DNA of 59,239 nt, the filler included, from Porpidia crustulata (lineage: Eukaryota): the NCBI GenBank assembly GCA_964255105.1. It is 8 parts of 8 records of this genome, joined end to end, with 100 filler letters (N's around TTAATTAATTAA, not from the genome) between each part and the next. Parts side by side here need not be neighbours in the genome. Positions count along the whole stretch, not along the records: positions 37,128 to 44,434 come from CAXUWE010001357.1; 7 more parts are not named here. One strand, given 5' to 3'. The notes below the pieces were generated by a model, which saw only the letters and a list, made by a program, of their open reading frames with translations, was not told the origin of the DNA and did no database searches. Shown here piece by piece: positions 1 through 59,239 of the stretch (position 1 is the first letter of the stretch; every line of letters starts with the position of its first letter). Both the position numbers and the translations under genes were made by a program.

Positions 1-393
1 GGACTAACCCAATACGCCGTCTGCACCTCCCTGCACAAAACCATCCCCCGCACCGCCGCCACCCAATACGGTTCCTCCATGGGCCGCCACATCCCGCGCG
101 CCTCGGCCGAACCGGGTGACATGCTGTTTTGGGCCAGCGGTAACTGCGTCGCGGCCAATGTCGACCACGTCGGCATTTACGTGCGGCCGGGGTGGATGGT
201 GAATGCGGCGCACACGGGGACGCCGGTGCGGGAGCAAGCGATTTGGACGTCGAGTGGGGGTTTGAGCATTTGTCCGGATGCTGTGAGGTGAGTCCTTTTT
301 TGTTCCTTTTTCTCCGAGGCTTTTGGTTTCGACGGGGCTTTTGGGAGGTCTTTGGGTGATGAGATGGCTAATGGCGGGTTCAGGTTCTGGTGA
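1..393 (+). CDS. NlpC/P60 (C40) peptidase, 5'-truncated by the window start; intron 288-383
   Basis: Frame 1 reads GLTQYAVC..IPRTAATQY..G..IP....PGDMLFW..HVGIY..G.MVNAAHTGTPV, the NlpC/P60 pattern after the catalytic DCS with the HVGIY His. A GTGAGT...GCTAAT...CAG intron gives the ending AVRFW*. Confidence 0.85.
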
Positions 394-1587
394 GGACAGC
401 TCGGAAACTTTGGGTTATGTTGGAGTCGTACTGCGAAAATGGTGTACGCAGGAAGTAACGAAATGAATATGAAGAATGCCATGGGAGACTGCGCAAATTA
501 ACTACCAACGCAAACATCTTTTGATTCTTATTCCGCACGCGTTTTCATATTCATCCTCCATCTAATCTTTCCTTACATCCATCCACCACCTCCTTGCACC
601 AAACCCCAAATCCCACAGCCACTTCTAAGCGCTTCCCACCGCCCCGCAAACCCACCCGTCGCCCTAAATCAAGCATGAGCGGGTGAACCTTGATAGAAGA
701 GAGGTCACATAAACTTCCAATGCAGCATGTTTGCTACTATCGCAATTATATGATCCTGTAGGCGTATGTTGTCGAAAAATTGCAGGAGCTTCTCTGATCC
801 CACAATTCCCGAAATGACCGTTTAAGCCAATAGAAACATCCCCTCCTGTGGGACATAACGCTTTTTCCAGCGCCCTGTATTCTGACTTGAGCATCATCAT
901 TGGATTTAGGGGAGTTGGAATTCACCGCCACATGGGGCTGAGGGCGCTAAAGATTTTGCCAAATCTTGCTCTTTCTGCCCCCAAGGGATAGATAGCTTCC
1001 TAGTAACAGCAACAGTATCAATGCCAGATCCATACCTAATATTCCAATACCATCATCATCACATCGGACTAACAACGGCGTTGTTCTAGCGTATCGAGAG
1101 GTTGATCAGGAACATCGTGGGATCGTGACTATTATCACCTTGAATGGCTCGAATGGGTGGGCCGATGGACGGAGTAAGATTGAGCCAATCAGTACTTTGA
1201 TGGATAAAACTACTATCACCTACTCGAGCAAACGTTGCCGAGACTAGGTCAACCTCGAGAGCGAAACAATGGTGATGAAGAGAGGTGATGGGATGCTAAA
1301 AGGGGTCAGCAGTACGAAGTTATTCTTAGTGTTTCATGTTCCTCCAACATCGCACGCTGACTGGCTCAACGTCACCTTCGTGTTGGCCTACTAGTCACAA
1401 CCGACTTCGCCTTGCTGACCGACCATCATCGCTCCTTCTTCATTCACTATTCTTCCGTAATCGTATTGACTGCTCCGCAAGTAGCGGCGCTCAGGGGTGG
1501 CCTCAGCATGTTTCATTCACTGCTACTTCGACATAAAGACATCAGCACACGATTCTTCTCTTCTCCTACGATTCTGTCGACTCCACT

Positions 1588-2910
1588 ATGCTGCTTCCCT
1601 GTGTGCGATCCGCTCTTTATGCCGCCATACTGGCTAGCGTGGCTGTCAATGCTGTCAATCTCATTGTCACGGATGAAGGTACGTGGCCGATAACCAAGAG
1701 CAAATGTTATACCGCTGACTGGGGTGCAGCATCGATCAAAGGTGCCGCCGGCACCGTGGCCTATAAGTTGATGACCTATTACACGGGCAACCAGACTGGC
1801 AATGAGGCCAATGTAGGACTTTTACCGAAACCTTACTACTGGTGGGAAGCTGGAGCTATGTGGGGAGGCATGGTGGATTATTGGCATTACACAGGCGACA
1901 CCACCTACAACGACGTCGTGGCTCAGGCCATCCTATCTCAAGCCTCACCGACCAAGGACTTCATGATGATGGCACAGATAAAAGACCTGGTCGCTATCCC
2001 TTGAGAATTATATACATTAAATGTGGTGGCTGACTTGTTCCTCTAGGGCAACGATGATCAAGTATTCTGGGGGCTTACAGCAATGTCAGCTGCTGAACGT
2101 CAATTCCCCAATCCTTCCGCCTCGTCTACCCCGTGGGTTGTGCTCGCTGAAGGTGTATTCAACGATCTGGTCTCACGGTGGAATACTACTCAATGCGGAG
2201 GAGGCTTGAAGTGGCAGTGGGTCGCCACCAACGCTGGTTTTGACTACAAAAGCTCCATCACAAACGGCGGATTCTTCCAACTGGCCGCTCGTCTCGCTCG
2301 TTATACTGGCAACAGCACATACTCTGATTGGGCGCAGAAAGAATGGGATTGGATGACGGCCATTGGACTGATCGACAAGGACCTTCATGTTTACGATGGT
2401 AGCAATGACTTGGATAATTGCTCCCGAATTGACGGCAGTCAGTGGTCTTACAACATGGGCATATTCCTCTACGGCACTGCAGTCATGGCCAATATCACTG
2501 GTGAAAAGTCGGTATGGACGGACCGAACCAAGGGTTTACTCGCCACCGCCACATCGACCTTCTTTTCCCCGTTCCCCAACTCCACATATGTCATGTACGA
2601 GTCTAAATGCGAGAAGCTCAATACATGCAATACCGATCAGTTCAGCTTCAAGGCTTATCTTGGAAGATGGATGATTGCGTCGACGCAGATGGTACCAGGT
2701 ATCTACAACACGGTCAAAGAGTTTGCCATTCGTTCCGCCGAATCCGCTGCTGCCGCTTGTACAGGTGATGAGGATGCTTGCGGGACGAAATGGTATGTTG
2801 GGGTTTTCGATGGCATCACGGGAGTTGGCCAGCAGCTCTCGGCTTTGGAGAATATTCAAGGGCTGCTGGTCAGCTCGACGCAGCCACCAGTGATTGTGCA
2901 CGGTACCTAG
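1588..2910 (+). CDS. Glycoside hydrolase family 76 (Dcw1/Dfg5-like alpha-1,6-mannanase); introns about 1679-1729 and 1990-2046
   Basis: Signal peptide, YYWWEAGAMWG, spliced GNDDQVFWG (catalytic DD), CGGGLKWQ, YKSSITNGGFFQLAARLARYTGN, WSYNMG, DQFSFKAYL. Confidence 0.93.
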
Positions 2911-3329
2911 TATGAATCTTCAGCATAGTTTCTTCTTGAACTTTAGCGATATGCATGCATTGGCGAGGTCTCATAGAACTAGCATTTATACATGGCAATG
3001 TTACATAGCTACATTTACTATTAGGTCAATGAAAAAAGGATTCTAGGTACTTCTGTTTCATCGGTTTTCACTCTGGCGTCAACTAAAAGTCTGTCCAGGC
3101 ACGAATGAAAACATCGCTGAAACTTCTAGATTCACTTTCCAGTTGACAACAGGCAACAGCACAAGAAAGGCTCCTAGTCATGTTGTACACATAGACTGCT
3201 GTATTCTCTCCGGATCAAAGAATTGCCTCAGAATTTAGCTTCTACCTTACTCCTGAGAGTTGAATTTGGCGCGCGGCTCCCATTTGATAGCGCTCGCGGC
3301 AAAGCCTCTCCAATCTGTCACCACATTGG

Positions 3330-4026
3330 AAATTTGTACGTAGATCAGAAACCTGTGGAGCTTTCACTTATACGTCCTTGTTGGCCGTTCGTTGCAAGTC
3401 TCAGCCTTTACACCTACGAAAGTACGCAAAGGTAACCAGGGCTCCGACAAACCCGTACTCGATGGAGAAGGAATTCATAAAATGGAAAGGCAGATGGTCA
3501 GAAATTCTCATGCCACAGTCCTTCTAAGCCTGGACCTCAGCATGCTTCTCCAATACTGGGAAGCAGTTCTGCTTGCACTTCTCAAAGTGTATGTACTGGC
3601 GGATTGTTTCCCACTTATATCACTGAAGAATCATGTAGTGGACAACCTAGTAGACCTTCTACTCGCCATCGACGCCCTCTGCTCCGTTATGATGTCCCCG
3701 TATATAATCCCAGTAGCTGCTTACGTGTACAAGAGCACAATAGCATCCAAAGACGAGTCGTTGACACCGCGCTTGTCGCTTTCATTTCAAATCAAGGGTT
3801 GTACTTCTCTCAAGATGACGTTAACCGGCTCCGAGACATTGACGAAGATCTTGTTGAAGCGCTCTGGAATGAAATCAAGGATCTTACACAAAATTACTTG
3901 AGTCGCTATGACTATTTTACAAGATTCGAGAGCTCTGGGAGTCTCATTCCGGAACAGACGCTTACGCGAATTTTAATAGATTCTTTACAGCGTTCAGCCA
4001 CGAAGTCCCGCAAAGAGATAAGATGA
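3330..4026 (+). pseudogene. Degenerate BTB/POZ-associated fungal protein relic (frameshifted)
   Basis: LLKVYVLAD....LKNHVVDNL and AAYVYKST lie in one frame and continue as RRVVDTALVAF in another frame near 3745-3755. This resembles the C-terminal helices of fungal BTB proteins. No clear start or intact BTB core. Confidence 0.4.
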
Positions 4027-4845
4027 GTGTTAAGTGAAGCCTTTGAAGCAGTCTTCGAAGAGGCAGGAATACGATTTCTTCTTAAAGTCTCAGGTACAAG
4101 GGTCCTATTTCCTGACTTTGGTCCAGGCGGATGGGCACATTTGTTCCTAGTCACAATGATCGGGAATGCGCATGGGCCGTTTGTTCTCACCATAGAATCT
4201 CACTACTCACACTAAACATTTCAACTACGGGGTTTTGCCAATAAGAAAGATCATGACGCAACTCATCCACTGGCAGAGTTGTCCCCGCCGCAGCGGACAT
4301 CAGACATCGTATATATCGACCAAAGGAACGACTCCAGTCTAGGTTTGGCGGTCTTGCATTACTTCAAACGCCAAAGTATACCACGACCCTCCGAACGTCG
4401 ACTTCTCTGACTAGCTTGTGCTATAAGGTACACGCTGTACGCTATATAACTCACCACCCGGACCAGGACAGTCAGTAAAGACCGTAGTCTAACGTGGCTC
4501 ACCTAATCTTCAAACAATGTCTGCTGCGTAATTTAAAGGCCCGAGTCTCAGCTGCGCTAGGATTCCCCAAACCCAAAAGTTGAAAAGCGGTGTAAACGAT
4601 ATGACTAGCCATTATCATTGATGATTACTGGGACTAGCGAGAGTGACTGTACTTCCGGTAGGGATTTATGCAATTATCCCGTTAAGATGAAAGAAAAGAT
4701 GCGCTAAGCTGCATCAAAAGAAGTAGTGAATGTTTGTGTTGATAGCCCATTCACTGATATTATCACACACTTCTCATGAGCATCCACCTTAACAAGTTTG
4801 AACAACAGACAATCCACTCAAACCACCTCTACCACTTACACCACC

Positions 4846-7159
4846 ATGGCAAACGACATACCCCCAAAAGATCACTTGCACCACCTTCAGTCCGCCGACC
4901 AGCTCAAATTATTGGACGAAATTGATAACCTCCGATCGCAGGGAATCAGTCACTACGTCTCACTACCTCAGCTGATCGTCTGCGGTGATCAATCGTCCGG
5001 TAAAAGCTCCTGCCTCGAGGCCATTTCGGGTATCTCGTTCCCGACCAAGGATAACCTTTGCACACGCTTTGCTACCGAGGTGATTCTTCGGCGCGCTCAA
5101 GATGTTAGTGTCGTTGTTTCTATTGTCCCGAGTCAGACAAGATCAGAGGAGGATTGCAAACGTCTTTCGGAATTCCGTCAGACCTTAGATAATCTACAAG
5201 AGTTTCCGGCATTGGTAGACAAGGCAAATAATATGATGGGACTCTCCGGTATTGGGAACGCATTCTCAAACGACGTCTTACGTGTCGAGGTCTCGGGTCC
5301 TGATCGACCTCACCTTACAATTGTGGATCTACCTGGTTTGATACATTCGGAGAACAAAGCTCAGACTTCAGCAGATGTGGCGCTCGTCTTGGGTATGGTG
5401 CGTATGTATATGGACAATAAGAGAAGCATAATTCTAGCTGTAGTCTCGGCCAAAAACGACTATGCGAATCAAGTTATCCTGAAGCTGGCAAAAGAAGTGG
5501 ATCCCCTTGGAGGGAGGACTTTAGGCATTATAACAAAGCCGGACACGCTTTCGGTGGGTTCAGAGAGTGAAGAAGGCTTCGTGGGTCTGGCAAAGAACGA
5601 AGATATTAAATTTCGACTTGGGTGGCATGTTTTGCGCAACCGCGACTATGAGAGTAGAAATAGCACGACCGAAGCTCGTGATATTGCGGAGGGGCTGTTT
5701 TTCTCCCAGGGTATCTGGCAAGACCTTCCTCGTTTCTCAGTAGGCATTACTACGTTGCGAGAGCGATTGAGCAAGGTCCTTTTGGACCAAATTAAAGCCG
5801 AGTTACCGAGCTTGGTAGACGATATCTCAAAGGGCGTTGCAGAATGTCAAGGCAAGCTCACTAAACTTGGAGGCCGTCGTACAACCTTGGATGAGCAGCG
5901 GCTATTCTTACTTCGTGTTAGTGAATCATTCCAGGCTTTATGCCGAGCGGCTGGGGACGGCACATATAGCGATCCGTTCTTTGGAGATCCGTGTCAAGGA
6001 GAAGGTTACAGCAAACGTCTCCGAGCTGTGATTCAGAATCTCAATCTCGAGTATGCAGAGACTATGAGATTAAGGGGTCATCATCGGCAGATTGTTGACA
6101 GCGCAGACGATACTGACTTCTCAATCACAAAGGATGAGTTCATTGACGAGATAAGCGACTTACTAAGAAAGAGCAGAGGAAGGGAGCTTCCCGGAATGTT
6201 CAATCCACTTATCGTCGGCGATATTTTCCACCAGCAGTCTGAACCATGGGATAGTATTGCTCAAGAACATCTTCAAGCAACATATTATGCTGTCAAGAAT
6301 TTTCTAGAGCTCGTTGTAGCCCACCTAACCGATGAAACCGTAGCAGATAATCTTCTGAGAGAGATTCTCAATCCAATTATGAGTCAGAAGATGGCCAGAG
6401 TGCAAGATAAGCTTCAGGAGTTACTAGCGCAAAATCAGAGTGGGCATCCAATCACGTACAACCACTACTTTACAGAGAACATACAAAAGGCGCGGCAGGA
6501 GGGAATGAGGAAGCAACTCATGGGGCGTTTACAGGGGCTCATGAGCAAGTACACGACGAAGCCAGTCTCCAATAACGAATCGTTTGCCGGTCTCAGCGCA
6601 AGTAACTTAACGATCGAAGACTTACTGTCGACCCTTATCCCAAGTAACGAAGCCGACATGGACCGATATGCTTGTTCCGAGATCCTTTTATGCATGGAAG
6701 CATACTACAAAGTAAGTCCGACTTGTCCTCTCCATTGGATGCCAAGACTTATATACCCATCAAGGTGGCTCTCAAACAGGTCGTTGACGGTGTCGCAATC
6801 CAAGCAGTCGAAGCTTGTTTCATCCGTGGTCTCGAAAACATTCTGACCCCGTCTTCAATTCTAGAGATGGATGCAGAGATGGTCAGTCGCATTGCCTCTG
6901 AGCCCGAGGAGCATCAGCATCAACGTGAGCAGCTTACCCGGAAATTGGCGGTTCTGGAAGCGGGCTTGGAGATTTGCAAGCGCTATGTTGGTCGCAGTAT
7001 CACGAGTGAGTCTTTCCTCCGAGGTCTTGAGACTGAATTGACTGAGGCTAACTGACAAACATAGAGCATGAATTCTCGTACGCTAGCAAATTGATTGATG
7101 GCTCTGCTCAGAAGAACGCAGAGGTTAAAAAGTCAGGCGAAGAATATGTACATATCTAG
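4846..7159 (+). CDS. Dynamin-superfamily GTPase, Mx-like fungal clade; introns 6712-6764 and 7006-7064
   Basis: G1 GDQSSGKSS, G2 CTRF, G3 DLPG, G4 TKPD, middle-domain RGRELPG and HPITYNHY, and GED AYYKVALK..VD.VA.QAVE after splicing. The last exon is less certain. Confidence 0.92.
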
Positions 7160-7329
7160 TAGCAAGTATTTTTTTGCTAGGTAGAAAGCTAAGAACAAAT
7201 TCTAGTCACCCAAATCCAATATCTCCATTCTCGCAAACGTGCCCACTCCAGATCCTGCTTCCCCTTCCACCCTCATCACAGATCCCCACGCTCAACCAAT
7301 CACTACAGAGCCCGCGCCCCCTTCCAGCC

Positions 7330-7429
7330 NNNNNNNNNNNNNNNNNNNNNNNNNNNNNNNNNNNNNNNNNNNNTTAATTAATTAANNNNNNNNNNNNNNN
7401 NNNNNNNNNNNNNNNNNNNNNNNNNNNNN
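7330..7429. other. Artificial contig spacer
   Basis: 44 N + TTAATTAATTAA (stops in all six frames) + 44 N. Confidence 0.99.
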
Positions 7430-7764
7430 GGAGGCGGAGGCGGAGGCGGAAGGGAAGAAATGATGTGGGGCTTTTAAAGGGATGGAGATTGGAGAAAACA
7501 GTTTGGGTATCCTCTCATCCTTTACGAAACAAGAAAAGAAAAAACACCATGAACACATAGTCGAAAATATCAAAATACCATACCCTCGCTCCCCCTCGCC
7601 TTCTTACTCCCTAAAATAAACCTAGCATCCTCCGTAAACATACCCGCGTATTCCTCATGAGCGTCCGGCGTATCCGAGACCGCGTAAAATTCCTCGAAGA
7701 ATTTTCGCTTCGCCGGGTCAAAGATCGTTGCGGGGGGAATCTGAGACGCATAGGATGAAGACAT
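7430..7764 (-). CDS. Small SnoaL/NTF2-like protein, 3' part missing or uncertain at the contig end
   Basis: MSSSYASQIPP...FFEEFYAVSDTPDAHEEYAGMFTEDARFILG has the F..FY..SD.......F..DA pattern of fungal SnoaL-like proteins, followed by a GTATGG donor-like site. Confidence 0.55.
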
Positions 7765-8370
7765 CTTTGGGGTTGTTGATGTTTGAGAGAGTAAGGCTGT
7801 TGAAGTTGTACTGGGTTATTCGAGGCGAAGGGACTGGGATAAGGGAATGTGCATTGATGTGATGGGATGATTGAGGATTTAGGAGCGGCGAAGGTGATAT
7901 AGGGAAATGGGTGGATAGGTGTGCGGTGCAGGACAATGGGCTACATGGGTGACTGCTTGTGTCGCGGACGGATGGACAGGATGACGTTGGGTTGGAGGTG
8001 AGAGGGAGACGGCACGCTAGGCCCAATTAAGGTTTATAAAATTTCCCGAGTTCATTATCTACAGCCAACATCGAAGGGTTATTCTTAGGAGACATACAGT
8101 GAAAACGGGTCATTCTACGCTTTAAATGGTACCTGTCTTACAGACTTATCTTCTGGCATATACGCTATTGAGATGGTCGACTTTATGCTCTAGCTGTGGG
8201 TATTGATGGGCAGAGTCAAGCTAATCTGCATTTGCACATCCTCGCTGGCAAAGGAGAGTAGAAACTGACATCCAAATGCTCTCAGGTCTTGTCAAGTGGC
8301 AAATAGTCCAATAGCCCTGCTGATCAGTACTGCAACCCCTTTCCTAGATAGAAATTGTGCCTCATCCTCA

Positions 8371-9114
8371 CTAGTCTGACCTCTTACTATCCTTGATTCT
8401 CATCTCCCGTAACATTTCATTCACACTCTTCTCATCCTTCATCTTCTTCAGCGGCACCATAGGATTCTCGCCCTCTTCAAGCTCACTCATCTCCACGACC
8501 GCCCATTTCGTACTGATACTCGATTGCCAGCTCTCGGGCGTCCTCTCCTTCCGCTGAGAACCGAACTTTAAGTTTAGCAAGTCAATCAGCTCTGTACTTC
8601 CGGGCTGGAGATAGGTGGTGGATATGACGGACCGAACGCCGTCGTACCGATATATCGCTGGTCGGGCCTGGATCTGGGAGAAAATTGGGACGGGAGGTCC
8701 ATATACAACGTCGGCTTGGCTACCAGGGGCCATCGGACTCTTGCCGGCTTGTGAGTTTTGTGTTGTAATGGAATCGTCGTTAGACTTTGATAATTTTGCT
8801 TCTGCATCGATGCTGGAGACAGGAGTAGGAGGCAATAAATGCAGTCTTGATTTGCAGAAGATCTTAGGGGGCCATTGTGGGTGCTGGTCCTTGAAGACTA
8901 TGATGAAGGATAATGACTCTTTGCTAGGGTCGTCGTTGTGTTCACCAGCGCTGTTTAGAGTACCTAGCTTGATTCCGCAATCAAATTGGTTTGAGACCTC
9001 GTCATGGCTATATCCGGTTGCTGGATCACGCTCCGAAGCTTGAGTTGAGGTATCTGGAGAGACCGAGGACTCGGATGCACCTCGTAGATGAGGCGGTACA
9101 TATCTACCTGCCAT
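8371..9114 (-). CDS. Hypothetical protein (247 aa) with N-terminal YVPPHLR motif
   Basis: Intact ATG-to-stop ORF with a globular-looking core (FIIVFKDQHPQW..IFCKS.LHLLP; YLQPGSTEL..LL..K; WAVV). Confidence 0.75.
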   Translation of the reverse strand: MAGRYVPPHLRGASESSVSPDTSTQASERDPATGYSHDEVSNQFDCGIKLGTLNSAGEHNDDPSKESLSFIIVFKDQHPQWPPKIFCKSRLHLLPPTPVSSIDAEAKLSKSNDDSITTQNSQAGKSPMAPGSQADVVYGPPVPIFSQIQARPAIYRYDGVRSVISTTYLQPGSTELIDLLNLKFGSQRKERTPESWQSSISTKWAVVEMSELEEGENPMVPLKKMKDEKSVNEMLREMRIKDSKRSD

Positions 9115-10029
9115 CTTCGACTAGGTTGTGGATGATGATAGAATGGTCACTCTTTGCTCGACTTGGCCTGTTTGCTGCCTGGTACCGAGGTCCTTTCAGT
9201 CATACAGCCGCGAGGATGCAAGGCTCCGCGGGCCTTATTGACCTCGATGGCAAAGATGAAGGTAAATGTGAGAGGCCCAATGCCCAGAAGCTGCTACCAC
9301 GTCAGATGGGTTTGGGTTTGGTAGAGCCTTTTCATCTACTGATGCGGTTGTACATCGATCTGTGAAAATCCTGTGAGCTGGTAGGAAATTGATGACTGAA
9401 AGTGAGAAGTATACATGATAGTAATAACAGTCGACAAGTCGACTAGGCTGCAAGAGTGTTATCTGTCCCTTGTGCGATTCATCCAATTACCTGAACACAC
9501 TGGTAACGCATCATGCCTAAGACCAAAAGTGTTGCAAGACAGAATGACACTTCAGCCTTGGGCACATAGATCGATCACACTTGGGCTGCAATCTACTAGA
9601 TGGTGTGAAACTGTACTCACTTATACATAAGCGATCAAGTATAGAAGCTCGAAAAGTGAGTACTATCACAGTTCCCTATCGCATTCGCCAATGATATGTG
9701 TACGTGCATTTATTTGTTTTGCGTTGCCATACTGTGATTTACATTCCCTGACGTGACCAAAGCTTGATTACATGTCCAAGCCAGCCAAGTACAAAGATTA
9801 CAAAAGGGGTCTGCTCGACGCTCGAGATCATTATCCACTTTAACCTCGTGGGCTAGTAGCTCCCACTCTTCGGTGATGGAAACCCTCTGCGGAGACAGGA
9901 CACACCATGAACGTAGATAGCCAAGATGCCGAACAAAGATTTCAACAAAACCCACCCTCATCGGAATTCATAAGCCGCTGTCCACTGTGCATAGGACCAG
10001 TCAAGCGCCGCTGGAAAGAGACATTTCAG

Positions 10030-11516
10030 TTATTCTTCCATCCTTCCGAAGACGCCCTCATCATCTTCGTCACTTCTGCTATGAGATATTGAACGTCGGT
10101 CATAAAACTCGTCATCTTGGCCTTTTGCGCCACCACTATGATCCAATCCAATGTCCCGTTCGTTGGATAAACGATGAGTCAGTGGAGGCGGCAGACCCAA
10201 ATCCGGTTGTAGCATAGGAGCCAGGCTATTTCCCGAGAGTCTGTGACTATTCTGGCCGGCAAATCGAGCTGGCAAAGGCGGCACCGGCGGAACGTCTGGT
10301 GGAAGGTGCACGGCACTGCTTCGTGGAGTACCAAAGCTACATAATGACTCGACAGCTGCCGATAGACCAGCCTCGTCTTCATCTAACATGCGGTAATTTG
10401 AAGAGGTGACTCCGGAGGTTGAAGGTCTACGACTTCCTTGGCGATAATGTCCAAACGACGTACTTTCTGAGGGTATACTTCCGGGCAGGAAAGAGCCTGA
10501 AGGCGCTGATTGATATGATCTCGAAAAGGTGGAGCTGCTACTACTATATCGCTTAGGCCTTCCATAGGAGAAATTCTCGGTACTATACGCATGCTCGGCC
10601 ATAGGGGGTGGCGTCGTCTCTGCCGAACTGAGGTCTTCGTCTTGAAGCTCCGAAGAACCAGAAGCTGCTGGTGATGCCGACGACTGATCGCTATCTGTAA
10701 TTCTGGTCGAGTCCGGAGGATCCGACGGATCCTGGTTCATCCCAACTAGGACCGCAGCTGCTTCAAGTAACTGAACTTGTTGGTGTTTGGAAATAAGGAG
10801 CTTCGAGGTATAGGACCATTCAGGTGTATGCTCCCATCTGTAACGACGAGGTCAATATAGAAGCTCTAAATTTACTGAATGGGTTTCACCGCAAGCCATG
10901 TGGCTCTAATGCACAGTACCAAGGCGGCCGGGGCGGAAATGATGATTCCGATGACCGAGGGTACAAAAGAAATCGAGCTTGGGCATACTGACAGGTGCTT
11001 CGTCAGACAGCTGCTATGCTTGTATCCTTTGCCGCACTTTTCACATTTCAGTTCACCACTGGCCCCCTTTCCTTCACTCTTTGAGAGATGTGCACCTTCA
11101 CTTGCACGTCTGGCTCGAGCCTTTGCATTGTGATTTCCATCAGCCAAGAGACTGTCGTCAATAGCGGACTCGTCACGTTCAAAGCCGAAGCCACCATCTC
11201 GGGGCCCCATATGATCGGCGAGACCCATCAAGCCAGCGTTACTGTCAGCGGTTGTAGACTCATTGCTACGGGCATTGCCACCATGCTTCAGTGTCTGGCT
11301 ACGACGATTCGAAAGTGCTGAGGCTCCATGGCTTTTATCATCAGTTCCGTTGAGCGCAGCCGCTATTGCCGCCGCACTGTTGACCGCCGTCGAAGTGATG
11401 CTCTTACGTCGTGTTACACGGTGGGAAGGGTTTATTGCACCGAGAGATACGGAGTGAGAATGATGCCGCGAGGACGAGTGCCGAATGGGTAGATTATGAG
11501 AGGCTATCGAAGTCAT
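10030..11516 (-). CDS. C2H2 zinc finger protein; intron 10838-10992
   Basis: Splicing gives CEKCGKGYKHSSCLTKHLWEHTPEWSYTSKLLISKHQQVQLLEAA, a conserved fungal single-C2H2 family, with Ser-rich flanks. Confidence 0.88.
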
Positions 11517-13611
11517 TGAATTTCGGTTTTGGCTTTGCGGTCGGTTGACTTGGGATTCCTGTTCACCTGGAATCAGCTGATAGAACCCCAGGATATGAGC
11601 TGATGCAATGAACTTTATAGCTTGCCATTGTCTGACAGAAGTAATTCTCTTGCCTCAGACACCAGTCCTGCGGATCTGAAGAGCCGAAAGTATCAAGCCT
11701 GACGCCGCTCGAGAAAATCGTCGAGGGCTCAAGAGCTCAAATAGTGATAGGCTTGCTAACGGCAGTGGGTGGCCTTTAGGTGGCTAGAAATGTAAGTTCT
11801 GTTTTGGAGAGTATAATATAGTACTGGAGCGATGCAATTATGGTGTGTCTATGAATTTGGTGGAGTCTGGTCACGAAAGCAAGAAAAAAAAAAGGCTACA
11901 TGCACCCCGTAGGCTGTAACGAGTTGGGGGTGGGGCGCAGCCTGAAACCGTCAGATCAGCAATTGTGCTTCTTTGGGATCAAGGGCGTCCACATAGAGCC
12001 TGGATGTACATGGCGTATGATGTTTGTAAAGAAAGACTCAAAGCAGTAAACAAACCAGTTGCGGCACGATGAAGTGAAAAGAAAAGAATTGATCGAGGGT
12101 TGATGCTTGGGGAGGGCCAAAGAAGAAGCTGGCTGCGGGGATAATAATTCTGGACCAGGGCGAGCCGACGTTAGCGCAAACGTATATTGATCATCAGGAC
12201 ACTACTCTCAGATAAAGTACCGTAATCAATCCATCACGAGTGCTATGTGCTATTGACAAAACTTGATTTATTCCCTTCCTTTAAAGACCGCGATCATGAT
12301 CATCTGCGGGATATCTAACTTGATACCGGCCAGATTTGACCTCTGGTACTTTCCAACATTTCTTGCAGTACAATATAAGTCAAATCGCAAGTCAGCTCCA
12401 GTCCTGTACCGTGTCCAACCAACGTGTACCTGAATGATCAAGTACCACCTAGTGTCCAAGCTTCCCAATCATGCTTGAACCTGCCTTAACCTTAGCCACT
12501 AAACTACCACCCCCGCCTGATCCTCGTCCAATCCAGATTGCGTCGTGCGGCCTATCCGTCCTGTCAAATGGCTGTCGAGGATCATGTCTGCGGTTCGTTG
12601 ATCCGACCCAGGCTCTGCTCGGAGACGCAGATGAGCTCTGCAGGCGTTTCCGCGAACAAGCTAAAGCTCAACGCCGAAAGCCAATAAGACCTGATGTCCG
12701 CCGAGAACACGCTCATTCCCGATTCCCTGTATAATATTGGCTATCATTCGGAGGTCGGGTCTCTTCCACACTCCACAGCCAAATTCTCAAGCCCCTTTGA
12801 CGCTGATCCCGATAAGGTAAGAGGTACCTACCCTTACTATCTTAGAGTAGTAGAACAGCATAATCGTAATTCGTAAATGGACGGGGATTGCGCCTTTGAT
12901 GCAAGTCATGCGCCATTCAAGCCACGTTTTCGTGGGAACCACAGATCAGCCGTCTTTGCTCAGATGGTACTACCAACTCGCGTCTTCTCCCAAAGAGGGT
13001 TTGCTTATGCTTACTATCTCGAGGCTCGCAGGCGACGAATAATTGCTGCCCCAAAATTCCATCCACCTTTGCAATTTGGCCCCAGCCGGTGTCCTCTCTT
13101 ACTCATTTTGCAAGGCAACAGCGTAAGCCTGATTGTGCCTCAATCGAAATATATCACTCCTTTTTGAGTTTGAAGCAACGATCCACTTCCAAATTAGGGT
13201 TGTAGTCCCCGTTCCCGCTCTTACAAACAATCATGAATTCGCAGTCTTTCGGACTCGGACGTCCGCCCTCGTTTCTTGATGAAAAATGCTTCAGTATACT
13301 GGAGAAGTGCGCTCTGAGATCCATTTTCTAAATTGCGTCACATCATAGCCAGCTCCCAGGATTGCAGAATCTGTAGGCCATACCTGCTGCTCAATCCTTC
13401 CAGTGTATGAGAAAAGTAAAAGCTCGCATTTGTGGTTGTGGCTGTTATGACAATTCGATGATCCTCTATTCGCCTCCCGACCACACGATCAGGCCTTGAT
13501 ATTCTGTGTAGCCCACCTCCTGCTGCTAGCCCTCTATAAAAGTCTAGCCTTAGAGAGGTTTTGTCCAGACTCATGAGTCCGATACTACTGTTATGGGATT
13601 TGTTGAAAGCA

Positions 13612-13685
13612 TACTCAGACTGGTTTTTAGGGCTTAGGCGGGAATTCTCGCTTCGGTGTTCGAAGATTAAAAACCAGCCCGAGTA
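13612..13685. repeat. 74-bp inverted-repeat element (18-bp arms) with TA at both ends; MITE-like or structured RNA
   Basis: TACTCAGACTGGTTTTTA (13612-13629) versus TAAAAACCAGCCCGAGTA (13668-13685): 16/18 complementary, and both differences are transitions. Confidence 0.7.
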
Positions 13686-14635
13686 GATGTCTTTTTTTGG
13701 AAGTACGGAGGGATTTCTCAATTTGACCTTTTAATTCATGTACCTCTGCCATTTAAAAGGCAGGAAGGTGCTGGTCGAACGCTGAAATACACTAAGAAAT
13801 CCTATTGCAGAGAGTTGTCGTTATTGCAAAATTGAGTCTGGGGATGGTAAACAAGCAATAGAGACTTTATTCCCAACTTCGACGAGCGAGAATATTTCAC
13901 ACTGGCAAACCGGCACCCTGCCGACGAATGGTTCAAGCAACGCGTTGCTACAAGACAGTAGAAGGATGAAACTGTATACAATTTATAGAGCGTGCGAGCA
14001 GTGAAGATTGGAGGTTCGAAACAGGACATCAGCCTGATCATTTCTGCTAAGCTTGGATTTCCGTTTCACAAACTTGTTGTGTCTCGTGTTTTTGGGAAAG
14101 GTCATGATGTGGTAAGGAAAAGAGAACTAAATGACTTTTCGACGAAAGTTCTGGTCGTCAATATTATCTAGCCGGAAAGTACTGGAATTCATCATTATCA
14201 CAAAGCGTAAGTTCATCGTATCTAATCTCTCTTAACTTCGATCAGCAGTGCGTCAACGGTGAGATCAAGCTACAAAGGCTCTATTTACGTCGTAGGCGGA
14301 TCGAGTTACAGGAATCATTGGAATCCGGCCCATCAGGCTGAAGGCGTAGAGAATGCAGAAAGCGGAAGGGGGGCAGTATCATAAATTGAGTAGAGCATAA
14401 GGATATCCAGATATTTGCTGAATTTGAAACGCTAGTTATGGTTCCTGCAACGTCTCCAAACAGATCCATGCACCTGAATGTGAAATATCTAGAGTGGATA
14501 CATAATTGAAGTAAAATCCAAGCACCAACTTTTCCAGCCCTTGACCTGCCCACCCTTGTCACTCCAATCCACTCGAATTATTTCCCGCTACCCTCACAAT
14601 CTCCATTGCCCAAACCAACGCCGGCCCCTAACACA

Positions 14636-14756
14636 ATGGAAGCAGAACCCTACCAAAAAGTTGGCCGCGGCGGCGCTGGCAATTTCTACACCCAAAAAGA
14701 TATCGACGACGCCGCCCGCCGCATTGCATCCGTGCCTATTCCCCACCCCCACAAAC
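14636..14756 (+). CDS. GRGGAGN-motif protein (DUF3602/Par32-like), 3'-truncated
   Basis: MEAEPYQKVGRGGAGNFY runs into the contig end. Confidence 0.65.
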
Positions 14757-14856
14757 NNNNNNNNNNNNNNNNNNNNNNNNNNNNNNNNNNNNNNNNNNNN
14801 TTAATTAATTAANNNNNNNNNNNNNNNNNNNNNNNNNNNNNNNNNNNNNNNNNNNN
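14757..14856. other. Artificial contig spacer
   Basis: 44N-TTAATTAATTAA-44N. Confidence 0.99.
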
Positions 14857-17019
14857 CGGGTTTGGGGTGTGCACGGGACCGGAACGTGCACGGGCCCGGG
14901 AATACTCCTATGTAGTTAGGTCCAAATGCTTGTGAGGCATCAAATCCACGTATTCCCTCCCACCCTCTCAATTTCTCCCATACAGCACCAAGATACTTTG
15001 GTTGTCATTTACAGCTTCCAGAAGAATCTCGAGCAGTCTATATTGGACCGTGTTAAAATATGAACGGCGAACACGTTCTCGCTGATCACTTCTGTTGGAG
15101 ATGGCAGCCAGCACGACGTCCATAGTCGTCAGGTCCTTTGGCTTTGCTCCTCGGCCTTTGGAAAGACACATTATCGCCGCTTTAGCATGCCACATATTCT
15201 GAGTCATATTGTGAAAGGAAGAATATTTACAAGACCCCTCATTGTATAGCCTGGCGACATAAGCACCAAAACACTTGTATGGCTGGCAGTTGATGCTGCA
15301 AATGCACAAGACTTATTGATGCTGAGCCACGTCCTGGTATCGTCGAGCTTACATCCCTAGGGATGTCATAGTCTTGATAGTAGAGAGATTACGAGTCTTT
15401 GTGGTACATGGCTAGAGAAGGCAACTGGACGTGACGAGTCTATTGATATTCGCCAGCTTTATCACTCACTCCGCCAACAAGTATCGACCAGTTGACCATA
15501 CGCGAGTCCCACATACGCGTATTCTAAGAAACGTTCAGTAATAGTACTAGACCATACAGTCAAACGGTAAGTATACAGGCTCAAAGTTTTTGACAAGCAA
15601 TGGCCGGTTTGGTAGGTCACTAGACATATACTGCACGCCATATGGTACATCTCAAGGAATTCTGTGACAGCAACAGTGCTGGACTGACCACCTGTAGTAT
15701 GGCACTGTTGACTGAAGTAAGTGACTCATACGTAGGAGACACTGCTGGTCGTGACTGTGAGGAGAACGAGGTGATACCGAAGGTCCTAGCATGAGTACGA
15801 GAACGCTGAAGAGCTTCAATCACGGTGTGACTGTTGCAAATCAGTCACATCGCCAGATTCTGGATCAATCTCAGCAGCCTTTGCATTAGGGCTTATCCCA
15901 CAAAGAGAGACAGCAGCTAGCGTTGCAACATGACGGCTGAATTGCATAACAAGCAATTCTCTGTCACTGATTGGAAATGGAGAACAAAGCCAGCCATTGA
16001 GCAATCTCTCAGCCTTTGGGATGAAGCAAGATACAATGATTGATGGCACTTGTAGATTGGACAGCGCTTGGATCTAGGATGATGAGGAGCAGATTCCATA
16101 GAGGATTTTTCCTGTTCTTTTTGGAGACATAGCCAGACGAGGATGACAGAGAATGGTGAATTGGACGAACGAGTGACCAGACCTTCTAATTGTAGCAGGA
16201 GTAAGATGGACTAGTGTAACAGTCTCGTCAATGCATACACGGAGTGGACGAGGAAGCGGGCAGTAGCTGAAAGGCATCGGCTGTTCGATGATCGTAGAGC
16301 TAGATAATTTGCTATTGAGACTGATAAAACCCTCGGAGAATCTACTCAGCGTTTAGGGTACTAGTTCACCTCTTGCACGGCGGAAAGCCAATCCGTCCAG
16401 GCGTCCTGGCGGTCCCAAGGTCGGTTTTGATAATTGCATGCGGTTGGAATTGGAGTCTAGAAGAGGGAGACTTATTACTGCAGGCGCTCGCGGACCGCCC
16501 AGCTTTGGTTGGACCCTCTTCGAAGTCGCTTGTACAGCCCGCTACAAACTTCCCTAGGCCTACTACCACTCATCGATCAAAGTATCTACACATGCACAAG
16601 AGTGACAAGCCACTGTCGGGCTCGACCGAACCTGTTCTTGGCACTTCCCCTTAACTCCTAGGCACGCTTGCTGACGATACAAGGCCAACAGTCCTCATGA
16701 CCAGCATAAGATGGCATGATGCCCTATCCAGCGTTTGTAAGAAGGAAAAGGCCGTCGGTGTAGCTTCAATTCTTGGCATGAACGCCATGTCTCTTCAACT
16801 TTCGAATCAAAATCTTCTCTCAGACCTTCTCTTGCGTGGCGTTATGTACCAGAACTGCATGTAATTTCAGCTTTCAAATCTACGGGACTCATCATGTCTG
16901 CTTAGAGTATCTTGAGGTCTATAAAATGGTCGACGTCGAACGCATAATGTGTCCCATAAGGCATTCAAATTTCCAGATTTCCTTAACCAAGTCAGACCTC
17001 TTGAAAATTCACTTCCACA

Positions 17020-17924
17020 ATGCATTTCTCAAACTGCCTTTCAAGTTCGATAATTACTCTCCTCGTAAAGCACGCAGTAGCAAGCCCTCTTGAAGTCGCC
17101 CAGCCGGCTGAAGGAGTTCTTGAAAAGCGACTTTACTGCACCACGGATGGTTTGTACAACAAACTTATACAAAATCGCGCGTCAGCGACCCCTTTCTGCG
17201 TCGGCTTTGGCCATATTGCCATTCCAACGGTTACGCTTCCTGTTCAGAATGTCAAGCCTACAATGTGAGTCTGGCGTTCGATCACAACAATCATTGTGGG
17301 TTCCACTAATCATGCTTACATGGTGAACTTTAGTACAACCACAACTACATACCTGTACAAGAGCTACTACCCCAACGGCCGCTACCTCGAGTCCATTGCT
17401 TTACCGTCCTATATCACTGGATATTCTGCCACACGCGTCTCCAGTGCCTGCTCCTGCCTCGTCACCGGAGCCACTTCGACTGTGTTAGCGAGTCCCATAA
17501 TGGTAGGCTCCTTTCCCCCGAAAATAATCTTGGATACCACAAGTTGACTATGATCGTGCAGACGACAACCACCACCATAACCTCTGACGTGACCCTTACC
17601 GGACCGTGTGCAACGAATCCGACACATACAGGCGCCTATTCCGTTACACAAGCTGCCCCCTCAGAGTCCATTCTCAATCGAGGGCCGTATGACCCATACA
17701 CATGCTGTGAAGAGTGTGGCTATCAGATCCTTGGCGGCTGCGTCGCTTGGGCCAACGTTCCTGGTGTAAGCTGCACCCTCCTCGAAGGCCCAACTATCTA
17801 CAGAGGCGCTCGTTGCCCCAACGGGCCTTTGAATGGTGCTATCGACGTCAATTTGGCAAAGTATCCAGATGGGTTGGGTGGCTCGGGCCCTTGTGCGGGG
17901 ACCGTACAGGTCATCAAACCATGA
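17020..17924 (+). CDS. Secreted Cys/Thr-rich protein; introns about 17266-17333 and 17503-17562
   Basis: Signal peptide, Kex2-like LEKR, SATPFC and SSACSCL motifs, Thr-rich linker and a C-terminal Cys-rich domain (CCEEC..C..C..C..GPC). GT-AG introns join three ORFs. Confidence 0.8.
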
Positions 17925-18395
17925 TAAAGCAATGCACTGCTTGTAGTTGTGCAGATGCGATCATGAGGGATGGGAGATGATGGGGAGAACACAAGGCTCG
18001 GGAGAAGAACAGCAGCGCACAGGATTCAGGAAATATTAGGATCAGTCGACATCACATAGGGATTTAGATGAGCGAATACAATGTGATGTACCAAAAAGGG
18101 CAAGCGTTCTAAATTTCAGGATTGAGATGGATGATGATTTGTCACCCGTGTCACCCAGTAACTGTATCTAGTCCACTCTACTCGCGCTTATCGATAAGAA
18201 ACCGCGGACGATTCACTAAAGGGTGGCCGAGCTTACACACACATAAGTTGTCATTCCGTCGAGGTCAAAGTAGGTGATCGATCCTTCATCTACAAAACCT
18301 GCATAATTACGTGACTCTTTCAGCTAGTCTAAAGCCGAAGGACCTAACCCGAACAAACACTCGGAAAGGCATCAAGAAGAAATCGGAATCCGACT

Positions 18396-20425
18396 ATGGT
18401 ATTAGCAAAGTCGAAAAATGCTGTGGGATTGGGAAACAGTCTTATGAATGACCGCTTTGGAAGAGGTAAAGGTGCAGATCGCAAAAAGGTCTCGGCAGGA
18501 ATACATAGAACTGATCCCGATGGCTCGACTGTATGGAATACCTACTTCGAACATGATCGTGAGCTGATTGAGCTGTCTAGTATGTCACAAACGCCCCCAA
18601 AGAAGCCGCATGGGTCAAGATGCGCAGTGTTACGGAACAACCTGCTCTCGATGAATTTCTCAGCACAGCAGAATTGGCTGGGACGGATTTCACGGCCGAG
18701 AAGCTGAACAATGTCAAGGTCATTCATACCGATCAGCGAAATCCTTACCTACTGTCGGCGGCGGAGGAGAGATCGGCGTTCAGAAAACAAGCTGCCAATA
18801 AAAACCGCCTGACTGTTCCAAGGCGGCCTGCATGGGATGAAAGAACCACGCCTCCAGAATTGGACAAGAAGGAAAGGGCTAGTTTACTAGAGTGGCGGAG
18901 GGGACTTGCCGAGTTGCAGGAAACCGACGATCTGCTGATGACACCCTTTGAGAGAAATATCGAGGTCTGGAGACAGTTGTGGAGAGTTATTGAAAGATCC
19001 GATCTGGTGGTGCAGATTGTTGATGCAAGAAATCCTCTTTTGTTTAGGTCAGAAGATCTTGAGAACTACGTCAAGGAAGTGAATCCAAAGAAAAACAACC
19101 TACTTCTGGTTAATAAGGCGGATATGATGACTTTCCGGCAAAGGCAGGCATGGGCAGACTATTTTGAGAAATCTGGAGTCAATTACAAGTTCTTTTCGGC
19201 ATCACTCGCGAAAGCGATGAACGAAGCCATGGATCTAGAAGAGGTAACGGGAGCAGAATTTTCATCAATTGCAGGGGAAGATGTGGAAGAGGTCGTAGAT
19301 CATGATGAAGACAAGCTTACTGAGGAAGCTAAGAAGATTAAGATTCAAGATCTTAAAGAGGACGAGGAGCAATGGGCAAGCGAAGAGGAGCTTGACGAAA
19401 AGGTGGACCAGCAAACGCGGATTCTAAGCGTTGATGAGCTTGAAGCTCTGTTCCTCGAGAACGCGCCAGAAGTCGAGAACACAAATTCCGAATACCCTCG
19501 TAAAACACAAATCGGCTTGGTGGGATATCCTAATGTCGGCAAATCTTCAACCATCAATGCTTTAATAGGCGCCAAGAAAGTATCAGTGTCGTCCACGCCA
19601 GGAAAGACGAAGCATTTTCAAACCATCCACCTTAGTCCGGAAGTAATACTCTGCGATTGTCCAGGTTTGGTGTTCCCCAACTTTGCCACAACAAAAGCCG
19701 AGCTTGTCTGCAACGGTATCCTTCCAATCGATCAACTCCGAGAGTTCTCCGGTCCTGCCGGCCTTGTAGCTCAACGTATCCCTCAAAGCTTTTTCGAGGC
19801 AATGTACGGTGTCAAAGTGCACACCCGGCCGCTGGAAGAAGGTGGCACTGGAATACCAACCGCAGAAGAAATGTTAATCGCTTATGCTGTAGCCAGAGGA
19901 TTCACTAAGACAGGACAAGGGCAACCTGATGAATCGAGAGCAGCCAGATATATACTGAAGGACTACGTTAGTGGCAAATTGCTTTTCTGCATACCACCTC
20001 CCAGTGACCCCCCTATTGACCCTCGTGAGTTCAATCGTGAGCTTTATGACATCGATCACCTCCCACAGAAGCGGCGGGCAGTGCTAGAAGCACAGGCCGA
20101 AGGCTCCATTGGCGGCTCAGAAGAACCATCGTTGATGGACGATTCAGAATTAGTGCCTTTACCGCACGTTCAAGGGGAGAAGTCCACGAGACTTGATAGG
20201 CGATTTTTTGGGCCAGGGCAACCCAATGGTCACTTGACTATGCCCTTCAATCATCAGTACAGCGAGCAGGGTATCGCTTCCGGGAGGCAGTTGACAGGCA
20301 GGAAGCAAAGAGCAATGATTGCTTTGGAGAGGAATGTTGACCCAAGTGAGGTGAAACTGGGGAATGGAAAGAAGCACTTCAAGGGTGGACGGAAGAAGAT
20401 GAAGTCAACGATGGAAGATGTATGA
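18396..20425 (+). CDS. LSG1: Large subunit GTPase 1; intron 18530-18580
   Basis: MVLAKSKNAVGLG, TPFERNIEVWRQLWRVIERSD, NKAD, GYPNVGKSS, TPGKTKHFQT, DCPG (circularly permuted GTPase). Confidence 0.97.
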
Positions 20426-20745
20426 GCTATATGTGGGAGTTACTTACCATCAGAGTTGTGGCTTTGATGTGCATAGAGCTCTGAAAGCTTTATGAGTGTC
20501 ATATTTACCTAATAATGTGACAATTTCGCAATTGCACTCCATCGACTGCCCGTTGAAGCTCGTGGTCCGTCGCAGGGGGTGGAGTTAACGAACGGCTTCT
20601 CTGAAGGTTGACAGCCGAGGCATCTTTGACGTTTTGTGGGGTAGACGAGATGCAAGTAATAATTCGAGCATTATTTCCTCCATGCAATATGTGAGAGTAT
20701 TCAAGCTCCTACTATCTCATACAATCCTTTTAGATCACAGCAATC

Positions 20746-22183
20746 ATGTCAAAAAGTGACCTTAGTCAAAACCTGCTTGCAAGCAGTAAAAACCCTCAAA
20801 CCGCTGCTGAGAAGATCCCCATTATTGCCCGTTTTGCCGTCAGTGATCGAGCGAAGGAGACCCTCAACCTAGTGAAAACTTATACATTTCTCTCTTCGGG
20901 GACTCTTGTTGATGTCTTATGCAGGTCGAAAAATTCGTCGAGGAAGAATGCATTCCAGCAGATACTCTCTTCCACTCCCAGCTTGGTGAAGGTGAAAAGA
21001 GATGGAGCACATACCCACCCATTATCGATCACCTCAAGGAGAGAGCCAAAAAGATAGGACTGTGGAACTTGTTCTTGCCCAAGAATCATTTCAAGGAGGG
21101 TGCTGGTTTTTCGAATCTGGAATATGGATTAATGGCGGAGTACATGGGCAAATCGCGCACTGCTTCAGAGGTGAGTCTCTAAGACGCCAAGTAAAGCCTG
21201 TAGGTGGATATTTATTGTGAGTCAAGGCGACGAATTGTGCCGCGCCAGATACTGGCAATATGGAGGTAATAGCAAAGTATGGCAATGACGCACAGAAGAG
21301 GGAATGGTTGGCCCCGTTACTGGATGGCAAGATCAGGTCTGCCTTTCTCATGACCGAACCTGATGTTGCTTCGAGTGACGCAACAAATATCACCATGACC
21401 ATGAAGAGGGATCGTAATGAATACGTTCTTAATGGATCGGTTTGTAGTCTCGATCCCAACAATATCAAATACATATTTACAACATCTACAGAAATGGTGG
21501 AGCTCTGGCGCTGGCGATCCTCGCTGCAAGGTCTATATCGTGATGGGGAAATCATCCCCTAATAACCCAGATGTTTACAAGCAACAATCCGTCATGCTCG
21601 TCGCGGCTGGTACCCCGGGCGTCACTGTTGAGCGCGTGCTTTCAGTCTACGGCTACGACGATGCGCCTCACGGCCATGCCCAGATAAGATTCGACAATGT
21701 GCGCGTACCAGCATCGAATATGGTCTTGGGCGAGGGTCGCGGATTTGAGATCATCCAGGGAAGACTCGGCCCAGGCAGAATCCATCACGCCATGCGGAGT
21801 ATCGGAGCAGCGGAGAAAGCAATGGACTGGATGCTAGCGCGAGTCAACGACGAGAAAAAGAAACCCTTCGGCAAGACCCTCAATAAACACGGCGTGATCC
21901 TCGAATGGATCGCCAAATCCCGCCTCGAAATCGACGCCGCCCGCCTCATCGTCCTCAACGCCGCCATCAAAATCGACGAGTCCAACGCTAAAGGCGCCCT
22001 CAAAGAAATCGCCGAGGCCAAAGTCTTGGTGCCTCAAATGGCCTTGACGGTCATCGACCGCGCAGTGCAAAGCTACGGCGGCGCGGGCGTGTGTCAGGAT
22101 ACGCCGCTGGCGAACATGTGGGCGCAGATCCGGACGCTGAGGATCGCGGACGGGCCGGACGAGGTGCACTTGCAGCAGATGGG
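20746..22183 (+). CDS. Acyl-CoA dehydrogenase (ACAD10/11-like), 3'-truncated; introns about 20872-20924, 21170-21226 and 21440-21491
   Basis: [68 protein letters not shown]. Confidence 0.95.
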
Positions 22184-22283
22184 NNNNNNNNNNNNNNNNN
22201 NNNNNNNNNNNNNNNNNNNNNNNNNNNTTAATTAATTAANNNNNNNNNNNNNNNNNNNNNNNNNNNNNNNNNNNNNNNNNNNN
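22184..22283. other. Artificial contig spacer
   Basis: 44N-TTAATTAATTAA-44N. Confidence 0.99.
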
Positions 22284-22480
22284 CTTCATAGCCCTAGGCT
22301 GCATAAGCACGTAAAAATGAAGTAATAAAAAAAAATTATTATTAAGTAACACCGTGCTTTATAGCCCTAGGCTGCATAAGCACGTAAAAATGAAGTAATA
22401 AAAAAAATTATTATTAAGTAACACCGTGCTTTATAGCCCTAGGCTGTATAAACACGTAAAAATGAAGGAAAAAAAAAATA
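22284..22480. repeat. AT-rich tandem repeat, 72-73 bp unit, about 2.5 copies visible
   Basis: ATAGCCCTAGGCTG(C/T)ATAA.CACGTAAAAATGAAG starts at 22288, 22361 and 22433. The array runs into the contig start. Confidence 0.92.
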
Positions 22481-22673
22481 ATTCGTGTAAATTCTTTTTA
22501 ATCAGTGACACGTCGTGCATAAAGTAAATAATAATAAATATTTCGAAAAGTAATACATAGTTTAACTTATTACGATATATATTATTTTACTTCTTCACTG
22601 TATGTTACTACGTTCTGGATCGAAAAGACGTAAAGATTATTCAATTGAACTTAAATCGTGAGTGTGCGAGTTC

Positions 22674-24758
22674 TTATCTCTCGACATTTTCCTTAGAGGG
22701 GCTTGAAACCGCGTCTAAAGGGGCGGCGTGAAGTGCAGGCTTTGCTTTCTTACCCATGGAACCGTTCCTTCTCCTTTCCATGGCATCAGCAACCCAGTTC
22801 GCGACCTCTCTATCTCGAAATTCCCGGGAGATAGGATTTGCTTCTGAAGCTTCACTATCTTGCTTCTCATCGTCTTCAGTGATGGTCGGTGGCTTCAAGA
22901 GCGGGGCCAGCCAAGCGTGGCGCTGTAGCATGGCGTATGTTGGACGAAGCTTGGGGGTTTTATTCAAGCAGCCCCGCACGAAATCCCTGGCAGCATCAGA
23001 AAAGCCTTCATCTGGTAATTCTGGTGGATCGCCATTAACGATAGCCTAATATTATCAACGAACAGCCCAAAATGACAATTTTAGAGGACTACTTACGCTG
23101 AGCTGGCTGAATATGTTGTTGTAAGTTTCTGGCGGATATGGGTATCGACCCATGGCGCACTCAATGATAGTGAGTCCCAGACTCCATATATCACTTTGTA
23201 CACTGTAGCTGCCTCCGCCTGGGTTTGCGCCCGCTTGCGCGACTCCCCCACTCGCTATCCTTTCTGGCGCCATATAGCTCTGACAGCCGATGTTAGTCTT
23301 TGCAATACTTGCCACTAAATTACCGCTGACTCCAAAATCACATATTTTGACTTGACCTTTGCTGTCAACGAGGATGTTGGTTGGCTTGACGTCGCGATGA
23401 ATGATGTTGTGCTCATCTTTCAATGCTTTAAGACCTTTGACAGTGGATAATGTAATCTTGCGGAGAACGCCTTCTGGGATCCCGTCTCCATAGAGCTTGT
23501 CGATGGAACCACCGTCCATATATTCCATGCATATATACACGGCGCCTTCTTGGAAAAAGGCACCGTAAAAGTCAACAATGAAAGGTGAAATGCACCGGTG
23601 GAGAATATCCAGCTCCATTATGATCGCTGCAAACTTAGCTTCGTCCAATTCCAATCTGATCTCTTTCATCGCCATTACGAGACCAGTCGTACCTCCTGAA
23701 GAGATCGCAGGAGCGGGTGTACCACTACTGACAGCGCCCGTTTCTGCTGGGCCCTCCGGAAGTCTTGGTGATGTTACCATCGACGGTGGCAGCTTATTAC
23801 CGCTAAGACCTAGCCCAGGCCTACGTATATGCGGTCGACTGTGCCGAACTTTGTAAACAGTTCCATAGTTGCCCTTTCCTAGCTCTTCTAGGTTATCCAC
23901 TTCGTTAAGAGAGATACTGAAGCTCCTACCACTGGAGAAATCTATACCCTTACCATGTATAGTAGCTTTCCCTTTGAATTTTAATGTTCCTGTCTTCGTG
24001 TCGACGAACTCCGAATACTTGGTGAACAATGACCCCTGACCTGCACTCGCACTTATACCAGTTACGCCTTCGTTGGTCTCCCCATTGGCAGCTTTAAATT
24101 CTCCCGGGACGGTCGGCAGCGGTATTTGAGGACCTGAAGCATCCGATAGTTTCATACCCCTGTTCAGACCCCGCTTAGCAGCCAAAGACATCTTAGGGTT
24201 CATCTTCAGGCTCGGCACAGCCGGAGCAGATATATGGTTCGCCACGTGGGGTCGTCCTCCTGTGGCAAGGTGGAGACCTCCAACCCCGCCGACAAGCGGT
24301 CCTCCTGGGCTTGTGACTCCGGGAACCACCAGATTGCCTTTCGGTGGACCTACCGAAATTGGACCAGCCGCAGAGGGAACATGACTAGTAGAAGTCGAAT
24401 GGACCGGAGGATTCGGAGGTAATCGAAGATTTTGAGGTGGCGGTCTTGATAAGTGAAATGCCTTCATCTTAGCCTGCATGTCTTGAGGGAGGGAGCCAGC
24501 CCTCGCAGTCGCCAAAGGCGATGGCGGATGCCCCGGTCATCGACCAGCATTGAGAGTTCCAAGAGGGGTCGAGGAAGCGGTCATGGAGGCTGCAGCAGGA
24601 ATATTGGCCTTTGTCCGAAATGATGGTAGACGCGGCGGCGAAGGATTGGGGGGTAGTAGAGTAAAGTCTTCAACTTTGGTCGCTGACGAGGGTGATGATG
24701 TGGAGTCTGGCAACAAGGCTTGCTCCGTTGATATAGGCATCGTAGGTGGTGAGCTCAT
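22674..24758 (-). CDS. PBS2: HOG-pathway MAP kinase kinase Pbs2/Wis1; intron about 23046-23096; in-frame TGA at 24537-24539 in the N-terminus
   Basis: ELGKGNYGTV, AMKEIRLELDEAKF, HRDVKPTN, DFGVSGNLVASIAKTNIGCQSYMAPERI, and C-terminal PALHAAPLD. The start is uncertain because of the TGA. Confidence 0.93.
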
Positions 24759-25710
24759 GATTGCGATGATGGGAAGGGTGGTGCGGCGGGCTTCCAGGGC
24801 CGCAGGAAACACACCAAAAGAGAGGAGGAGGATCTCAAGTAGACTCAAATCATGCCTGGAACTGTAGGAATTTGATCATACTAAAAATACCACAAGCACT
24901 GGGAAACATTCAAAAATTCGCTGTTCCATTAAGCTGTCAGATTAAGGCTTAAAGTGACGGAGAAGTGTGGCTGATGTCTCCCAAAAACATGGCAATCTTC
25001 ACATACTTTCATTACGTATCCCCCTGTGAAGATCTATACACTAAACCAGAGGATGGTAAGATATGGTATAGAACAATAAAATACTGACTACAGGCTTCCG
25101 GAGTCCAGCGTCTGAAGGAGCCGGAACAGGTAACGTATTGAGGCTGGCAAACATCGTTGGCTTGACGAGCCAGATGAGATATGAGTTTCAATTGCTTGAA
25201 ATTCAGCGCATCAAGTGGTATGTCCAGTACTACCGGACACACTGCCACCGGTGCGGCTAAGGGTTAGCCTCGCTACCTGGTAACAAATACCTTGTTTTAG
25301 GATTATCATAACAAGGCAAGGATGGCGATGATTGCTGAGTGACTTCCATAGTACACTGTTACTTCTTGCCCCAGAGCCACAATTCATCGGCTACCAATCT
25401 ACAGAGCTTCGTACTTTCTTAGAGACACCATAAGTACACTATTAGCTCTACATACATTATACGACGCTGGTGGGGAAAGCAACCATCTTTTTCTTTTCTT
25501 TTTTTTGTTTTTGGAAATACCTAGTCACATCTGAGATCAACTGACTTTCTGATCTGTTCGCTGTGGCTATCAGTACTTCAATCCATTGCGCCCTCTGTCA
25601 TTTGGAGGGCAGGTTTCAATCAAGCCGACAGCTACACCTTGACAACAGAGATCCAGTACTTGTGCCCCAACTATCATAGATTGCACCTGGGCTTGGGTAG
25701 AGTACATTTA

Positions 25711-27690
25711 ATGATGACCTGGATCACCAATCCCACCTCTTTCCAAAACGCTCAGCACGCTCCAACTTTTGCAGGAAATGCGTTCTCACAACCAATGCAT
25801 TCTTCAAATCTGATGTCCATAATGGAGAAGGAAAAGCTACCTCCACACTCTTCCCATCCTGCCTTTGGGCACCTCACATTGCTGGTGTTCGAGGCTGTCT
25901 TGGAAGTGGTATGTGTCAGTCTGCCGGGCTATATAGTAGCAAGGCAGGGTATGTTCAGTGCAGAGATGCAAAAGTTTGCCGCCAATTTAAATGTCATGCT
26001 TTTCACTCCATGCCTGAGTACGCATTTCACTACCTTGCTAAGCTCATAATTCACCCTACTAATGCGTTTCCAAGTCTTCACGAAGCTGGCTTCTCAGCTT
26101 ACAGCTGATACAATCGGAGAGCTTGCCTTGATTCCTGCTATCTTCCTAGTGCAGACTTTGGTGTCCTACGTTTGCTCGGTTGGCGTTTCATGGCTTTTTA
26201 GTTTCAAGAAAAGACCTCGCAACTTTATCATAGCTATGGGGGCAAGTTTCTGACTGCTGTTCTATCATCTCAAATCAGTTGAGACTGCTAATAGTTCTTA
26301 GGTCTTCGGTAATTCTAATTCACTACCAATCTCTCTCGTGCTGTCCCTCTCACAAACCATCAAAGGGCTTCACTGGGATAAGGTTTCTAATGACAATGAC
26401 GACGAAGTTGCCGCGAGGGGCATTCTTTATCTCCTTATATTTCAGCAGCTCGGGCAGCTACTCAGATGGAGCTGGGGATACAACGTGTTACTAGCTCCTC
26501 CCAAGCACGCAGAAGACGAAGAAAATGATCGGCTCGAGAGAGGTCAAGGTCGCTTTATGGATGAACCGGATGGCGAGAACGAGCGTCTTCTAAATGTTGC
26601 GCCAGCTGACTGTGACGAAATTGAGCAGAACGCCAGTAATGGTTCGAGTGAGACCAACGTAGGGGACAGAGCTACTACGAAGTGCAGCCTAGGTGGTTCC
26701 CGTTCGGAGCAAGATTTTGTATCCGGAGAGCAGACGCCTGTGACTCACCAACAATACACTTCTTCTGTATCCTCCAAGGCTTCATCAAAAGCTGGGGTTA
26801 CTGATATTAGGCCTGCTCCGGGCCTAGTACCAACGCCGATCAACGGGAATATATTACCTTCTGAGAACAATAAGCAAACCAAAGCCAAAGCCACAGCCTT
26901 GGAGGATGAGGATGCTCCGAATGCTTCAAGAGTTTTGTTGGGTCAATCAAACCTCTTTATCAAGAAGCAAGTCCATGCATTATTCCACTTTGTCTCTAAT
27001 CATGCTACCTCCGCATCTGGAGCTTTACCAGGATCCCTGCGAACTGCACTTCAACGAACTTATGCCGGCCTTCGGAGGTTCTTATTAGGCCTGTGGAATT
27101 TCATGAATCCGCCTTTATGGGCTATGTTAGCTGCCATCGTGGTTGCCGCAATACCTTCTTTACAGAGTTTATTCTTCAGTGAAGGTACGTTTGTGAAGAA
27201 TTCGATTACTAGCGCAATAAGCCAGAGTGCGGGTGTCGCTGTTCCCCTCATTCTTGTCGTTCTGGGAGCAAATTTGGCAAAAAATACTCTTCCTGAAGAT
27301 GCAATTGCCCTAGATGATGATCGTAAAGAGGAAACCAAGCTGCTCATCGCGGCGCTGGTTAGCAGAATGCTCCTCCCGACAATTATCATGACACCGATAC
27401 TTGCTCTCACTGCAAAATACACTCCCATTAGTATCTTAGAAGATCCTATCTTCGTCATTGTTTGCTTTCTACTTACAGGGGCACCGAGTGCCCTACAACT
27501 AGCGCAAATATGCCAGATCAACAATGTGTATATGGGCACCATAACTAGGCTCTTGTTCCAGAGCTATGTAGTCTGGTACGTTGCCTACCATAGGCAAGCT
27601 CGTCGAGATGCTGACACCATCAGGATTCTTCCATCAACCCTCGTTCTTGTCATGTTAGCATTAGAAGTTGTCGAGTGGGCACAAGCATGA
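25711..27690 (+). CDS. Auxin-efflux-carrier (PILS/Mem_trans family) membrane transporter; introns about 26018-26075, 26242-26301 (GC-AG) and 27576-27623
   Basis: EAVLEVVCVSLPGY, NVMLFTPCL, VFGNSNSLP, RGILYLLIFQQLGQLLRWSWG, NPPLWAML, VPLILVVLG, APSALQLAQICQ. Confidence 0.92.
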
Positions 27691-29607
27691 TGCCCAGCAG
27701 ATATCAATCTAGTTCCCCAAAAAAGAATTGTTCCTGTCCGAGCGATTTTAACGGGAAAATATTTTCTTCAGTCATTACGAACTGGTACTGTACATAAGCG
27801 GTTGTAGGATCCGAGCACTACTTTTCGCGACCAAGCTTGTCACATTTTGGTGTTCATCGAACCAGAGAACCTGGCCACGTTGACAGCAAAAGTGATATGA
27901 AGCATTCCTTTACTCATGCCGCTCATTGAAACGCTATTCCAGCGGCCTCTTAGAACGATATGCCAACTTGAGCGTGATTGACGATGGTCGGTAATGCTCT
28001 ATCATGACTCCAGATTGTCAAGGCTACACTATGTGCCTACTCAAATTCACTCCCTCGAAGGAAACCATTAATGAATCTACAGTACTCAGGGTGGTGTTCA
28101 ACTCTGTTAGCATACTTAGTAAGTTTGATGGTAGCATTATTATCTTTCACATGCCCAGATACTAGAAACTACTTTGACTAAGAGATAGGCCAGGTCTGTC
28201 CGCTTATATATACTATTGCTCGTATCCACCACTCAACAGGACATACCTCTCAACAAAAAAATATAGTCAGGGTCATGGTCTATCAACTTTAGTCGATTTG
28301 TTGCGGCAGGATGGAGACGAGTAATGACGGACCAACAAGCGTCAGACCCGTCCCGTTACAGTGGACCCTTGTTCAAGGTTCAAATCTGCCCACGCCATTT
28401 CAACCCAGCATCAGCTCCTATCTTCAATCTTCCCCCAAACGATTGGCCAAGCGTTCCCACCCAGTCCTTGTATTCTAGCGAGATACTACCAATCTCCGTC
28501 GAATTTTCGCCACTCAACGCTGGTATGCGCATGGGCAAAGCTGTATGTAATGGGTACATACCCAAATCCTTGCCCAATGCCATAAGTACCGCTGCCCCTA
28601 GCTATTCGACCCTAGAAAACCCCACTCTATTTTATGGCTATCGAGGGTTGGTACCGTAGAGTGGAATCTCCAAGATTGGGGCTTACGAAGCCCGACAGGT
28701 CTCAAGCGAGACAAATGTTCTTCAACTCCACTCTAACGATAGAATGAGCTATTCATGGAGCCAAATTTCGATTAGCACGGATTCCATCTCCGAAAAGGTT
28801 CGCCTTATCATATCCGCCAACAATAAACGTCGATTCCTAAAAGATGACCAAGAAGGTGAAAAGGTGGATATTTATTCACCATCTCCACGCTCGGAACATC
28901 CAATTAGTCATATGAAGATGCCAAGTCTGAACATTCTACGTGTGATTGTAAATCTAAAACCGAGGAAACCGGCAACATAAATCCAACACGCCGTCAAATG
29001 AGAACACCGAGATGACTGAGCAGGGGAACTTTGGAGACGCCGAATTCTTCCGGGCGGAGTAGTGGGCGGCGGAGGAGATGGAAATTGCAACTGTCTCGAG
29101 GTTTTAGATCTATGCCATCTAGTGAAGCACTTTTCTAATCTATCAACGGCGGATACGAAATAAACTTCAATATTGCAGCTGATCCACAAGGATCTAGTAA
29201 GAAGAATCGCGATCGATACCGACCATGAACCAAAGCAGATAATAAGACAAAATTCATATCAAATTAAAGAGCTCATTCACCCGAGCAAATCAAGCCCTTG
29301 TTTATCAATTAGGACCAAAAGTTGAGCAGGTGGTGAAGCAAAGAGTGTTGTCGCCCAAGCATTGGGCGCAATCCGGCCGCAATTCGTCGCAAAATCACCA
29401 ATTTTATCGAAACAAAGTCAATTTTCATCTGTTTTTCGTACAGTACGCGTCAAATATTGCTGAATCACAAGCAAACATCAATCTAAAAGCAATAAATCGC
29501 GTCATTTTCACACGTTAGCGATTATACAGCACTGTTTAGTCTTTTGTTTATCTTTTCCTTGCAAAGCACGAAATCAAGCTAGTGCTTCGGCGAGTCGGAG
29601 GTCTGCA

Positions 29608-29707
29608 NNNNNNNNNNNNNNNNNNNNNNNNNNNNNNNNNNNNNNNNNNNNTTAATTAATTAANNNNNNNNNNNNNNNNNNNNNNNNNNNNNNNNNNNNN
29701 NNNNNNN
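29608..29707. other. Artificial contig spacer
   Basis: 44N-TTAATTAATTAA-44N. Confidence 0.99.
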
Positions 29708-30460
29708 TGGGTGGATGGAAGGTAGTTGATCAATTGTTCGAGATATTTTCTCCATAACCCTAGCCCTAATACTCAGGGTTTTCGAACTAGGGGTGAATAC
29801 GAGTATCAGTTTGTTCGCACAAAAGCAGTGAGCTTACGACTAGCGCGGTGTTGAATCAGTCGAATGCTCTTCATTGTGTCTGAGCCAGAACAAGGTACTT
29901 TCGACTTTCTCATTCGTGACCTTCATGTTTAGCCAGTAAGAAAGCTACATCCATGACGGAGATGATGCTGGTAGAACTAAGCCCAACCATGAAACTTTTG
30001 GCCGCAGCTGGAGATCAGCACGGTACGTAGTTGGTGATGATTTCAAACCACCTTTGATACATGTCTTTCGGAAAATGTTCTCCGTCTCGAAGTCTCTATA
30101 TCGAGCATGTGGTAGCACTTTATAAATTCGAGTAGCGCCGGGAGGCTGGTGATGGTCCAATGCGACGATCCTGAATAAGTCCACCTTCTGGTATTACTCC
30201 AAAGCGTCGTCCCGTGACAAATTGAGGTGGTAGCACTATCCTTGGTCTAAGTTCCGTGACTTGGACTTAATACCGAGCTCAGTTTTTAGCCTTTGAACCC
30301 ACACCTAGCAACGCCGTTGCAAATCCTATGACGCCGGACTCCACATTCGGTGAATATTCTGTGGTTGAAGCGATATTCTATCCTCCCTTGTTCTTGAATT
30401 ACCCCTTCCATTCCGTAGCGGTATGGCGGTCTCAAGGAAAGTCGTCAAGCAAATAGTAAT

Positions 30461-31833
30461 TCAACGGTGGCAGACATTCTCCTCAGCGTAGGCTCGGTAT
30501 CTATCAAGGACGTCTGTGTTTTCGATACCTCCTTCTCGGACCTGCCACGAAAATGCGTAGTGTGCCGCTACGGCTTTTCCATCTAGCACGGCGTCTGCAC
30601 TTCCGGTCAGTATCACATGTCTGCCATTCGGAATGAGGATCGTACGTCTTCCAAGCTTCTTGGGCAGCGTCACAGTCAAGAACTCCTCGTCATCATCCGG
30701 AAACGGTCGATTGTTGACAACATCATCACCCCAAATTGCGATCATATTGATACTCACTCGATAATACTGGTAGTCCCAGGTGTCAAATTGATATTTCGAT
30801 ATGCCTACTTCTCCCTCCTCGAGAGCCTCGAGAAACGAATAGTGCTGTTGCGCAGCGACTTTCCAGCTTTTTAACCCGGGCCCAGACTGCAAGTATGTGG
30901 TTGTTGTTATGGGAGTGCCATCAAGGTTGTATTCAGGACCGAGTGGCAGCCATCGGTGATTCAGGATGGGAGATGAAAATCCCCTCGTGAATGAGGATGA
31001 CGGAGAGTCGGTCCACATCGGAAGCTTCGATGCGCGCCAGGTGTGGGACTGGACCGGTTTCGCTGGGTGCTTGATTTCAGGTAGATAGGGCCGGATCACG
31101 CCAAGGTGGTAATGTACCCATGAAAGTGCTGGGTTATTGATAGCGTTGGCCGACGTTAGGAGGTGCTCAGGGTAAGCCGCTTTCGAAGCGACGAGGCGAG
31201 GAATTGTAGAATCATTAATGAAGACCTATCGAGCTTCGTATTAGTTGGATGAGACTTAGTGTCAAGCATGAGAAGATGGACCTACAACATCGTCATCTAT
31301 CTTGACGTACATAACGGCCTTTTCAACTATATCCCACAGAGCACCATAAGGGACCTTGCTCGAATCTCCACTCGGATGGGCGACGTCTGCCCTCGAGTAG
31401 CCAGCTGTGGTGGAAACCAAATGATCGAGCCATTCCAGATCCTCAGCATCACCGGTTCTTGCAATGAATATTACTTCATCCAAAAGTCCACCGTTTCTGA
31501 CCAGATTTTGCTGCAATCACGTCTCGTCAGCCTCTGTGCGGGTAGAAGGGAGATGAGTACTCTTACTCTGAGGTAGCAGTCTAATATTGATACCCTAGAG
31601 CGTCGCCCGTAGAACACTAATGCCTTGACCCGAAAATCTCGGGGAATCTCCGGCACAACAACCTCTCGCGGAGGTCCCAAATTTGGTTCATGGACCAAGA
31701 ATGCTACCGTCACTAAGACTGCGATACAAAACCCAAGCGCTAGACTCTTGCACGCCAATCCAAGCGCTCCAAGTCTTATGGCTCGACTCTCTCGTAATGA
31801 CGTAGAAGACAGGATGTGATATCGTGGTAGCAT
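30461..31833 (-). CDS. Type II membrane glycosyltransferase-like (GT-A, DxD) protein of unknown function; three probable introns
   Basis: N-terminal TM helix, VFYGRR..VSILDCYL, NLVRNGGLLDEV, YVKIDDDV(VF), SANAINNP, SINMIAIWG, DDEEFLT, HYAF..Q. Three ORFs are joined by GT-AG introns. Confidence 0.78.
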
Positions 31834-32927
31834 TTTAGACAATGAGATGATCGAATTACGGTTGTTGGTGCATAAGAACTCCTCCGAGGAAGTCTACACT
31901 GCATGCTTTCCCCTAGTATGCAATGTCCTAGAACGCGTAGAAGAATATGGGAAAGAACCGACCAAAGTACATCTAAATCAATGGGGTCCTCTCTGTCCAG
32001 CAAAGCAGCGGCGCATGCAGCTGAAGGCATGGCGAAAGGATTGCTTTGCCTTGTGCTGAGACAAGAGATCCTGTGGCCCATGATTCGCATACTGCGCCGA
32101 TGCATAGGTCTTAGTTCGCTTTGCTGGTAAATGAAAGACCAGGCAGAAGGAACGATCGCGAATGGAGGAAAGAGGACAAGGGTAGAAACGAAAAAAACGT
32201 TCATCCGAATCATGTCATACAAAAGAACTACGCCCTATGTTTCAAGTTCCACGGCTATGGATAGAAGATAGAAACCCCGTTCTGGTACAGCCACGTTGAA
32301 ACGAAGCTATTATTGTAGGGCTTGAAGGATTGGAGCCCGTGTGGATAGAGCAACAGTCAACTGAGTCTAGACCAACCGGCCTGGCCAATGCGTAGATTTT
32401 GATATACTGCACAGACTATGGCCACTTGTCGATAAAGTACCTCCCGCATTCTGCACCTTCCGTTAGACGTAAGTTGCATATATTGAATAAGGTAGCAACG
32501 ATACTATGATGATCGAATAAGAAACTTACACGAATAACAAGAACAAGTCTCAGCCTTGGCGAGCCCACGGCGGCGGCGCAGCAGCAGCGGAGCCTCAGAC
32601 ACTAAAAGCGGCCCGCTTGGCGAGACGTGGCATCGCTGAACGACGACGTGGTCAGTAGGAGATCGAGTCTCACAAAAACCATCGACCGATGTTTCACATC
32701 ATCAGCGGCAACGTGGTGGAGAGCTGTACCCGCTGTCTGAGTGGCCCTCGCCCCAAACAAGGCAAATTGTACACTACGCCTCGGCCGCTGTGCATCCTGC
32801 CCCATTACGAATTTAGATGAGGCTAGCTTGTTCCTACAGGATTGAAATGAAGATGATGCGGTTTTCCGTGACCTGTATGGTAGGTATGGGACGATTCATC
32901 ATAATATCTAGGTTTCAGTAGGAGTGG

Positions 32928-32952
32928 ATCCTACATCCTACATCCTACATCC
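32928..32952. repeat. Short (ATCCTAC)n tandem repeat
   Basis: ATCCTACATCCTACATCCTACATCC. Confidence 0.7.
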
Positions 32953-33276
32953 GTAATGCCAAGGCCATTGTGTTGGCCGACCAGGGCACTGCGTGATGTT
33001 ATTCGAGACTCATTGCCAGCTTCAATACTATGATTAGGCGAGGTGAACTGCAGATAGTGAAGTGCAGGGTCTCCTCATCTCTTGTTCCTCCGCGGTGGTG
33101 GTGGAAATGTGCTGTTCATACGACGGTGTATGCCATATGCGTGGGGCAAGAAGCGATTATGGAATACTTGTTTTTGAATAATTACCGTTGATTGATATGT
33201 GATCATTGCAATGTTCTACTTTCACGAACCACGTCTTGACGCTTTCTTATATGCCGTAGAATTCTAGTATTGCATT

Positions 33277-35322
33277 TCACGACACACCGATTTCCATCCT
33301 AGCCCTGACGTCCCTAATCAGCGCCTTCGCTTCCTCAACCTCGATGCCATCCTGGCACAGCTCATTCGCCAATTCCATCGCCCGTGTAAGATTACCCTTG
33401 GCAAACTCCCATCTCGCGAGCCACATCCTGGCTTTGGAAGTCGTAGTCGTCACGCCGGTGCCAGGACCTCTGGCTTCGTCGTCTCCGTTGCCCGCACCGG
33501 TCTCTTGGAATATCGTCATCTCCATGTACGACCCGGCTTCTTCGATCTCGCCCAGTTTCTCGTACAGCAGCGCGATTTGATACAGGATCTCCGGGTCCAA
33601 GTTTCCACCGGAAGCATCTGCGTTGGTGGCGCCAGAGCCAAAGGAGCTGCCGTAGTCGTAGTAGGTGCTCACCACCAACGCGCGTTTGAACGCTTTGATG
33701 CTCTGGGTTGGTCGATTGACTTTGTCGTAGCAACTACCGACCGCCTGCCACATCTTCGGATCCATTGGCTTGAGACTCGCAGCTCTCTGGTAGTAGAAAA
33801 GCGCGTAGATGTGCATTTCGAGCATCTCATAAGCTTGACCAAGACCGTACCAGGCTCGGTAGTCTTTACGATTGACGTCCACGGCACGTCTGTAACTTTC
33901 GATGGCGGCGTGCGTGTTTTTCATCTCAATGTATTCGTGACCCATTAGCGTCCACGCAGATGAAAAATTACGGTCGAGAGTGAGCGCGCGACGAAAATAC
34001 GACACTGCCTTTTCGTGCTCAGACTTCAACGAATAGTAGTTGCCAACCACGTAACATGTTTCGGGTCGGAATTTGTCAGTCGCAGATGCAACCTGGGCAA
34101 GGAAAGCGAGCTTAGGCCTCGATCCCAAGACGAATAGTATATTCGAATAGTGGTCGAGAGAATCAATTCGATGAGGATCCGAGTGCAATATGGCTGAAAA
34201 GATGGACTCAGCTTCACCGAAATCCTTTACATGGTAAAACAGCAGTGCCCGTTGTGTCTTCAAGAAATGGCTATTAGGAAATAATGACTCTAATTCCGTG
34301 AGCGAATCGTGGGTCATCTGGCCCGACTGATAGAGCTCCTGGCTTGCGTGTAGATGAAATATCAGAGTCATGACATTGTGCGGTCGCTCAGGTACGATTC
34401 GTGGTAGATCTGGTACAATTTGTTGTAGCTCTTCCATGCTGTTCAAAAGTCCAGTCAACTCCTGCCAGGCCCCCCAGTTGTAGGGCTGCTTTTGCACGCT
34501 TCGAATCAGCCATGATTTTGCTTCTGCTACGTTTTTCCCTTTCATGAGTATAATTCCGTATAAATATTCCAACCATCCTTGGGTGCGGTCGCTTAGCCCT
34601 TTCGCAGCTTTGTCGGCGAACCATTCCTCAAGAATGTGACCTAGACCTACAAGTTCCTTATTGACAGTCGACCCGCCATCAGCCGGGCCCAGGATCATCT
34701 CGCTGTCCTCGCCTTTACGCTTTTCTCCAGACATGTACTTTGCATATAACGCAAGAAATAGAGATTTTTGGCTCATTCGCGGTAAAGTAATGCGAGGCTG
34801 GGTCAGCCCGGCCGATACTCGTGGGCCCGGATCCTTGGCCTTACCTTTTGTTATCTTTGGCGCAGTCTGATTTTTGACATTGGAAGAAGATTCTGGCAGT
34901 GGGCTTCGTGGAAGCTCTGAGGGTAAGAAGACTGCTGCACAGCGATCGAATTCATGACAGTCAAAGTAAGACTTAGCTAATAGGTATTTTGATATCTCTT
35001 GCGACTCAAGCCGCGCCTCGCTAGCATCACTATTGGAAGAGAATATAGAAGGCATTGTACGTCGAGTATGGTCTTCATCTTCCATGGAAGAATCAGGGTC
35101 AGCATCTGACACTGGCGACTGTTCGTCAGCCCATCGAATGGAAGTGGATAGCTCGGCGATCCTGTCACTCCAATTGATTAATACAGAATGAGGGGTCTAG
35201 GCCAGAGGTTTGGAAACCCACCATTTCGCGGATTGGTAAAGACATCGTTCTGAGCACTTGATAACGGCATCTTGCATCGTCGCCTGAAGCTGCAAAGCGA
35301 ATTGTTTGGTGGAAATAGACAT
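33277..35322 (-). CDS. CDC23: Anaphase-promoting complex subunit 8 (Cdc23/Cut23); intron 35162-35221
   Basis: CSERCLYQSAKW, YLLAKSYFDCHEFDR, and TPR array with FRPETC.VVGNYYSL, AWTLMGHEY, DYRAWYGLGQAYE. Confidence 0.96.
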
Positions 35323-35576
35323 GACTGGGAGGACACAATTGGAGACTGAGCAAGCTGGATGATTCACATCCACGATGACTATATCATGAAGCAGACGTCA
35401 ACAGCAGACAATGAAAAGGAGATTATGCTAAACGAAGAATCTGTCATCGCATGAGATGTCGTGTCATTGACTTTATGATACCTCGACCCTGTAGAGAAGC
35501 CAACAAGGCGAGTACTACCACAGGTTTACTCAATGATTCAAACAGTCGTACTATGCAGTCCACGACTACATTTCAG

Positions 35577-35662
35577 ATCACGTGGTGTTCTCCATGTCAA
35601 TAATCAAATAAGGTAAGTTACTTACCTATTTAGGCTTTATACACGTGACTTATCTTACGTCA
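35577..35662. promoter_or_regulatory. Two CACGTG E-boxes and a TTACGTCA CRE-like site in the divergent CDC23/ERG20 promoter
   Basis: CACGTG at 35579-35584 and 35642-35647; TTACGTCA at 35655-35662. Function is inferred only. Confidence 0.35.
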
Positions 35663-35933
35663 TCGTACATTCCCGGCGTTAACAAACACGGAAGAGCTAG
35701 TGACTACCCGATCCCTGTCAATCCTATCCCTTTCATCAACATTTTGCGACAGGGTCCGAATGGGGAATGGATTATCCGAGGACTGTCAAAGCGTCCAGAG
35801 TGAAAACTCTTCTCATCCAAAAAGACCTTCTAACCGCTACATTCTCATAAGTTTGGTCTTTGTACTCTGCTTCGATAGTCTCGGTTGAAGCTCCATTAAG
35901 CCGAGTGTAGTGTTCAAGATCCTACATATCACC

Positions 35934-37027
35934 ATGGGATCCAAAACCAATCCCCCCTCCGCCACCCTCACTAATTTCGAAGCCGTCTTTCCCTCTCTCG
36001 TGGAAGATCTGTCCACGCACTGCAAGCAATATGGGACACCCGATAATGTCCTCACGTGGTACGAAAACGTATGCTCCTCATGTCATCCCCACTCAAGCTC
36101 CCTGGCCAAGTTACTCCCTCGTTCCCAAGCTTCAGCTGATCAAGCCCGACATAGTCCCTCAAACACAACACTGTGGGCGGGAAATGCAACCGCGGCCTCT
36201 CCGTCATCGATACCGCCTCCACCCTTTCCTCCGCACCCCTCTCCGCCCACGACCATCGCCAAACCGCCATCCTCGGCTGGTTCACCGAGCTCCTACAAGC
36301 CTTTTTCCTCGTCTCGGACGACATCATGGACTCATCGGTGACGCGACGTGGCGCGCCATGCTGGTACCGTCTACCAAATGTCGGCACCATCGCCCTCAAT
36401 GACAGCTTCATGCTCGAAACCTCCATCTACGTCCTGCTCAAAACCCACTTCAAAACCCACCCCTCCTACGTCGACCTCCTCGAACTCATGCACGAAACCT
36501 CCTTCCAGACAGAAATCGGGCAACTCTGCGACCTGCTGACCGCGCCCGAACACGACGTCGACCTCACGCGCTTCTCCGCCGCCAAGCACCGCTTCATCGT
36601 CGTGCACAAGACCGCCTACTACAGCTTCTACCTGCCCGTCGCCCTCGCCCTGCACTACCTAAGCCTCGCCACGCCGGGAAACCTGCGCCAGGCCAGTGAC
36701 ATCCTGATCCCGCTGGGCGAATACTTCCAGGTTCAGGACGACTACCTCGACGCGTACGGCGCGTCCGACGTCATCGGCAAAGGCGGCACCGACATCTGCG
36801 ACAACAAGTGCTCGTGGCTGATTGTGCAGGCGCTGGCGCGCGCTAGTCCCGAGCAGCGACTGGTGCTGGACGAGTGCTACGGGCGCAAGGACGAGGAGAA
36901 AGAAGCGAGGGTGAAGCAGGTGTACGCGGAGCTGGAGCTCGAAAAAGTGTATCTGGCTTACGAGGAGAAGCGGGTCGGGGAAATCCGAGAGATGGTTGCG
37001 CACGTGGACGAGTCGGAGGGGTTGAAG
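35934..37027 (+). CDS. ERG20: Farnesyl diphosphate synthase, 3'-truncated; intron about 36069-36154
   Basis: [29 protein letters not shown] (first Asp-rich motif), [39 protein letters not shown]. Confidence 0.96.
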
Positions 37028-37127
37028 NNNNNNNNNNNNNNNNNNNNNNNNNNNNNNNNNNNNNNNNNNNNTTAATTAATTAANNNNNNNNNNNNNNNNN
37101 NNNNNNNNNNNNNNNNNNNNNNNNNNN
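37028..37127. other. Artificial contig spacer
   Basis: 44N-TTAATTAATTAA-44N. Confidence 0.99.
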
Positions 37128-37849
37128 GAAGGGTGGGGGTTAGATAGATAGTGATTTGGTTCCTAGTGCTAAACCGTGCGTGGGATGCCGATGCGGTGGA
37201 GACGCTACGTCTTGTGATGAGCGACTGATGGAAGGATAAGGGGGTGGATTTGCTAGCGAGTTGCTTCGCGGCGTTAATCTGCGTTCCTGCATATCTGTGA
37301 ATACCTAAAGAGTGGAAGCTAGACAAATCCATATGGTATGATACCACAGGACTGCACAAAGTGACAATCTACCAGCATGGCGAGGTAGATGCTCGGCGTT
37401 TCCTGGGAACTCCTATTGACGGGGATCTGAATCGATGTTGTAGGATTATTAGTATCCATTCAAGGTTTTTGGATATCTTTGACCTTGGGCGAGAGTAGGT
37501 AGCGGGATAGAACAGTATTGAGCGAATGAGATATCTGGGAGGGGCTCTGGAAGATGGAGCGCGGTAATATTTTGTCTGCAATGTCTGCTGGGAGTATGAA
37601 GGTCCCAGAGGCCACAGGTGTAAGCGCACGGTACTTTACCGCCCCCATCATTGCCGGGGTGAGCCACGGGGATTCTTCGTTGTACCTTTAGAGCAACATA
37701 TTCCAGTCAAGAATCTTCCGACTTGCAATTCCATCCCGGGGGGAATGATTCCATGCTTGAGCCGAAGTCCTGCTTGAGCTGAAATGCAATTTAGACATCG
37801 TTACGGTGCGCGTGGGTGCTCACAAGTCTACCGCTACACCCTGCATTAT

Positions 37850-39550
37850 CTACCCTGCAAGCTCGCTGAACCTCGACAGAAAGTCGGTTTCAAACGATGT
37901 ATACAGAAGCTCGGGCAAGATTGGCACATCACCAGGCGCTTCAAAAACTTCACAGATGTCCGCTGGGAGTTCACGTACAACGCCAATAGCTTCGAGCTCT
38001 GTTCTCCGAGTGGAGGCGGCCATATGCGGACCATATCCCTTTGCTTCTCGATCAATTTCCTCAGCCGCAAGCTCTTTCTTCGTCCATTGGGCATTGCGAT
38101 CGTGCTCACTTAGGTGACGCTTTTTCTTTCTTGCTCGTAGGTATAATATCAATGCCGCTCCGAGTGCTAGGAACACGATCGGAATCGAGATGCCCACTCC
38201 TATCTTTGCACCGGACGAAAATCTTGGATTCGAAGGCATTTGGGCATTGTGGGGATTTGAAGGTAGGCTTACTGCAGCTTCTTTCGGACATGCCGTAGTA
38301 GTTTTGGTGGGTGCATACTGCGCCAGTGTAATGCTAGAAGGTGAGACCTGTGCCATTTGGCTGGCAACCCGATCGAAATTACTCCCTTTCCCGATTAATG
38401 AATTGTATGAATAAGAATCCACGAGACCTGAAACGTTAGTCTATCACTTTGGTACAGACCTTTTGACTTACCGTAAGTGTGGGGATAACTACTCACGAAT
38501 TGGTAGATGAGAACGCCTGACCACGCTCGAGACATCTCACCAAATAAAGTCGGTATTAGAATATCATCACCCATTAGAGGATATGATGCAATGAATTGTG
38601 GAACAGAATAGCTTGGTTTAGTGCCAATTTCGACGCCTACATATTTTAAGCCCAAGAAATCAACCGTTTCGCTTGTTTCGCCGCAATTGAGGTAGCTTAA
38701 AATGACCTCTGGAGTAGAATTTCCTGTTACTCCTGGCGTGCTAGATATAGTGTGAACATAACCAACAGGGATGTATCGATAGTGCTTATTTTCGATGTAC
38801 GCTTTCATATCACGCACGGCGGCTTTGACATATGGTCCAGATTGGTACGTGCTAACGCCACCAGCAGCATCATCCCCAATGATAAAACCTAACAGATTCG
38901 GATAACGCTGCATTGTGTCAATCACGGAAGCAAAGCGATCGTATAACACCTTGTTCCACACCGGATTGGTAATGCTGATGATAAGTCCAGGTGCTACAAG
39001 GTCGACCAAAACATAGATGCCAGCTTTTCCCAGCTGCGTCATGCACGCCGAGTGATTCTGGGATGGATCAATGCTGTATGTGCGAATAATGTTGGTCTTC
39101 AATTCCATCATGAAAGGTATGTGGCGAGAGCAGAGAACGGCGTCATTTAAAGGATCGTAAGCGGTAAGGTTGTAGTCGGGCGGTATCGCGCCGAGATCTG
39201 ACGGGATATCGCCAGTATCTGTAACATAGGCTTCATTGACACTTAAAATCATCCAAATTAAGGCGGGGATGACGATGAAACTTACGTTGGTAGATCTGGC
39301 CTTTGATAAAACTGCAGCCTTCAAGTCAGCGATTGAGATGCTAGCTGCTTAGACAATTGCACGAACAACTGGCTGCCGTTACTTTGGTAGAAGAATTTGG
39401 AGCCCTTGGACCATGGGCAACTGAAGTGAGTGACTGATCATGATGAAAGGCTTATTAGCGGGGAATTACCTTGATAATGATGGGGTCTATTCCTTGGCTC
39501 CGAAGTGTTAGTGAAAGCATGACCGTCGTCAGTAAGACACGAAAATGCAT
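37850..39550 (-). CDS. GH72 (Gas/Gel)-like type I membrane protein lacking the catalytic Glu residues; introns 39405-39469, 39312-39366, 39231-39285 and 38428-38471
   Basis: Spliced product: MHFRVLL..IDPIIIKGSKFFYQSNGSQFFIKGQIYQ..DPL..C.R.IP....TN.IR.Y.IDP...H..CM..L..AGIYV..DL..YVKAAVRDMKAYI..IPVGY..WSG...Y..YGLV, then a TM helix (GAKIGVGISIPIVFLALGAALILYL-RARKKKR) and a cytoplasmic tail. Confidence 0.88.
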
Positions 39551-40218
39551 GTCATTCTTGCCATACATCCTGTCTAAGCAGTCTAAGAAGTCAATTATAA
39601 CGTAGGACAACGGAAAGTAAACGAAATTGCTGCTCGCTTGAGTCTAAGCCCTTTAAAGGGGCAAGGCAATCTGAGCGGCTAGATTCATGATATAATGCAG
39701 GGAGTCTAATCAAGCTGTGGAATATTGGTTTTTGTGAAATGATTGGCATCATACATGACTTATCACCTCTCAACAAGTTCGGCAGTGAGACGTAGGACAG
39801 CTGTGGCACAGAATCCATTATGCCAATGATTCTAGCTCGCTTGTCACATACTCGCATTGGCAGATGACGATTAATTCTTCGCTTTTGATGGGTTGATCTT
39901 TCTTCCAGAATTTTCTTATGAGATTTTGGAGGAAACCCCCGTAGATAGGCAGGCCGCATTACTCTTTTTCTGTTAGATTTTTAGAAACGAAATCCATCTG
40001 TCTGGCCTGTGTATTCGCCGTGCATTGCGCTGATTTACTCATCAGGTCCTAAGGATTGCAAGACAAACGAGAGTGCACTTCATCATTGTGGTTGTTGTCA
40101 ATGGCTATTGGAAGTGATAGAATTTAGATTCACATGCCCTTGCTGCCTGAGACTCCAGCCGCCGCAGTGCGCTTTGGTACATTCCAAAAATGGCCTCTAC
40201 GGCATGAAAATGCACTCG

Positions 40219-42003
40219 CTATGCAGACACCGCCTCCGAAGGCGCAGCAGTATTCCCGTTGATACCAGACCCGTCTCCATTTAACCCTGTAGTCTCATGG
40301 GCCGCTGTGCTGGCCGGTTCAATTCCAGCATTGCGGCTTTCATGGGCAGCTTCTGTATTTGGAGAGTGTATTGTCTCCGGAGCATTTTGAGTAGTGTTTA
40401 GGCTGCTTTCTCCATCCTCGAGCGCGCCATGCTCAACGGCCCCTCCCTTGGTCTCCCTGTGGGGTTTAGCCAAGACTGTCTTCTTTGGCGGCGTTTTTGC
40501 TTCAATCTTTTCGTGACTTTTACTGGCTGAACTCTGGGTAGGACGCATCATCCGCGCCAAGAACCCACCACCTGCCGATTTTGAGCTCGTAGTGCTATCG
40601 CGTGGCTTCGAATTAGGTGGCGCAGTCGATGGGACCGGCAATGATGCGCGCGATGGTCTCGGACGGGGCTGCGATGTCGTAGCTGGGGTACGGTCTTTGT
40701 TGAGCATTGAAGATTTATTAGTAGTTGCGTGAGAAGTACGACTTGAAGGACGGGCTGGCGCTGCACCACCAGTTCTTGCTACTGAAGCGGCTGTGGGCGC
40801 AGTAAGAGAAGCTCGAAGGCGCGCCGGGCGTGTAGGTGACTTTGGGTGCACTGTTGTGGATGGAGAAGTAAGTCCTGTCTGCTTCGTGGGGCTGGTATTT
40901 GTTATGGCGGAAGGCTGGATTGGTTTCGAATTAATTGCAATATGCGCCTTAGTTACCGCGGAAGACCGACCAGGTTTCTCAATGGAAGATTTGGTCGTGG
41001 GCTTCACTGAAGCTTTTTGATTTGGTGAGCTTGTCTTCGCTATCGGCTGTTTCGTTGTTGTTGACGGTTTTATCGCTGGCTGTTTCGTTGAAAGTCCTTC
41101 GTCTTTAGGTGTTTTTGGTGTTTTCGAGGACTTGCTTGTGCTACTTATAGGTGCTACCGCCGAAGATGAGGGAGCCTTCAGATTTTCTTCTGTTGTTATG
41201 ATTGGCGAAATGTGGGTGGACTGTGCGTTTGTGTTTCCTACAGATCTTGTATTCGCCGTACTCATATTGTTCGAAAGGCCGCCTTTTGGCTTCAGGTCCG
41301 TTGGAAGGGTGCTTGATTGTAGTTGGTGTTCGTCAGGGTTCACGATCTCGGGTGTTTTTGAAGGTTCAGACATTGAGATCTCGGGCTTTAGACTGGTCTC
41401 TTGTTCGAATGCATGACCCTTTAACAGATCGCCAAGACTTGTGCGTCGTTCCAGAACAGAACCCTTCTTAGTCAGAGCTTGATCATCTGGCTTGTCTGTT
41501 GAGGGGAGAGCAGCGGTTCCATCCTCGACGTGAGCGACGACCTTGTCCAAATCTATATCTGCCGGATTTCCACTTCCGGGTACATCTGAATTGCTAGGGT
41601 GTATGTGATTCAGCGCCTCCGCAGCGCCTGCACCATTCCCTTCCGTCTCCATGAGTGAAGAATCCGTTGCATCTTTAGGTACACGGGGCGAAACGCCGTT
41701 ACCATTTGCCGTTGTCTTCTCCATCCCTTTGCCGTTCATACTGAGATCAGGATCCAGTTGTCCGTCTCCACCAGTTTTCCCCTCAAAATTGCTGCTTGAT
41801 TTCTTCAGCGAAGAAGCCATTTGGCCACTCCTCTCCACAGAGACGAAGCTTGTCCGCACCTTCGAGAATGGCCGCGAGTCGGTGCTTGTTACACTCTCCG
41901 AGCCAGCTGGAGATCGTCCACGGGATGGTGGTGATACGTGCTGGCTGTTCTCTTCAAATTTCCCCAGCAGTTCACGGACACTATTGGCTGATCGGCCGGA
42001 CAT
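40219..42003 (-). CDS. Low-complexity Ser/Thr/Pro/Lys-rich protein
   Basis: Long ORF of about 594 aa from MSGRSANSVRELLGKFE, with conserved-looking islands SPPSRGRSP, RPFSKVRTSFVSVE, SLTAPTAAS and FLARMMRPTQSSASK. Confidence 0.8.
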   Translation of the reverse strand: MSGRSANSVRELLGKFEENSQHVSPPSRGRSPAGSESVTSTDSRPFSKVRTSFVSVERSGQMASSLKKSSSNFEGKTGGDGQLDPDLSMNGKGMEKTTANGNGVSPRVPKDATDSSLMETEGNGAGAAEALNHIHPSNSDVPGSGNPADIDLDKVVAHVEDGTAALPSTDKPDDQALTKKGSVLERRTSLGDLLKGHAFEQETSLKPEISMSEPSKTPEIVNPDEHQLQSSTLPTDLKPKGGLSNNMSTANTRSVGNTNAQSTHISPIITTEENLKAPSSSAVAPISSTSKSSKTPKTPKDEGLSTKQPAIKPSTTTKQPIAKTSSPNQKASVKPTTKSSIEKPGRSSAVTKAHIAINSKPIQPSAITNTSPTKQTGLTSPSTTVHPKSPTRPARLRASLTAPTAASVARTGGAAPARPSSRTSHATTNKSSMLNKDRTPATTSQPRPRPSRASLPVPSTAPPNSKPRDSTTSSKSAGGGFLARMMRPTQSSASKSHEKIEAKTPPKKTVLAKPHRETKGGAVEHGALEDGESSLNTTQNAPETIHSPNTEAAHESRNAGIEPASTAAHETTGLNGDGSGINGNTAAPSEAVSA

Positions 42004-42942
42004 GTCTGTAGGTGAGGACAATTGTTAGCGAGACCGATACTTTCTGTGGCGTGATACATGCTCTGACTGTTGTGAACTGTATGAAAACATTGTGTTGCTA
42101 GAGATCTGTAAATACAGGCTTGAAACCAAGCGAACCGCATCAGTCGCGCCGCTTGTGGTTTTATGGATGTTTCAAAGTGATAAAACCAGACTCACAATCA
42201 TTCGGCGTGATGCCTAGTGAGCGGTAGGAGTATTGAGAAGTAGACAAGTCTACTGATCAGAGGAAATGCCAAAAGGCGTAGGAGACAAATGTTTTGAGCA
42301 CTGCGTAACTTAGAAAGGAGTGTAATTTATAATTAAATTACATGGTGTATTTTAGGAGATTTGTTTTTTATTCTCCCTAATAATCTTTCTCCACTTGGCC
42401 AATAGATCATCACCACGACATTCCCTTCGTTAACAGCATTGCCTACCTACCTTACCTGGTTCAATGTCAGGCATCACTTGCACCTCCTTCTTCAAGAGCC
42501 GAAGCGACTTGGTGACATCGAGCGCCGGGCCACAATCACGACTGCCAATAATTCCTGAAGCTGCTAAAGCGGTGGTCCCTCCTCCATGATTAAGACAAAC
42601 CTGGAAGAGGGGTCCACTTCTTCTCACACAGCGCTGCATGGCATATACAAAAATGCACGGTTACAACTTAGGAGTCTCAAATCAGAACCTGGGTTTAACT
42701 CAGACCCCTCCTAAACTCTCTCCTTCCCGTCTAGCCTTTCGGCGTTAACCAATATCAATTGATCCATTTTTATCATCTCCCTGAGGATGTCTCATCACAT
42801 GTCCAATGATGAACATTTTACGGGACGTGAGAATTCAATTGGTCAATTCGCTCTGCGAAAAATCCTCTTGTATGGACTAGCGACAATTCCTGACTTCAAG
42901 TCGAATACGAGTCTTCGATATGTCTATTAAATGAAACTACCT

Positions 42943-43038
42943 TACTCGTTCCCACCCCTCACCGGTCCGTCATACCTAGGGTTAGGGTTAATCGACTAGT
43001 CTTGATCGGGGCAGACCGTTGAGGAGTGGGAACGAGTA
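42943..43038. mobile_element. 96-bp MITE-like inverted-repeat element with a telomeric-repeat core
   Basis: 25-bp arms 42943-42967 and 43014-43038 (23/25 complementary), TA at both outer ends, and TAGGGTTAGGGTTA inside. Confidence 0.6.
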
Positions 43039-43575
43039 GGCAGCCAGCCATTGAATCTATCGAGCGAATAAACTTGATTCTCTGCATCTCTTGCCTGCCA
43101 GCCTTACTAGCTGCACTAATCTACAATTGAGGCTGGCTCTCTTTCAGGTGATACAATTTAAACCCCCCCATGGCTCATAGATCGTGGTTGTAGTATTTCT
43201 GATACCTCATAATTAAAGCACTCGGAGCTTGCTTTATAGATAACAGAGGGACTACTACGTCTACGAGACAAGTGAGACACTCTCGGACGCAAAGCCGATT
43301 GGTTGTTCTCAGAGCCCCTGGCAATGCAATGTATGTAAGCGTAGTTTGAACATCAACAATCAACATCACGCGGAGATACGTGTAGGGCTGAAATTGATGC
43401 GCTTGTCCACAGGGCGGAGATTGACGATTCCTAAGGTAGTTAGTTACCTACCACCTACCTACCTAGGTAAGGTATCGATCCGGGATTTGGTTGCAACTCA
43501 GTATTGCTTCTCCCTGCTACACCAACCTAGCACCTGTGAAAGTCACTTTACTCTGATATACCATAGAGCGGTAGA

Positions 43576-44434
43576 ATGTCTGTTCCTAACGGCGAGGAGC
43601 GCCTTTTGGTACTGTACGGACTTGTTCCTAGCCCTAATATAGGTGCCAAAGCTAACAACCAGATCTATACAGCTATGCGGATGTGCATTACTACTTTAGT
43701 GCGCCCTCACCAAGACCGCTCTCTCATAGATTCGACAAAGGATCTTACCTCTACTTATACCGGAACTGTAATGGTGATGGAGGCAGATTGGAAATAGCTA
43801 ATAATGTTGGGAAGCCGGAACTAGATGCTTTTACCGGCAGTGAGTATCAAGGCCTTATGGCCGGGAGCGTCATCAAGCTGATGCCCGCCTGCGTGTAGCT
43901 CTGGAGACACCGACAATACGGCAATCTCATAAGCAGCCAAACTTATGTACTGTAACGGTAGACGGTTACCAGACTCCTCAAGCAGCTACTTCGCTCCCTC
44001 CCAAACATCCAGAGCTTCATTGGCGATTGCCCAACACCGACCCCCGAAACGAGGGTAAATATCTGTTTCGCCTTCACACCCTTGATATATATTTTTGGAC
44101 CGCAGACGACGCGCATTCATTCATCAGCGCGATAAGGAGAATCATTCATCCACAGCAGCTTCAGATTGTAGACGTACCTCCAACTCCAGCAGCCCATGAA
44201 CAGGTCATGAGCCCCGTGGTTCAGCAACTTGAAACCATAGCAATTCAGGATCCGGCCTACCATAATGGACAAACTCGGAATTCTCGAACTGCCTTGGTCT
44301 CGCCTTCGCCTCTCTCCTCCTTGAGCGGACATTCCGGAGCTACTGGAGATGTTGTGCCAAAAGGGGAGACTTCAACCGCTTTCAAACCGCTTGCCTACAA
44401 TCCTGCCGCACCCCCAGCTCCAGAACCTATAAAA
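43576..44434 (+). CDS. Fungal hypothetical protein, 3'-truncated; introns about 43614-43672 and 43840-43898
   Basis: Splicing gives a continuous frame: YADVHYYFSAP..HRFDKGSYLYLY..LEIANN.G.PE.DAF.G..WRLP..DPRNEGKY..RLHTLDIYFWT..MSPVVQQLE..AYNPAAPPAPEPIK. Confidence 0.8.
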
Positions 44435-44534
44435 NNNNNNNNNNNNNNNNNNNNNNNNNNNNNNNNNNNNNNNNNNNNTTAATTAATTAANNNNNNNNNN
44501 NNNNNNNNNNNNNNNNNNNNNNNNNNNNNNNNNN
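44435..44534. other. Artificial contig spacer
   Basis: 44N-TTAATTAATTAA-44N. Confidence 0.99.
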
Positions 44535-47500
44535 GCACATGCACCAGCTCATCCAGCACCGAGAACGCCAGATGCACATTCAACCGCTGATTATTCACCG
44601 TCGCAAAGATCCTCCGGCTCGCCGCCTGCGCGTTCTGCCTGCCCACGACATTACCCGCGAGGTCCGGGATCAGCGTCGCCAGCATCACGCTGGCCTCCCT
44701 TTTGCTGTTAGCTTTCTGGGCGTCGGTCCTGGGTGCGGGTTCCCTTCTGGGGCCTCCGTTGGGCCAGATGGATTCTTTCAGCAGATCGATGTACTTGAGG
44801 ACGGAATCCTCGGCGAAGAGGGAGCGGGCGGTGTCTCGGACGCGGCGTTCGACGGTGCCGCCGAGGAGTTGGTGCAGGACGACGACGACGGCGCGGCCGC
44901 GGAGCCAGTTGTTGCCCCGGTTGAGCTCGAAGGTTTCGAGGAAGATGTCGCAGATGGGTTTGACAAAGGGTTCGAGGTCACGGTTTTCGAACGCGAGGAG
45001 CTCCGCCTGGGCTTCGGGGGTGTTGAAAGAGGGGTCTTCGGTTGCGACTATGGTGGCACTGGAAGTTCCAGCTGGAGGTAAGGTGTTGAATTGGGACGTT
45101 GCAGCTGAGATGAGATTCTGGCCGGCGATAGAGAGTTGGTCGAGGACGGGAACATTACCGAGGAATTCGTCCATACCGTCTGTGACGGAATTGTAGATGC
45201 GCGAAATGATGTCACGACGCTCGCCATCACGGCCAGGGTCCTTGTGGGTGGAGACGATCGCTTGTTGGGAGAGGAAGGCGCGGAGGTCTCTACTACGGCA
45301 GACGGCCGGGAGGCGGAGCAGTTCGCGCAGGTAATTTTCTAGGGCTATGCGACGGCGATGTAGGAACTCACGTTGAAGCTTCATGACGAGGCGTCGGCTG
45401 GGAAATTCCAGATGTCGAATAGCTGGATAGACTCTCCGGAGGCGTTGATGCAGATCGTGGAATTCGCTGTATCGGCGAGCTATTGCCCAGGACGCCGCAG
45501 ACATGTGCTCGCCGGCCTTGCGTTGTACCTCGATGACATACAAAGCAAACTCTTGTCCGTCTTCCTCTTTGCCCACCATGATAGACTTGATTTCTACGTT
45601 TGCTCGGCCGTAAAGACTATTGTCGCTTTCTTGGACAATGTACTGCTGTCTTTGCAATTCTTTCCGACGTATCTCCCTCTGCAGACTCGATTTTGATTTG
45701 CCTAATATGCGGAGCTCGGCGACGTTGTTAGTAAGCTCAGCTTTTCGTGTCAGAGTATCAACGACTGCCTCCTGTGAAACCAATCTTTCAATATCTGTGG
45801 TCAAAACTGTAATAGCTTCTGCTAGTCCAAGATCTCCAGGTGCAGCTTGGTGGATCTCCTCGTCAGGTATGTTCTCCTCTACGAAATCTTCGGAATCGGG
45901 GTGCTCATCCTCAAGAAACTTCTCTTCATCACCGAAAAGGTCATTGTCCGTAAACACTCCAATACGAGACGAGGTGTTTACCAGTCCCAGCGAGGCCAGG
46001 TTAGGTCGTCCTCTCGGCTTCTCGTTGAAATTAGACTCAACCCTGAAGAATTCGCCTGAGCTACGCGCAGAGTCAGTTTCTTTCCTGGAGAAAGAAGAAG
46101 CTTCTGATGGTTCGAAAAGAGATGTTTTTGCATCGTCAATCTTGGGATCATCGGTCATAATACCATTCAAAGCTAACTCCATAGCTTGGACCATTTGTTC
46201 TTGATTGCCATCTCCCCCATTATCATTCAGAGAATCATTGTCTAAACTCTGGACCGAATTCGCAAGTCTGTCTGTATCAATGTCATCATCGAACAGAGGC
46301 CCAGATGTGTTGATATCGAGAGAGCGACGAGGCGGATGGGGAGGTTCCTCTACCGAAGCTGTCGTTGCCCTCAAGTCATAACTCGAGGACGCATTCCTCC
46401 GAAGCTCAGCACCACTCGAGTGCACACGTTTGGCCACAAGTGATATTGGAGGAGGCAATTTTCCTGGAGATTCAGGGATAGATGCTACCGATGGAGTGTT
46501 GTGAGCTCGAGCTGGGATTGTGTTTACCAACGTTGCCGATGCATCATCAGATGAAAGGTATTTGTAGTAAAGATCCGATCGCTTGAATTTGGGATAGTAT
46601 ATATCTTCCATTTCTTTGAGTACAGCTGATTGCGCCTTCATCACAGCAGCACGAGCTCGAAGGTACTGAGCCATAGTGGCGCTGCGCCCTGCTCTCATGA
46701 AGCTTCGGACAGCGTCTCGAGATTCTTCAGGAACTCTCATTTCAGGCTTTGAAAGATAAGCGTCATTGATTTGTGCAAGATCTGACCGATCGGAATCGGT
46801 CCATTGTGGACGTGGCCCGGAGAAGCTCTCTTCCTCCAGCGCTCCATCTTCTAATGGATCACGAAATCCATCCACAACAATCCAGAATTGGACTAGATTC
46901 ATGACTCGTTGGCGATCCATATATTCCATGAAATACGACAGCCCGGAGGCATCATGTAGAACCTCTGTCAATTTAGCATCCGCTATTCTTGAGCTATATT
47001 GACTATCCTTGGCATTGGATCGGGTATTTCGCGAGTTGTACGTGCCACCTATAGCGCTGAGTTTGCCAACGCGCTGGTCAAGCAAGTGCTTTCCTGTCTC
47101 AAGGCGTCGTAAGTACAGTTGATCTTGTCCTTCTACCATCGATTCACGCTTTAATTGACTCGCCACCTCGCTCCGAAATCTTCGAGCCTCTGGAAGATTA
47201 TTGCACTGCCGGATGGCCCTGATAAAGCGCTCAAATCTGCGCTCGTCGTCACTAGGCGACAGTCTCGGGAAACTGTGTGGCTTCGGCATTTTGGGAGCTG
47301 GGGAGGCATGCTGATCTAGCGCTGCGCGGAGTTTACGGACACTCTTGCGATCTTGCAGCATCGTACGGCCCTACGGATGTTAGTGTTAGCATCGAGAGGG
47401 ACCTGATGAGACTCACATATGCTTCCATCAGTTGATTCCACGTATCTGGGTCTGATAACATCTGCATTAAAGGCGCCAGAACCGCGCAGGATACGATTTC

Positions 47501-48274
47501 TTTGATCAACACGGAGACTGCTCGGCTCCCAATCATGTTCTCAGGAAGTACCTCTGGCAATAGCCTCACGACGATCTTGCGTAGGTAGTCTTGCTGCACA
47601 AGCTTTGTGTCGGAATAAGCCAATGAAACTGCTGAATGAAGCTTGCCATCTCGATATTTCCCAGCTATTGCGAGGTCTAGGTCTTCGGACTCTGTGACAT
47701 TCCGGTTCAGGTGCTTCCCTCGTATTGCCCTTTCCGCATCATAGAATTCTTTAAGATGGCGTGTGACGATTGGGACAATGCGTGATACCGCGACCTCCAC
47801 AATGTCAACACCAAATATTCTATCTTGAATACTGATTAAAGTTGTTCGAATGGCACGATCAACTTCATTGACGAAATTAGGACTTGTGGTAATGTTGCGG
47901 TACCACGCTGTAATAAAATTTTTAAGTAGCCAGTTTAGGAGGCCGTCAAGACTGTCTGATATGACAAAGGACGAAGGATAGAGGGGAGTCTTCTTGTAGA
48001 CTGCTCTGTCGGAAAGCCATTGGGTTTCCTCCTTCCATGCCTTTGGTGCCACAAAGGCTACGGTCCTGGGGCGTCTGATAGGCCGCTGCACCTTGTCTTG
48101 CTTCTGTCTTGAGCTCAGCAGTACGATAGATACACCAGCAAGAAACGCGATCGTAAGACCTGCGACAAAGGCATATCCAATGTATCGTAGAACTGGAGTC
48201 CAGCTGGTGAGAAAACCCCAAGCAACGAAAGCCAAAATTGCTGCTATGGCTACATCGCGGGCTTTCAGGGCCAT
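44535..48274 (-). CDS. MDM1: Sorting nexin Mdm1 (TM-PXA-RGS-PX-PXC), 3'-truncated; intron 47371-47416
   Basis: Two N-terminal TMs, PXA (FITAWY..I, LSDPD..NQ), RGS (GLSYFMEYMDR..VQFW), PX (RRYSEFH.LH, RR..LE.YL), and PXC (NWLRGRAVV, IWPNG). Confidence 0.93.
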
Positions 48275-49823
48275 AGTCCTGAAGGAATTAATGAACGTCG
48301 ACGCCGCATGGTGTGCTTAGGATGATGCTGCGTGATTCTCTGCTGAAGCTTTTTGAAGTTCCCACATAGCATGCCAATGTACCTCGGCCCGTTATTGCAA
48401 ACGTCGCTGCCTTGCTATGATTGGACAGATGTATGTTTTAGTAAGCCGTTCCTTACGTCTTGGCGTTCTTAGGTGTTTTCTTACCTACCTATCTTCCAAA
48501 GAGTTACACAATCCTCTCGTTTAATCCACGACCACATGGATATTGATACAGCTTTTTTTTGTGTGAAGCATATCTGACTAAAAGAGAGGCTTTCCAAAGG
48601 GTCTTATAGGCTGGACTAAAACTATGTATCATGCAACCTTGTCCAGAGCCTCATGTCCAATTTGATACAGAACTACTACAAAGGTAATTGCAAGTCTTGC
48701 CCAATCCGGACAAGGTACATGGAACTTCAAGTCTTGCTCACGTCGCTTACAGACTTGCAGTCAACCAGAGCTACTTAACCTTTAGGGGCTTCCGGGGTTG
48801 CACCGGGGTCTGATTGATTGGGGTCGGCCATTAGCCGCTCCAGCCGCCCCCAGACGTGGAACAGTGGTTGGGGCGGCTTTGCTCGACACAAACACTGGTC
48901 CGAGCTCCTTTTCCTTTTTCATTTTCTCCTGTGTCCGTTTTCGGGTTCGCTAAAGAGCATATGCGGAGCTCCTGGGGTCTCATACCTAACTTCTTTTTTA
49001 GATACGAAGTGCAATAGACTATGGTCCCGTTCCTTGGTGGTGGGATGTCCTCAAACGTTTCCTAGACAACCCTGGCCACTATCTGTTTTTGTTGACTCAT
49101 CAATGCTGTCAGACGAGATTACGGTTCCTGTTTCAAGCCATCTGTCAATCGGGCCGCTACAGTCTTCTGTATACATGAAAAGGATTCACTCAACCAGTTT
49201 GCACTCGAAGTTACAATAAAATGAACACTTCGATATCTTCGTTGATTTCAAGTTAATTTTATGAGGAGGAATATGCTAAGTGAATATAGCACCCTGTGCT
49301 ATAAGATGACCGACGGCGATTTGACCGTTTAAGGCGTTGGATGTCTATATTGCGGCCTTGCCCTGTAGCATGGCCCGTTCCCCATGTTGCTTTTCTTCTT
49401 CCTCTCAAGCGTGCCTAATAGTATCATGTCGAGGTATAGGGACTGCCTATGGTACACATAACGCTTAGCACATCGATTGGTTTTAGGTATGTTTCAAGCG
49501 TGCATTTTTCAGTTTGAAGCGCCAATGGTGGATAACCGCATGTGTGCCGCTGTATACCACCTAGAGAAGTTACCATCACTGGCATTCGAGACTTCCTCCT
49601 TTGCGTGGATCGTCTGTTACACTCCTCTTCATATAGCTCTTATACGTTCCTTTTTTTCGAGATCTAAATCGCGCTGGATTCTTGGATCGCATCTATGGTC
49701 TTTACTGAGACTTCTCTGTATAATCTTTCTTTACCACACTACGATCTTTAATATCTATCCCACTCGTCCAAGTGATTACTACTTGTGACACACATTCTCT
49801 GTACCCCCTCGAATTGGGTCATC

Positions 49824-51011
49824 ATGTATACATTCATTGTCATAATTATACCCTCTCTGCTAATATTTTTATTCAACCCTTTAAGAGGTATAGTCATAAC
49901 TCCCAAGGAATACGGCAATGTATGTTAACAATCTGGTCCTAGTTTATGCCGACTGCGAATGCGGTTACTCAGTCAATGCAACTAATTCTCCCCAACATGG
50001 GGTCTATACTGAGGTGTTGGAATCCGATTTCTTTCATCTCAAGGATATAACCAAGAACACCGATTGGATTACAAATGTCTACACGACCAACCCAACCGTT
50101 GCGGATCCGTACGGCCAGAATGCCACAGCAGCCAATATTGTAGATAATTATATCAAGGCAGATTACACTTACACTGGCGAAGGAGCTCTTGGCGGGGATC
50201 CAGGTCTTCAACTCTACGTTCGTGCTGGTGTCCCAACCGATGGCCATATCCCAATTTCAGAAACCGTATCTAGCCGGACCGACATGCTGTACGGTAGCTT
50301 CAGGGCGGCAATGAAGCTGACACCCCAACCAGGAACCTGTAGCTCATTCTTTTGGGTAAGTTTCCTTCTCTGGTGGATCTCTTCGTCGCAATACCAGGCG
50401 TCAATAATTTTGTGCTGATACACTTGCAGTACTTTAGTGACCAGCAAGAACTTGATGTTGAATTTCTCTCCCATGATTACTTGCCAGCCCCAGCAACAGC
50501 AGCTCCTGTCTACTTTGTCAATCATCACGCCCCTGATGCAGCAGGATCCGCGAATACCTTTAATGTCATTTTGTTACCCTTCCGCCCGGACCAAGGCTAT
50601 CACGAATACCGCTTTGACTGGACCCCAGACAAGATCTCCTTCTACGCCGATGGCCAGTGGCTTCTCGACTGGACCACTTTCTCTCCCTCCACTCCTGGCC
50701 CTCTTCACTTGAAGCATTGGAGTACTGGGGCCAACGCTTGGAGCCGCGGTCCTCCACCGCAGGATGCTATCCAAACAATGTCTTACGTCAAAGCCTATTT
50801 CAATACGACCGCCCCTGACCGCGTTGCCGCGTACAACAGCCGATGCAAAGATCCCGCGGCTCCGAACGCTATATGCCAGATACCCGATCAAAATGTCGCG
50901 CCAGATCCAGCAGGGCCGCATGGCGAGAGTTTCTTCTTTTCGTATCAACACAACATGACAGAGGGACAAATAATTTATGGGAAGACTGAGAATGCCGGAT
51001 TGTATGCATGA
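49824..51011 (+). CDS. Glycoside hydrolase family 16, secreted; introns about 49888-49942 and 50356-50429
   Basis: Signal peptide, ADCECGYS, YGSFRA, GTCSSFFW|Y..QELDVEFL (ExDxE), YHEYRFDWTP..FYADG, HWS.G..W..GPP. Confidence 0.92.
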
Positions 51012-51403
51012 TCCGCGACACTTTCTACAGTAAATAATTGATAACAATTCTGATTATACTTCATCATCTCAGTCCATAGTATTGAATATATGTCATGCCT
51101 GTTGATAACAGCATTGGTCGGCCAGAATTGCCTAGACTAGAAGTTCATCTGGAGGGGAATTATCTGATCTCAGGCCCAATGCAAATCTCGGATGAATATC
51201 ATACAAACGAAATATCATTTAGCCAGTATTCTGATACTTTGTTCCAAAGCCCGCATCAAATGACATCATGTTTAGCCTTTTCGCGTTTCCGCTCCACTCC
51301 ACCCTTCTCCGTTGCCATTAGAATGTCCTACACCACTCCGCAATTCCCATTCGTTTCTCAAACCCAACCACCACATCACCAATTTTTCTCCATCCTACTA
51401 AAC

Positions 51404-51838
51404 ATGTCTCCCTCTATCCCTTCCACCAAACGCCAAAAGCGCGAAGACTATCGCAAATCCCACCGAGAAAATGAACTTACCGAATTACCCAAGAAGAAAT
51501 TTTACAGGCAGCGCGCCCACGCCAATCCTTTTTCCGATCATCAATTATCCTAGTATGGCCCCCCCACTGCCACCGCCTTGCCCGAGTCCATTGAGTTATG
51601 AGCTGATGGTAGTAAAAAATTAGTCCCGCAAGTCCCGCTCATATGGACTGGTCCTCACATTACCCCGCCTACGCTACGGTAGACTCCGAGACGGTAATTC
51701 AAGAAGGCACCAAGCAATTGACAAAAGATATCACTGTGGCAGACATTGGCTGTGGCTTCGGCGGTCTGCTGGTTGCGCTCTCGCCTTTGCTTCCGGACGA
51801 GCTTATCCTTGGTACCCCCTCCGTCCCCTCCCCAAGTC
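51404..51838 (+). CDS. TRM8: tRNA (guanine-N7)-methyltransferase, 3'-truncated; intron 51553-51623
   Basis: PKKKFYRQRAHANPFSDH.L.YP..P..MDW..HYP and ADIGCGFGGLL..LS..P..LILG. Confidence 0.94.
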
Positions 51839-51938
51839 NNNNNNNNNNNNNNNNNNNNNNNNNNNNNNNNNNNNNNNNNNNNTTAATTAATTAANNNNNN
51901 NNNNNNNNNNNNNNNNNNNNNNNNNNNNNNNNNNNNNN
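51839..51938. other. Artificial contig spacer
   Basis: 44N-TTAATTAATTAA-44N. Confidence 0.99.
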
Positions 51939-54828
51939 CTCCCTGCCTTCGTCCTCCATCTCCTTCCGCCGCCGACGCTGCGCCTCCTCCAAGCGCGCTT
52001 TCAGCTCCTCGGCTCGCTCGAATTCATTCTCCTCTAGCGCGCGCTGGTCGGGGCGAAGGCGGCTGTCGGTCGGCGGTAATTTCCCGGCTTCGATGGGGGT
52101 GAATTCGTTCAGGGAAGCGGCGAAGGGGGGGAACCCGTAGTGTTTGTGTGCATCTTGGGGCAAGGGGGAAGGGTCCCAGACGGCTCGTTGTTCGCCGCGG
52201 GGATCGGAGGCGTCGGTGATATAGAGGGTGGATGTCCATTTCCCCGTTAGGCCCATTGGGAGTTCTTCGCCGGTCGAGGAAAAAGTTTGGGCCACGACGT
52301 CTTCGCTGCGGCCGGAGAACATGCCCTTGGATTTGAAAGTGACGGTGGCGTATTCGCCTGTGATTTCGTTCGTGACGGTCATGGTGCCGACGGGTTCGAC
52401 ATATTTCTCTCCAGTGATGATGTTGCGCAGGAAGCTTGTGGCGGGCGCGTAGCTAAAGCGGTCGCCTGTCGTGTGCAGCACGATGCGAACGCGGCCGTCG
52501 GTGATCAGTTCAGCGGACTTGCCCCAAAATTTCTGGGTAGGCATCGGGGACTGCATGAGAGACCAAGATTCCGCGTCAGCCTGGCAGGCGGTACGGACCG
52601 GCCGATGAGAGACTTTCTCTGCGACGAAGCGAAAGCCGCGGTCCTCGCGGACTAGCTCAAATGTTTCGCCGAGCATGGGATTGAAGGGTTTACGTATGGC
52701 GCGTTCTTTGACACGGGCGTTGGACAGGTTGGAGATGGCAAAGACGGTAATGTAGAGGAGGCGTTCGATGCTAGTTTTGGGGTTGGATCCGGCTTCGTCG
52801 AGGAGGGTAGAGTATTCCAATTGTTCAGATTCTCGCTGGAGGAACGAAAGGGGTTCATTTGCGGACACAGGCATGGAGATGGTAGAAAGGTCTTTGCCAA
52901 CATTTTTGCGAAGGAAGCCGATGAGACTTGGAGGGCTGATTGTGGGCGAAGGCACCGACGTCCTTCTTTCAATCTTTCCTCTTATTGGCAAGGGATCGAG
53001 TGATTTGGGTTTTGAAGGGAAAAGTGAGGTCGCAGGATCTGGGAACTCTTTGCCTCTCTGAAGTTTAGCCGGTCCTTCCAAATCACTTGCAGACCCCGAA
53101 TCCTCTTCGTCCATGGCGAAATCATTTGCGCTTGTTTCACTCTCTTCGTCGGTTTCATGGTGTAGTGCCAAGAGCTGAGGAGTACTCCCGCCATCAGCAT
53201 CAAAGAATTCCTGGGTTCCCTGAGAATCGATACTATGCCGGGAGATAGCTGAAACCGGGTCAGGGGAACTGCTTTGCTTATGCTCGTCGATAAGCATTGC
53301 AAACTCGGCCACGACCGAGTCAAGATCTTTCAGCAGAGCCATGCAGTGTTTGTGCAAATCATCTTCTTTGCTTCTTGGTAGTAGCGCGCTCTCTGGAGCG
53401 AGCGCAGATGTTTTTCTGGGGACCTGTGGTGGTATACTTGTACCCGAAGGCATCGAAGGTTGCGAAGAGAAGCTACGCCTGAATTTACCCGGCATAGTCC
53501 TTTCACTGCTTGGCTTGCGCTTCCAAAATGGTCTCTTTTCATAGTCATTGAAGTACCCGTTGCCAGGATTCTGCTCCGGGGGGCTTTCAGACGCGCTTGA
53601 AGCCGTAGATACCAAATCCGAATTGGTAGGCCTCAATGTAGCCAGTGGAGCATATTTAGGGTCAGTCTCTTGAGCTATACTTCGTGCTGCATCTCGTGAA
53701 CCTTGTATCCTATTCGCCAAGCGTTCAACTTTTGCCCATTCATGTCCTACTCCTATGGCAAGATGCGTCAAGGACTGTCGCATGTCAGGCATTTCTACCT
53801 GCGAACGAGATATGCCCATAGTTGAATTAAATTTGGTCCTTGCAAGCTCCAAGGCATGTTTCCACGCCTCGAAATCCTCTCTGTTGGAGGCTCTTAAATG
53901 CCATATTTCAGCCCCAGAATCAATACAAATTTGCCTAGTGGCAGCATTGGCTCCCACAGCAGCTAGAGAAAGCGGTACAGCTCCTCTCAGAGCCAGGGTG
54001 TTCCGGTTGTGATAGTATGAAAGCGTCGAAGTGCTGTAGTCCAAAGAAAAGAATCTCCGAGCATATCCTTGATGTCGTTTCCGACGTCTCTTCTGTAGCA
54101 TTCCAGTGAAAAAATTTGATGTAGAGTCCTTTCCTGAGTCCGTCAAGTCCTGGGTTCCGGGTTCGATACGGCCGTTCAGACCCTCAGCTACAGAAGATTC
54201 TTGAGCTCTGTTGCAGTCCAAAGACTCTTGCTCAGCTACTCTTGAAGCGGACCTGTGCTTGCGGATAGAAGAAGTCTTGGTGGACAACCCGTCTATGTGG
54301 TGCGTATGATGGCTTGATTGAGGAGGGTGATTGGTAGGGTACGTCAACAGAACGAACGTCACGGATTTTGAAAGCTGCTTGGCAAACGTGTTGTCGAATA
54401 CAAGTGCGTACATGCCCCCTTCTCCCTTGGGCACATCGTATTTACCAGCGGACACTTTGTTGGCGTCGCAAACTCCATACCACGACACTGGCTTGAGTCC
54501 AATACCCTTTAATTTTTCAGTCGCTGTGGAGGACGCATTTCGTGGAGGATGCAAGTCATCCACAGGATCGCCCAAACGCACACCGGGAGTTGGTGGGGGT
54601 TCGAAAGTCAGCGAAGGGAGTCTCGGGGTCGGCGCGCTGCCGAGACCAGGATGCTTGAAAATGCCAAAATTTATGGACTTCTTCTGTGGCTCGATATTGA
54701 AGAAAATGGTGTGTTCATCTTCAACGTTTACCCAACGGACAAGATAGGACCTCCTGTAACAAAGGTCAGCTTCTGAACGACGAAATACAATGCAACGAGG
54801 ATTACGAGTGTATCTCGAGATGCTCCAT
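51939..54828 (-). CDS. OSH3: Oxysterol-binding protein Osh3-like (GOLD-PH-FFAT-ORD), 3'-truncated; intron 54754-54805
   Basis: MEHLEIHSRSYLVRWV, GOLD (LVFDNTF.K..SK), PH (KRRRKRHQGYARRFF), FFAT EFFDA, and ORD (KPFNPMLGETFE, EKVSHRP, TDSRLRPDQ). Confidence 0.95.
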
Positions 54829-55356
54829 CGTCACAGCACCATACTTGGCTCATGAAGCGTGCTATCGTAGACGCTGAGATGCAGTGAGAAAAGTCTAGAG
54901 GGCCGGTTCGAACGACTTGTTAAGTAGATTTGGGGTATTTCAGGTTAAGTCGGCGGAACAAGGGACTTGGCGGGCCCGAGACACCGTTTATAAGCCTCAA
55001 AAGCTCGGACCACGGGTAAAGATTGATACTGTCCGTAAAATCCCCGAATCATCTCGAAGGCACTGGACGATGGCTTTGGAAACTTGTTCATGCATGGAAA
55101 AGAGTCACGCTGACGCTGACGCTGACTCCAGAGCCGATAGATTATGTGATTATGGACAAGGCAATATGCAATCTGACTAGCACACACGCACACTAGGTAT
55201 GCAGGGCTAGTCCTGCTGGTACCCTAGGGCTAGGGTAGCTCACTTCCCCCCGCTTAACTCCCAAAACACTCCATCACATTTTAGTAGATTCCTGGAACTC
55301 AAGACGGATTTCAAACATCAAAACTTCTACATCTTCTCGTTTAAGAACCTGCTTCA

Positions 55357-55929
55357 ATGGCATTGAAAGCGATGACGACAATGGTACGTGGGGTTGAAAG
55401 TACCATCGATTACAAGTTCAAGGACCCTCTGATTGCATGGGAGGCACTGCAAGCCGCTAAGCCTGAGGCACATCTGGCTGGCAATCGACACATCCCACCA
55501 GATGGCAATAAGAGGCTTGCCGTCCTCGGAGATTCCATCCTTAGGCTCGCACTTGTTGACGAATGGTACTCTGGTGGTGAGACTCGGGGTAATGAAGTGA
55601 AGTGAAGCGTCTAGCCAGCGGAAACTGCTAAAGCGTGCCTAGAAAGCGCCAATCAAATTATTGCGGTTGTTGGTTCTAACGTCAATCTGGATAGGATTGG
55701 TAGGGTGAAAGGACTGGAGAAATACATCAGCACAAATCCATCGCAAAGTCATCTCGTTTCGCCAATTACGATGACAGCTACTGTAGAGGCAATCCTTGGT
55801 GCCGTTTACCTTGATAGTGGCAACAGTGTTAACAATGTCAAGCAAGTCATGAAAAGTTTGGGCCTGCAAGCCTCCCGACATAAAACGGATAATGGAACAT
55901 TGATAGTGGCTCCAGGGGAATCCACGTAA
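55357..55929 (+). CDS. Stand-alone RNase III-domain protein without dsRBD (about 170 aa); intron 55589-55642
   Basis: I.Y.FKD..I..EAL, signature GNKRLAVLGDSIL, SN..L..G...GL, ATVEAILGAVYLDSG. Confidence 0.88.
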
Positions 55930-56546
55930 TAGCTATGATCCATACCCGGATTCTCCACTGAAACTTCTCTGCGGATGCCTGACCAGGCAGAAGTGAAGTT
56001 CATGGATGGCATAAAGTCTGGCTGTCCATTGAGGCGCTCTCTATGGAGACCTCGCAGATGTCGCGACAATTTCATCTACAGATATCTACGCCATAAGTCA
56101 AGCGCTGCATCGATTCCTAAGAACGCAGCTGGCCGTATAGACTGTATGAGAGGAGATTCCGTCGAGCGGCCATGAAGGTTCTGAATTACTAGCTTCCAAG
56201 AGCGTTCAACCCGAGTGAGGAGGTAAATGCGATTACAGCCTTGCCTCACCATCTGCGAAAAATCCGAAAACAGGAAAATTCAGGAATAAAGACTATTACA
56301 TTCGTGCTTTTACAAGTTCCATCTTCTAGAATATCCTAGTACAGTGAGTGAATGACCATTAACTCGTCCATCATTTCTTATTGATCAGTGGATGACGTTC
56401 AATAGAATTCAAAGTACATAGAGTGGTTCTAACAAATCGGACTCTTTATAAAGGGTGCTTGGTACCTTGCAGATTTTATTTAATGTTCTGTGAATATCGT
56501 CATGGCTTGCTGCCTGCTGCCTGGCTATCCTTCTCGTTTTTACACT

Positions 56547-56903
56547 CTATAGGAATACCAGGAATTTATTCCACGTACCTTGCACAGATCTCTCTTCGTG
56601 TACTACTAAGAGTCAGAAGATGGAAACGAGATTATCGCAAACTTCGCTCTTGATTTTGCAGTCTATCCAAGTGGTCAGATTTAATTTCCCTTCTGCATGC
56701 GCACTTCAATTAATGTGTATTGACTTTCCCAACAATTCTTGTATTTCTAGCTGTTTGATCATTGCTGCTGTTCACTTCTTCCATCACTCTGGCGATTTGC
56801 CCCGTTTGGAAGGTAGACTGGGGCCTGAACGCGCAATCTGTTGCTCGATCCACTTTGTAACTCCCCATTTGATGTAGGCATTCACCAAAATTCCCAGCTT
56901 CAT
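56547..56903 (-). pseudogene. Stop-interrupted relic resembling repeat 1 of the neighbouring 665-aa protein
   Basis: One minus-strand frame reads MKLGILVNAYI..ARSGPSLPSKRGKSPE*WKK*TAAMIKQ..*SAHAEGKLNLTTWIDCKIKSEV..F*. It aligns by eye with SGPLPDTKQPEIEVWKKD..IRQ..WMDGLIHRE. Confidence 0.5.
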
Positions 56904-57230
56904 GAGTCTAAGTGAAATTTTTTTCAATTAGCCTGCATCTCCCCAAGATGAATCGACACTTCAGGTGACACAAAGGCCGTGACTCGCGATTATATAAGGC
57001 TTGGAATATTCTCAGTATCTAAACTCTGAGAAGCCAATATCTCGAGCGAAACGTCGAAGAGGCCACAAGTTCACGAGGTTTGCTAATAGTGTATTTGTAC
57101 TATCGGTCTGCTTCTTTCCACGTCACAGACGACTTTCACTCTACCGCTCGAATACACACTCTTGATACAGGTTGAATCAAGCAGGAAGTACGACTACGTA
57201 TAGGAAGAGACCTCATCACTTTTCGCGAAG

Positions 57231-59228
57231 ATGGCTTCGTCTTGCGTACTCACTCGTGCCAGCACGCGTACTTCCACCTCGCAAACACCAATTCTGGCCT
57301 CTCCACAACATTCAGCAGAGGTACGTAAGCCTAGGAAAGTCCCTCAGAAATGCAAAGAGGCAATTACAGCGACCACTCCCACCTCCAATCCTCCCGTATC
57401 ATCGCTTGTACCATGTCAATCGCGCCATCCTGGAGGGCCATCCATACCTATGAAAAGCCCACAAGAATCCACAACAAGGATTAGGGACGCCGCTCCACTT
57501 TGCAATTCTCCTCTAGAAATACCTGCAAGGCATCAGATACCTCCTCTCACAGAGGATTCTACACCCAGATCAGCAGTCAAAATACCTGCAAAAAATATCG
57601 AAGACACTCCCTCCACTTCCAACGCCACTTCTCCAGCGAAGCCGCTTACATCAGGCCAACGGCAAAGTCTTCACGAAGATGCGGATCGCGCGATTGAGAC
57701 GTTCTTGAAATGCAAGCCCGGTCTCAGAACAAGACCTATTTATAATGCCCTTCGCGTTAAAAGCTTGCTCTCGAACCGCTACCTTGGAGATTGTTGGCCC
57801 ACTAAGTCGCACCCTAGCCACCCTTGCCATTGTCTTTCTGTTACCACCAAAAAGATCACTGACGCTGCTATCAGCGCTGCACTGGCTCACTACACCAGAA
57901 TGCTGACCCTATCTGGACCTTTGCCAGACACCAAGCAACCTGAAATTGAAGTGTGGAAGAAAGATCTAATAATAAGTCGTATCAGACAGGCACAGAAGTT
58001 CGCTATGAACGATATACAAAATTCTACGGGACTAGTCATGCACAACGACATTCACCATGGTGGAGGATTACGCGATCGCGCCCGGACAGTAGTTCACGAT
58101 TATTCGGGGCATGTGCAACCATGGATGGATGGTCTCATTCATCGCGAACTGATCAAAGCAGCAATTACGGCCTTTCAGGAAATTGACGAAAGAAATGGCA
58201 CGACATATGCAACAAATAGTCAAGGACCGTTGTTCTTCTTCAAACGCCCTGGTACGGATTTCAGTAATCCATTCATGACACGTTATCCTTGCCTCTGTAA
58301 AAATACTGCAGCCAACGATATTGCTGACAGCGTACTCACCAACGCGGTAAACTCGGTGACTAACCTCTCATCGATGAGTCCAGCGGGGCAGGAATCCATC
58401 GAGACACGCTTGGCGACATGCATTGGCAGAGCAACAGTTGCTATCTTGGAGGAAATTGCCGAGGCCGATGATTTCATTCACCGATGCTCAGCTCACGGTG
58501 CATCACCGCACATGCACCCTTGGATGAGAATGAAGGTACAGTCCTGCTGTTCCGAAGCGGCGTCGAAGGGATTGCAGATGATTGAAAAGGATTTTCAATC
58601 AATGAAGAACTTAGGTACGAAGACTCGTGCAAAACATGAAGAAGAGCACGAGTCCATGCCCAGCTTGCGCGAGCAAATCATGCCGATCCTACCCTTCCAG
58701 GCACATGTCAGAGGAACGCAGACTTGGAACGCAGCTACTCCAGGAGTGCCCTCTATCCCAAACACCCAAGCGCAGCGGGAAACCGACAAGCGAATCTACG
58801 CAAAAAAGCTTTCCGAAGCCGTATTTTCCATCACCCTCCAGCGCCTCAAAAACACCACCCCAGCCGAGCACTACAAAGCCGCAGCCCCTAGACTGACAAC
58901 CGCGCTGACGCCACCAATCGCCGCGGCCCGAGATTCCGCCCTGAAGATCATCGCAAGATACGAATCCATCGCCGACAGCGCCGGAAACATTGATCGCGCC
59001 CGAAACCTTCCCCTACAAGAGCATGGGTGGAAGGATTCGATCCTGATATACGCCATCACGACCGCAGCCAAGAGGGCGGGCGAGAACTTACGAGACGAAC
59101 TGGAAGCTGCAAAGGTGCACCACGAGGGCCAACGGCTCCATAACAAGACAAGTGGGGAGTTGGCGGCGGGCAGGGCTTTGCTCGATCTGGCCGAGAGACC
59201 GATCCCGCGTATCACGGACGTGGAGTAG
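57231..59228 (+). CDS. Unrecognised 665-aa single-ORF protein with a disordered N-terminus and three diverged helical repeats
   Basis: Long intact ORF with no known motif recognised. Internal similarity centres on PCxC...I.D and H.PW/HGW......AA. Confidence 0.8.
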   Translation: MASSCVLTRASTRTSTSQTPILASPQHSAEVRKPRKVPQKCKEAITATTPTSNPPVSSLVPCQSRHPGGPSIPMKSPQESTTRIRDAAPLCNSPLEIPARHQIPPLTEDSTPRSAVKIPAKNIEDTPSTSNATSPAKPLTSGQRQSLHEDADRAIETFLKCKPGLRTRPIYNALRVKSLLSNRYLGDCWPTKSHPSHPCHCLSVTTKKITDAAISAALAHYTRMLTLSGPLPDTKQPEIEVWKKDLIISRIRQAQKFAMNDIQNSTGLVMHNDIHHGGGLRDRARTVVHDYSGHVQPWMDGLIHRELIKAAITAFQEIDERNGTTYATNSQGPLFFFKRPGTDFSNPFMTRYPCLCKNTAANDIADSVLTNAVNSVTNLSSMSPAGQESIETRLATCIGRATVAILEEIAEADDFIHRCSAHGASPHMHPWMRMKVQSCCSEAASKGLQMIEKDFQSMKNLGTKTRAKHEEEHESMPSLREQIMPILPFQAHVRGTQTWNAATPGVPSIPNTQAQRETDKRIYAKKLSEAVFSITLQRLKNTTPAEHYKAAAPRLTTALTPPIAAARDSALKIIARYESIADSAGNIDRARNLPLQEHGWKDSILIYAITTAAKRAGENLRDELEAAKVHHEGQRLHNKTSGELAAGRALLDLAERPIPRITDVE

Positions 59229-59239
59229 GGGAAAGGAGA

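Follow-up and report, generated by a model that had tools for sequence, protein, structure and literature searches.

Gene model and predicted layout

The window, the whole stretch of 59,239 nucleotides of Porpidia crustulata DNA analysed here, consists of eight contigs of ~7.3 kb each with N spacers between them and carries on its piece 37128-44434 (CAXUWE010001357.1, G000:C1357) a minus-strand gene for a GH72-type protein with a predicted transmembrane (TM) helix and tail, which we refer to as GH72-TM. The features of the locus are as follows:

37850-39568, minus strand: GH72-TM gene, including the upstream ATG
39470-39568, minus strand: exon 1, likely signal peptide plus DPIIIK; start at 39550 or at the ATG at 39568
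39405-39469, minus strand: intron 1, GT..AG, 65 nt, same position in orthologues
39367-39404, minus strand: exon 2, encoding GSKFFYQSNGSQ
39312-39366, minus strand: intron 2, 55 nt
39286-39311, minus strand: exon 3, barrel strand 1, FIKGQIYQ
39219-39285, minus strand: intron 3, GT..AG, 67 nt
38472-39218, minus strand: exon 4, bulk of the GH72 (beta/alpha)8 barrel
38869-38874, minus strand: acid/base site, Asp164-Asp165 where Gas2 has Asn-Glu (N175, E176)
38602-38646, minus strand: shortened link between strands 6 and 7; equivalents of Gas2 Y244, W246 and C247 and helix 6 missing
38584-38586, minus strand: nucleophile site, Ser260 in place of Gas2 E275; the GC after the nucleophile lost
38428-38471, minus strand: intron 4, 44 nt
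37850-38427, minus strand: exon 5, last part of the GH72 domain, then linker Cys344, stalk of 13 aa, TM helix, tail and stop
38138-38203, minus strand: predicted single TM helix, residues 373-394, KD 2.47
38117-38137, minus strand: basic stop-transfer sequence RARKKKR
37997-38086, minus strand: family-specific tail core W-T-K-x-E-L-A-A-x-x-x-D-R-E-A-[RK]-G-Y-G-P-H-M
37853-37912, minus strand: C-terminal end LYxSFExDFLxRFxELAG, found in the eroded subclade only (window, L007, P0220)
40222-42003, minus strand: upstream syntenic neighbour of ~594 aa, of low complexity and without Pfam family
43668-44386, plus strand: another syntenic neighbour, partial, without Pfam family

The five exons (the first being 39550-39470 when read from the downstream start) join into a single open frame of 489 aa, or 495 aa if translation begins at the in-frame ATG at 39568, which adds six residues and fits the orthologue’s start better than 39550; residue numbers of the window protein count from the ATG at 39550. 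All four introns are GT..AG, and the intact five-exon gene proposed in an earlier note on this DNA is thus borne out. Intron 3 is GC..AG in six orthologous loci (L007-L010, L013, L026). A single Logan contig shows 0 differences to 37700-39700, although, probably deriving from the same source data, it checks the assembly only.

Exon 4 matches Pfam GH72 (PF03198) with an E-value of 2e-47 and 162 bits against a curated cut-off of 25.9, can be aligned to Aspergillus fumigatus Gel4 and Saccharomyces cerevisiae Gas2, and models as a barrel (pLDDT 82.5, TM-score 0.75 to Gel4), in agreement with the Gas/Gel domain recognised earlier. The TM helix is indeed joined to this domain: exon 5 by itself holds the end of GH72, the linker Cys344, the helix and the tail with no further intron, from which we infer that the folded domain needs the TM exon. 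The linker disulfide is described as critical for GH72 folding (PMC5753161). A type I topology of signal peptide (called by eye), ectodomain, one TM helix and tail fits the hydropathy and the stop-transfer sequence; in the model of the relative P0006 a helix (430-460) lies at the TM position and the tail has low confidence. The tail runs for 95 aa behind the helix and ends in a polar C-terminus, close to the ~90 aa previously estimated to stand, together with the helix and RARKKKR, in place of X8 and the GPI signal. The window protein has no Pfam X8 match and no Cys cluster that would indicate X8/CBM43, no GPI signal or hydrophobic C-terminus as judged by hydropathy, and no WSC or Mid2 head domain, Pfam returning GH72 only; a Psg1 match on exon 5 is sub-threshold, and the tail matches no Pfam family and contains no enzymatic or known signalling domain. 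The four other GH72 genes of the same genome all carry the NE and the E[YT]GC motif and end in a hydrophobic C-terminus.

The EL repeats of the tail, to which attention had been drawn before, are in genuine excess (six E[LMI] versus 2.1 in shuffles, p 0.008), but five of nine other TM-tail ORFs in the same genome, Rax2-like ones among them, show such an excess too, and repeats of this kind are a general feature of fungal single-pass proteins. In this genome at least nine further frames (L045-L053) combine an S/T stalk, an xSxGAKxGIG-type TM helix and a basic stop, a stalk-TM-tail cassette that seems common in filamentous ascomycetes. Two of these (L049 and L051, G000:C1939) are adjacent Rax2-like single-pass genes with Rax2_3 and Rax2_2 domains, each with its own TM helix and EL tail, as if Rax2 had been duplicated or split. 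The YxSF at 37900-37912, which we take to be a possible tyrosine sorting motif, and the amphipathic-looking C-terminus occur in the eroded subclade only. Elsewhere, on other contigs of the window and without link to the GH72-TM gene, lie frames which from their motifs we presume to be GH76-like (1537-2907), a dynamin-like GTPase (4780-6843) and GH16-like (49900-51008).

Catalytic positions and the glutamate-less family

The catalytic residues of Gas2 are E176 and E275, together with Y107, Y244 and Y307 (PMC3627985); the active site is lined by equivalents of R105, R142, N175 and N242, and Glu-to-Gln substitution at either catalytic site abolishes activity (PMC5753161). Aligned with Gel4 and Gas2, the window protein reads GDDA for GNEV and ASYPL for [SA]EYGC. 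While both glutamates are absent, as had been read from the motifs, the acid/base site is still acidic (Asp165, beside the Asn-to-Asp change at 164), leaving Ser260 at the nucleophile as the sole non-acidic one of the two positions. The Y.WCG segment is altered as claimed, though it is deleted rather than shortened, with both cysteines of one disulfide: N242, Y244, W246, C247-C278, R284 and helix 6 (Gas2-based positions) are missing. Exon 4 retains R94, Y96, D121, P125, W136, Y287, C78, C107 and C227; from the Gas2 triad Y107/Y244/Y307, Y96 and Y287 remain and the Y244 equivalent is gone, and four of six cysteines of the cluster-I disulfides are kept. The alignment confirms the loss of both glutamates, while the groove, expected to be preserved, is retained only in part and less than in relatives.

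A search with exon 4 returned 66 longer relatives. The best 18 of these 66 lack X8 and both glutamates without exception, and 17 of the 18 carry a TM helix and the same tail, the remaining one (P0017) being a truncated model. On the basis of motifs and tree, the rows were assigned to four groups, with 33 core, eight eroded, five basal and 84 canonical members; of the non-canonical rows many are fragments and some near-copies. Glutamate stands at the acid/base and at the nucleophile position in 84/84 canonical rows each and in 0/41 core and eroded rows each, the latter having D19 N18 S2 Q1 G1 at the acid/base and A19 S13 G5 T4 at the nucleophile column; basal rows keep the acid/base glutamate in one of five cases and the nucleophile in four of five. 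Tyr244 is missing in all 41 core and eroded rows, the C247-C278 pair is present in 33/33 core and absent in 8/8 eroded rows, Y107 is changed to Cys in three of seven eroded rows, and Asp164, at the Gas2 N175 position, is near-invariant. In the core family, then, the catalytic residues are gone, but fold, disulfides and some of the groove remain. The pseudoenzyme proposed earlier is upheld by these counts, and the window gene almost certainly encodes a GH72 pseudoenzyme belonging to a conserved family.

In a tree of 55 rows (LG+C20), a chosen subset of 278 domains, 22 family rows form one clade (97/96) from which the basal rows split off first, and the 18 rows without the nucleophile group together (98/94). 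The window falls in a six-row subclade (100/100), next to Sticta and Lobaria-type rows (97/90), and shares with the clade the GD[DN] motif, a small residue at the nucleophile and the W-T-K-x-E-L tail core. Named members are Villophora, three Teloschistes, Fulgogasparrea, Physcia, Sticta (three proteins), Lobaria, Candelaria, Mycoblastus and Pseudevernia, all of which we take to be lichen-forming fungi, the taxonomy having been looked up for two; the nesting of the window among them suggests that its source is a lichen fungus as well. Relatives of the same GH72-TM-tail architecture, a search for which the earlier note had proposed, are found across the clade. Identity among 25 full-length rows is 72% in the tail core, 60% in the barrel and 39% in the stalk (13 aa in the window, 13-47 aa in 17 family rows); a search with the tail only found nine proteins among 174 candidates (298-951 aa), all in the GH72-TM family, and the conserved loop following strand 1 is likewise family-specific. 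Sticta has three copies (P0019, P0020, P0080) and Mycoblastus two (P0105, P0334), one Mycoblastus copy keeping both glutamates and yet showing the Asn-to-Asp change. The complete 543-aa form of P0324 is present on nine Logan contigs of up to 3.2 kb, with intron-read-through fragments in the same cluster, and by this indirect sign looks like a spliced transcript. The tree suggests that TM helix and tail, with the Asn-to-Asp change, may have come first, followed by an early loss of the acid/base and a later loss of the nucleophile; in the window’s subclade one disulfide and helix 6 would then have disappeared last.

This GH72-TM pseudoenzyme subfamily of lichen fungi is real and conserved, and apparently undescribed. 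A glutamate-less, TM-tailed GH72 was not found in the literature covered, including parts of PMC3627985, PMC5753161, PMC8777122, PMC6852018 and PMC7526373, and term searches of PMC11758075 and bioRxiv 10.64898/2026.06.16.732702 gave no match; the portion covered of bioRxiv 10.1101/2024.08.16.608140 mentions GH72 once, as secreted enzymes, its secretome excluding TM proteins. In public records the family is named ‘1,3-beta-glucanosyltransferase gas1/gel3’ or hypothetical, so CAZyme counts of lichens include proteins incapable of GH72 chemistry.

Candidate function, selection and gene loss

What might such a protein do? The reading that we prefer, if tentatively, is that of a membrane-anchored, non-catalytic glucan-binding protein that may report on or organise the inner wall via its conserved tail. 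The GH72-derived protein, devoid of the catalytic glutamates, would be a predicted single-pass protein of, presumably, the plasma membrane; the retained half of its groove would likely bind beta-1,3-glucan or lichenin of the fungus’s own inner wall, and the tail would likely hand the glucan-bound state to an intracellular partner. A self rather than a non-self ligand is suggested by the stalk, which with 13-47 residues would hold the domain near the membrane, and lichenin is a second candidate because a Neurospora GH72 acts on it (PMC8777122). The glucan sensor put forward in the earlier note is plausible, and no observation favours a non-self over a self ligand. The reduced groove of the window copy, the dN/dS of 0.35 in its C-terminal barrel, the lesions in sister loci and the generic EL repeats count against a sensor.

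The same residue pattern would be expected of a non-catalytic tether or scaffold anchoring glucan or wall-building enzymes to the membrane, its tail providing sorting signals only. This alternative, which we consider unlikely though the strongest of those weighed here, gains from a tail without enzymatic or known signalling domain, from EL repeats common to unrelated single-pass proteins (Rax2-like ones included) and from inactive GH72 proteins read as structural, Pga4 and Gas3 (PMC5753161). Short sorting motifs, however, would not require as much conservation as is seen in the tail core, which is family-specific and better conserved than any other part of the protein.

Rather less probable is that, in an otherwise functional family, selection on the window copy has relaxed and left it a relic, or that its ectodomain no longer binds glucan. 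Six of 37 metagenome loci fetched (L007-L010, L013, L026; 97.7-99.9% identical) are syntenic orthologues with the same four intron positions and, in the five of six covered, shared neighbours; as far as shown, the neighbour at 40222-42003 is not part of the system. In L007 only, upstream synteny is broken by frames (L007:289-1197 and 2014-2547) that we take, from their motifs, to be transposase-like. Five of the six loci are disabled, by a stop (L008), a shared stop (L009/L010), a one-base deletion (L013) and a stop together with two frameshifts (L026), only L007 looking intact; pN/pS in this sister lineage is 0.55, truncated forms are the majority in the cluster, and four neighbouring frames have no stop in the five to six loci covering them. 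The gene is therefore dispensable in a lineage of the window’s own eroded subclade, and, since L007 looks intact in a lineage that is losing the gene, an intact frame alone is no proof of present function. The several independent loss-of-function alleles are natural nulls. The window branch also carries more derived residues than that of L007 (44 versus 22, p 0.009), though not significantly more than that of P0220 (49 versus 39, p 0.34). Against a relic, the frame and all eight splice sites are intact at a dS of ~1.4, and the model of exon 4 retains the barrel. Compared with L007 (NG86), dS is 1.38 and dN/dS 0.22 (bootstrap 0.15-0.29), figures that are rough because dS is near saturation; dN/dS is 0.14 in the tail, 0.17 in the N-terminal and 0.35 in the C-terminal barrel, and 0.36 and 0.13 in the two neighbours. 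The window branch has an estimated dN/dS of ~0.3, and from the lesion rate of the sister lineage neutrality could, roughly, cover at most the last ~3% of it. The earlier argument against simple decay is supported by the dN/dS of 0.22 and by a conserved family of the same architecture.

The lichen-forming habit that we assume for all named clade members and the family-specific loop after strand 1 could speak for a receptor of non-self glucan, from the photobiont or other microbes, in partner recognition. We regard this as quite improbable: the stalk is short, selection is purifying rather than diversifying, the gene is mostly single copy where checked, the clade’s genera presumably have different photobionts, and glutamate-less GH72-TM forms are not confined to lichen fungi. 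In a set of 210 homologues of at least 400 aa, the composition of which is biased by the queries used, both glutamates are kept in 139/143 with a GPI-like end versus 8/44 with TM helix and tail, and nine of 17 TM forms outside the lichen clade lack at least one. A separate glutamate-less clade keeps X8 (P0157, P0159, P0141, P0192, P0110, P0150, P0117), with a TM helix and EL tail in its four full-length rows and Lophiotrema (three) and Lentithecium as named rows; single losses are seen in TM forms of Lojkania, Apiospora, Penicillium and Vermiconidia. Parsimony needs six changes, the pairs being too few for an independent-pairs test. The recurrent loss of glutamates among TM-tailed GH72 proteins of other ascomycetes suggests a pattern that extends beyond lichens.

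A still-active enzyme of changed chemistry, with Asp164/Asp165 as acid, is very improbable in spite of the near-invariant Asp164, an Asp at the acid/base in 19/41 rows and the nucleophile kept in 4/5 basal rows, since no acid lies from -2 to +1 of the nucleophile column in the 41 rows, Tyr244 is gone in all of them, 22/41 have Asn, Ser, Gln or Gly at the acid/base, and Glu-to-Gln at either site kills GH72 activity (PMC5753161).

For glycan perception at the lichen-fungal surface, the family offers a single-pass candidate with an expressible soluble ectodomain, natural intermediates (with or without the nucleophile or the disulfide) and null alleles that occur naturally in one lineage; a core member would be a better test subject for a receptor role than the eroded window copy. 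A wider proposal, which we find somewhat doubtful, is that an ancient glucan receptor is common to lichen fungi, derived stepwise from a Gel-type enzyme that first gained its anchor and tail and then lost one glutamate after the other, and that ascomycetes have repeatedly and independently made membrane pseudo-receptors from GH72; these would form an unrecognised class of glycan sensor that may serve thallus building or partner perception.

Comparison with known systems

Compared with the active GH72 enzymes Gel4 (8pe1/8pe2) and Gas2 (2w62), the window protein lacks both glutamates and the N175 and Y244 equivalents, is without X8, and replaces the GPI anchor by a TM helix followed by a cytoplasmic tail. 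We take the glutamates to be kept in Gas3, Pga4, Phr3 and Pga5. These GH72 members have no detected activity or phenotype and in that resemble the window protein, while no TM-tail form is described for them in the parts of PMC5753161 covered (section 3.1.3).

Wsc, Mid and Mtl proteins are type I membrane glycoproteins with an ectodomain, S/T stalk, TM helix and tail (PMC5753161). The layout predicted for the window protein is alike, but its ectodomain is a dead GH barrel and its tail is unrelated as far as tested. The stalk of Wsc/Mid/Mtl is a long rod, and unlike in Wsc and Mid there is no long S/T-rich rod here, the stalk being 13 aa in the window and 13-47 aa in the family. Clostridial RsgI proteins, in which GH5/GH10 modules on a membrane protein sense polysaccharide (PMC6852018), provide a precedent for a GH barrel in this position, albeit with a bacterial anti-sigma output and opposite topology; we claim no homology between RsgI and the window protein. 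Finally, the tobacco receptor kinase CHRK1, a dead GH18, and insect GNBP/betaGRP, a dead GH16, although of other folds or families and with a kinase or protease-cascade output that the window protein does not have, are glycosidases reused for glycan perception.
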